A stretch of DNA of 64,000 nt from Zygnema circumcarinatum SAG 698-1b (taxonomy: Eukaryota; Plantae; Zygnematophyceae): positions 3,162,001 through 3,226,000 of the forward strand of contig CM074812.1 in the NCBI GenBank assembly GCA_037447605.1, read 5' to 3'. The notes beneath the pieces are model-generated. The model ran no database searches. It saw only the letters and a list, made by a program, of their open reading frames with translations, and had not been told where the DNA came from. Positions within the stretch are counted from its first letter, which is position 1, and the number at the start of each line of letters is the position of its first letter. This document shows positions 1-64,000 of this stretch, in pieces. A program made the position numbers and the translations under genes.

Positions 1-80
1 GAGGGTGAAAGAGAAAGGGAGGGAGAGAGAGTGAGAGAACATTACATCAAAGAGCAATTCAAAGGATTAAACTGCCCTAC

Positions 81-2728
<2,648 letters not shown>

Positions 2729-2759
2729 CGGGCTCGGGCTCGGCCGGGCGGGGAGGGGG

Positions 2760-2970
2760 GAGGGTTTAGGTTTCTAGAGTTTAGGGTTTTAGGGATTGGG
2801 GTTTAGGGGTAAGGGTTTAGGGTTTAGGGGTGTAGGGAGTAGGGTTTCGGGTTTAGTGTTTATGGTTTAGGGTTTAGGGTTCAGGGTTTACGGTGTAGGG
2901 TGTACAGTATAGGGTTTAGGATTGAGAGCTGTGAGGGAAGACTTAGGGCTCGGGGTTTAGGTAGGGTTTA
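2760..2970 (+). repeat. Telomere-like (TTTAGGG)n array immediately upstream of the CSN7 start
   Basis: agggtttagg...ggtttagggttt repeats beginning ~30 nt from the ATG at 2728. Confidence 0.9.
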
Positions 2971-3923
2971 AGAGGGGATGAAATTTGAACAAATTTTGTT
3001 CAGAAAGGTTTTTGGATCACAGAGGGAGGGTTAAGGGTTCAGGATCTTGTGAGTTCGATGGTTCCAGGGAGATGGAAAGGCAAAAATGGTAAAGAGCAGG
3101 GAGAAAGAGGGTTGCAGAGAGAGTGAGAGCGGGGGGCGGAGAGAGGGAGGGAGGACGAGAGAAGAGAGAGAGAGGGAGAGGGAGAGAGAGGGAGGTAGGG
3201 TGGGTGAGAGGGAGAGGGTATGTGTGTACGAGAGAGAGAGAGGGAGAAGGGGGAGAGGGAAGGAGAGAGAGGGAGGTAGGGTGGGTGAGAGGGAGAGGGT
3301 GTGTGCGAGAGAGAGAGAGGGAGGGGGTGAGAGAGGGAGGGGAGAGAGAAGAGAGAGAGAGAGAGAGGGGGGGGTAGGGTGGGTGAGGGAGAGAGAGAGT
3401 GTGTGTTTGAGAGAGAAAGAGAAAGAAAGAGGGGAGAGAGAGAGAGGGGGAAATATGGTTTAGGGTTTCTCAAACGCGCGGAAGCGGTACGCGCACGTTT
3501 CAGAAGTTAGGGTTCGCAATTTTGGGCTGTGCGTCGCCCTCCGTTTTTCTGTTTTTTATTGAAAAGCCTAAAAAGGCGAAGCGGGGGCTTGGCGCACCAC
3601 GTAAACCTTACAGTCTACATTTCAAGTACTAATCAGCAACAGCCACGTGTTCGTAACTGATCCTGATGTCATGGAACAGCTCTCAACCATACAGACGTTA
3701 CGGTACGGTTATCTACAGTTTACAGGACTGTTGACATAGAACCTCACATTGTATGGGGCCCTTACTATGGAGTATCAGTCAATGGGAGTTTGTCACTTGT
3801 ACGACTGCGTACGTGGCGAATTTTCATTGGTTTTGGACTGCTGTGCCCGCATTGACCAATCAAATCTGCCACGTGCCATTCGACAGGTTAAATCCGTTCT
3901 GCGCAAAAATACGAAATATTTTT

Positions 3924-4870
3924 GGGTAGTGATATTTCCACCCCTTTTTTGGATCCAAACACCCCTTCCCGGCCGGGCAGATTTCAAAAAGGATTAAAAA
4001 CGGAAAATGTTTTTTTCACACCTTTTTGGAATCGATACCACCCTCCATCGGCAGATTTATTTCTGCGAAACAAGGAAAATGATAACCAGTCACCCCATTT
4101 GAATATCCCGCCTGCCTGAGTTTTTTTTCACGCGTGCGGTCAATCGCAGCCGTCGATTCCCTCGCAGATCGCAAATGGCAGATCACTATTTGATCGGCAG
4201 CCGGGCTCGGTCACAGCGCATGGCCACTTGCCCACGTATCCCGCCAAAGTCCTCTCAAAAGTTTTTCCGTACACATGTCGTACGGTCGCAACTTGAGGAA
4301 CCCAAAATTTCGTACATTGAGATCTTAGACCAATCAACGTTGTCCACGTCAAAAATTTAACACGTGGCAGGTGTTGATTGGCTGAAAGCTGACGATTGCA
4401 CGAGATCTCGGGCAGAAGGACGCGGGCACTCGCACGTGCGATCCGGCTTTGGCGGGACTCGTGGGCGCTTTCTATTCGCTGAGATCGAGCCCGGCTGCAG
4501 ATCGAACGGTGATCTGCAGTGGTGTGATCTGCGAGGGAATCGACAGCTGCGATTGACACACACGTGTAAAGGACGGACACCCGCGAACGATCTCGTGGCG
4601 GACGGATCTTCCGCTCCGAGCGGATTCGGGCAGGCAGATATTTCTTTTCCTCAAAAAAAAAATTCAGGGAGGCAGGATACAGTATTCAAAATGCGTTGAC
4701 GGGGTATCATTTTCCTTGGTTAGCAAAAATAAAATCAGCCGACGGAAGAAGGTGGGTATCCATTCCAAAAAGGTGTGAAAAAAGCATTTTCTGTTTTTAA
4801 TCCCTTTTGAAATCTGCCCGGCCGGGAAGGGGTGTTTGGATCCAAAAAAGGGGTGGAAATATCACTACCC
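3924..4870. mobile_element. Non-autonomous foldback/TIR DNA transposon (long TIRs, 8-bp TSD), copy 1
   Basis: Termini GGGTAGTGATATTTCCACCCC...GGGGTGGAAATATCACTACCC; ~60 bp perfect and ~200 bp imperfect inverted repeat; flanked on both sides by ATATTTTT; second copy at 51918-52767. Confidence 0.92.
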
Positions 4871-5240
4871 ATATTTTTTTGATTTTTACCGTCCGTACGG
4901 TGGGGATTACCGATGGTGTTGGCCACGTGTACCAAAGTTTTCACGTGGCGACCCGCCATTGGTGGACGTATGACCGTAGTGCTCTTATCGGGTCATCGAA
5001 GGTCCCCGTGGCGAGCCCGATTGGCCGATGCTCGACCATAGTGCGCGTTTTGGATCAACGACTCTTTGCTGTCGCAGAAGCCGAATGGGTTGTGCCCTTA
5101 GAACCTCTCCTGGATCGCCAACAAATATTGCCACGTCATCAGCGAGTCCGGCGTGGCGAGCTGTCATAGGTTCAGCGCTTCTCTCGGTAGCTTGTGTTGC
5201 GTCTTTAGGAACATTGTCGTACGGACCTTTTTGAATACCC

Positions 5241-5681
5241 TTAAACCCAAACCCTAGGAACCCTAAAACCCTCGTAATCTAATAACCCTACAACCCTAAA
5301 TTCCCAAAACTTTGAAAGCGGGAAAGTTGAAACCCCAGATTCCGAAAATAAACATCGCATAACCCCAAATCCTAGAAATCATTGAGGTTGAACCCTGAAC
5401 CCTGAACCCTGAACCCTGAACCCTGAACCCTGACCCCGGAACCCTGAACCCTGAACCCTGAACCCTAAACCCTAAACCCTAAACCCTGAACCCTGAACCC
5501 TGATCCTTATACCCTGAACCCTGATCCTTATACCCTGAACCCTGAACCCTGAACCCTGAACCCTGAACCCTGATCCTTATACCCTGAACCCTGAACCCTG
5601 AACCCTGAACCCTATACCCTGAACCCTGAACCCTGAACCCTGAACCTTCAACCCTGAACCCTCAACCCTCAACCCTGAACC

Positions 5682-5734
<53 letters not shown>

Positions 5735-5785
5735 ACCCTATCCCTATCCCTAAACCTTAAACCTTAAACCCTAAACCCTAAACCC
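5241..5785 (-). repeat. Telomere-variant array (CCCTGAA)n/(CCCTCAA)n/(CCCTAAA)n upstream of IMPACT
   Basis: Long run of aaccctgaaccctg with blocks of ccctcaa and ccctaaa, ending ~25 nt before the ATG at 5809. Confidence 0.92.
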
Positions 5786-5808
5786 TCGGCCAGCCCTCTA
5801 ACGCGAAC

Positions 5809-7056
5809 ATGAACGACGAAAATCGAATCCTTCAAGAAGAGGAGGCGGCGGTGCTCCAAGCGATCTTTGCAGAGGACTGTTCCGTTGCGGAAAACGGAAC
5901 AAGCATAGAACTGCGAGTTTTGGGCCCACATGGAAACGCGGGTACATTTCCGAAGTGTGAGCTTCCAGAATTGACGCTTCGAGTTCATTTTCCGGAAAAT
6001 TATCCGTCGGAAAGTTTGCCAGTGGTGGAGGTGGAGGCTGCATGGCTGTCTCCCTCACTGAGGGAGAGGCTGTGGGAGGGGATGGAAAGAGTGGGAGAGG
6101 AGGGAGTCGGAGAGGTGGTAGTATATAAGTGGGTTGACTGGTTGAGGGAGCAGGCATGGTTGTGGGAGGCTGGAGAGGGAGCGGGAGAGGGAGAGGGAGA
6201 GGGAGGGAGGGAGAGTGAGGGAGAAGGAAGGGGGGATGGGAGAAGCTTGGAAGAGAGAGAAGCGGAGGGAGATGGGGAAGGAGAGGAGGGAGAGGGGGAC
6301 GCCGAGACGGAGGAAGGTCGATGGGGAGAGGGAGAGTGGGAGAAAAAGAGAGAGAGGAGAGAGGAAGAGAGTGGAGGAGAGTTCTTAAGGAGACCCGGCG
6401 ATGATTCGAGTAGAGAGGTGAAGGAAGGAGAGGGAGGCTTCATGGACGAAATTTTCCTTCAAAATTTAGACGAGTCGTTGGGAATCGTGCATGGACCGCC
6501 GTTCACGGAGAGAAGGAGCACTTTTCAAGCACATTTAGCGCATGTGGCGAGTCTCGATGATGTTGAGAAGGTGATGCAGGCGTTGCTCTCCAATAGGAAA
6601 ATTGCGGGAGCGACACATAACATCATGGCGTACCGCATCACTGAAAAAAACCCAAATTCCGAAATCTCAATTCCCAAAAACCCTCATTCCGAAAGCCCAC
6701 ATTCAGATAACCCAAATCTCAAAAAACCACACTCCAAAAACTTAAATTCCAAAAACCCAAATCCAAAAAACCCAACTTCGAAAACCCCAAATTCTGAAAA
6801 CCCCAATTCGAGAAAGGGTTTTGTAGGGGTTCAGGATTATGATGATGATGGAGAGAGTGCTGCGGGAGGGAGGCTCCTGCATTTACTTCAAATCGTAGAT
6901 GCTAGAGATGTATTACTCGTGGTTTCTAGATGGTTCGGAGGCGTCCTTTTGGGGCCGGAGAGGTTCAAACACATAAACAATGCGGGGCGGCTTCTTTTGG
7001 ACTCATGTGGGTACATAGAGGGAGGGGCCAAAGGAGGCAGAGGGAAGAAGAGGTGA
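5809..7056 (+). CDS. IMPACT: IMPACT/YIH1 family protein (RWD domain + UPF0029 domain), intronless
   Basis: N-terminal RWD (QEEEAAVLQAIF...FPENYPSESLP); C-terminal ERRSTFQAH...ATHNIMAYRI...QDYDDDGESAAGGRLLHLL...VSRWFGGVLLGPERFKHINN signature. Confidence 0.93.
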   Translation: MNDENRILQEEEAAVLQAIFAEDCSVAENGTSIELRVLGPHGNAGTFPKCELPELTLRVHFPENYPSESLPVVEVEAAWLSPSLRERLWEGMERVGEEGVGEVVVYKWVDWLREQAWLWEAGEGAGEGEGEGGRESEGEGRGDGRSLEEREAEGDGEGEEGEGDAETEEGRWGEGEWEKKRERREEESGGEFLRRPGDDSSREVKEGEGGFMDEIFLQNLDESLGIVHGPPFTERRSTFQAHLAHVASLDDVEKVMQALLSNRKIAGATHNIMAYRITEKNPNSEISIPKNPHSESPHSDNPNLKKPHSKNLNSKNPNPKNPTSKTPNSENPNSRKGFVGVQDYDDDGESAAGGRLLHLLQIVDARDVLLVVSRWFGGVLLGPERFKHINNAGRLLLDSCGYIEGGAKGGRGKKR

Positions 7057-8415
7057 AAAAACGACTGAAAAAGTGAAGGCCCGTTATGATAATGATAATT
7101 GAATATGCTTTCTCTCGTTCTCTCTCACTCTCTCTCTCTCTCTCTCACTCTCTCTCTCTATCTCTCTTTCTCTGTCTCTTTAGCTCTCTCCCTTACTCTC
7201 CCCCTGTCTCTCTCTTCCGTGTAATTTGAATTGGGTTCAGTGGTGTCGTTTTTGGTTTCCTTTTTATTTTCTGCCATTCCATTCAATTGTTCTCTTTGTA
7301 TGAGCTGTTCTGTTTGGCTCTGTGGCTATGTCACGTTGTAAGCTTCAAGGTGATGGGTTCAATTTCTTGCGACTGCGTTAGCTTCATGGTTGACGGCTGG
7401 GAGGGTGGGTAGGATTGGGAAAGGGAGAGAGGGGTGGAAGGTTTGGAACAGAAAAATAGAGAAGAGAGAATGATGGGCACAGAGGGAAGGAAGGAGGGAG
7501 AGGGATGTCGGACGAGAAACAGGGGGAGTTGAACGGGGAGGCAGACAGAGGAATGAGGGGTGGAGACGAACAGAGGAGAGAAGACAGGTGGGCACAGCGG
7601 GAAGGACAGAGAGAGAGGGGCGAGGGAGGGGGAGCGAGTTGTGAGGAGGGAGAGCAACAGCTATAATGGGAACAGAGAAGAACAAAGGATGAGGGACCAG
7701 GGGAAGGGAGAGGGGGACAGGGAGAGGGAGGAGGGAGGAAGAGTGCAGTTTTCCTTGTGTGAGACCCTAATTCTCACAGCACACTGGCATTGGTTTTATT
7801 CTGTGAATCCTCTGAAAGGAAAATGATCCAGCAAAATTTTGTACATTACAGAATGACAGTAGTTTCTGTTTCAAATTACAACTTGTTAAACCATTGCTTG
7901 CGCATTGCTACAGCGAACATGTAACCATACCTATCGAAATTTGGGGTTCACTTTCGAGTTTTCGGGCTGTCCATTTTCTTTGTCTCAACCTCCCACAAAA
8001 ACTTACCATTACAATCGATTACTTTTGTATCTAAAGAAACTGAACATGATATCGACATATTTAAGATATTGCTTTCAAAGAATTTTTGTATACAATCAAT
8101 ATCAACGAGTGAAGCTCCAAACTTTGAGAGGGAGAGGGACAGGGGGCGAGAGGGAGAGGGACAGAGACAGAGGAGAGAGGTCAGAGGACAGAGAGACACG
8201 GACAAAGAGAGAGAGGACAGAGAGACACAGAGAGAGAGGACAGAGGAGGGGAGGGGGTTGCGAGGGGAGAGTGGAAGAGAGGAGGGGGGAGAGAGAGCGA
8301 GCGAGAGAGAGAGAGTGAAATTGAGAAATAGAGAAATAGAGCGAGACGAGGGAGAGACCGAGACACTACTTAAATACACTCTCTACATGGACCCCAATAT
8401 AGTATCTCATAAATT

Positions 8416-10619
8416 TTATTCTGACCTAATTTCTACACTTTGTTCCTTTTTCATACTTCGTCTCCGTTTCGTCGCAGTTCCATTACGGAGAACTTCATCG
8501 ACAGTTTCCAGTGACGTATCGGCCAATAGGAGCGCAGCATTTGGAAGCAAATTTGAAGCAGAGGGGCAGAGCTGGGCAGCGGCCAAATCGCAATTTCCGC
8601 ATTTTGGGCGTAAAGGGGTACAAATGGTTTGGCCGAATCCGACCTGGAAAAGAAATATGTTGACGTTAAGAGGAAAAACATGACAAGGGAAGAGGGTTCC
8701 CTCTCCCTCCTCCCGTCCCCCTTCCTCTCTCCCTCCCCCTCTCCCTCTCGCTCTCCCCCACTCCCACTCCGTCTCCCTCTTGCTCCTACCCCACCCTCAC
8801 CGTCTACATCTCTCCCTCTCCCTCTCTCTCTCCCCCACTCCCACTCCCTCTCCCTTTTGCTCCTACCCCACCCTCACCCTCTACATCCCTCCCTCTCCCT
8901 CTCCCTCTCCCGCACTCTCACTCCCTCTCCCTCTTGCTCCTACCCCAACCTCACCCTCTACATCTCTCCCTCTAACACTTCCTCTCCCTCTCCCGCACTC
9001 CCACTCTCTCTCCCTCGTGCTCCTACCCCACCTTCACCCTCTACATCTCTCCCTCTCCCTCTCCCTCTCCCTCTCCCTCTCCCTCTCCCTCTCCCTCTCC
9101 CTCTCCACTCCCTACCAGCAGAGGGTTGATCTCCACCCATTCCTCCCGCGGGAGCCATGCCTCCAACGCCTTCCTCGTCTCCTCCGGTGTCTTTGTGTCC
9201 TGAATGCATAAAATAACACTTGTGTAAAAACCTGTCAGAAAATATCCTTCAAACCGCAAACCGCAAACCGCAAACCACAAACTGCAAACTTTAGGTTTGC
9301 GGTTTGCGGACCTTGTGGCGGGTCCAATGGAGGCGATGGCTGATGCGATGCACGTGCGTGTCCACACAGATGCCCTCCGGACGCTGCCAAGCGACGTTCA
9401 GCACCTGGTCATGCAGGGAGAGGGAGAGGGAGAGAGGGGAGGGGAGGGAGCGTCAGGGAGGGAGAGTGAGGAGGGGGGAGGGAGAGGGAGAGAAGGAGAC
9501 GGGGGCGGAGGTGGACACGGAGAGGGGGNNNNNNNNNNGGGGAGGGGAGGGAGAGTGAGGAGGGAGGAGGGAGAGGGAGAGAGAAGGAGAGGGAGGGGGA
9601 GGGAGACGGAGAGAGGGGGAAAGAGGGGGGGAGCGAGAGGGAGAGAGGGGAGGGGAGGGAGAGTGAGGAGGGGAGAGGGAGAGGGAGAGAGAAGGAGAGG
9701 GGGGGAGGGGGACGGAGAGAGGGGGAAAGAGGGGGGGAGGGAGAGGGAGAGGGAGTGAGGGGAGGGGAGGGAGAGTGAGGAGGGGGGAGGGAGAGGGAGA
9801 GAGAAGGAGAGGGGGGGGAGGGGGACGGAGAGAGGGGGAAAGAGGGGGGAAGCGAGAGGGAGAGAGGGGAGGGGAGTGAGAGTGAGGAGGGGGAAGGGAG
9901 AGGGAGAGAGGAGGCGAGGTGAGGGGAAGGGAGACGGAGAGAGGGGGAGAGGGGGGGGGGCCGAGAGGGAGAGTGGTGGAGAGGGAGAGGAGAGTGGGGG
10001 AAAGGAGGAGGGCGAGAGAGGGGAGGGGAGGGAGGGAGCGGGCAATAGGGAGGGAGAGAGGGTGGAAAAGGGAGGGGGTGAGGGAGGGAGGGACGGAGGG
10101 TGGGAGGGGAGAGTGAGAGGGAAGGAGTGAGGCAAAGAAGGAGGATGAAGGAGAGGGGGAAAGTGAGAGGGGAGTAAGGGAGGAAGGGATCAAAGTTGAC
10201 TGACGAGATGAGCCATCTTCGGTCCGACTCCGGGCAGAGCCAAAAGATTTTCCAGCGACGGTGGAATATCACCATCGAATTTTTCCAAGCAAATTTCCGA
10301 AACTTTTTTCAAATACACCGCCTTTTTGCTGTAGAACCCAACCTGCCCAAAAAATAAACAAAAAAAAAGAAGCACATAAATATAAGAATGGCTTTTTAAT
10401 AATAGGAAGTTTCACGTTTTTCTGTTCGATGAGCAATATGAAGTTTCATACTATTTTTGAAGTACAAGTTTTGGGGAGGGAGCAAGTTAAAATTGAGTGA
10501 CTGACCGGACATAAAATTTTGGCCAAATCTGCGTCGTCGATGTCCTTCATGGCGATCGGAGTAAGAAGATCTCTTTCTAAGAGTCGGCCGATTGCCGCTG
10601 GAGACGGAGAGAGAGAGAT

Positions 10620-10685
<66 letters not shown>

Positions 10686-11443
10686 GGGGAGAGAGAGAGA
10701 GAGGAGAGAGAGAGAGAGGAAGAGTAAAGGGGGGGGGAGGGAAAAAGGACAAAGGGAGGGGTGAGAAATGGCGGAATGGATGAAATATGGAGGGAGTGGG
10801 AGAGTGAGGGGTACTGATAGGGAGAAACGGGAAAGCGCTTAATTGAAGAGAGAGGGAGAGAGGGAGACAAGGAGACAAGTTGAAAGAAAAACGAGAGAGG
10901 GGGAAAGGGAAAGGAGAGAGAGGACGGGCAAGAGAGAGCGGAAGGGGGAAGGCAAGGGAGAGAGAGTGGAGGAGGAAGGTGGAGGGAAAATCCTTAAATC
11001 AAACCAGAACCTTAGTGACTCTGAAAGCCCTAAAACCAATAAACTGATGGAGGGTGCCATTTGAGGGAGAGTGAGAGGAAGGGAGGGCGAGGGAGAGAGG
11101 GAGAAAGAGAGTGAGAGAGAGAGAAAGAGAGAGAGGGATCATCTGAGGGGGGAGGGTACCATGTGAGGGTGGGAGAGAGAGAGGAAGAGAGAAAGAGAGA
11201 GAGAGAGAGTGCGAGAGAGAAAGAGAGAGAGGAGGAGAGAGAGCAAGTGTCATAATATGGGGTAGGAGGGTACCATGTGTCACCTGGTCCTTTGTTTGAC
11301 TCGAAAGCAATGCCGAAACGAGTACCGCAAACCGTCTTTCCTGCACGAACATAGAATCGATACACCGCAGTTTTATCCTGAGAGATTCTTCAGATTAATT
11401 TCAGATCTCCCTCTCTCCCTCTCTCTCCCTCTCTCTCTGTGTC

Positions 11444-11474
<31 letters not shown>

Positions 11475-13578
11475 ACTCACTCTCCCCTCCTTTGGTATTC
11501 ATTTTATTTTCATAACTTTCTAAGATGAAGCAGAGATAGTCTGTCAGAAAAAGAGGGAAGAAGGGAGGGAGAGCGACAGAGGGAGAGAGAGTGGGGAAAA
11601 GAAAGGGAGAGAGGGAGGGGGAAAGGGAGGGGAAAAGGCAGGGGGAGAGGGGGGGAAGAGAGGGGAAAAGGGAGGGAGAGAGAGTGGGCGAGAGAGAGGG
11701 GAAAAGGGAGGGAGAAAGAGCGGCAAAGAGAGCGGAAAAGGACGGGAGAGTGTGTGGGGGAGAGAGAGGGGAAATGGGAGGGAGAGAGGGAGAAAGTGAG
11801 GGGAAGAGGGAGGGCGCGAGAGTGGGGGAGAGAGAGGGGAAATGGGTGGGAGAGAAAGAGTAGGAGAGAGAGGGAAAAAGGGAGGGAGATAGCGAGTGGG
11901 AAAGAGACTCAGTGGGAAGGAAAGAGAGGAGAGAGTGTGAGGAAGAGAGTTTTACTTTTGGAGGGAGACCAAGTCCCGCCTTTTCGCAGCCCATCGAATC
12001 AACAGGCGCCACGTGGCGCGCTCTCATTCGTCGAATAAGTTCCATCACTTCTTTCCATCGGATCGGCGGATCTGTAAGACACAAAAAACTGGAAATAACT
12101 GAAATGTAAATTTCCCCACACTCTCTCTTTCCCCCTCTCTTTTTCTCTCTCCCTCTCTCTCTCTTTTTCCATATCTCACTCTTTCTCTCTCTTTCACTCT
12201 CTCTCTCGTTCCCTCTCTCTTTCTCTTTCTTCCTCTCTCCTTGTCTCTCCCTTTTTCCCTCTCTCTCTTTCCCTTCTTTTTTTCCAAAAGGAATAATAAC
12301 CCACTTGAATCATATATATGCTCTTTTTGAGCTCTCGATTTTTTCTTCGGAAAAAATTCGGTCAACTTTGTAATGTTTTGTGTCTTTTTCGCCTCTCTTT
12401 CATGGAGTAAAGGAGAGGGGTTGGCTGCATCTTCAATGTCTGGGAGGGCTCCGGCCTGCATGGGGTGGGAGAAAGAGAGAGAGAGAGGGAGGGAGAGTGG
12501 ACGACGTGTGAGAGGGAGGGAGAGTGAGAGAGAGGAAGAGAGGAAGAGGGACAGAGGGAGGTAGGGAGGGACGGAGGCGGACGCAGGCAGGGAGGGAGCG
12601 GGGGGGAGGGAGGGAGAGTGAGAGAGAGACCTCGAGAGAGAGCGAGAGACGGAGAGGGAGGGGGAGGGAGAGAGGGAGAGGGAGGGGGAGGGAGAGAGCA
12701 GTAAGAAGGAAGTCAACGAGAGGGGGGAGAGAAAAAAAACTGACCGCGGGTGCGAGCAGCTCCAACGACTGTTCAAGTTTTATTTCTAAATTTAATTCCG
12801 CTTCCTTTTTCAATTTTGCCACTCCTCGCTTTCTATATGTACGGATACCTGCAGAGGTTGAGAAGAAAAAAATGGAAGAACTTATGCAAAAGTAATGAAA
12901 AAAAAAGGAAATAAATAAATAAAATAGAGAAGAATCTATCATTTAAACAATTTTTTTTGGGTAGATACACACCTTTTTGGTTAAATACAAACATAAAAAC
13001 CCTAAAATAAAATCTCACAGGCGGAAAAAGTTGTATATCTAGCCAAAAAAGGGGGCCACTTTCAAGCCTAAAAACTCTAGACCCTTACCCTTAAACCCGA
13101 GACCCTGGACCCTTAATCTTAAACCCTGAACTTAAACCCTGAACTTAAACCCGAGACCCTACCCTCAACCCTAAAACCCTTAGCCTAAAATTGAAACCTC
13201 CAACCCTAATCTCTGAACCCCACACCCTAAGCCCTAAACCCTAACCCCTAAACCCTAAGCCCTAAACCCTAACCTCCCTCTACCTCCATTCCTGCATTTG
13301 ATACAAGAACAAGTACCTGAATCCTCCACTTCCCCTCCTTTCGATACGATTGCGCTGTACTCCTTCTTAACTGCCACGTGTCCTCCATGCGCGAAGGCGC
13401 TGAACGCGGGAAGCGTGCCAGCTGGTTCGTCGACTGCGCCCGGCTCCATGGATGCCACGTGGCGCCACGTGGCACGCTCGAAGGGGTGCGCCTCCTGGGG
13501 GGCCGACACGTGGCGGTGCGAGCGCAGTCGTCGGGCGGCCATGGCGGCGAGGGAGACTCGGAGGGAAGGAGCCGCCAT
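8416..13578 (-). CDS. NTH1: Endonuclease III homolog (HhH-GPD DNA glycosylase/AP lyase with Fe-S motif), 10 exons, probable organellar transit peptide
   Basis: Exons 13578-13317, 12848-12745, 12455-12305 (LPDIED), 12071-11956 ([12 protein letters not shown]), 11340-11274 ([16 protein letters not shown]), 10597-10506, 10342-10205 (VGFYSKK...[14 protein letters not shown]), 9404-9312 ([15 protein letters not shown]), 9199-9116 ([14 protein letters not shown]), 8643-8416 ([18 protein letters not shown]...CP). All GT-AG and in phase. Confidence 0.95.
13070..13275 (-). repeat. Telomere-like array in NTH1 intron 1 (G-rich on the sense strand)
   Basis: aaaccctaaaccctaa/ccctgaa repeats on the + strand, next to the exon 1 donor. 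Confidence 0.85.
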
Positions 13579-13616
13579 GGAAAAAGCTCAAGGGTCGGAA
13601 TACCGGTATCCCCAAT

Positions 13617-14175
13617 GTAATACGATACGATATTTAATTCAATACGATATACGATAATTTAAAATATATGGTACAGATCGCTTCAAGCGGTCGGAAGGTC
13701 TGTGACACGATACGATATGATACGGTATCGTAGGGTACGATATAACAGTATCATTCCGATACGATATTGAAGCCCCATGTTTCTGACGATACGGTCATAT
13801 ACAAAAGGCCACCAGCTTTGGGAAGGCCTCCAATACGATACGATACAGTAGTACTATACGATACGATACAGTCGGTCCTTCCTATATTATTGGAAGCCCA
13901 ACTTTCACAAAATGCCGCCACCCTTGGGAAGGGCAGTCTTCCAATACGATACGATACGGTACTAAACGATACAAAACAATATGATACGATACATTTTGTC
14001 CGATATGATATTGGAAGCCCCAATTTTCTGCTTTGAAAGTATTCCGATACGATACTTGCGATACGATATTTGAATCCACCACTTCCTGACGGCAAGTCGA
14101 TGGGCCACCAAGAAAGGCAGATACGATATTGTCGATTCATTATACTGTATCGATATATTCTTCCTCTACGATATA
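13617..14175. repeat. (CGATA)n-rich degenerate repeat block with three ~110-125 bp related units
   Basis: Dense gatacgatacgat motifs; att(g)gaagcccca recurs at ~13768, ~13888 and ~14009. Confidence 0.8.
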
Positions 14176-14239
14176 TGCGTATTGACGTTTCTTTGCCAGT
14201 TACTGAAATTGCCGGCTTCCGTTGCACAGCACTGTTCAA

Positions 14240-14305
14240 TTCGCACGTGCGAAGCTGGTTTGCTAACTCGCACGTGCGGACGATCCAGCTTGTCCACGTG
14301 GCGCT
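14240..14305. promoter_or_regulatory. Cluster of three G-box (CACGTG) palindromes in the divergent NTH1/PIG-M intergenic region
   Basis: ttcgcacgtgcgaa, tcgcacgtgcgga and ccacgtggc within 65 bp; function inferred only. Confidence 0.45.
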
Positions 14306-14394
14306 TTCAGACAGGAGCATGGCGTTAAACACTAAACCTGAACCCTTATTTCTGCAATACCGTACGGGAGTGAAATACAGAAACGTCAAAGAAA

Positions 14395-14905
14395 ACCTAA
14401 AACCCTAAAACCCTACAACCCTAAAACCCTCAACCCTCGCACTGACAGATCCAACGGTATCGAGTATTCAGTTTCTGAGCCCTAGAGCTGGAAAATTTTG
14501 AAACCTCTGAAGGTGCAATTAGTTTAATTCCTCGAATCTGTTAATCCAAGAATGTAAAATTCAGAAAACAAAAACTTGAATGGTTCGTTTTAACCCCTGA
14601 ACCCCTGAACCCTTGGACCCTGAACGAACCTTGAATCCTAATTCCTGAACCCTGAACCCTGAACCCTGAACCCTGAACCCTGAACCCTGACCCATGAACC
14701 CTGAACCCTGAACCCTGAACCCTGAATCCTGAAACCCTAAACCCTGAATCTTTTAACCCTTTTATCCTCAACCCCGAACGCCGATCCCTGAACCCTGATC
14801 CATAACCTTTGAATCCTTAAACCCTAAACCCGAAACCCCGAATCCTGAACCTTGAACCCTGCACCACGCAAAAGCTTCCAAAGGCGTTCCTGAACCCTAA
14901 TTCTA
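14395..14905 (-). repeat. Telomere-variant (CCCTGAA/CCCTAAA)n array upstream of PIG-M
   Basis: aaccctgaaccctg runs ending ~30 nt before the ATG at 14936. Confidence 0.9.
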
Positions 14906-14935
14906 CACCCTCCGTATCCCTCCTACCCCCTCTTC

Positions 14936-17090
14936 ATGCCACGTGCCTCGCCTCCCTCTCGCCACGTGGCAACCCCCCTGCCACGTGGCCTCCTGCCGCT
15001 CCTCCTTGCCGCCGCCCTGGTCCGCCTCCTCCTATTGGTTGCCGGCGAATGGCAGGACCGCCACGTGGACGTAAAGTATACCGATATCGACTACGCGGTA
15101 TTTACGGACGGCGCACGGCTGGTCGCCACGTGGCAGTCCCCCTACGGACGGAGCACGTATCGGTACTCGCCGCTGGTGGCATACGTCATGCTGCCTGCCA
15201 CGTGGCTGCACGGGGCGTGGGGGAAGGTGCTGTTCGCAGCTGCAGGTGAGAGGGGGGTGGGTGAGGGTTCAGGGTTTAGGGTTTGGGGTTCAGAGGGTAG
15301 GGTTAGGGTTTAGGGTTTGCGGTTTGGGTTAGGTTTAGAGTTTAGGGTTTAGGGTTTTAGGGTGTAGGGTGTAGGGTTTAGGGTTAGGGTTTAGGGTTAG
15401 GGTTTAGGATTAGGGTTAGGGTTTAAGGTTTAGGGTTTAGGGTTTAGGATTTAGAGTTTAGGGTTGCAAGAGTTTCTGGTTTGGGATTTAGGGTGTATTG
15501 TTTGGGGTTTAGGGTAAGGGGCTAAGGGTTTAACGTTGGGGTTCAGGGTCTACAGTGTGGGATTTAGGGCTTTGAGGTGTGGGTTTGGGGTTGAGAATTA
15601 AATTTTTGGTTGTTGGGTTTTGAGTATTTGGGTTTGGGATTTGGGGTTCAGGGTTAAGGGTTTATGTTTTGGGGTTTAGAGTCCAGGGTTCAGGTTTTGG
15701 GTGCCGAGATAACTCATGTATCTCACTCCCTCCTCTCCCTCTCCCTCTCCCTCTCCCNNNNNNNNNNTCCCCCCCTCTCCCTCTCCCTCTCCCTCTCCCT
15801 CCAGACCTTCTCGTGGGCCTCCAGCTTTACTCGCTCCTCCGCCTGCGCCACGTGTCCCCCTCCTTCGCGTGCTTCTGTGCCGCCACGTGGCTTTTCAACC
15901 CCTTCACGTGCACTGTGGCGACACGTGGCAACTGCGAAGCGGTCGTCAGCGCCCTCCTCCTGCGCGTGCTGCTCTGCCTCTTCAAAGGTACGACTATTTC
16001 TCATCCTTTATTGATTTTTTTTTTCCTTGTTTTTTTTCCTCGTTTCTTGTTCTTGGATGACAATATCTTTCGATCAATATTTCTCATTATTGTTTATGAT
16101 CTTTGATTTTTTGATTTTCAAGTTTCCATTATTGTTTGTTGCGCATGGCCCATCTCCCTCGGAGCCTTTCCTTTCCTTTCCTTTCCTCTCCTTTCCTCTC
16201 CTCCTCCCCCATCGCGAAGTTTCGCAGTCCCTTCGTTCGTTGGCCTTTCCATCGAACCCACAAATCGAAGCGACTCACGACTTTGTTCCATGCCCAATCT
16301 GTACTATCGAAAACGTGACGTGACGTGACGTGACGTGACGTGACGTGACGTGAGTGACGTGATGATCATAGCGTGACATGACGTGACGAGACGTAAGGTG
16401 GCGTGGCCTGACATGACGTCATATAATGTCATGTCACGTCATGTCACGTCACGAGTTGTATGACGTGTCGTGTTATGGCGGAATGTGACGTGATGTGACG
16501 TGACGCGGCGTCATATGATGTCGTGTCACGCCATGTGACGTCACGAGTTGTATGACGTGTCATGTTATGGCGGAACGTGACGTGACGTGACGTGCTTTGC
16601 CAATTGCACTTATGTTTCGGAGACTAAATTTTTTTTCAAATGGAAAATTTTGTGAGGAAAGTTTTCTTTTCCTGACACGTGGCAGGCTGCTATTGGCAGG
16701 TCGACTGGTTGAAGCCTCGATGTGGTACGGAATTTTGGTCCACCTTCGAATTTATCCAATCATTTACGCGCTTCCAATTCTTTTAATTTTGAACAAAAAT
16801 TATCCCTCCAGAGCTTCGAAATCCTTGGAAAAAAAATTCAAAAGTGGGCCTCAAACTTTTTCGGCTGACCCACGGATGGCCACATCGACCACTGAGAGCG
16901 CGCCACGTCAGCAAGATGTTCAAAAAAATCAGAAGGAAAGTTTTTTTTTTGGGTCCCTCAAACGTGCTCTAAACAAAGAAAGATTTTTGTTCGGCGGAAT
17001 CTCAGGCGGAGTTTTTTTTGGGCTGACCGGATTTTTTTTTTACCTTTACGGAAGAGTACCTGTATGAGGCGCGCTGATTATCATTTGACT
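14936..17090 (+). CDS. PIGM: GPI alpha-1,4-mannosyltransferase I (PIG-M/PEANUT1), 5' half; frame breaks just before the 100-N gap
   Basis: Exons 14936-15245 (KYTDIDYAVFTDGAR...SPYGRSTYRYSPL), 15805-15987 (WLFNPFTCTVATRGNCE), 16700-~17052 (YGILVHLRIYPIIYALP...FFYLYG). Homology continues in shifted frames (EYLYEA, YHLT) up to the gap at 17107. Confidence 0.9.
15265..15700 (+). repeat. Telomere-like (TTTAGGG)n array in PIG-M intron 1
   Basis: agggtttagggttt repeats starting ~20 nt after the donor. Confidence 0.92.
16313..16595 (+). repeat. (CGTGA)n pentamer tract with internal tandem duplication in PIG-M intron 2
   Basis: acgtgacgtgacgtg runs; gtcacgagttgtatgacgtgtc..gttatggcggaa occurs twice. 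Confidence 0.85.
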
Positions 17091-17106
17091 AGCAATATGT
17101 AACTGA

Positions 17107-17206
17107 NNNNNNNNNNNNNNNNNNNNNNNNNNNNNNNNNNNNNNNNNNNNNNNNNNNNNNNNNNNNNNNNNNNNNNNNNNNNNNNNNNNNNNNNNNNNNN
17201 NNNNNN
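17107..17206. other. Scaffold gap (100 N); other large gaps at ~35682-35808 and ~62240-62359, plus several 10-N gaps inside GA tracts
   Basis: Runs of n in the sequence. Confidence 0.98.
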
Positions 17207-17499
17207 GCACTGCGACTAAACACAAACTTAAGTAAAGTTTCTTTAACTAGTCACTTAGTCAGACAAGTTAGTTAAAAATTTCAAATAGTTAGCTAGTTCT
17301 ATGTTGACAGTTAGTCAGTCTAGTCGTTAGTTGTCAGTTTAAATTTAGAAAAACAAAAATTGAGTTGCGAGTGGTTTCGATACTTGATGCATTTGAAATG
17401 TTGCCTTCAGCAATTTTAGGGTTACGGAAATGTTTTTTGGGGCGGAATTTTGGTGGGTTCATTCCTGACAGTAATTGAAAGGTCGATGTTTCCAAACAA

Positions 17500-17960
17500 C
17501 CCTAAAAACCTTAGAGACCCTAGAAACCCTAACGAGCCTCGAAGCCTAAAACCCTAAAGACCCTCCAAACCTAAAACTCTAAGACCCTCAAAACCCTAAA
17601 GACCCTCCAAACCTAAAACCCTAAAGACCCTGAAAGCCTAAAACCCTAAAGACCCTCCAAACCCTAAAACCCTGACGACCCTCCAAACCTAAAAACCTAA
17701 AGACCCTCAAAATGCAAAAGACCCTCCAAACCTAAATCCCTAAGGACCCTGAAAACCCTAAAGACCCTAAAGACCCTAAAAACCCTAAAAACCCTAAAAA
17801 CCCTCGAAGCCTAAAACCCTAAAGACCCTCCAAACCTAGAACCCTAGAGGCCCTCCAAACCTAAAACCCAAAGACCCTCAAAACCCTAAAGACTCTCGAA
17901 ACCCTAAAGACTATCAAAACCCTAAAGACCCTCCAAACCTAAAACCCGAGAAGTCCCTAG
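17500..17960 (-). repeat. Higher-order telomere-derived repeat (AAAACCCTAAAGACCCTCCAAACCT-like units)
   Basis: ccctccaaacc recurs about 8 times, interleaved with aaaccctaaaga. Confidence 0.85.
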
Positions 17961-19861
17961 AAATCGAAACGCAACATTTTTAGTTTTTATGCGGCGAAAC
18001 ATTTTTATTTCGTGTCCCGAGAGATAATCCTCGAGTTTTTGGAACGCTTCAAGCCACGTGGCGCAATTTCATTGGCTGCAACTTCTATTCACTTTTTGGG
18101 TACTTTTATCAGCCGTACGGACAATTGGACATGCCAATATATCGTAATATCGCTAACTAGAATCCAACATTTCCTGAATATCGTCAACGATATTCCGATA
18201 TATCGTCATATCCCAATCGCCTAGGGGTTGTTTCACCTGTACGACTGCTGCCACGTGACATGCACCGACATTTTCCTTCAATAAAGAATGTCGGCAATCG
18301 ACAAATGTCGGTGCGGCGTCATTGGCCGTACGGACACAGTCATGGGAAGTCTTCCAGTCCATCCGCCCTTTAGTGCCACGTGACAGGACCGGCATGTGTG
18401 AAAGCCATCACCCATTGGCTGAACCTCACATCCATTCACGTTCCGCTTTGACAGGTGCACACTCAATCTCCCATTGGCTGCGGCTTTTGTCCACTCGGGT
18501 TTCGTCATTACACGTGTAAGAAACCCCTCCTATTGGTTATGGTCGCCCTCGCACTTGCGACAGCCCCCTCCCATTGGTGACACCCCCAAAAGGCGAGCGG
18601 TCCGGGCCATGGCTCGCAGCGGATCGCTCGCGGTCACCCAGCCAGAGAATTGACACGGCGTGACCTGACGTGATGAGACGAGACGTGATAAACACGTGTG
18701 ATCGGTGGATAACCGCGTTTCACGGACGAGTGTCGCGTCATTTATTGTAGCGTGGATGGATCTTGGCCTTCTATGACACGTGTGAATTATGGTATTTTTC
18801 ACGATAAGATCTGCGATGTGACAGGGACTGGTGGCGGGGAGGGCAGCCACGTCGCCAGAAGGCATGAGATGGCGACACGTGGCTGAAACATCCATAGTTA
18901 CGACAAATTCTGCCTGACCCGGGCGGGAAATTTTGTCGTTTTCTGTCGCTCTGCGTCCTTTTCTGTCAGAAACGACAGAACTATTTTGGTGACGTGTTTA
19001 ATTTCGGTTGGACAGTTACTGGCGTTGTGGTGTCACGTGGCACTGATGGGAAATTTCAGCCCAAAATACTTCTGAAAAATTTTGTCTGGAACGTTTTTAT
19101 CTGCCCGTTGTGACGGGCAGGTCATCCACGAATGCGAGTGCCTTATTCCGAGCGGGCAGTCCAAAACAAAAGACTTTGTGACCCAAACCTTCGATCCGGG
19201 CAGTACAAAAATAAACTTTCTCCTTCCTGCCCGTTCTCGTTACGAACAACCATTCTGCCCAGAAAATCCTCTATTTTCATTATTGATCCCAAAAAACATT
19301 GTTTTAACCTGCCCGTACACCCTGCCCGCCGACAAAAGTTCCACCTGCCATTTATCCTCCGCCACGTGTCACGCGGACCTCCAAGGAAAGCCCTTTCCCT
19401 TTTTCCCTTCGGCCGAGTCGCCTGGCGACGAGTTTTTGGTCGCAGAGCAGTCGCACAGAGTCAAAGGGCCATTTCCATTGGTTGCAATGGTCGCAGATTC
19501 CACGTACCACGTGTTTATTGGTCGAATGGCGTCGCCGTGCGACAGCGGCGCAGGCGGAGCCAATAATGGAACCTACGACGCTTTTGGACTTTCCACGACG
19601 CATCGCGAAAAGTAGAGATAGGGAGAGGGAGAAGAGGAAGACAGAGAGAGAGAGACAGCTGGAGAGAGAGAGAGAGCAGCAGAGTGACACAGAGCGGGAG
19701 AGAGACAGAGAGAGCGGGAGAGAGACAGCGGCAGAACAGGGGGAGAAGGAGAGAGACAAGAAAGCACGTGAGTGGGAGTTTAAGAGAGAGAGAGAGAGAG
19801 AGAGATGGGCGCCAAAGCGGGAGAGAGAGTACAGACGGCAGGAGGGAAGGCGAGCGAGAGG

Positions 19862-20887
19862 ATGACGTGGACCGTGACCGACAGAACGGTACGGCTCCCT
19901 AAGCCCCATTTGTACCCCATCTCGATTTAACAATTACTAAAATTAGGGAAAAGAGGCTTGCAAATGCGGCGAGTGGGTTGTGGTTTGAAGTTTTTAGTTT
20001 GTGGGTTTTTGTTCTGAGGTTAGTCCGTACAGGAGGGGTTAAGTGGGGTCTCCCTCCCCTCTCTCTCGCTCCCCTTCTCTCTCCCTTTCTCTCCTTTTCC
20101 AGGATATTTCGTCGTTTATTTTCCCCCCAATCCATACCTCTCTCTTTCTCTCTCCCTTCTCTCTTGCCTCGCCAGCCTCTCTTTTCCCCCTCTCCCTCTC
20201 CCTCCCTCCTTTCTCTCCCTCCCCCCCTCCCTTCCTTTTCCCCTCTCTCCCTCTCCTTCCCCCGCTCCCTCTCTCCCTCCCTCCCGCTTCCTCTCCTTCT
20301 CTCCCCCCCACTCCTCTCCCACTCCCTCTCCCTCTCCCTTTCCCTCTCCCTCTCCCCCTCCTCGTCTCCTCCGACTCCCTCTAACAACCCTCCCTCCCTC
20401 TCTCTCTCCCCCTCTGCCAGGTGTCCGACTCCGATTGGTGTGACACCCGTCACGCCGCCTCCCCGGAGTCCACCGAAAGCGCGTCCTCCGCCGCAACCGA
20501 AGAAAAGTTCGCCCCCCAAAGTACGTTTGTACCCCAAAAAAAATATATATATGTACATAAGTAAATATTAACCACAAAAAACAAAAAATCTACATATATC
20601 CATATTGAAATTCTCCATTTTCTGTTATTTATCAATTTTATTTATTTATTTATTTGTTTTGGGTTTTTATTTCCTCAGATTTAAGCTGCGATGGCCTCCA
20701 GTGGGACCTCTCCTTTCAGACTCCCTCCCGCATTCCATGTGACGCTGTTCCGTTGCGGTGTCCGGGGGCGCCGTTGAAGGCTCGGACCATAAGGAAGCCG
20801 CTAAAGGACAAATCGGGAAATCTCAAGCGCCTTTTGCGGCCGTTGGATTTCGAGTCGGTCGCATCCGACGGCGGGATCTTCGCGTGA
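19862..20887 (+). CDS. Small (111 aa) SIAMESE-RELATED-like putative CDK inhibitor, 3 exons
   Basis: Exons 19862-19888 (MTWTVTDRT|gtacgg), 20421-20520, 20679-20887 join in phase; contains QTPSRIP...CPGAPLKAR and KRLLRPLDF, resembling the SMR TP, CPxAPxK and RxL-F motifs. Confidence 0.6.
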
Positions 20888-21892
20888 ACAAGAAGATCAG
20901 ATTTGTTTTTTTTTTTCCTGAGAGAGGAGGGCCTGAGGGCAAAAGATTCTTTTTTGGGGACAGATTCGGATTTTTTTTGCTTTCTCAGCCATTGTATAGT
21001 GAGGAGGGAGACTGAAATTTTGTCGATAGAGGGAGAGAGAGGGAGAGGGAGAGAGGGAGAAGGTTATGTGCACGAAAATTTGTCGGCAATGTATGTACGG
21101 GTATGTCTCCAGCGTACCTATAAGAAGGGAGAGTCGGGAGAGACTGGGAGAGAGAGAGTGAGAGTGAGAGAGAGAGAGAGTGAGAGGGAGGACATTGAAA
21201 AATGTCGGCGCTGTATGTACCTAAGAGCTGAGCTAAGGCCTTAGAAATCTTAGTAGGGAGGGAGGGAGTACGGGAAAGGGGGACATAGAACTGGCAGTTC
21301 AGTTCCCGTTTCAGTTGCCGTTTCCATGTACGACAAAATAGGGACAAAAGTGTAAATATAGGGACTGTCACCTGCAAACTGACTGAATCGATTTTTTACA
21401 TTTTGTAGCATAGAAAGAGTTTGAGAACATCAGGGTTTTGTAACTCACTCGCCAAGCGGCAGATTTAGGGTTCAGAAGCGGACACGTGTGAGATCAAAGC
21501 GGCTGCTTTGGATTCAAAAGGAGTGAAAGGAAAAAGGGAATTTTCAAATGTTTTGAAAGTCAAGAAAGGAAAAACAAAAAGTTTCAAAAAAACTCGCAAT
21601 TTTTTTTTTTGGGATTTTGGGATATTCTGTGTTCATGCCCTTTACTTTGTTTTGGTTCTTGATTTTTGGTTTTATTTCTGGTTATTGGTTTTTGGGTTAG
21701 TCTTGTATGAAAGCTACGATGTGGCTTTTAAGGTTTAGGGTATTTAGGATTTTAGGGTTTTCAAGTGCACATCGAACAATACAACAAAAATGAAAATATG
21801 AAAAAGAATCATGTCCCGAACATATTACATCTTGATCAATTTACAAACTTTACAAAAAATTAACAAGATAACAATCTTCTTTATATAATTTT

Positions 21893-25949
<4,057 letters not shown>

Positions 25950-25974
25950 GCCGGGGGGGGGGGAAAGAACTTTA

Positions 25975-26392
25975 AGGTATAGGGTTTAGGGTTCAGGGTT
26001 AAGGGTTTAAGGGGGTTTAAGGTTTAGGATTTAGAGCTTAGGAATGGGGTTAGGTTTGGGGTTTACGGTTTAGGATTCAAAGTTTATGGTCTAGGGTTTA
26101 GGGTTCAGAGTTCAGAGTTTAGGGTATTCATTCAGGGTTTTGGGGTTTAGGATTAGGGTTTAGAGTTTAGGGAATATGGTTCAGGGATTGTTGTTTAGGG
26201 TTTAAGATTCAGGGTTAAGGTTTTAGGGTCTAGGGTTTAGGGTTCAGGCTTCAGACTTTAGGGCTTAGCATTCAGGGTTTGGGTTTTAGGGTTAGGGTCT
26301 AGAGTCTAGGATTTAGGGTTCTGGGTTTGGGGCTAGGGTTTAGAGTTTAAGGTTTAGGGTGTAGGGTTAGGAATTAGGGTTTAGGGCTTCAA
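25975..26392 (+). repeat. Telomere-like (TTTAGGG/TTCAGGG)n array upstream of SAYSD1
   Basis: agggtttagggttcaggg repeats beginning ~25 nt from the ATG at 25949. Confidence 0.9.
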
Positions 26393-27312
26393 GGTTCCGT
26401 GTACAGTTTCAGTTCAGTCATAAGAAAGCAGCCAATGAAAGCTCGCCACGTATACACTTCTCATCGTACGGAAGCATTCCTTGCAGACTTGGCGAGCGGT
26501 CAAGATTGGTCAAGATTGGTCGACTAGACGGTCGACGCAATTCAAACCGAACTTGACTAAGCTTGACCAGGTCGTCAGGTCGGCGTTCAAGCATTCCGTA
26601 CATGCTGGAAGTTTCCGAGAATGTAAGCCGCGTGTCGTGACAATGAAGCGTGTCCGTTTGGTGTACGGATTGTCTGACCGTTCGATTTTGGGCAGGTCGT
26701 AAACTTCGCTTGTGATTGGTCGACATGGCCGAGTGACTCACACGCGTGGAAAGGGGTTTTACGATTGGCGGAGACTCTGGATGGGAAAGGTAGGAAACTT
26801 TCTGTAGGTACCGTTGTTTAGGCCGTAAAGTACGGGCGGATGTCCTGAGCTTCTTCAAAAATTATCTTCAGGATCCATCGGACGGTGTAGATGAAATAAG
26901 ATATCAAATCGGATATTTTATGACCGTCCGATCTAAAGATTTCTTTTTTTGAATCACTGAAAACGTTTTAGTTCTGCCCATTACGGTTCGGGCTGCCCGA
27001 AAAACAGGAAACAAAAAGAAATTCGTCCTTCCGGAAGCTTCTAGTGGGCACCTGAGGCGGGCCTATAAATAAAAAACTGGGTTTCAGTTTTGTTTTGGAA
27101 ACTAGTTTTTGATTCCGAAGGGGGCACTTGCATTCCTAAACTCTCAAAATAAACCTCCTAAAAAATATCTTTTTCTTTTGGTATTTCTCAGCTTTTTGGG
27201 ACTCTCAGGGTTTCAAGAATCTCTTTCGGTTGGCTGAATAAGTCTTAAGACTTTACATAAGTTTTAAAGGTCTAGGGTTTCGGACTAGGGTTTCGGGTTT
27301 AAGCTTTTAGCC

Positions 27313-29320
27313 ATGGCGACTGCAGGATCGTACGGCAGCCATGTGCGTACGGATTGGAACGCAGAAGCGCTCAAGAATCTGCACAGCCTCTCGCCGAGAG
27401 TGCAAAAGCACCTACAAAAGGTTCGGCCAGGGGGTAGGGTTTAGGGTTCAGGGTTTTGGGTTTTTGCATTAGGTTTTAGGGTTAGGGTTTCGGGTTTAGG
27501 GTATGGGATTAGTGTTTAGGGTTTAGGTTAAGAGAATAGGGTTTCAGGTTTTTGGTTTAGGGTACGGAATTACGGTTTAGGGTTTTGCGTGTTTAGGTTA
27601 GGTTTTAGGGCTGCGGGATTAGGGTTTTTGGTTTCATGGCGTAGGGTTCTAGGGTTTAGGGTTTTGGGGTTGGATGATTTTAGGATTTTTTTAATGCAGC
27701 TCTGCCTTCCGCTCTTGCCGAAACCATCGAATCAGGGTCTGAAAATAATTGTAGGGTTTGAGAAGTACGGAGAAGCGGAGCGTTTTGAAACCCTAAAATT
27801 TTCTAAATTATTTTTTTTTTTTTTGGTGAATGTTTGCTTGCAGGTTTACTTGACCTTGGCGGGCGCTCTGTTCGTTTCCACGGTCGGAATTTTTTTCGAT
27901 CTCGTTTTCCACGTGGGCGGGCTGCTCTCCACTTTAGGGTTTCTCGGAGCCGCGTTTTGGCTCAATGGAACTCCCGCCGTGCCCAGTCTGGAGGTAGAGG
28001 TTTATTTTCATTTATTTGAAAATAAAATAATTGCAAAAAAAGAAATGCAAAAGAAAAAATCAATATTTGATTAAGATCATTTCAAGTATTATAACGTGTT
28101 TTGATCTTGGGTTTTTAGGTTTTTTTGTGGTATTTGACTTTATCAAGGTGTCTGGATGTAGCCAAAAAAGGTCTGAAAAACGAACTATAACTTGATCACT
28201 TCACTTAATTGAGGAGGCATCATATTGCAGAGCTGGAAGATGTGACTTTATCGAGCTGTTTGAATGCGGCTTAAAAACGCTGGAGTAAAGTGATAGCTCT
28301 TGATCTCTTTACTTTATCGAGGTTGGTTTTTTGGATGTAGGAAGTTTTAGAGAACGTGACTTTAAAGCGATGTGTGGCTGTTTGCTTACTTGCAGGGAAA
28401 GCGGTTGAAGCTGTTTGCCTTGGCGGCGTTTCTGCAGGGCCTGTCAGTGGGGCCCTTAGTGAACCTTGCGCTGGCTGTGAATTCAGGGTAAGAGGAGAGA
28501 GAGGGAGGGGGAGAGGGAGGGAGAGAGAGAGAGAAGAGGAAGAGAGAGGAAGAGAGAGTGAGAGAGCGTTTGAGAAAGTGGGAGGGAGGTGGAGCGGGGA
28601 GAGAGGGGAGAGTGGGGAAGTGAGGAAGTGGAGAGATATGGGGAGAGGACGGAGAGAGAGGGAGCGGGGAGAGGGAATGGGAGAACAAGGGGGGGGGGTG
28701 GGGAGAGTGGGCGGTTAGAGGGGAAGGGCGAGGTGGCGAGGGGGGAGAGAGAGTCATTGAGAGGGAGAGAGAGCGGTCTGTGAGAGTGAGGGAGCTTTTC
28801 ATCATGAAGTAAACGCCCTGCATGCGAGACACAAAAGGAAGATACAGAGGTAGAGCGTGCTCACTCAGGAGGGATAGCGAGTGAGAGCGAGAGAGAGGAG
28901 AGCGAGAGAGGCGAGGGAGAGGAGAGAGAGAGAGGAGAGAGAGAGGAGAGGGAGAGAAGAGAGAGAGAGAAAAACAAGATCCATCATTCATAGTGCTCAC
29001 AAATTACATCCGCTCTCTGTTGCAGAGCAATCGCAACTGCCCTTTTGATCACAGGAGTGGTCTTCGCATGCTTTTCCGGAGCAGCGATTCTGGCAAAAAG
29101 ACGCGAATTTTTGTTTCTTGGAGGGATCATTTCCTCCGCAGTGAGCGCAATGGTCATGATGCGGCTCGCCATGCATTTGTTCGGAGCCTCGGCGGGGGCC
29201 TTTCAATTGGAGGTGAGGGGGGGGAAAGAGAGAGAGAGAGAGAAAACGAGAGAGTGAGAGGGCGAGGTAGACAGAGGGGCAGGGAGGGAGAGAGGGAGAG
29301 GGAGGGAGAAGGGTAGCGAG

Positions 29321-29360
<40 letters not shown>

Positions 29361-29684
29361 CAACCTCCTCAAAACTTAAATCTGCATGAACCCAAGGAAC
29401 CTCAGAAAACCTTCAAGACTCGATAAACCATTGAAACTATAAAAATCTTAAAAACCCAGTCTACAAAGGACATAAACCCACCTATACTTTTAAATACCAC
29501 ATAATAATACTAATAATAATTTCATAAGGCCATGTACTCACATCACTTGTAACTTACCTTTGGCAATAGAAAAATGCAAAATTTGTAAATTTTGAAAAAT
29601 TTACAAATTTTGCAAAAAAATTTAAATTTTTTTCTTAATGAGCGAAATTATCCATCATTTGGTAGTATAATGTTTGATTGAATC

Positions 29685-29737
<53 letters not shown>

Positions 29738-30188
29738 CCTCTCTCTCTCTCTCTCTCTCTGTTCTGTTCAGCTCTATGGAGGCCTCGTCGTGTTCGTGGG
29801 GTACATACTATTTGACACTCAGATGATAATTGAGCGTGCGAGTTTGGGCGATTTTGACTATGTGCGGCACGCGATGGACCTTCTGCTCGACTTCGTCTCC
29901 GTCTTTGTGCGAGTGCTCGTCATTTTGGTGAGTGGGTCGTTAAGGTTAATGTAATTTTTATGGGTCTATGTGCATGCATGTATGCATATGTATGTGTATA
30001 TGTATATGTATATGTATAAGTAATTCTAAAATGAAAAATGCAAAAAAAACAAACAGATGTAAATGCAAATGTACTCTTATTCAATGTGTTCTGATCGGTT
30101 CGGTTTTGGGGTGTCAAATCTGCAATGGCAGCTGAAGGATAAGAGCAGCTCCGAGAAGGAGAGGCGGAAGAGGAATTATCGGAAGTGA
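27313..30188 (+). CDS. BI-1: Bax inhibitor-1 (TMBIM6 family), 6 exons
   Basis: Exons 27313-27420 (SPRVQKHLQK), 27844-27993 (VYLTL...GGLLSTLG), 28396-28487 (FLQGLSVGPLV), 29026-29212 (FACFSGAAILAKRREFLFLGG), 29772-29927 (LYGGLVVFVGYILFDTQMIIERA..GDFDYVRHA), 30132-30188 (KERRKRNYRK*). Confidence 0.95.
27430..27700 (+). repeat. Telomere-like (TTTAGGG)n array in BI-1 intron 1
   Basis: tagggtttagggttcagggtttt repeats directly after the donor. Confidence 0.85.
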
Positions 30189-31374
30189 ACTTTCTGGAAG
30201 TGAATAGACAGGCAGAGAGAGAGAGAGGGAGAGAGGCGGGGGGAAGAGGAACGGGCGGGTGGGAAGGGGAGGGAGAGTGAGAATGGTAGAGAAGGAGAGA
30301 GAGAAAGGGAGTGAGAGTGTGGGAGTGAGAGGGGCAGGGACGAGGAAGCGAGGGGAATGGGAGGGGTTGGGGCCGAGGAAGAGCGAGCGTGAGGGAGGGA
30401 GTGGGGAGGAGAGAGCGGGAGAGCAAAGAGAGAGAGAGAGAGCGAGAGAGCGCGAGGAGAGCGAGAGAGCGCGAGGAGAGCGAGAGAGCGCGAGGAGAGC
30501 GAGAGATATTAGTGATAGGTGGGCTTGTAGATTGACCATTTAGATACATTAAAACGTATATGTTGTACAGAACTGTATACAAATGCTTCCCATTCCATGT
30601 ACGGCATGTGACGGAACTGTACCTATGTATGGCTCAAAGATGCGATGATTGGCTTCATGCATGGTACTGGGTCTCAAATCGAAATTTGGGATCAAAGGTG
30701 GTCAGAGGATCAAAGGCGAAAATCTGTGAAATTTCAGATGTAGTTGAAACCTCTCTAGTTTACAGATACGAGAGTTGGATTTGACATTGATCTTACGATG
30801 TAGACAATACCAATAGGCAATACCAAAAGGGACATGGATGAACTCGAGATGTAGAACAAAGTAACAAGTGACCTAATGACTCCTATTAACTAAAAAAGTG
30901 CTGGTAAGAAACCTTCTAAAGCAGCAACATAAGGTTGCCAATGTGAAACATATCTCGCCGAGTGATAGGTGGAAGGGAGTTGTCCTCCCTCACTCTCTCT
31001 CTCACTCCGTCTCACTCTCTCTCCCTCCCTGTTCAAATCCCTTTGCTCTCCTCCCACCTCACTTCCTCCCCGCTTCTCCGACCCCCTTCCCTTTCCTTCT
31101 ATTGTTCTACACGTTCTCTACCTCTCCCAACCATCTCTCCCCACTACTCACCCCCGCCACAAACCGTCCATTTCACTCCCTCCAGTCTCTCCCCTTTCTT
31201 TCTCCCTCTCACCACATCTCTCTCGCCTCTCTCTAACATCCCTCACACTCCGTGCCCAGTACTCACCTCCCCCCTCTCTCCCCTCCACTGCCCTGTCTCT
31301 CACCCCCTCCCTACCCCTCTCTCATCGCTCAGCCCACTCTCTCTCCCCATCTCCTCCCTCTCTCTCTCTCTCTC

Positions 31375-31794
31375 TCACTCTGCCTCCAGCTCCGCCCCAA
31401 ACTTCTCCAGCCGCTGAGCCTCCCACTCCTCGTCCCGGAATTGTGCATAATTGACCGCTCCGTTATCCTCCAAGGCTTCAACCTGCCTCCCTGCGAACCT
31501 GCAATTTTCATACCCTCCTTTCCATTCCGTTTCAGTAAATTGTTAATCCGTGTCGACAAAGAGCACCGCTGATCATCCTCTCTCGTTCCAAAACATACGA
31601 AAGGAAAGGAAAGATACTCATTATCATTATATTATACTCATTATCTCACTTACTCATTCACTCGATTATTGGGTTCAATACAATATGCTCGCTCTGTTCC
31701 TCTCTCCACTCCTCCCTCTTATCTGCTCTCACCCCATTCCCCTCGCCCCTTCCCCTCCCACTCCCACTCCGCCTTCCCCTCCCCTCCGCCCCCA

Positions 31795-31831
<37 letters not shown>

Positions 31832-33417
31832 CTTTCTCTTACTTTCTCTCGCCCTCTCCTTCTCCCTTTCTAACTCACTCTATCCCTCTCCTTCTCCCTC
31901 TCTAACTCGCTCTCTGTCTCTCTCTCTCTCTTTCTCTCTCTCTCCCGCTCTCACTGCCGCCTACCATCTGCCGTTCATCTTCTCCATGCAGAGCAGTCCT
32001 CCCTCCCGTTCCTTAAACCGAACAGTAACCACTCCGTTGGGATGATTCTCATATATCTGTTGTCAGTTTCAACGGAACAGTTCATTTTTTGACATGGAAC
32101 GCAGAAGGAAAGGTGGAGAAACTCTTGAGTGTTCCCAATGATAAGGGAGAGAAGAAGGAGAGACGAGCGAGAGAGGAAGGTAGCGTAGGAGGAAGGAAAG
32201 TGAAAGGGAGGGAGAGAGAGAGAGTGGAGGTCAAGGGAAAAAGAGAGGGAGAGAGAGGGAGGGAGGGTAGAAGAAAGGAGGGAGAGGGAGGGAGAGACAG
32301 GGAGGGAGCGCGAGAGAGCGAGTAAGGAAAAAGGAGACTGAATGGGAGGAGGGAGAGTGCGAGAAAGGAGAGTGAGGGAGGGAGAGAGGGGGGAACGAGC
32401 AAGTGGAGGACAAATCGGGACGAATTAAATCAAGTTACAGCGAGAAACATCAGAGACTGGAAAAACACAGTTGTTTTGCTGAGAAAATTTAGCAGATAAA
32501 GTTCTCTTCACCTTTATTTTTTCGACGGGCCCAAATTTGGTGCATTCCTCCATTATGTCACTCTCCAACTCTTGAAGGAGAGAGGGCTCTCCCACAACTT
32601 CTTCTCTCGTGAACATATGCTTCAAAACAATTGTAATGGGAATTGCGATTTTGCGATCGTCGAATCCACCTGAAATTCAAAAAAGAAAAACAAAAAAAAA
32701 AAGTGTCAAGAATGAATGAAGAATGGGTCTAAAGTAAATGAGTTCAATGAGAAGTTTGAAGAGGATGAATGTGCATCGCATAAAGAGGGAACAAAAATAA
32801 AGAGAGAGAAAGAGAGATTCAGTGAAAAGGAGAGGGAGATTGAGAGAGAGGGGGCGGGGGGGAGGGGGGGAGAGAAAGAGAGAGAGGGCGCGNNNNNNNN
32901 NNAGAGGGGAGAGGGGAGAGGGGAGAGGGGAGAGGAGAGAGGAGAGAGGGGAGGGAGGGGAGGGGAGTGAAGGAAAAAGGACTACCTAGTTCATTATTTC
33001 TGTCTGTCAATGAATTTAACCACTAATCAGTATTGGTAAGAAAAAAGGGAAAAATAAATAAGGGTTTTGGGGGTTCTGCAAACTGACCCCATCCGAGAGT
33101 TTTGTCCTCCTTCCGTTTCAGTTTCAGTTTTTGCTTTTTGGGTTTTGTGGTTTGGCGCTTTATGAAGACATCGCCTGCATGGAAAACGGAACATTGTCAG
33201 AGTTTGCACATAGAAAACGTCACAGAGTACGGAACTGAAGGTTCAAAAAAATCCAAAAACGAACTGAAGATCAGACAATGGAACAGAACGCAGAACTTTA
33301 TCAAAGCATCGCGGTTTGAAGAAGGGACGATGGAGGGGTAGAGAGAGAGGTGGACGGACAGAGAGAGAGAAAAAGAGAGAGGGGGAGTGAGAGAGTGGGA
33401 GAGAGGGGGAGAGAGAG

Positions 33418-33470
<53 letters not shown>

Positions 33471-33510
33471 TGAGAGTGAGTGAGAGAGAGAGAGACAGAG
33501 AGAGAGAGAG

Positions 33511-33552
<42 letters not shown>

Positions 33553-36500
33553 TGAGAGAGAGAGGGAGCTGTTAGAGAGAGAGAGACAGGGAGGAGAGGG
33601 AAGGAACTAGAGGGGGACAACGGGAAGGAAACCAACGAGAAAAGACAATGATTGAACTGAAAAAGTATCGAGACAATATTAAATGCAAGAAACGCTTTTC
33701 CCATCCCTCTCCCCATTCCCCTCCCTCTTCATCGCCTCCCTCCCCTCCCTCCCCTCCCTCCCCTCCCTCCCCTCCCCCCCCCCCTTATCCACCCTCGCCC
33801 CTCCATCTCCCCTCGCCCATTCCCCTCTCCCAACTCTCGTCTGCCCTCTGCATCTCCCCCTCCCTTTCCGTCTCCCCCTCCCCCTCTCCCCCCTCCTCTC
33901 CTCTCCAGCTCCCCTCACTCTTCCCATCCATCTCTCCCCCGCTCCCTCCCCCTTTCCCTCCCCCTCCCACTCCCCATCCCCCCGTCCTCCTCCCCCTCCC
34001 CCTAAATCTCCATCTCCCTCCCCCTCTCCCTCCCCCTCCACTTCCCCCTCCCNNNNNNNNNNCCCACTCCGTCTCCCTCCCCCATCCCCCTCCCTCTCCC
34101 TCACCCTCCCCCTCTCTCCCTCCCTCTCTACCTCTCCCTCTCCCACCCTTCTGCTCGAACTTCGCTCTCGTCACAGTCAGCGGAGGGCTCCCTCCCGCTC
34201 TCAGAGGAGCTCCGTCCAAAATTTTGAGAGCCAAATCCACTGAAGGCTCCTGGACAGCCCGTGAAAAGTCAACGGTGTTACATAAAGTCAACACTATTAA
34301 AAAATAACAATGATTGCTGCGTTACAAGTCAACGATGATAAAAAGAAGGCAGTGGACGATTTGAAGTCAGAGGGCATTCATTTAGTCAACGGTGGCTGCA
34401 AAAGTCAACAGATAGCTTAGAAAGTCACATGAAGTCAACGGTAATAAAAATGTCAACGGGGCAAAGAAGTCAATTGGTATCATACACAATCAGTCTACTA
34501 CTTCCCAGAAAGTCAACGGAACCTATTGCTAAGTAACTCAACCTGTTCATAAAGTCCACGATATTTTTATGACGTCAACAGCCATAAAAAAGAAGTCAAA
34601 ATAAACAAAAGGGTAATGATTACTCGGTTCTTCAAAGTCAACCCTGGGAAAAAACATATTTTTTGCTGCCCGGACCTTCAAGTACGTGACGAGACCGTCC
34701 CCTTTGAGCAGTCCCGTGGCTCGGTCCGTATAGAGCTTCGCTTTGGGCTTGCGCGTGTCCGGGTCCTGGGAGGGAGAGGGAGAGGGAGAGGGAGAGGGAG
34801 AGGGAGAGGGAGAGGGAGAGGGAGAGGGAGAGGAGAGGGAGGTGGAGGAGGGCAGGGAGAGGGAGAGGGAGAGGAGGAGGAAGAGGAGAGGAGAGGGAGA
34901 GGGAGAGGGAGAGGGAGAGGGAGAGGGAGAGGAGAGGGAGAGGGAGAGGGAGAGGGAGAGGAGAGGAAGAGGGAGAGGGAGAGGGAGAGGGAGAGGGAGA
35001 GGGAGAGGGAGAGGAGAGGGAGAGGAGAGGAGAGGGAGAGGGAGAGGGAGAGGAGAGGGCGAGGGAGAGGGAGAGGAGAGGGAGAGGAGGAGAGGGAGAG
35101 GAGAGGGAGAGGGAGAGGAAGAGGAGAGGGAGAGGAGAGGGAGAGGAGAGGGAGAGGGAGAGGAGAGGGAGAGGGAGAGGAGAGGAGAGGGAGAGGGAGA
35201 GGGAGAGGGAGAGGAGAGGAGAGGGAGAGGGAGAGGGAGAGGAGAGGGAGAGGAGGAGAGGAAGAGGGAGAGGGAGAGGGAGAGGGAGAGGAGGAGAGGG
35301 AGAGGGAGAGGGAGAGGGAGAGGGAGAGGGAGAGGAGAGGAAGAGGGAGGAGGGAGAGGGAGAGGGAGAGGGAGAGGGAGAGGGAGAGGGAGAGGGAGAG
35401 GGAGAGGGAGAGGGAGGAGGGAGAGGGAGAGGGCGAGGGAGAGGGAGAGGGAGAGGGAGGAGGGAGAGGGAGAGGAGAGGGAGAGGGAGAGGGAGGGAGA
35501 GGGAGAGGGAGAGGGAGAGGATAGGAGAGGAGAGGGAGGGAGAGGGAGAGGGAGAGGGAGAGGGAGAGGGAGATAGGTACAAGCAGAAAAAAGGAAAAGT
35601 TTCAGCAAGCATCACATTTTTGGCAGCCCGAATTGGAGGAAGAAAAGAAAAACAAAAGAGAGAAGGAGAAATATTGTTAAANNNNNNNNNNNNNNNNNNN
35701 NNNNNNNNNNNNNNNNNNNNNNNNNNNNNNNNNNNNNNNNNNNNNNNNNNNNNNNNNNNNNNNNNNNNNNNNNNNNNNNNNNNNNNNNNNNNNNNNNNNN
35801 NNNNNNNNAGAGGGGAGGGAGAGGGGGAGGGAGAGGGGGAGGGAGAGGGGGGATGGAGAGGGGGAGGGAGAGGGGGAGGGAGAGGGAGGGAGAGGGGGAG
35901 GGAGAGGGGGAGGGAGAGGGAGGAGAGGGAGGGAGGAGGGAGGGAGAGGGAGGGAGAGGGGGAGGGAGAGGGGGAGGGAGAGGGGGAGGGAGAGGGGGAG
36001 GGAGAGGGGAGGGAGAGGGGGAGGGAGAGAGGGAGGGAGAGGGGAGGGAGAGGGAGGGAGAGGGGGAGGGAGAGGGGGAGGGAGAGGGGGAGGGAGAGGG
36101 AGGGAGAGGGGGAGGGAGAGGGGGAGGGAGAGGGAGGGAGAGGGGAGGGAGTAGGGAGGGAGAGGGGGGGAGGGAGAGGGAGGGAGAGGGAGGGAGAGGG
36201 GGAGGGAGAGGGGGAGGGAGAGGGAGGGAGAGGGGGGGAGGGACGGGGGAGGGAGCGGGGGAGGGAGAGGGGGAGGGAGAGGGGGGGAGGGAGAGGGGGG
36301 AGGGAGAGGGGGAGGGAGAGGGGGAGGGAGAGGGGGAGGGAGAGGGGGAGGGAGAGGGGGAGGGAAGGGAGGGAGAGGGGGAGGGAGAGGGGGAGGGAGA
36401 GGGGGAGGGAGAGGGGGGGAGGGAGAGGGGGAGGGAGAGGGGGAGGGAGAGGGGGAGGGAGAGGGGGAGGGAGAGGGGGAGGGAGAGGGGGAGGGAGGAG

Positions 36501-39500
36501 GGAGGGAGAGGGAGGGAGAGGGGGAGGGAGAGAGGGGGAGGGAGAGGGAGAGGGGGAGGGAGGAGAGGGGGAGGGAGAGGGGGAGGGAGAGGGGGGGAGG
36601 GAGAGAGGGGGAGAGGGGAGGGGGAGGGAGAGGGAGGGAGAGGGAGAGGGGGAGGTGGGAGGGGGAGGAGAGAGGGGGCGAGAGGGGGGGAGGGAGAGGG
36701 AGGGAGAGGGGGGAGGGAGAGGGGGGGAGGGAGAGGGGGAGAGGGAGAGAGGGGGAGGGAGAGGGAGGGAGAGGGGGAGGGAGAGGGGGAGGGAGAGGGG
36801 GAGGGAGGAGGGAGGGAGAGGGAGGGAGAGAGGGGGGAGGGAGAGGGGAGGGGGAGGGGGAGGAAGAGGGAGCAGAGGGGAGGGAGAGGGGGAGGGAGAG
36901 GGAGGGAGAGGGGAGGGATAGGGGGAGGGATAGAGAGGGGGAGAGGGGGAGGGAGAGGGGGGAGGGGGAGGGGGAGGGGGAGGGAGGGAGGGACTGGGAG
37001 AGAGTGGGAGAGGGAGGGAGGGAGAGGGGGGAACTAGGGGGGGAGAGGGAGAGGGAGAGGGAGGAAGAGGGGGAGGGAGAGGGAGGGAGAGGAGGGAGAG
37101 AGGGGGAGAGAGGGGGGAGGGAGAGGGGGGGAGGGAGGGGGAAGGAGCGGGGGAGAGAGTGGGAGAGGGAGAGGGGGAGGGAGAGGGGGATGTAGAGGGG
37201 GGAGAGGGAGAGGGAGAGGGGGAGGAAGAGGGGAGGAAGAGGGGGAGGGAGGGGGAGGGAGAGGAGGGAGAGGGAGGGAGAGGGGGAGAGGGATGTAGAG
37301 GAGGGGAGAACAAGGGTAGGGAGTCGGAGGGACAGAGGGAGAGGGGTGGGCAGTGACGGGGCACGAGGGGAGGGGGAAGGGAGAGGGGGAAAGAGAGTTT
37401 TCGCAGAGGGAGAGAGGGTGGGAGAGGAGAGAAAGGGGGGAGAGAGCCGGCGAGGCAGAGCGAGACGGGGGTGGAAGGGAGAAATGAAAAAGGGAGAGGG
37501 AACGAGCGAGAAAGAGTGAAGAAGTGGGAGTGGGAGGCAGAGGGGGAGAGAGGGAGGGAGAGGGAGAAAGAGAGGGACAGGAAGGAAGTTGAGGAAGGGA
37601 GGACGGCCCAAAACCAATTAGAAACTGAATGAGACGCCACCCTGCTACTCCCTGAATTCCAACAAAATTTTGAATGGGAAAATGGTCAAGGAGGGTAGGG
37701 AGAGGAGAAGATAGAGGGAGAGGCAGAGAGTGGAGGGAGAGAGCCAATGAGGCAGAGGGAGAGAGTGGGGGTGAGAGGAGGGAAAGAAGATTTGTTTTTT
37801 AACTCACCTTTTTTTCTTCGGGCTGCCCGCCGTTCTCCTCCTCCGTCCCCTTTCCCTTTCTCTTCTTTTCTTTCCCTTTCACTTCCACCCCTCCCTCGAA
37901 ATCTTTTTTTCTTTTTTCTCCTTTTTTTCCGCTGCCCTCGACTATCTCTCCCCATTGCGATTTATTTTCTTCTGTAGACCCAATTTCTGCAGAATTTATA
38001 CCCCGTTTATACCCCAACTCCGGAGATTCATCTCCCATTAAATCTCTTGCAGCTCTCTCCTCTGCCTCGGTTTTTAGGGCTTCTAATGCTGACGTTGGGA
38101 TGACGTCATCGTCTCCTTCATACGTCATCATCTCCGGGGCATAAGCAGCGGCAGTATCCGGAGGAACCTTCACTTCTTCGCCCTGAGAGGGAGAGAGAGG
38201 GAGAGAGAGGGAGGGAGAGGGAGGGAGAGGGAGGGAGAGGGAGNNNNNNNNNNGAGAGAGTGGGAAGGAGGGTTGGAAGGAGAGGGAGGGAGAGAGTGAG
38301 AGAGTGGGAAGGAGGGTTGGAAGGAGAGGGAGGGAGAGAGTGAAAGAGTGGGAAGGAGGGTTGGAAGGAGAGGGAGGGAGAGAGCGAGAGAGTGGGAAGG
38401 AGGGTTGGAAGGAGAGGGAGGGAGAGAGGGGGAGTGAGTGAGAGGGAGGGAGGGATGGGGGGAGTAGAGAAGATAGGAAGGGGGCGAGAGTAGAATGGCA
38501 GAGGTGGGCGGGAGGAGTCGACGAGAGAATGGGAGAGAGGGAGGGAGAGGGGGAGGGTGAGAGAGATTGGGAGATTTTCGAAGGGAGAGAGAGAGTGGAG
38601 GATAGGGGCAGAGTGGTAGAGGCGGCGGGTGAGAGGGAGTTAGAGGAAGGGAGGATTAGAGTGGGAGAAAGCGAACAAGAGCAGTATCCAGTGAGGGAGT
38701 CTAGACAGAAAAGATTCGAGAGAAAGCTAAAGAGAAAGAAACAGAGAGGGGCAGGGAAAGAGAGAGAGAGAGAGAGAAGAGAGTGAAAGAGTGGAACAGG
38801 AGAAGGGAGGGAAAGGATGCCAAAACTGACCTCAGGGACCCATGCACGCAGTTTGCTGCTCCATGTGTACGCTGTTCCGTCGTCATCTTCAAACTGCTCT
38901 CCCTCCTGCGGCTCCTCCTCTCCCTCTCCCACCTCCCCTCTCCCTGTCACAGTTTCCGTTGCCGTTTCTCTATAACCCTCCTCGGCCATTCCATGTGTCG
39001 CTTCTCCGTCTATACTCCTTCCAAACTCTGCTCTCTCTCCCTCCCCCTCGCCGTCTCCCTCTCCCTCTCCCTCTCCCTCTCCCTCTCCCTCCTCTCCCTC
39101 TTCCTCCTCGTCCTCCTCCAGATCGCCGGTTACATTGTTCTTACTCCCTTTTTCAGTTACACCACTCCCACTCTTACCTCCCTTCTTCCCTCCTCTCCTT
39201 CCCTTCTTCTCCTTCTTAAGAGCTGCTGCTTCCTCTTCCGCTCTCTTTACCTCCTCTGCAAATCTCCGCATCTCTTCATCTTCGTCTACTTCCTCCCCCC
39301 TCTCTCTCTCTCCACCCCCCTCCCTCTCTCTCTCTCCCTTCTTTTTCCCCCTGGTCGTACCACCTCTCCCTCCAACAGCACTCCCTCTCTTTCCCTCTCC
39401 TTGCGACACCTGTCCCACCCCAGAAGGGGCAGCTTCCTGGAAGCTGCTTGTTTCCATGTGATGACCGCTCCGTTCCGTTCCGTTCAGTTCAACAACATTC

Positions 39501-40320
39501 GCATAGAGACTTGGAATGGTAGAGAGAGGCTTCCAGTCAGGAAATTCCTCAGTCCAAAAAAGAGAACTTTCTGTAAAATATCCGGTTGCATAAAGGCCTG
39601 TAGAAATGAAATACAAATAAATGAAAAAGATAATTTCGATATGAATTCCAATTGTAGCTTGAATTTCAATACAAGTTTTGAAATGAAATTAAATAATTGA
39701 AAAATGGAAGGGTTCAAATAGGCTGAGGTCCACTTTGAAGATTTGTGACTATAGAGAGAGAGAGAGATTGAGAAAGAGAGAGAGAGAGATAGAGAGTGAG
39801 AGAAGAGGAGAAAGAGAGAGTGATAGAGAAATTGAGAGAGAGAAGAGAGAGAGAGACAGTGAGAGAGATAGAGAAAGAGCGAGAGAGAGGAGAGAGAGAG
39901 AAGAGTGAGGAAGAAAGAGAGAGAAAAGAGAGAGAGATAGAGAGAGTGGGAAAAGAGAGAGATAGAGAGCGAGAAAAAGAGAGAGAGACGAGAGAGAGAT
40001 AGAGTGAGAGAGAGAGAGTGAGAGAGAGAGAGAGAAGAAAGAGATAGTGAGAGAGGTAGAGAAAGAGAGAGAGAGGAGAGAGAGAGATAGAGGGAGCGAG
40101 ATAGAGAACGAGAGAGAGAGAGAAGAGAGAGAGAGAAGAGCGAGAGAGATAAACAGAGAGAGCGAGATAGTGAAAGAGAGAGAGAGGGAAGAGGGAGAGA
40201 TAGAGAGAGAGAGAGACCTTGAAGCTGAGTGAAATCGTAGGGTCCCTGAGTCTGGTTGTAGAAATCCACATAGTACCATCCTCCTCCAGGTGGCGCTCCG
40301 CCATTGGCCGGAGGGTCCAT
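31375..40320 (-). CDS. HTATSF1: GYF-domain, two-RRM/UHM splicing factor, Tat-SF1/CUS2/ELF9-like; one RRM1 exon missing, probably in the N gap
   Basis: Exons 40320-40218 ([15 protein letters not shown]), 39597-38831 ([17 protein letters not shown]), 38182-37808, 34765-34676 ([21 protein letters not shown]), 34249-34147 ([13 protein letters not shown]...[10 protein letters not shown]), 33174-33088, 32669-32512 (VLKHMF...ECTKFGPV), 32056-31965 ([13 protein letters not shown]...MNGRW), 31498-31375 (FAGRQV...[10 protein letters not shown]). Confidence 0.9.
34265..34645 (+). repeat. Dispersed array of ~12 same-strand GTCAA (W-box core) motifs in an HTATSF1 intron
   Basis: (aa)gtcaa(c) at ~34268, 34287, 34328, 34385, 34404, 34434, 34452, 34469, 34512, 34574, 34595, 34637, plus near-matches. 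Confidence 0.75.
34770..37600. repeat. ~2.8 kb polypurine (GAGAGG/GAGGGG)n tract containing an assembly gap
   Basis: Near-pure G/A on the + strand; N run at ~35682-35808. Confidence 0.95.
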
Positions 40321-41029
40321 TTCTGAAAAGTTTCCTGAAAATCCAATTGTGCAAAGTAGGGTTAACGAAATTAAGGGGTTCAAAAATGATAATAAAAAAA
40401 ATGACAGATATTAGTAAGGGAAAATGGTGGGTTTTGCGGTTCTTAAGTTTTCAGGTTTTCTGTATACTGAAGAGGTTCCACGTCACTTTTTTCAGGGTTC
40501 AGGGTTTAGAATTTTAGGGTTTCAGAGCTTGAATTGAACACCGAAAAAAAAAACTCGGATTCCTGGGTTTGTAAACCTTCTCAGTATTTGGACGAGAGAG
40601 AGAAGGAGAGAGAGAGTGGGGAGACGAGAGAAAGAGGGAGAGGGAGGAGGGGGGCGTGAGAGAGGGCGAGAGGGGGGAGGGGCGAGGGAGAGAGAGATTG
40701 AGAGCCGAGTCGAGAGGGAGAGGGAGAGGGAGAGAAAGGAAGGGGGGAACGGGGCGAGAGAGTGGGAGAGCGAGAGAGAGAGAGAGAGGGAGAGAGATAG
40801 AGGTTTTAGGGAATTGTGAATTTGAAACTTCAGGTTTAATGATGTTTGCAAGTTTTCTGATTGTGGGGTTTTCTGTAAGTTTGCGCTTTCTGGGAAATCC
40901 TCATTTTGGGGATTCCGCGGCTTCAGAAATTTTAGAGTTTATGAAATTCAGTGATTTTGGAGGAGGGCAGGAAGGGGAGAGGGACGAGCGAGGGAAAACG
41001 GAGAAAAACGAAACGGAGGGAGAGAAAGA

Positions 41030-41475
41030 AGGGGTAGTGAGAGAGAGATTGGGGGTAGTGAGAAAAAGATGGGAGATAGTGAGAGAGAGATGGGGGTAGT
41101 GAGCGAGAGGAGGGTAGTGAGAGAGAGACGGGGGTTGTGAGAGAGAGATGGGGGGTAGTGAGAGAGAGAGGGGGGTAGTGAGAGAGAGATGGGGGGTAGT
41201 GAGAGAGAGAGGGGGGGGTAGTGAGAGAGAGATGGGGGTAGTGAGAGAGAGATGGGGGTAGTGAGAGAGAGATGGGGGGTAGTGAGAAAGAGGAGGGTAG
41301 TGAGAGAGATGTGGGGGTAGTGAGAGAGAGAAGGGGGGTAGTGAGCGAGAGATTGGGGGTAGTGAGAGAGTGTGAGGGGTAGTGTGAGAGAGTGAGGGGG
41401 TAGTGAGAGAGAGAGTGAGGGGGTAGTGAGAGAGAGATTGGGGGTAGTGAAAGAGAGAGGGGAGGTAGTGTGAGA
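41030..41475. repeat. Minisatellite, ~20 copies of a ~20-22 bp unit GGGGGTAGTGAGAGAGAGAT
   Basis: ggggtagtga recurs about every 21 bp. Confidence 0.9.
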
Positions 41476-41730
41476 GAGAGAGGGGAATAGAGAGAGGAAG
41501 GCAGAGGGATATAGAGAGAGAGGGTAAGAGAGAGGAGAGAGAGGGGGGTAAGAAAGAAGGAGCTCACCTTCCCTTCCAGCGCCATGGCTCATCTCCATCT
41601 CCAAACCCTAAATATTGCCTTTTTATGTTATAGTTCCGTTCTACCGGAAGGAAACCCTCCACCCGCCACGTGGCACAAGCTAAGGGGAGGTCTGAGCTCT
41701 ATTTGTCAGCTCGGGGGAGGGAGAGGCAGG

Positions 41731-41842
41731 GGCTCCACGTGGCAGCTCGGGAAGGACTCCACGTGGCAAGTCGGGAAGGGCTCCACGTGACGACTGGGGG
41801 AGTGCTCCACGTGGCAGCTCGGGAAGGACTCCACGTGGCAAT
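41731..41842. repeat. Tandem array of five 24-bp units, each carrying a G-box/ABRE-like (C)CACGTG(GC)
   Basis: ccacgt starts at 41735, 41759, 41783, 41807, 41831 (exact 24-bp period); unit ~GGCTCCACGTGGCAGCTCGGGAAG. Confidence 0.9.
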
Positions 41843-42554
41843 CGCTCACTCTCTCTCGCGGAGCGCCTAACGGCTCAATTTCCTACCCTAAGGAGCTTCC
41901 ATGTCCGTCAGTTCGCTCACAGTTCAGCGTTACAGCTCCGTCCAATTCAATGCAGTTGTCAAAAGGGGTGATCTATGTGACCTGCGTATCGAACCGTATC
42001 GTATCGTATCGTATCGTATCGAGTTTGTGGAGTGTCGTACTGGTCTTGACTGTCATATCTATCTTGGGCTCGTGGCCATCTCGCTCTGCCTCAACATGGT
42101 TCAAGGCATGAGTGAGCATGTTCGAGCGCACAATGTTGAACATGAGGAAGTATGGCACTCTCAAGCATGCCTATGTAGCACAACTATGTTCTAGCGCACA
42201 CCACGCACACATAACAATGTTTTGTTGAACATATGTAAAAAGAGCACATGCATGCATGCGTCCAATGCAAACAGAGATTTGGATTGGAATTGACATCGCA
42301 ATGTCAATGTTTTCAAGTATTCAAACTCCCCATTGTTTGTAAGGGCCCAAGTCCCTCCAAAAATCCCTATGGCCTTTGGGAGTGGCTGTGTTTTTCGTGG
42401 TTCTCCATGTAGTTGTCGTTGTTGTTGATGTCAATCTCATGGCACCTCTAATTGCAGTAGAGAAAGGGAAGTGGCATTGATCTCACGATGGCGATGATGC
42501 CATCAAATGTACATGGTCAAAATCAGCACATACATGTCTTTCTGTGTGTTAATG

Positions 42555-42758
42555 GGGGGGTCAGACATAACACATGGCCAAATCAATTTCGTAAGCCTGT
42601 CGGGCGAATTTAAGCATTGGCGAAGGTACGCATTTCGGTACGGCTGGGTTCGGCGGAGCGGCGGATCCCGACCCGGAATTCGTACACGAAACTTTGACTT
42701 TTAGTACTGTATACTAAATTCGAAGATTTAGTACGCTCCAGGCCGTGTCTGACTCCCC
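42555..42758. mobile_element. Small MITE, GGGG(G/A)GTCAGAC TIR family, copy A
   Basis: ggggggtcagac...gtctgactcccc; interior homologous to 59617-59826. Confidence 0.75.
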
Positions 42759-43359
42759 ATGGATGGATGATTGACTTCCATGCAGAAGGAAACCAGCATC
42801 ATCCATGGCAGGACATGGCATGACATGGCAGGAGCGCATGGCACGGCCCAAGGTATGGTTTCAACGGAGGTGTGAGCGCCCATGTTGGCGCCAACAACCT
42901 TTTTGAACACGCCACTAGGCTTTAGTCATTAGTCGCACGTGTGACCAGACACCGTCCAATTGAGGACGAGACCACACTTGCATTTCTTCCCCTTCCCGCC
43001 TCTCTTTCTTTCTCGTCCTCCCCCTCTCTTTCTCTCTCTTCCCTTGCTCTTCCCTCTCTCGTCTCTCTCCCCTCGCCTTTGTCGTCCCTTTCTCTTAATT
43101 CTCTCTCCCTGCTCTTCCCTCTCTCTCTCCCTGCTCTCCTCTCTCTCTCTCCCTGCTCTGCTCTCTTTCTCTCCCTGCTTTCCTCTCTCTTTCTCACTTT
43201 CATCTATCTCGCAGTCCTCCTTCCGTCTGCTTTATCGCTGCACTCTCCTCCTCCTTTCCTGCGCTCTCCCCCTCCTCTCCTCTCCCTATCCCTCTCCCTC
43301 CTCCATTGCTCCCTCTCCCTCCCTCCCTCTCTCTCTCACACCCTCTTTCCCTGACAGCC

Positions 43360-45754
43360 ATGCAGGCGACACGTGTCATACCTTTACAGAGCGCCTATGA
43401 GCGTTCCAAGAAAATCAATTTCCCGAAAGTGAGCTCAATTCGCACTCGAAGAGAGCGAATGAGAGAGAGAGAGAGGCGGAGAGAGAGAGAGAGGTGGAGA
43501 GAGCGAGAGGCGGAGAGAGGGAGAGGCGGAGAGAGAGAGAGACGGGGAGAGAAAGAGGCGGAGAGAGAGAGAGAGGTGGAGAGGGAAGGACGAGAGAGCA
43601 GGAGGTGGAGGCGGGAGAGTAAGGGAGAGAGACGGAGGCATATGGGCAGAGAGAGGAGGAGACAGGGCGAGAACTGAGAGAGAGGGGAAGAGAGAGAGCA
43701 AGAGAGAGAGGGCGAGAAAGGGAGAGACAGGAGGGAGAGAAAGTGTGAGCAGAGAGAGAGTCAGAGAAAGGAGACAGAAGGAGAGGGAAAGGCGGAGAGA
43801 AATAGCGACAGAGAGGAGAGTGTGAAGGAGAGGGAGGGACACAGGGAGATTGTGGGACACAGAGAGAGAGAGAGGAAGGGACACAGAGGAAGAGAGAGGG
43901 ACACAGAGAGAGAAAGGGAGGGACACAGAGAGAGAAAGGGAGGGACACAGAGAGTGAGAGGGAAGGACACAGAGAGAGAGAGGGAGGGACACAGGGAGAG
44001 AGAGGGAGGAACACAGAGAGAGAGAGAGGGAGGGAGGAACCCATTTTTGTGCCCAATATTTTCTCTTCCGTCGCCGTTTTGTGTATCTCTTCTTTATTTT
44101 ACTTAAGAAGCCCACTTATTTTCAACCTTGCTATCTCATTTCATTTTTTCAATGTTTGCCAACCATTCGCGTTCCGTTCAGTTACAGTTCAGTTCAGTTC
44201 AGTTCATTTTATAGTTTTTTTTTTTTTTATATTTTTCGTTACTTTTTTTTTGTTTTTGTCCTGAATCTCTCTCTCTCTTAATAATCCCCTTTAGGCTCGT
44301 TTGGGACACCTTCAGAAATTTCAAATTTTGAACGCAAATTCTCGAAAGCGCGGACCCTATTCCGATGTTGCGGAGGATTCGTCAGACACAAATTCAAAGG
44401 TGAATTTTCCAATTGGGCTTTTTCTTTTCTTTATTTCTTAAATTTGAAATCTGAAATTTGAAACTTGAAAGAACTCCCGCTCTCTCTCTTGACTCTCCCT
44501 CTCCCTCTCCCTCTCCACCCCTCTCTCTTTTTCTCTCTCTCTCTCTCTACGCCTTTACCCATCAAGGTTCCCCCCTCTCCTCCCCTCTCTTTCACTGTCT
44601 CGTTTTCTCTCTCTAGAAATCTCATTAACCCCTTTCTCTCCGTGCACTCTACTCTCTCTCTTCATCCACCCCCACTCGATCCTCCATCTCTCTCTTTCTT
44701 TCCCACTTCCTCCCCTCTCTCCCTCTCTCCTCCCACTAACTCCAATGTGAGGCTGACACGTGGCAGGAGCAGTGCCACATATGCCGGAGTCTGAAGCATG
44801 TCACTTCAATTTTTTGTGATGACTGCCATCGTCTATATCACCTCACTTGTCTTCCTAAACCTCTCAAAGTAAGCCTCTCTCTCCCTCTCACTCTCCCCCT
44901 CCCTCCCACATCCCCTTCTCTCACTCCCCCTCCCTTTCCACTTCTCGCTCTCACCCCCTCCTGTTCTTTCCCGTTCTGCCCCTTCTCTCCTTCTCTCTTC
45001 TCCCCTCTCCGTCTTCCCCTCTTCCTCCCCCTCCCCCTCCATTCCCCTCCTCCTCCCCTTCCCTCCACCTCCCCTCCCTCTCTCCCTCTCGCTCTCTCTC
45101 TCTTCGTTCCTCTCTCTCTTTCCCGCTCCCCCATCTGTCACTCATCCGTCCGTCTCCTTTTCTCTCCTTCTCCCTCCCTCACTTTCTCCCCCGTCTCCTA
45201 TCCTCTCTCCCTCACCCACTTTCCTACCTACTAAAACCCAAGCTCCCACTTTCCTGTTCACTTTTTCTTGCAGAAAATTCCAATTGGAAAGTGGTTCTGC
45301 CTACAATGTAAAGAGAGTCCGGATTTGAAAAAGGGAGTGGGAGAACCCAGTTCTGTAAGAGAGCAAAGGTTAAGCAAAAAGACGAGAGACAAAGAAGAGG
45401 AGAGAGAGGAGGAGGAGGAGGCAAGAGATAGAAGCAGAAAGAGGAGGAAGAAAAGTTCAGAGGAAGGTGAAGGGAAATTTGAGCCTGTACGAAAAAATCT
45501 TCTTTTGGAGAAGAGTCTGAATGAAGGAGCAGAAATTTCGGCTCCCGTAATCAGTACTTCGCTCCTTCCGTCGAACATAGGACAAGTTTGTAAGGAAGAG
45601 GTATATACCGTTCCCTTGGGTTTTAGGTTTTCTGAGTCTTTATGATTCAGGCAGTTTTCCGGGTTTAATACCTTTGTATTATATTATATTTCTCAGTACG
45701 TTTCCCTCTCTCTCACTCTCTCTCTCGTCTCTCGTCTCTCTCTCTCGTCTCTCG

Positions 45755-45804
<50 letters not shown>

Positions 45805-48800
45805 GTGCAGGCTCAAGTTTGCGGAGTATGTGGAGATCAAGGAGATTCCGATGTTCTGGTCTCCTGCAGTAGCTGCAATGTCATATGTCAGCACATGTAA
45901 GAAACTGTATTTTATGTCCACTCTCTCCCTCTCCTCACTCTCCCTCCCCCTTCCCCTCCCCTTCCCCTCCTATTCACTTTATATCTCAAGCAATTTGCTC
46001 TATTCTTTTCAAGCATTCCATTTCTGCGAATTTGAACCCCTTTTCTTTTCTTGAACAGATATTGCATGCGAGTTTTACTCAAAGAGGTTCCGAAGGGGCC
46101 ATGGCTGTGCGATTTTTGTTCATCGAAAAATTTAAGAAAGGTAGAAAAAGTAGATTCGAAAGGGAATGAAGGTGAAGAAGTGATTTTCCGGTCAAATGGC
46201 GAAGTACCGATTCCGAAGGAGAAGGAGAAGGAAGGAAAGGGGTACCTCTCAACTTCTGAAACGAAAGCGAAAAAAAAAATGGGAAATTCGGAAATTGCAA
46301 TATTGGAGGAAAGTGAGAAAAAAGATGGAAGTGAAGGGGAGGGAGAAATGGTGCTTGGAAGGAGAAGGGTGAAGCGGAAGATTGGGTATAACTTAGCGGA
46401 AGATTTGAATGATGAGGGGAGAGGAGTCGATGTGTGGGAGAGGGAGGAGAGGGAGGAGGAGAGAGGGGAGAGGGGGGAGAGAGAGGAGAAGAACAAGAGG
46501 GAGAAGAGGGAGAGGGAGGAGAAGGAGGACAGGGAGGAGAGAGGGGAGGAGAAAATGGTGGAGAGAAAGAAGAAGGAGAAGAGAGAGGAGAGGGAGGAGG
46601 AGGAGAGAGGGAAGAGGGGGGAGAGAGAGGAGAAGGACAAGAGGGAGAAGAGGGAGAAGTGGAAGGAGAGGGAGGACAAGGAGGAGAGAGGGGAGAGAGG
46701 GGAGGAGAAAACCGTGGAGAGAAAGCAGAAGGAGACGAGGGAGGAGAGGGAGGAGGAGGAGAGAGGGAAGAGGGGGGTGAGAGAGGAGAAGGACAAGAGG
46801 GAGAAGAGGGAGAAGTGGAAGGAGAGGGAGGAGAAGGAGGATAGGGAGGAGAGAGGGGAGGAGAAACCCGTGGAGAGAAAGAAGAAGGAGAAGCGGGAGG
46901 AGGGAGAGGAGGAGAGAGGGAAGAGGGGGGAGAGAGAGGAGAAGGACAAGAGGGAGAAGAGGGAGAAGTGGAAGGATAGGGAGGAGAAGGAGGATAGGGA
47001 GGAGAGAGGGGAGGAGAAAACCGTGGAGAGAAAGAAGAAGGAGAAGCGGGAGGAGGGGGAGGAGGAGAGAGGGAAGAGGGGGGTGAGAGAGGAGAAGGAC
47101 AAGAGGGAGAAGAGGGAGAAGTGGAAGGATAGGGAGGAGAAGGAGGATAGGGAGGAGAGAGGGGAGGAGAAAACCGTGGAGAGAAAGAAGAAGGAGAAGC
47201 GGGAGGAGGGGGAGGAGGAGAGAGGGAAGAGGGGGGTGAGAGAGGAGAAGGACAAGAGGGAGAAGAGGGAGAAGTGGAAGGAGATGGAGGAGAAGGAGGA
47301 TAGGGAGGAGGGAGGGGAGGAGAAAACGGTGGAGAGAAAGACGAAGGAGGAGGGGGGGGAAAGGGAGAGAGGAAGCAAAGGGGGCGATATCAATGGGAAG
47401 ATGGGAATTGAATCGACTCAAGTAAGTGGTTTTACGAAACCATCTTTGGATATCAGGGTTTAATTACTTTTTGTATCCTACTGTACTGTATTGCATTTCT
47501 TACTACGTTGCTCTCTCGCCTTCTCTCTTTCTCTCCCTCTCCCTCCTCTCTCTCTCTTTCTTTCTCTCTCTCTTTTTGCAGGCTCAAGTTTGCGGAGTAT
47601 GTGGAGATCAAGGAGATTCCGATGTTCTGGTCGTCTGCAGTACCTGCAATGTCATATGTCAGCACATGTAAGAACTTTTTTTTATGTCCACTCTTTCCCC
47701 CTCCTCACTCTCCTCCTCACTCTCCCCCTCCCTCCTCTACAGTTCCCCCCCTCCTTATTTCAAGCAATTTGCTCTATTCGTTTCAAGCATTCAATTTTCT
47801 GCGATTTTTTACCCCTTCTTTTCCTTGAACAGATATTGCATGCGAGTTTTACTCAAAGAGGTTTCGAAGGGGCCATGGCTGTGCGATTTTTGTTCATCAA
47901 AAAAATTCAAAAATAGAGGAGAAGACGGGATTTTCAGGTCAAACGGAGAAGTATCGATTTGTGAAACGAAAGCGAAAAATAAGTTCGGAAATTCGGAGAT
48001 TGGGACATTGGAAGAAAGTGAGAAAAAAGATGGAAGTGAAGGGGAGGGAGAAATGGTGCTGGGAAGGAGAAGGGTGAAGCGGAAAATGGGGTATAACTTA
48101 GTGGAAGATTTGAATGATGAGGGGAGAGGAGTTGATGAGTGGGAGAGGGAGAAGAGGGAGGAGAAGAAGGAGAGGGAGGAGAGGGAGGAGGAGAAGGAGA
48201 AAAAGGAGAGGCAGAAGAGGGAGGAGAAGAAGGAGAGGGAGGCGAGGGAGACGAGGGAGGAGAAGAAGGAGAGGGAGGAGAGGGCGACGAAGGAGGAGAA
48301 GAAGAGGGAGGAGAGGGAGAAGGAGGAGAAGAAGGAGAGGGAGGAGAGGGAGAAGGAGGAGAAGGAGGGGAGGGAGGGGCGGCAGAAGAGGGAGGAGAAG
48401 AAGGAGAGGGAGGAGAAGGAGAGGGAGAAGGAGGAGGAGAAGAAGGAGAGGGAGGAGCGAGTCGAGAGAGAGAGGGGAAGCTCAGGAGGCAGTATCAACA
48501 GGAAGTTGGAAATTGGATCGACTCAAGTAAGTGGTTTTACAGAACCATCTTTTGATAAGAAAAGGGAAGAAATGGACGGAAAGGATGTGAAATTCGGTGG
48601 AAGAAATTTGAGCCCAAAAACTGACGGAAAACTGGTTGAATGGAAAAAACCGGAAGAATTTTCGGAAGTTCCGAAGGGACGCTCGAATGGGGCAGAACTG
48701 AAATTTTCAAGATCTGAATCCGCGGAAAAAAATGGCAGAGGTGGAAATGTTTCGGCTATTTTGCAGGCTGCCCTGGGCAGCAAAACCTGCCCGGAAAAAA

Positions 48801-51015
48801 GATTTAACTCCGAAAAAGTCCCAAAAATTGTGGTTTTGCCGGCTCCAATTTCGATTTTCGGACGCAAAAAAGAAAAGAGGAGAAATTTTTCTCCGATTGC
48901 TTCAAAGTCTCCGATGCCGAAATTTTCCGATCTGAGCAGACCGCCGGGATTTTCAGTTCCGTTAAACAGAACTGAAACTGAAACTGAGACTGTTACCGTT
49001 CCGTCAGAGAAACCGTTGGACTCAATTACAGAAACTGAGCAGTTGGAAGGCAACGGATTTCCGTTGGAGACAACGGAGGGTCCGTTAGGGTTTGGTTTGA
49101 GGTCGGAGAAACCGAAGCTGATGGTGCCAGGTGGCACTCTCTCATTGGATACCCCGCCGGGATTTGGGTCAAGAACAAGTCAACCGAACGGAATTCCGTT
49201 ACATGGAAACGGAGAGGGTTCGAATACAACTGCTGCTCTTTTGAAAGAAATTGGATTTTTAAAAGGGGAAAATGGGGGTAAAGGAGAGGGTGGAGATTTT
49301 GGGTTAAAGGGTTTTCCGAAGGGGAGTAAGATAAAGGGATGGGGGTTCAGGAGAGATGGGGAAGTGGGATCAACAGGGGAGGTGGAAGTGGATCCAGGAG
49401 GGAGTGGATCCAAGCAGGAGGTGAATCCGGGAAATCAAGAATGGGAGGAAGGAAGGGTTAGAGGGCTGGATATCTCTTTGTCACTGAAGGGAGGGGAGAG
49501 GGAGAGAGAGAGGGCGATGGAGAGGGAGGAGTCGAGGGTGGAAGAAAAGGTGAAGAGTGGAGAAGTGAGGGAGGGGGAAAGGGAGAGGGAGAGGGAGAGG
49601 GAGAGGGAGGAGTCGAGGGTTGAAGAGGAGGTGGAGAGGGAGAGGGAGAGGGAGGAGTCGAAGGTGGAAGAGGAGGTGGAGAGGGGAGAAGTGAGGGTGG
49701 GGGAGAGGGAGAGGGAGAGAGGGAGAGAGGGAGAGGGAGAGGGAGAGGAGAGGGAGGGAGAGGAGAGGGAGGGAGAGAGGGAGGGAGAGGGAGAGGGAGA
49801 GGGAGAGAGAGGGAGGGAGAGGGAGAGGGAGAGGGAGAGGGAGGAGTCGAAGGTGGAAGAGGAGGTGGAGAGGGGAGAAGTGAGGGTGGGGGAGAGGGAG
49901 AGGGAGAGGGAGAGGGAGAGGGAGAGGGAGAAGGAGGAGTCGAAGGTGGAAGAGGTGGAGAGTGGAGAAGTGAGGGAGGGGGAGAGGGAGAGGGAGAGGG
50001 AGAGGGAGAGGGAGAGGGAGAGGGAGAGGGAGAGGAGAGGGAGAGGGAGAGGGAGAGGGAGAGAGGAGAGGGAGAGGAGAGGGAGAGGGAGAGGGAGAGG
50101 GAGAGGGAGAAGGAGAAGGAGAAGGAGAAGGAGCGGGAGCGGGAAGCGGAGTGGAAAAAGGAGAGGGAGAGAGAGAGGAAGGCAAACAAAGGAAGGCAGG
50201 ATTTTCGAAAGGAGACCGGGAAGGAGACAGAGAAGGAGGGGGAGCTGGAAAGCAGGAGGGAGAGGGAGAGGGAGAGGGAGAGGGAGAGGGAGAGGGAGAG
50301 GGAGAGGGAGAGGGAGAGGGAGAGGGAGAGGGAGAAGGTGAGGGAGAAGGAGAAGGGGAGGGTGGGGAAAGGGAAGGGCGACAGGCAGGATTTTGACAAG
50401 GAGCCCGAGAAGGAGAGAGATAGAGAGAGGAGGGAGAGAGAGAAGGTGAGGAGGGACAGGGATTGTGGGAGGGAGGGAGAAAGGGGGGGGAATAGAGAGA
50501 GGGAGAGGGATAGGGATAGGGAAAGGGAGAGGGAGAGGGAGAGGGAGAGGGAGAGGGGGAGGAAGGGAAAGGAAGCAAGGCACGATTTGGAGGGGGCAGA
50601 GAAAACAGAGACGGAAACTGAGAGGGAGGAGCAAACGAGAGATCGTGGCGAAAGAGAGATGGAAAGGAGGGAGAGAGGAGTCATAGGGAGAACGATAGAT
50701 ACTGAAAGAGAGAGGAGAGAGGGAAGGGAGAGAGGGAACGTAGAGCTGCGAATTGGGGCGGGAATGGACCTACAGGCTTTGCAGGCATGGAGCAATGCAA
50801 CTCCACAGAGAGAGGCAGTGAGAGAGGCAGTGAGAGAGGGAGAGGGAGAGGGAGTGAGAAATAAAGTGAGAGAGGGAGAGGGAGTGGGAGAGGGAGGGGC
50901 TCCCAGTCTTGGGTCTGAAGGGTATCTGTCTGTGAATGGGATCCGAAGCTTTGTCATAGTTCAAGGTGACAAGAGGGGGAGGCAAGATGACTTTGTGGAT
51001 ATTGATTCCGATTAG
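43360..51015 (+). CDS. Triple PHD-finger protein with long E/K/R-rich low-complexity regions; PHD2 and PHD3 arise from a tandem two-exon duplication
   Basis: Exons 43360-43428, 44295-44399, 44767-44868 (CHIC...CDDCHRLYHLTC), 45274-~45600 (GKWFCLQC), 45811-45896 + 46059-47421 (CGVC..CSSC..HIYC..WLCDFC), 47582-47667 + 47833-~51015 (second copy, then a long tail). C4HC3 ligands are intact. The 3' end has frame breaks in GA repeats at ~50.0-50.35 kb, and the start and stop positions are less certain. Confidence 0.8.
46555..47345 (+). repeat. Coding tandem repeat, ~5.5 copies of a 153-156 nt (51-52 aa) E/K/R-rich unit
   Basis: The GTG of VERK is at 46558, 46714, 46870, 47023, 47176 and 47329. Confidence 0.9.
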
Positions 51016-51917
51016 AGGGAGCTGTGGGAAGAGAGATATCTATTCCGACTGTAGAGCTGCCTATCGTAAGCATAGGAGGGAGAGGGAGAGAGGGAGAGAG
51101 GGAGAGTGGAAGAAAGGGAGAGTGGGAGAGAGGGGAGTAGTGCGCTATTTCTGATACATATAATAGGAGAGAGATAGATGGAGCCAGTGAGTTGGGGGGG
51201 GGGGGAAGGGGGCGCGCATTGTACAAGAGTAAACTAAGGGTACATATGATATTAGTCATATGAAGAAGGGAATGAGAGAGGACAGAGATTCGATTTAGAG
51301 AGAGAGGGGGGGGAGAGAGGGAGGGAGAGAGAGGGAGGGAGAGAGAGGGAGGGAGAGAGAGGGAGGGAGAGGGAGAACGTAAGGTCGCCTGTTATTCGTT
51401 TTTGTTGTACAACTTCATGCTCTACCTCCTATTGCGTTCACACCAATGCTCTTAACAACAACATGTTGTCTATAGTCTCTCCCATTCTCACTAATCAAAG
51501 GAGAATTTTATGAAGAAATATTCTGAGGGTCGAGGCCTCACACTCTCTGATTTGGCCGCTCGTAATGTCAACATGACATGGCTTGACACATGTGAAAAAT
51601 TGCGTTCGCTTTCGAAGTAATGTAGCACGCCAGCATAAGTCTATGTACAATGTTTGGACAATTCCGTATTTCCATGTAATTTGTAGCACACAGAAAACTG
51701 CATTGTGACTACAACATAGGCCTTTTTGAATGGGCAGTCTTACGGCCTACGTGCTTAGTTTTAGTCCAGTTCAGCGTATTACTGTGACATGGATTGCCGT
51801 CGACCGACTGTGACTGACGGGACCGTTCTTGCCAGCGTGGCGTCCACGCGTATAATAAATACACTGCAATAACGTACACGTGGTAGCTAGTACGAAGCAA
51901 AACAGGGCATTGTTAAA

Positions 51918-52767
51918 GGGTAGTGATATTTCCACCCCTTTTTTGGATCCAAACACCCCTTCCCGGCCGGGCAGATTTCAAAAGGGATTAAAAACAGAAA
52001 ATGCTTTTCTCACACCGTTTTGGAATCGATACCCACCTTCGTCCGTCGGCTGATTTTATTTTTGCTAACCAAGGAAAATGATACCCCGTCACCGCATTTT
52101 GAATACTGTATCCCGCCTCCCTGATTTGTTTTTTTGAGGGAAAGAAATATCTGCCTGCCCGAATCCGCTCGGAGCGGAAGATCCGTCCTCCACGAGATCG
52201 TTCGCGGGTGTCCGTCCTTCACACGTGTGTGTCAATCGCAGCTGTCGATTCCCTCGTAGATCGCACCTCTGCAGATCACCGTTCGATCTGCAGCCGGGCT
52301 CGATCTCAGTGAATGGATAGCGCCCACGAGTCCCGTCAAAGCCGGAAAATTTTGATTGTTCCAAGGTCTCAATGTACGAAATTCTGGGTTCCTCACGTTG
52401 CGACCGTACGACATTTGTACGGACAAACTTTTGAGACGACTTTGGCGGGGTACGTGGGCACTTGCCATTCGCTGTGACCGAGCCCGGCTGCAGATCAAAT
52501 AGTGATCTGCCGAGTTGCGATCTGCTAGGGAATCGACGGCTGCGATGACCGCACGCGTGAAAAAAAATTCAGGTAGGCGGGATATTCAAAATGGGTTGAC
52601 GGGTTATCATTTTCCTTGTTTCGCGAAAATAAAATCTGCCGATGGAGGGTGGGTATCGATTCCAAAAAGGTGTGAAAAAAGCATTTTCCCTTTTTAATCC
52701 TTTTTGAAATCTGCCCGGCCGGGAAGGGGTGTTTGGATCCAAAAAAGGGGTGGAAATATCACTACCC
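51918..52767. mobile_element. Non-autonomous foldback/TIR DNA transposon, copy 2 (opposite orientation to copy 1)
   Basis: Same GGGTAGTGATATTTCC...ACTACCC termini; flanked on both sides by TTGTTAAA (8-bp TSD); interior is the reverse complement of the interior of 3924-4870. Confidence 0.92.
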
Positions 52768-53549
52768 TTGTTAAAAAATCGAAACTGCCACGTCATTGAT
52801 AAGAGATGTACGGTGAACCCAAGCGCCGTGGTTCTAGCGAACCATGCCTGCCATGTAGACAAGATTCGGCAAGATTAGCAAGTGGCCCAGGTCACGACAG
52901 GGGTCTGAGCCACGTCGCCCAAATCCCAATCCTACATGTCATGCCACGTGGCGAGTCCACCATCGCATGAACGCTGGGCCTCAGCCGTGGCCCATCCAAC
53001 GGACGAAATTTGATCGGATTCGATTTGGTTTGCACGATCTGAGTTGGATTCTGCCGAATCTAGCAGTGCGGCATTGTACGGCTGCGGCTGCCGGTCGACG
53101 GCCACCTAAACAATGTTTTGCTGCCGCCCGTATGAGGCCCATCGTCTCTCTCTCACCCTCCATACCGCTACTTCTCTCTCCCCTCCATCCTCGCCTCCTT
53201 CTCTAACCATGGATCCCCCTGCCAGCCCCTTCTCCCGAGCCTTCCCTTCCCAAGCCTCTCCTAGCGCCGTGTTGATCCTAGGCGCAAACTTTACTTCATG
53301 CCTTTCTTCTATTGTCCCTATGTCCTCGTCGTCGCGGCCAGCTCCTCGTTGTTCCCATGTTGTTGTTGTTCCTGGACATGGCCATTTCATGCCATCGCCG
53401 TGGTCAGGTCAATGCCTATTCTTTGTCCTGTAGTGACAAGAATGGATCAATGCGCGAACGTGACTAAGCTCTAGTCACCACCTCGTCCAGTTCTAGTCAT
53501 CGACGTTGCGGCAGTAATACTGAGAACGGTCCTCCATTCGATGACATTA

Positions 53550-53706
53550 GGGGGTGTCAGACTTAACAAAATCTTACGAAAAGCGTTACGAAAATAAAGG
53601 TTACGAAAGTACTCCGCCGCAGGAGGATCGCTATCATACTGGAGTACTCGTTCTGATGTCAAACTTACGAACACGCGTACTGAATTTTTTTAAGTCTGAC
53701 ACCCCC
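53550..53706. mobile_element. Small MITE, GGGGGTGTCAGACTTA TIRs, TA flanks, copy B (different interior)
   Basis: ta|gggggtgtcagactta...taagtctgacaccccc|ta. Confidence 0.75.
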
Positions 53707-55500
53707 TATTACCTAGAACTCGCCTGTTTCATGTGGCCGATCTCTGCGCGCAGCCCCCAACGCGGTTTAGACACGTGGCAGATCCAGCCAGCCAATGACG
53801 TACACGGGTGGTGGTGACGTGGCACTCAGAACGAGCACGACATGCTCCTCTGTTCTGAAATATTCTCTACTGTACTACTGTACAGTACTTCTGTGTTTGG
53901 GAATTGATATTTACACACCTCTCTTTGTCTAGGTATACACTCTTTTTACCCCTCCTCCCAATGCCCTGAAAACAAACGAAAAAAAAATCTCACCGGTGAA
54001 AAAACTGTGTGTCTAGACCAAAAAGGTGTGCAAATAGCTTCCCGAATCACGTTAAGGCTCAAAATTTCCAAAATCCAGTATAGCGTTTCCGTAAATCTGG
54101 AACCATGTTCGACATTCGACATCCGTACGGTTCCAAACGTCAAGATCTCATGCCGTACAATATAGTACAGCCACCGGCTGAATCTTCCGAATCTTCGAAT
54201 CCGGAGGGTCGTCACGTGAAGCCGAGCTGGCACCCTTCGGCCGTACATGACTTTGGTCGTTTATCCTGTCGTATGTACGACGTGTCCTTATACGGATTTG
54301 TCATATCGAAAAAGCCGAAGAAAACTTGGATTTTTTGGACATCTCTTCCACCGACATGTAAACAAAAAACCAATGTTGTCGGTAAACCCAGACGAGGGCG
54401 GGACTGGACAGTACAAACTCTATCCAATGTGGCCCAATCCACGCTCGTCACGGTCAAATAACGGACGTGGCGAGTGATGACTGGCTGCTGCGACAAGGCT
54501 ACTTTCAACTGGGCAGGTATATCCTGAATTCCTGAGTGCGGGGCAGGTTCCTCTGTTTCGCTAAAGTCAAACAACAACCAATAACATTGTGCCACGCGTC
54601 ATAATTGTTGACGTGGCTTTCTCTGATTGGCTGGTGTCGCGCCTGAGCGAACTCGCCGGCAGGGACCGCGGCCCACGTGAACTTTCGGTTGCTATTACGA
54701 CGCAATCATTTCCGGGTTGGCGGGGTTCAATTTCGCTCGTGCGGAAGGTACGGTACCACGTGTCGGTTTCTCCTGCCCTCAAGATATTTTTCCAAGCCCT
54801 GAGTGGCCGCAACCGTGCCACCGCGACCTCCAGCGTGGCACTGACGTGGCGTCGTACATGACATCCGATGTGGCTTCCCACGTGGCTGCGCGAAATTCAC
54901 GGTTGTTGACTATCGGCGTCGTAGGTGGTCCCGGGGATCTCTAGCGACGAGATCGGATACACTTCGGATCGGATCCATCGTATCTACGATCCGCCGCATC
55001 CGTACGACATTGGATATGGTCACGTGATCACACTATCCCATAATACGGCCGGACGCCGCCTCGGCCGCCACTCTCTCCACTCCCTCCCTCTCGCTCTCCC
55101 TCTCCCTCTCGCTATCCCTCTCTCTCTCGCTCTCCCTCTCCCTCTCCCCCTCGCTCTCCCTCTCGCTCTCCCACTCCCTCTCCCTCTCCCTGTCTCGTCC
55201 TCGCCCTCTCTCCAGCTGTCTACTTGCTCCATCCTCATTTTTCACTCTCTCCGGTTCTATATCCATTCTCTCACTCTCTCTCCCTCTCTTTCTAGCCCTT
55301 TCTCTCTTCCCCTCCCTTCCTCTCTCTCTATCCTTCTCTCTCTCACTCCCTCTCCCTCTCTCTTTCCCCTTCTTTACCTATCCCTATCTCTATCCCATTT
55401 CCTCCTTCACTCCCTCACCCTCTCACTCTCTCCCTTCCTTCCCCCCTCTCTCTCTCTCTCCCCCTCTCTCGTCTATCCCTCTCAGGGCCGCTAAAGAAGA

Positions 55501-56226
55501 ATGATGCGCTACGCATGCGACTGCATGGCCGGCGTCCCATGCACTAACCCCCTGCCACGTGGCCACTCCTGTCAGATGAGCGATCGGACGGCTCAGAACT
55601 CTCCGGCATTCTCCGAGGAGGGCTCTGACGTTGCCATAGAGACCAAAGATGTCCCAAAATTCGTCCCTAATTATAACTTGGGGGTGAATCCTCTTACTGA
55701 ATATTCGATGCCTCCGCGGCACGTCCTCAATGGGAGGCTGAGAGGCGCAGTGGGAGGCGTGCTGGAGCTGCCTTTGGAGAACGTGGAGGATTTCTACGTC
55801 CTGGGTTCGAACCTCGGCTCTGGCTCCATGGGGGCTGTAAGGCGCTGCATTGACCGGCGGTCCTTGCAGTCCTTCGCATGCAAAACGATCGAGAAGGCGC
55901 GGCTCACTAATTTGATGGCTGTGAGCGACCTCAGGGGAGAGGTGGCGGCGCTTAAATCCTTGGAAGGACACCCTCACGCTATACAGCTTCGTGGCGCTTT
56001 TGAGGATGAAAAGGTACAAACGTAATGCTAACGCGTGTTGTTGTTACGTTAGATGAACATAAGAGCCTCTCCAATGCTCTCTGTCTTCCCCTCCCTTTCT
56101 CCCCCTCTCTCTTCCCCCCTAACTTTGTCCCCCCTCTCTGTCTTTCTCCCTCTCCCAGTTGAAAGTGCTAATATTTGTACTCCCCCCTCGCTCTCTCTCT
56201 CTCGCTCTCTCGCTCTCTCTCTCTCG

Positions 56227-56289
<63 letters not shown>

Positions 56290-58129
56290 CCTCTCTCCCT
56301 CTCTCCCTCTCTCCCCCTCTCCCTCTCTCTCTCTCATCCTCCCTTGCTGATATTTGCTCTTGATGTTGGGCGGTCTGCAGAATGTCCACCTCATACTGGA
56401 GCTGTGCCACGGCGGCGACCTCTTCGAGCGCATCCGCCGCAAGCCGCATGGCTACTCCGAACGCGCCGCGGCGGAAGTCTGCCGAGCGGTCGCCGCCGCC
56501 CTCGCGAGCTGCCACAAGCGCGGCTTCATGCACCGCGACGTGAAGCCGGAGAACATTCTCCTCCTCTCCCGCCACTCGGACCACCATGTCAAACTCGCCG
56601 ACTTTGGCCTCAGCGCTTTCGTCCACCCAGGTGAGGTTCACATAAAAAAACCCACTTCGGCATAAGCTAAAATAAAGCCGAATTCTATCTTATTCCTTAT
56701 GTAACATCTTATACTCAATTCATGAAGGAGTTTCTAACTTGGGAGTTTCTAGGTTGTCATTGCGTTGTGCGCTTTGGCAAGGACCTAAAGGGGTGGGTGA
56801 GAGTGAGGGAGGAGGGGTTGCAGGTCGAAGATTGGAGCGGGTAGGAGGCAGCCCTTTCTACATAGCGCCTGAAGTTCTCCGCCAGAGTTATGGTCCCGAG
56901 GCGGACCTATGGAGCTTGGGAGTGGTGCTCTACCTCCTCCTTTGTGGCTTCCCTCCCTTTCCCGGACGAAGAAAGGAGGCTATATTTGAGAGAATAAGGG
57001 CAGGAAAATACGATATGGAGACGGGTCCCTGGAAGACTGTCTCTTCGGGAGCGAAGGACCTTGTGAGGCAGTTGCTGTGTAGGGATCCGGAGCTTCGCAT
57101 AACTGCAGGGCAGGTGAAAGGTGAGCACTCAGAGCCCCTTTGAAAATTTGAAAAGCGTTCTAACTCAGGGAGTAGGTCATGTTCAGTTTCTTGTTGAAGG
57201 AGTTCAATGGTGAGATTGGTACTCGGGTCTGGGAGAGGGGGGGGGGGGGGGGGGGGGGNNNNNNNNNNTGGAGATAGGAAGGTAGGTGGGCTGGGGCACA
57301 GGTGAATAGGAGAAAGCGAGGGGTTGAGAGGGAGGGATGGAGGGTGGGAGGGAGTGAAGGAGGTAGGGAGGTGGGAGGGAGAGAGAGAGAGAGAGGAGGG
57401 TAGGGAGGGAGAGAGGGGAGAATGGGAGGAAGGCAGGGTTGAAACTTGCATGCAGTTTGCAGGTCCTAACAAAGATATGCTTTTGTAAGTAAGTTCGTGC
57501 TTAGTTAATGAACTACTTTCCATTTCTCTCTTTGTGCAGGGCATCCTTGGATTCTTCAGAACTGCCGCGAAGAGGTTCCTTTGGAGAACGTGTTCTTTAC
57601 AGAAACCACGAGCGATGCATTCGCCGACTCCTCTCAAGCCTTCAACCTTTCACGCAGTTCGGCGCAAAGGCCCCAACAGGAGGTCGTCCCAGCGGCTAAG
57701 GACCCGCAAGAAACCACTCATACCGCACCTCCAATGCTCCTTATCTCAACTCCGCATCATCGAAAACTTCAATACTTTGAGTTTCCTATCATCATCGCTC
57801 CGACTGCCAAGACGCAGGAGAAGCATCTACTGCTTGACCGTCAACAACAACAACATGCAACAACATATGAACATCAACAACATGCAACATCCATTCAACA
57901 TTCAGTGCTTGAAGATCTGTATGCGGAAAGCGAGGAATTGGGTTCTGGAAAGGGAGAAGACAGCGACATGAGTTCCCCTATGGACGCCGAGAGTTCCTGT
58001 GATTCAATAGACTCCAAGAGCAGTGAGCTAAGCAGCTCATCGGGGAGTTCGGCGTCGCCATGGAGAAAGTCACAAAGATGCGAGTCTCATACTTCTTCCA
58101 ATGGTCCGCCGGGGGGGTTTGGGGTTTAG
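55501..58129 (+). CDS. CDPK-family Ser/Thr kinase lacking EF hands (PEPC-kinase-related-like), 4 exons
   Basis: Exons 55501-56013 ([27 protein letters not shown]), 56381-56630 ([25 protein letters not shown]), 56824-57120 ([20 protein letters not shown]), 57540-58129 (HPWI then an S/Q-rich tail with no DxDxDG loops). Confidence 0.9.
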
Positions 58130-59616
58130 AATGGGAGGCAGAGACGGAGAGTACTTCTCTCACCGGGGTTCAACTTTTCTTCATAGTGTCTGTTCATCTC
58201 AAAGGCGAGAGTTTTGAGCAGTGTTGGAGGTTGAAAAGGGAGGGAGGAGGGAGGGAGTGCAGCACCTTTGAAGGAGGTTTCTAGTGAAGGAGAAAGGAAC
58301 TAAGTTTAGTTTTTTGCTGTTGCTTTTTTCCGATGAATTTTTCTCTCGACCCGCCGATTCTGTTTTTGAGAAGAAGGGGACGAATTCGGAACATCGGAGC
58401 TGGTAGTGGTCGGCGACGAATATAGCTAAAAGTGTTTTTTTTTTCTCATTTGATTCTTACATCGATGAGAGAGTTTTAGTTACGAGTGAGTACATTTGAA
58501 GTTTAAGTCAGTAGTAAAGTATACATTTTGAGTGGAAATTAGTTAGTCTTAGGTCCTCATACAGATTTTAGGTACATGTCAGCAACGATGAGTAGGCTAG
58601 AGAAGGGAGTGAGAGTGAGAGAGATGGGGGGAGAGAGAGAGAGGGGCGGAGAGAGAGGGAGAGAGAAAGAGGGAGAGAGAGGAGAGAGAGAGAAAGAGAG
58701 AGAGAGGGGGGAGAGAGAGGGAGAGGGAGAGGGAGAGAGAGAGAGGGGGAGAGATGGAGACACGGAGAGAGAGGGAGAGAGGGAGAAAGAGAGGGAGAGA
58801 GAGAGAGAGGAGGGAGAGAGAGAGACACGGAGAGAGGGAGAGAGAGGGAGAGGGAGAGAGAGAGAGGGGGAGAGGGAGACACGGACAGAGAGGGATGGAG
58901 TGAGAGGGAGCACACCCACATGCAGTGGAGGGCTCCAGTCTCTAGCTCAGCATAAGGGTTTTTTTTAGCTCCGTTTGCTTTGGTATCAGTTGACTTTATC
59001 GAGGTCCATTCCTTTGTTTTTTGCATTGCCGTACAGGAAACGCTTGGTGGTAGCTTTTGTCCGTACAGTAGCATTCGTTAGTTTTTTTCTTTTTGTCCTT
59101 AGCAAGTTCCTCGTGGTTCCCCATGATGATGATGTCCATGTATATTTGATGGCATGCATCATCGCCATGCGTGAGATCAATGCCAGATCCATCCCCTTCT
59201 TTTTTCTATTTAGGGAACCCTTTGAAGCTCTGTAGTTCTGCTTTTAGTTCTTCAAATTTTCTTCTCTCCATGCCTGCCTTTTCTGCCTTTGAAAAACAAG
59301 GCCAAGCCAAGTCAAGTCAAGCGATGTCAAGCCAAGCCAAGTTTCCCACTCCTTCCATGTGTGACCATGACTTGACTTGACTTCCATGACTTGACATAGT
59401 GTCAAAGATGACCCATGGCTCATTTCTAGTTTCAACATGGAGAAAGCCCCAACAGCGACTAGACCTCCTCTTGAGCAAGTTCCCTTGTTCATGCGAATTT
59501 TTGCATCTAAGCGTCCATGCATAGCATGAAACGTAGTGACTGAATGCGTCCATTAGTCAACCAAATTTGGAACTAGTCGACCAACTTGGTCACGATTGTT
59601 TCAGACCTCGCCAATA

Positions 59617-59826
59617 GGGGGAGTCAGACCTTGACCATCGCCAAATCAATTTCGTAAGCCTGTCGGGCAAATTCAGCATTGGCTAGGTACTGTACGCATT
59701 TCGGTACGGCTGTGTACGGCGGAGCCGCGGATCCCGAGCCGGAATTCGTACACGAAAGAAGTGACTTTTAGTACAGTATAAGGAATTCGGGAATTTCGTA
59801 AGCGATGGTCAAGGCCTGACTCCCCC
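59617..59826. mobile_element. Small MITE, GGGGGAGTCAG TIRs, TA flanks, copy C
   Basis: ta|gggggagtcagac...gcctgactccccc|ta; ~140 bp of interior shared with 42555-42758. Confidence 0.8.
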
Positions 59827-61273
59827 TAATGGTTGGCCGGTTTTTCGCAACAAACTGCGCCGCGTCTGGTTTGCAAACCGGGGACCGCAGCCGATGTTGT
59901 TCCCCCAATGGAAGCTCGCCACGTGGACAAATGTGCTTACGTAGCCAATTTCCATCGCTCGACGATGTCGGAGGTATTTGCTCGCAACGGGAAAAGGCCC
60001 AAACTGAAACTGGATCTAACACATGGATAGCCGAATAATACGATAGTTACAGTGTTACTGGGAATTCATACATATGGAAACAAAATTTGTTGAACGACCA
60101 AATATATTGCTACAGTTAGACAGCGCTGTGCACATGGAAGAGACCTGGGAATTCCGTACGCACTTTTGTACGGAGAACCGAACTTTCCAGTATCCTACGG
60201 CTAGTTCAACCAAACTCAGTTGTTCCGAACCGGAAGCAGTCGTGACCGAACCGAAACAGTCGTCTACAACCAAAGTATGTTGTGCCGAACCGGAAACAGC
60301 TGTGCTGAACCGGAAAACGGAAGTAGAAGCACCGTCCGCCTGCAGGTCTATCTGTCGCTCTCCCTCTCCCACAGACGGAGGCAGCCATGGCGGAAGCTTG
60401 ACGAGTGCAGATCTGCTCCCGCCTGTGCTTCCCAGGTGCATGCCTCGCTCTCTTTCTCTCGCTTTACCTCTCTGTCGTTCTCTCTCACTCTCTCTAACGC
60501 TCTCTCTCTCTGTGTTTCTCTCTCTCACTCTCTCTTTCTGTCACTCCCTTCTCTGTCTCTCGCTCTCCCTCGCTCTCCCTCCCTTTCTCCCCGCACTCCC
60601 TGTAGCTAACTTCCCCACATCCCTCTTCCCTCCTCCACCGGCCATCATTCTTCCCTCTCTCCACCTATTCCCCCTCTCGCTCGCTCCCTCCCCCCCGGTG
60701 TCTCCCATCTCACTCTCTCCCTCACACGACTTCGCGCTTTCTCCTCCTTCCTTTCCCTCGACGTCTCTGTCTCCCCTTCTGCTCACTTATCCTTTCACGA
60801 TCATGCTACCTCTCTCCCTCTCTCCCTCTCTCCCTCCCTCTCTCTCATGTATCTCACGTTTCTCCCAATCGTCCTCCCTCTGCCTCTCACATTCACTCTC
60901 TTTCTGCCCCTCCATTCATCCCTCTGCGTCCCCGCTTCCTCCCTCCCTCTCCCTCTTCCTTCTCTCCAGCTCTTCCTCCCCCTCTTACTCCCCCTCTCCC
61001 TCCCCCTCACTCTAACCTTTAGCCAAGAGGGACTTTGCAGGACGATCAACCACAGATCCGAGACCCTCCCTCCAGTACTTTCCGGATTCCGAGTTCCGAA
61101 ATTTAGGGTTCACTGAATTCATTTTCCGTAAAAGCCTCTTTTCTCTTATTGGCTCTCTTCAAAGAGCCTCTCTCTGAGGGGGAGGAAGGCGGTGTTCGCA
61201 TCGAGGGTTCAGGTCCTCACTTTTTGGGTATTCTAGGGTTTCTGATCGCCAGAAAGGAACGAAAGGAGGAACC

Positions 61274-61952
61274 ATGTGGGCCACATCGAGGTTGAAGGCT
61301 ATTGACTTCTACAGGTGGGGCGGCTCCTCTCCCCCTCTCTCGCTCTCTCTCCCTCTCTCTCTTTCCATCTCAACCTCTCACTCACCCTTCATCTTGCTCT
61401 CAATTGCCTCGCTCTCTCTCACTCTCAATAGCGCCCTCACACCTTCTGCCTCTCTTTCCGCACAATTCGATTCCTCTCTGTTTCCCTCTTTACTCTCCCT
61501 CTCCCTCTCCTTCTCCCTCTCCCTCTCCCTCTCCCTCTCCCTCCCTCTCCCTCCCTCTCCCTCTCCCTCTCCCTCTCCCTCTCCCTCTCCCTCTCCCTCT
61601 CCCCCTCCCCCTCCCCCTTCCCGACCTGCCCCATCCCTCACTCGCCTGTGGTGCCAATTTGCTGTAACTCGCTCTCTCACACTTTCTCCCCCCTCTTCCT
61701 CTCTCCCACTCTCCCCCCCTCTCTCTCTCTCCCCCTCTAGAGCCCCTCTGCGGTAAAGAGCATACCATCGAATTGATTCGAACTTTGATCAATGAAATTT
61801 TCTCCTTTCTTTCAAAATATTGTAATTAAATTAGGTTTGTTTCTTGGCTGTATTTCTTCAGGAAAATTCCGCGCGATTTGACGGAAGCTTCCTTGTCAGG
61901 AGCCGGCCTCTCAATAATCGCCGCCATTTCTATGGCTCTCCTTTTTGGAATG
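61274..61952 (+). CDS. PDI-C subfamily / PDIL5-3/5-4-like protein (ERGIC-N domain), first two exons only
   Basis: 61274-61314 (MWATSRLKAIDFYR|gtgggg) + 61862-61952 (KIPRDLTEASLSGAGLSIIAAISMALLFGM|gtgaga), which matches my recollection of the plant PDI-C N-terminus closely. No further exons were found; an N gap follows at ~62240. Confidence 0.85.
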
Positions 61953-63133
61953 GTGAGAAAAAAATCACATTTCTGCCCTCCAAGCGGGTTCTATTTCTAA
62001 TTGGAAATAAAAAATGGAGTTGGAAGTTCTTAAATTATGCAGCAATTTAGGTTTATGGAGTTTTAGGGTTGTGGGCTTTTAAAATTCTTGGCTCTTTTTA
62101 GATTTTTAGGGTTAAGCACTATAAGGAGTGCTTATTCGGGGTGTAAATCGGAGCTTAGAGTATCGCCATTTTATGGTTTATGGTATGCATGCATTTTATG
62201 TTTTTAGGGTTCAGGATTTCGATAGCTGAACTAGGTTACAAATGGGGCTTGCAGGGCTGNNNNNNNNNNNNNNNNNNNNNNNNNNNNNNNNNNNNNNNNN
62301 NNNNNNNNNNNNNNNNNNNNNNNNNNNNNNNNNNNNNNNNNNNNNNNNNNNNNNNNNNNTGTATGAAGATGATGTTGCGTTGTGGCTGACATCATTCGAA
62401 TTGTGATGTTGCGGATGTGTCAGTGTCTTTTGCCCTCTTTTTACATGTGCTAAATATCCATTTGCTCGTATTTTTTTGCTGTGTTTGGTTTGATTTAGTT
62501 CAAAAAAAACCATAAAAATCCTAAAGCCCCTAAAAGGTCATTTATTGATAGTCAAGTCTTAATCATTACCTATCTATTTAAGGGAGAGAGAGAGGGAGGG
62601 AGGGCGACAGGCATATTCCTTTACATTAAACCTTTCCCCTTTTAGCATTACTTTCATGCTACTACTCATATTAATATACAATTCACAAGATTCTCTGGGA
62701 CAGTTTCTTCAGCGAGTCGTCCTGAACAGATGGTCAGAAAACATGTGAGCAGCTTTACCACGTCGAAGTGAGACTAAGTAAGCCACTGGTCACGGTACTG
62801 ACAGGGAAATTTTAGATATTTTTTGATTATCAGAAGTAAAAGTTACTAAAACTACATGATTGGAGCCCATTATTGATTCTTTGATTCGTCCGCTTTTTTT
62901 GCCTTGAAATCAAACCGAGAGTGCTGAAACTCCTGCACAAAAGCTACATGGCAAGTAAGCATGGGGACATAGGATTTCTACGAAGAAAACATCCTTGCTG
63001 AAAGCTGTGGAGTAATGCATAAAAAATAACAGAGAGAAATAAAAGGAAAAAAAAATCCAAAAGCATTCGTTCTCAGAAACACAAAGAGACGAGAGTCTTT
63101 AAGAGATAAGCAGAGGCAATAAAGGCACTTACT

Positions 63134-64000
63134 TCACTGTATTCTTTCCGTGTTCGGCCGAGGAACGAAAAAAGAAGACTGGTCGAGCTGCTGCTTCAAG
63201 ATGGGCTGCAACTTTGATCCTCCAAGAGGAGATAAACTTTCAGAAGGAGAAGCTGCAGTCTCTGAATTTAAAGAACCCACATTGGGGGGACTTGGGCCCA
63301 ATCCAAGCCCAGATCCAATGTCATCTCTCCCTACCTCTCCTGCAGTCCTCGGCCAGTGAAGGAGAGAGCTTCCGCCATGGCTGCCGGAGTTGGGGTTTTT
63401 CGGGTTTAAGTTTGGGTTTGTAGAAGCATCAAACTCACGAGGAGAAGCTTTCTGCGAGCTTCCCTGTTGTAGCTGCTGTTGGTGCTGGTAGAGTAGCCCC
63501 ATAAGGGAGTGGCGACTAAGGTTGGGAGAAACCCGCGAACTATTTGTCAGAGAGGAGAGGTTAGAGAGAGCAGGAGAGCTGCCATAGTTGTCAAATGAGG
63601 AGCTTCCCCCCACTCCTCCTCCTCCTCCTCCTCCTCCTCCTCCTCCCCTTCCTTGCTCCCCATTCGTCGAAGGTGTTTCAGGCATCATCCCAGCCATTAC
63701 TTGCTGTGCTTCTAATGACAAATTCCCCTTTTGGGGAAGCTGGAGAAAATCTATCGTTCCCCCTCCCCCTGCCCCTCTTCCCCTACCCTCTGGGAGAGAG
63801 TTCTGAAGGTTTCCTTCAAGCTTGTTCCCTCCTCCCCCTCCCCCTCCCAATCCTCCCACTCCCCCATTTCCCATTCCCATACCTCCACTCCACTCCTCTC
63901 CCCCTCCCTTCTCCTTCTGCAGCTGAGCAAGCTGCTGCTGTTCATGCAGCTGCCTTACTACATCTACAGAGCCCCCACATTGTAAGAAGAGCTGAACAGC
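63134..64000 (-). CDS. 3' exon of an unidentified gene (G/Q/S-rich low-complexity C-terminus), partial
   Basis: The frame is open from the window end (AVQLFLQCGGSVDVVRQLHEQQQLAQLQKEK...) to TGA at 63134; composition looks protein-like; family not recognised. Confidence 0.6.
   Translation of the reverse strand, partial: AVQLFLQCGGSVDVVRQLHEQQQLAQLQKEKGGGEEWSGGMGMGNGGVGGLGGGGGGGNKLEGNLQNSLPEGRGRGAGGGGTIDFLQLPQKGNLSLEAQQVMAGMMPETPSTNGEQGRGGGGGGGGGGGVGGSSSFDNYGSSPALSNLSSLTNSSRVSPNLSRHSLMGLLYQHQQQLQQGSSQKASPREFDASTNPNLNPKNPNSGSHGGSSLLHWPRTAGEVGRDDIGSGLGLGPSPPNVGSLNSETAASPSESLSPLGGSKLQPILKQQLDQSSFFVPRPNTERIQ

What the first reader, a model, noticed from the sequence alone, without database searches (positions are those of the whole stretch)
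14395..15700. First exon bracketed by two telomere-like arrays in inverted, outward-facing (mini-chromosome-like) orientation: PIG-M
Seen: PIG-M exon 1 (14936-15245) has ~500 bp of (CCCTGAA/CCCTAAA)n ending ~30 nt before the ATG and ~430 bp of (TTTAGGG)n starting ~20 nt after the donor. The arrangement is 5'-(C-rich)n-exon-(G-rich)n-3', the polarity of the two ends of a linear chromosome. Established: single telo-boxes (AAACCCTA) occur in plant promoters and 5'UTRs and are bound by TRB/SMH Myb proteins, which can recruit PRC2. Inference: here the telo-box has expanded into paired polar arrays that may define the promoter/first-exon chromatin island (TRB scaffolds, nucleosome exclusion, G4/i-motif or R-loop formation). 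Paired inverted arrays could also fold into a cruciform or loop, or be targets for telomerase healing.
Basis: partly seen in the sequence, partly recalled or inferred. Interest (0 to 1): 0.75.

Follow-up and report, generated by a model that had tools for sequence, protein, structure and literature searches.

The report
Telomere-like repeat arrays flanking first exons
The first exon of an alga's PIG-M gene really does sit between two telomere-like repeat arrays pointing outward like chromosome ends, and nearby genes follow the same orientation rule, but the arrays look like fast-evolving local repeats rather than anything to do with chromosome ends.

Summary
PIG-M exon 1 (14936-15245, +) has a degenerate (CCCTGAA)n array upstream and a (TTTAGGG)n array starting 12-18 nt after its splice donor. 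The polarity is that of chromosome ends.

It is not unique. All eight arrays in this window that abut a first exon follow one rule: C-strand on the sense strand before the ATG (CSN7, IMPACT, PIG-M, SAYSD1), G-strand on the sense strand in intron 1 (NTH, PIG-M, SAYSD1, BI-1). The six arrays not used to frame the rule fit 6/6 (p about 0.016).

The two PIG-M arrays are independent. They have different dominant units and their own higher-order repeats. Their arms are only 70-79% complementary, in many registers. Two Closterium orthologues keep the same intron but have no arrays.

Best reading: expanded telo-box-type minisatellites at gene 5' ends, oriented by transcription direction. This parallels sense-strand AAACCCTA telo boxes in plant 5' UTRs and the G-over-C strand bias (GC skew) downstream of human promoters. 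A cruciform, telomerase healing or excision has no support. Function and transcription start site are untested.

The scan had already noted similar arrays elsewhere in this genome (s1-343950, s1-556450, s1-332364, s1-358317) and in this window (s1-406505).

The parts
14392..14437 (+). Short near-perfect AAACCCTA (telo-box) block, C-strand on the sense strand, about 500 nt before the PIG-M ATG
   Evidence: TRF period 8, 4.9 copies, 90% matches; sequence
14585..14871 (+). Main upstream array, degenerate (CCCTGAA)n, C-strand on the PIG-M sense strand
   Evidence: TRF 14595-14865, period 7, 38.3 copies, 74%. Dominant unit TTCAGGG read on the G-strand. 32 C3+ runs and 4 G-quadruplex (G4) motifs on the - strand
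14936..15245 (+). PIG-M exon 1 (ATG to phase-1 donor), with five CCACGTGG palindromes
   Evidence: PDB GPI mannosyltransferase 1 E=2e-18; tblastn; CCACGTGG positions
15246..15804 (+). PIG-M intron 1. Position and phase are shared with Closterium
   Evidence: Donor GTGAGA and acceptor CAG read; same intron position in L001
15258..15702 (+). Intron-1 array, degenerate (TTTAGGG)n, G-strand on the sense strand, starting 12-18 nt after the donor
   Evidence: TRF 15264-15702, period 7, 63.7 copies, 67%; 81-bp higher-order unit at 15264-15465 with 83% matches. 46 G3+ runs and 6 G4 motifs on the + strand
15716..15802 (+). CT-rich (CTCTCC)n tract before the intron-1 acceptor, holding a 10-N assembly gap
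15805..15987 (+). PIG-M exon 2
   Evidence: tblastn 15813-15953, 64% identity to the Closterium protein
16700..17060 (+). PIG-M exon 3 (start approximate). The gene breaks off at the 100-N gap 17107-17206
   Evidence: Pfam PF05007 E=8e-9; tblastn
2761..2933 (-). Comparator A2: array ending 33 nt before the CSN7 ATG (2728, - strand), C-strand on the gene's sense strand
   Evidence: TRF; sequence; CSN7 exon 1 Pfam PF22061 E=7e-9
5219..5790 (+). Comparator A3: (CCCTGAA)n array ending 22 nt before the IMPACT ATG (5809), C-strand sense. Same layout as the PIG-M upstream zone (short AAACCCTA block, spacer, long array)
   Evidence: TRF 5389-5786, 57 copies, 88%; sequence; RWD+Impact homologues
13072..13274 (-). 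Comparator A4: array in intron 1 of the endonuclease III (NTH) gene (- strand), G-strand sense, starting 45 nt after the donor at 13316
   Evidence: exon 1 joins exon 2 in frame (phase 1); HhH Pfam hit on a downstream exon
25530..25845 (-). Comparator A8: array about 26 nt after the putative SAYSD1 exon-1 donor (- strand), G-strand sense
   Evidence: SAYSvFN exon on the - strand, Pfam E=1e-10
25965..26396 (-). Comparator A9: array ending 22 nt before the putative SAYSD1 ATG (25949, - strand), C-strand sense
   Evidence: TRF 25971-26386, 60 copies, 65%; sequence
27435..27693 (+). Comparator A10: array in BI-1 intron 1, G-strand sense, starting 14 nt after the donor at 27421
   Evidence: BI-1 downstream exon Pfam PF01027 E=4e-13
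663..880 (-). Exception A1: hexamer-type array in an internal CSN7 intron, C-strand on the sense strand, abutting the donor
17499..17950 (.). A7: 18-bp-period C-strand array beyond the scaffold gap; gene context unassigned

Best explanation
The two arrays are separate interstitial telomere-like minisatellites: telo-box-type seeds that expanded in place. One lies in the leader or promoter just before the PIG-M start codon. The other lies at the start of intron 1. In this alga such arrays pile up at gene 5' ends and grow until they meet constrained sequence (start-codon context, splice donor).

Their orientation follows the direction of transcription. The C-strand (AAACCCT/CCCTGAA) is on the sense strand before the ATG, and the G-strand (TTTAGGG) is on the sense strand in intron 1. 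A gene that has both arrays therefore looks like a miniature chromosome, as a by-product.

Shown here: the arrays, their polarity, their recurrence in the window, their independence from each other, and their absence in Closterium.

Inferred: the cause of the polarity. I think the most likely cause is a filter or bias tied to transcription. Three ideas fit. (1) G-quadruplex-forming RNA is tolerated in a spliced-out intron but not in a 5' leader. (2) The TTTAGGG sense gives a U/G-rich intron start. (3) Expansion is favoured where the G-rich strand is the non-template strand.
For: - Arrays and polarity.
- Independent origin: the dominant unit is TTCAGGG upstream and TTTAGGG in the intron. Each array has its own higher-order period (an 81-bp unit in the intron array). 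Inverted matches are only 70-79% complementary and occur in many registers, as expected for any two opposite heptamer arrays.
- The exon is ancestral host sequence. Its intron position and phase are shared with Closterium sp. NIES-64.
- No arrays at the orthologous loci of two Closterium species.
- Recurrence with one rule: 4 of 4 arrays before an ATG are C-strand sense (CSN7, IMPACT, PIG-M, SAYSD1) and 4 of 4 intron-1 arrays are G-strand sense (NTH, PIG-M, SAYSD1, BI-1). The six arrays not used to frame the rule give 6/6, p = 1/64.
- The arrays hug the exon: 12-45 nt after donors and 22-37 nt before ATGs. For NTH, a 200-nt array in a 1245-nt intron starts 45 nt in (about 4% by chance). For BI-1 the figure is about 7%.
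- Known parallels: AAACCCTA telo boxes are enriched on the sense strand of plant 5' UTRs, together with microsatellites, as a gradient along transcription (PMC3022908). [quoted passage not shown]
Against: - The sample is small: eight arrays, all within 28 kb of one window.
- The gene models were built by hand, and SAYSD1 exon 1 (24 codons) has no homology support.
- No transcript data could be found for this species. Three protein searches returned no own-species protein. So the TSS is unknown, and it is open whether the upstream array is promoter, 5' UTR or a leader intron.
- One array in an internal CSN7 intron is C-strand sense and also abuts its donor, so the G-sense intron rule is not general.
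- Two to three G-sense units lie just before the BI-1 ATG (27272-27300).
- Absence in Closterium (about 60% protein identity) says little about constraint among close relatives.
Confidence: 0.55

Rival explanations
1. Selected 5' chromatin architecture. The outward-facing arrays are a functional module around the promoter and first-exon island. Transcription away from the island in either direction would give G-rich RNA on a C-rich template (as for TERRA, the telomere-repeat RNA), so R-loops or G-quadruplexes could form. Or the arrays could be platforms for TRB/Myb telomere-repeat-binding proteins that set the boundaries of the active 5' domain.
For: - 8 of 8 consistent polarity, and tight apposition to the exon-1 borders.
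- The G-rich strand is the non-template strand on both sides of the island. There are 6 G4 motifs on the + strand in the intron array and 4 on the - strand upstream.
- The islands between arrays carry G-box palindromes.
- GC-skew promoters in human are a precedent.
- Earlier notes report TRB-type and RAP1 genes in this genome (s1-332364, s1-549314; not checked here).
Against: - No arrays at the same exon in two Closterium species.
- The arrays are degenerate (62-88% matches) with locus-specific variants, which suggests drift.
- No arrays at all in 28-64 kb of the window, although genes lie there.
- The genes involved share no functional class.
- No chromatin, R-loop or binding data exist.
Confidence: 0.2
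2. Coincidence. Two ordinary repeat arrays, of a kind very common in this genome, happen to flank this exon in opposite orientation. The polarity means nothing.
For: - Telomere-like arrays are very frequent in this genome (10 arrays in this window).
- Earlier follow-ups called them ordinary intron fillers or gene-front repeats (s1-343950, s1-556450, s1-332364).
- For one pair, a C-then-G order has a 1 in 4 chance.
- An exception exists in an internal intron (A1).
Against: - Six further arrays next to first exons all fit the rule (p about 0.016).
- The arrays start closer to donors than random placement predicts (about 4% and 7% for NTH and BI-1).
Confidence: 0.15
3. RNA-level hairpin. If transcription starts upstream of the C-strand array, the pre-mRNA carries (CCCUGAA)n, then exon 1, then (UUUAGGG)n. 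These can pair, with G.U wobble, into a long duplex that loops out exon 1. That could affect splicing or feed small-RNA production.
For: - Predicted RNA duplex between 14585-14871 and 15258-15702 is -338.6 kcal/mol, against -5.5 for the same-polarity control.
- A CCAAT-N9-CCACG promoter-type element lies on the far side of the SAYSD1 upstream array (26432). This is compatible with that array being transcribed.
Against: - The TSS is unknown.
- The pyrimidine-rich stretch just before the PIG-M ATG could itself hold the TSS.
- One-sided cases (IMPACT, CSN7, NTH, BI-1) cannot form such a hairpin but show the same orientation.
- Any two opposite arrays would give a large duplex energy.
Confidence: 0.05
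4. One structural event: a palindromic duplication, a foldback or TIR transposon with telomere-like ends, or a DNA cruciform.
For: Opposite-oriented arrays flank a 386-bp core. Notes elsewhere in the genome mention foldback elements and MITEs in telomere-like arrays (s1-553999, s1-378418; not checked).
Against: - Arms are 70-79% complementary in many registers, with no single mirror alignment and 455 nt or more between them.
- The dominant units differ.
- The core is a conserved host exon with an ancestral intron position.
- Spacer sequences beside different arrays are unrelated.
Confidence: 0.03
5. Telomerase-related origin or fate: the exon fragment was healed at both ends by telomerase, or is excised as a linear mini-chromosome.
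For: Only the polarity itself. A telomerase-plus-recombination model was proposed for single telo boxes (PMC3022908).
Against: - Healing of one break and rejoining would give G-strand then C-strand (head to head), the opposite order.
- The two sides use different variants (TTCAGGG against TTTAGGG), and each array has its own higher-order units that point to local slippage or unequal exchange.
- The locus is internal to a long scaffold, between ordinary genes.
Confidence: 0.02

Closest known systems
Plant telo box (short interstitial telomere motif AAACCCTA) in promoters and 5' UTRs
   Same: Same sequence and same orientation (AAACCCTA on the sense strand) just before the coding start. In plants the motif co-distributes with microsatellites at gene 5' ends (PMC3022908).
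   Different: Here there are 150-570-bp degenerate arrays, not 1-2 units. The genes are not translation-apparatus genes. A partner array of opposite sense sits in intron 1. Position relative to the TSS is unknown.
GC-skew (R-loop-prone) promoters of human CpG-island genes
   Same: [quoted passage not shown]
   Different: Here the skew is carried by discrete telomere-like minisatellites, not by diffuse composition. R-loops have not been measured, and the organism is an alga.
Interstitial telomeric sequences (ITS) of vertebrates and plants
   Same: Degenerate telomere-type repeats at internal sites, prone to length change.
   Different: Fusion-type ITS are head to head (G-strand then C-strand). 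Short ITS inserted at break repair are single arrays. Neither is known to flank first exons with a fixed sense.
Intronic G-run splicing enhancers near 5' splice sites (vertebrates; from my own knowledge)
   Same: GGG runs on the sense strand within tens of nt of the donor.
   Different: Here there are hundreds of nt of repeat. Other donors in this window lack G runs, and one array next to a donor is C-strand sense.
Exons flanked by inverted repeats that pair in pre-mRNA (for example Alu pairs driving circular RNAs; from my own knowledge)
   Same: Complementary sequences on either side of an exon.
   Different: A first exon has no upstream acceptor for back-splicing. Co-transcription of the upstream array is unproven.

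Membership tests
Plant telo-box promoter element | AAACCCTA motif on the sense strand in the 5' flank or 5' UTR | tested here: met
   14392-14437 and 14585-14899 read AAACCCTA/CCCTGAA on the PIG-M sense strand. The same holds for IMPACT, CSN7 and SAYSD1.
Plant telo-box promoter element | Located within about -50 to +50 of the transcription start site | not testable with these tools
   No transcript or TSS data were found. No own-species proteins or contigs were returned.
Plant telo-box promoter element | Paired with a site II (TGGGCY) or TEF box; genes of the translation apparatus | tested here: not met
   The nearest TGGGCY upstream of PIG-M is at 14101, about 290 nt before the first telo-box block. 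None lies next to the arrays. The genes are PIG-M, IMPACT, CSN7 and SAYSD1.
True telomere or healed chromosome end | Terminal position with homogeneous canonical repeats | tested here: not met
   The arrays are internal, with unique genes on both sides, and show 62-88% matches with mixed variants. The window lies about 3 Mb into its scaffold.
Fusion-type (head-to-head) interstitial telomeric site | G-strand array directly followed by C-strand array | tested here: not met
   The order is C-strand, 386-bp exon core, G-strand.
Cruciform-forming palindrome or foldback element | Long, near-perfect inverted repeat with a short spacer | tested here: not met
   Best arms are 34-90 nt at 70-86% complementarity, with 455-956 nt between arms and many registers.
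GC-skew R-loop promoter class | Positive GC skew on the sense strand from the TSS into intron 1 | tested here: met
   Skew rises from -0.35 at the exon start to +0.93 in the intron array.
GC-skew R-loop promoter class | R-loop formation and an unmethylated, H3K4me3-marked state | not testable with these tools
   This needs DRIP-seq, bisulfite and ChIP data.

The most novel reading that the evidence does not exclude
In this streptophyte alga, telomere-like arrays are laid out genome-wide with a fixed outward polarity around promoter and first-exon islands: C-strand sense upstream, G-strand sense in intron 1. They would act as a strand-specific 5' boundary system (R-loop or G-quadruplex formation, or TRB/RAP1-type protein platforms). 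That would be an expanded, polar form of the plant telo box, and would link telomere-binding proteins to gene 5' domains before land plants arose.
Probability: 0.18. Interest if true: 0.75.

Novelty: new variant of a known kind. Interest (0 to 1): 0.45.

Why it matters
If the orientation rule holds genome-wide, it would show that telomere-type repeats in a close algal relative of land plants are shaped by transcription direction at gene 5' ends. It would also give a natural, exaggerated system for asking three things: what telo boxes do, how strand-asymmetric repeats arise at promoters, and whether telomere-repeat-binding proteins mark gene starts. If the rule does not hold, the locus is one more pair of common repeats.

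Tried and rejected
1. Palindromic duplication or cruciform. The inverted-repeat search gave only 70-86% arms in many registers, and the unit spectra differ. Rejected.
2. Shared mobile element in the upstream zones of IMPACT and PIG-M. The layout is similar, but the spacers do not align. Rejected.
3. Transcript and TSS evidence. An exact look-up of the IMPACT ORF found nothing. Word searches with PIG-M exon 1, the Closterium PIG-M and the IMPACT ORF returned no protein from this species. The HMMER search of representatives gave at most 68% identity. So no RNA-derived contigs could be reached.
4. The rest of PIG-M. tblastn with 289 proteins found nothing beyond exon 3. The gene is cut by the scaffold gap, so array A7 could not be assigned to a gene.
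5. Species identity. A literature search for the Closterium assembly accession, and a search for telomere repeats in zygnematophyte genome papers, gave nothing useful.
6. Notes from other windows were searched for orientation data. They confirm that such arrays are common but give no usable polarity counts.
7. Procedure. Spliced exons were searched one by one by reference.
8. One Pfam query for exon 2 was given out of frame and is uninformative. Exon 2 rests on tblastn.
Full report
**What is there**

The window comes from a streptophyte green alga, according to earlier notes of this scan. In agreement, the nearest PIG-M proteins are from Closterium, at about 60% identity.

Window 14936-15244 translates into an open 103-residue N-terminus. 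It matches solved GPI mannosyltransferase 1 chains over their residues 5-89 (E=2e-18). It also gave 698 hits at E<=1e-10 in the HMMER library search. The full-length top hits used for tblastn also align to exons 2 and 3, and the Closterium hit P0033 carries the PIG-M Pfam domain. tblastn places exon 2 at 15805-15987 and exon 3 from about 16700. Exon 3 hits Pfam PF05007.

Exon 1 ends in phase 1 at a GTGAGA donor (15246). The same intron position and phase are present in Closterium sp. NIES-64. Exons were searched one at a time by reference.

**The arrays**

- Upstream, the repeat zone is composite. It holds a near-perfect AAACCCTA block (14392-14437) and a 147-bp non-repeat spacer. The main array follows (TRF 14595-14865, period 7, 38.3 copies, 74% matches, unit CCCTGAA). 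A last unit ends 37 nt before the ATG.
- Downstream, G-rich sequence begins right after the donor. TRF calls 15264-15702 (63.7 copies, 67% matches), with an 81-bp higher-order unit in its first 200 bp.
- GC skew swings from about -0.5 to +0.9 across the exon.
- No gap lies between the arrays and the exon.

**Are the two arrays one event?**

No.

- Read on the G-strand, the upstream array is mainly TTCAGGG. The intron array is mainly TTTAGGG/TTAGGG.
- Each array has its own higher-order structure.
- The inverted-repeat search gives dozens of overlapping arm pairs of 34-90 nt at 70-86% complementarity, 455-956 nt apart. Any two opposite heptamer arrays would give this. There is no unique mirror alignment.
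- The core between the arrays is an ancestral host exon.

This excludes a palindromic duplication, a foldback transposon and a realistic DNA cruciform.

**Recurrence and polarity**

I mapped all telomere-like arrays in the window and worked out the adjacent genes.

| Array | Window position | Gene (strand) | Position relative to the gene | Sense-strand reading |
|---|---|---|---|---|
| A2 | 2761-2933 | CSN7 (-), ATG 2728, Pfam PF22061 E=7e-9 | Ends 33 nt before the ATG | C-strand |
| A3 | 5219-5790 | IMPACT (+), ATG 5809, RWD+Impact homologues | Ends 22 nt before the ATG | C-strand |
| A4 | 13072-13274 | Endonuclease III / NTH (-), exon 1 13578-13317 joins exon 2 in frame | Starts 45 nt into intron 1 | G-strand |
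| A5, A6 | 14392-14899, 15258-15702 | PIG-M (+) | Upstream of the ATG, and in intron 1 | C-strand, then G-strand |
| A9, A8 | 25965-26396, 25530-25845 | SAYSD1 (-), putative exon 1 25949-25878, SAYSvFN exon Pfam E=1e-10 | Ends 22 nt before the ATG, and starts about 26 nt after the donor | C-strand, then G-strand (a second full bracket) |
| A10 | 27435-27693 | BI-1 (+), ATG 27313, donor 27421, Pfam PF01027 E=4e-13 on a later exon | Starts 14 nt after the donor | G-strand |

The tally is 4 of 4 arrays before an ATG in C-strand sense, and 4 of 4 intron-1 arrays in G-strand sense. Leaving out the PIG-M pair that suggested the rule, 6 of 6 fit (p = 1/64 under random orientation).

The arrays also start closer to donors than chance placement predicts. 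The figure is about 4% for NTH (a 200-nt array in a 1245-nt intron) and about 7% for BI-1.

Exceptions and gaps:

- A1 (663-880) lies in an internal CSN7 intron, abuts its donor and is C-strand sense.
- Two to three G-sense units sit before the BI-1 ATG.
- A7 (17499-17950) lies beyond a 100-N gap and cannot be assigned.
- No array of 100 bp or more lies in 28-64 kb, although genes are there, for example a protein kinase.

**Comparison with relatives**

The PIG-M loci of Closterium sp. NIES-64 (L001) and NIES-68 (L003) keep the exon and intron structure. They have no telomere-like arrays within several kb. At this evolutionary distance the arrays are therefore not part of the conserved gene architecture. 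Closer relatives could not be reached. None of the protein searches returned a protein from this species, so I found no transcript evidence and the TSS is unknown.

**How it most likely works**

The arrays are best read as expanded telo-box-type minisatellites at gene 5' ends, with orientation tied to the direction of transcription.

Two published patterns have the same sign.

[quoted passage not shown] The cause of the polarity here is inference. Three ideas are compatible and none is proven.

- A G-quadruplex-forming (UUUAGGG)n would be harmful in a leader but harmless in a spliced intron. The intron array has 46 G3+ runs and 6 canonical G4 motifs on the sense strand.
- The TTTAGGG sense gives a U/G-rich intron start.
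- Repeat expansion may be favoured where the G-rich strand is non-template.

The chromosome-like appearance is then a by-product of two one-sided rules meeting at one exon.

**Rivals**

- A selected chromatin, R-loop or TRB-platform architecture is not excluded. It is the most interesting reading. It fits the 8 of 8 polarity and the G-box-rich islands between arrays. It has no direct support, and it is weakened by array degeneracy, by the absence in Closterium and by gene starts without arrays.
- Pure coincidence is disfavoured by the 6 of 6 test, but the sample is small and comes from one region.
- An RNA hairpin between the two arrays is energetically easy (-338.6 kcal/mol against -5.5 for the same-polarity control). 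It needs the upstream array to be transcribed, which is unknown. One-sided cases show the same orientation without a partner array.
- Telomerase healing or mini-chromosome excision has only the polarity in its favour. Healing and rejoining of one break would give the opposite order.

**Relation to earlier notes of this scan**

The scan had already recorded telomere-like arrays in first introns and before start codons of other genes in this genome (s1-343950, s1-556450, s1-332364). It had also recorded an inverted bracket around an internal exon (s1-358317) and the second bracket in this window (s1-406505). Follow-ups judged the arrays to be ordinary fast-growing repeats.

My work agrees on their nature. 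It adds a testable orientation rule relative to first exons, checked on eight arrays here.

**Verdict**

The arrangement recurs and looks non-random in polarity. The chromosome-end analogy is superficial. It is a new variant of known kinds (telo box and interstitial telomeric repeats, promoter strand skew), of moderate interest until a genome-wide tally and TSS data are available.

Noticed in passing
window 17035-17206: PIG-M breaks off after exon 3. Two apparent frameshifts lie in the last 60 nt before a 100-N scaffold gap, and the C-terminal half of the protein is nowhere in the window. This is probably a contig-end error or a misjoin.
   Followed up: partly
window 14962-15198; 13455-13465; 41660-41840: The G-box palindrome CCACGTGG occurs 21 times against about 0.9 expected. 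Five copies lie inside PIG-M exon 1 in all three reading frames. Two lie in NTH exon 1. Six tandem CTCCACGTGGCA units form a non-coding cluster at 41.7 kb.
   Followed up: partly
window 6645-6815 (inside ORF 5809-7053): A telomere-like 15-bp-period array (AAAACCCA...) lies in frame inside the IMPACT ORF and reads as an Asn/Pro/Lys/Ser-rich tract. A GA-rich array at 6160-6250 reads as a Glu/Gly tract. Whether they are translated or spliced out is unknown.
   Followed up: no
window 26432-26454 and 18057-18079: The CCAAT-N9-CCACG composite element lies just outside the SAYSD1 upstream array, on the side away from the ATG. A reverse copy lies about 100 nt beyond array A7. If it is a proximal promoter element, the SAYSD1 upstream array would be transcribed.
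   Followed up: partly
window 16313-16594 and 288-388: Tandem arrays built from ACGTG/GTCAC(G) units (periods 5, 10, 41, 53, 92) lie in PIG-M intron 2 and at the left end of the window. This is another repeat family based on an ACGT core.
   Followed up: no
window 13600-14200; 18130-18220; 41990-42020: Intergenic stretches are full of ATACGATACGAT-type motifs. They occur next to several promoter-like regions.
   Followed up: no
window 3740-5231 and 51991-52874: Repeated, partly inverted segments share ORF fragments (for example ...ISTPFLDPNTPSRPGRFQKGLK...). This is probably a dispersed transposable element. One copy sits just upstream of the IMPACT array.
   Followed up: no
window 1-28000 versus 28001-64000: All ten telomere-like arrays of 100 bp or more lie in the first 28 kb and none in the remaining 36 kb, so the arrays are regionally clustered.
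   Followed up: no
L001 and L003 (Closterium sp. NIES-64 and NIES-68): In both Closterium species PIG-M lies just downstream of a ribosomal protein S6e gene on the same strand. In the window its upstream neighbour is a divergent endonuclease III gene, so synteny is not kept.
   Followed up: no
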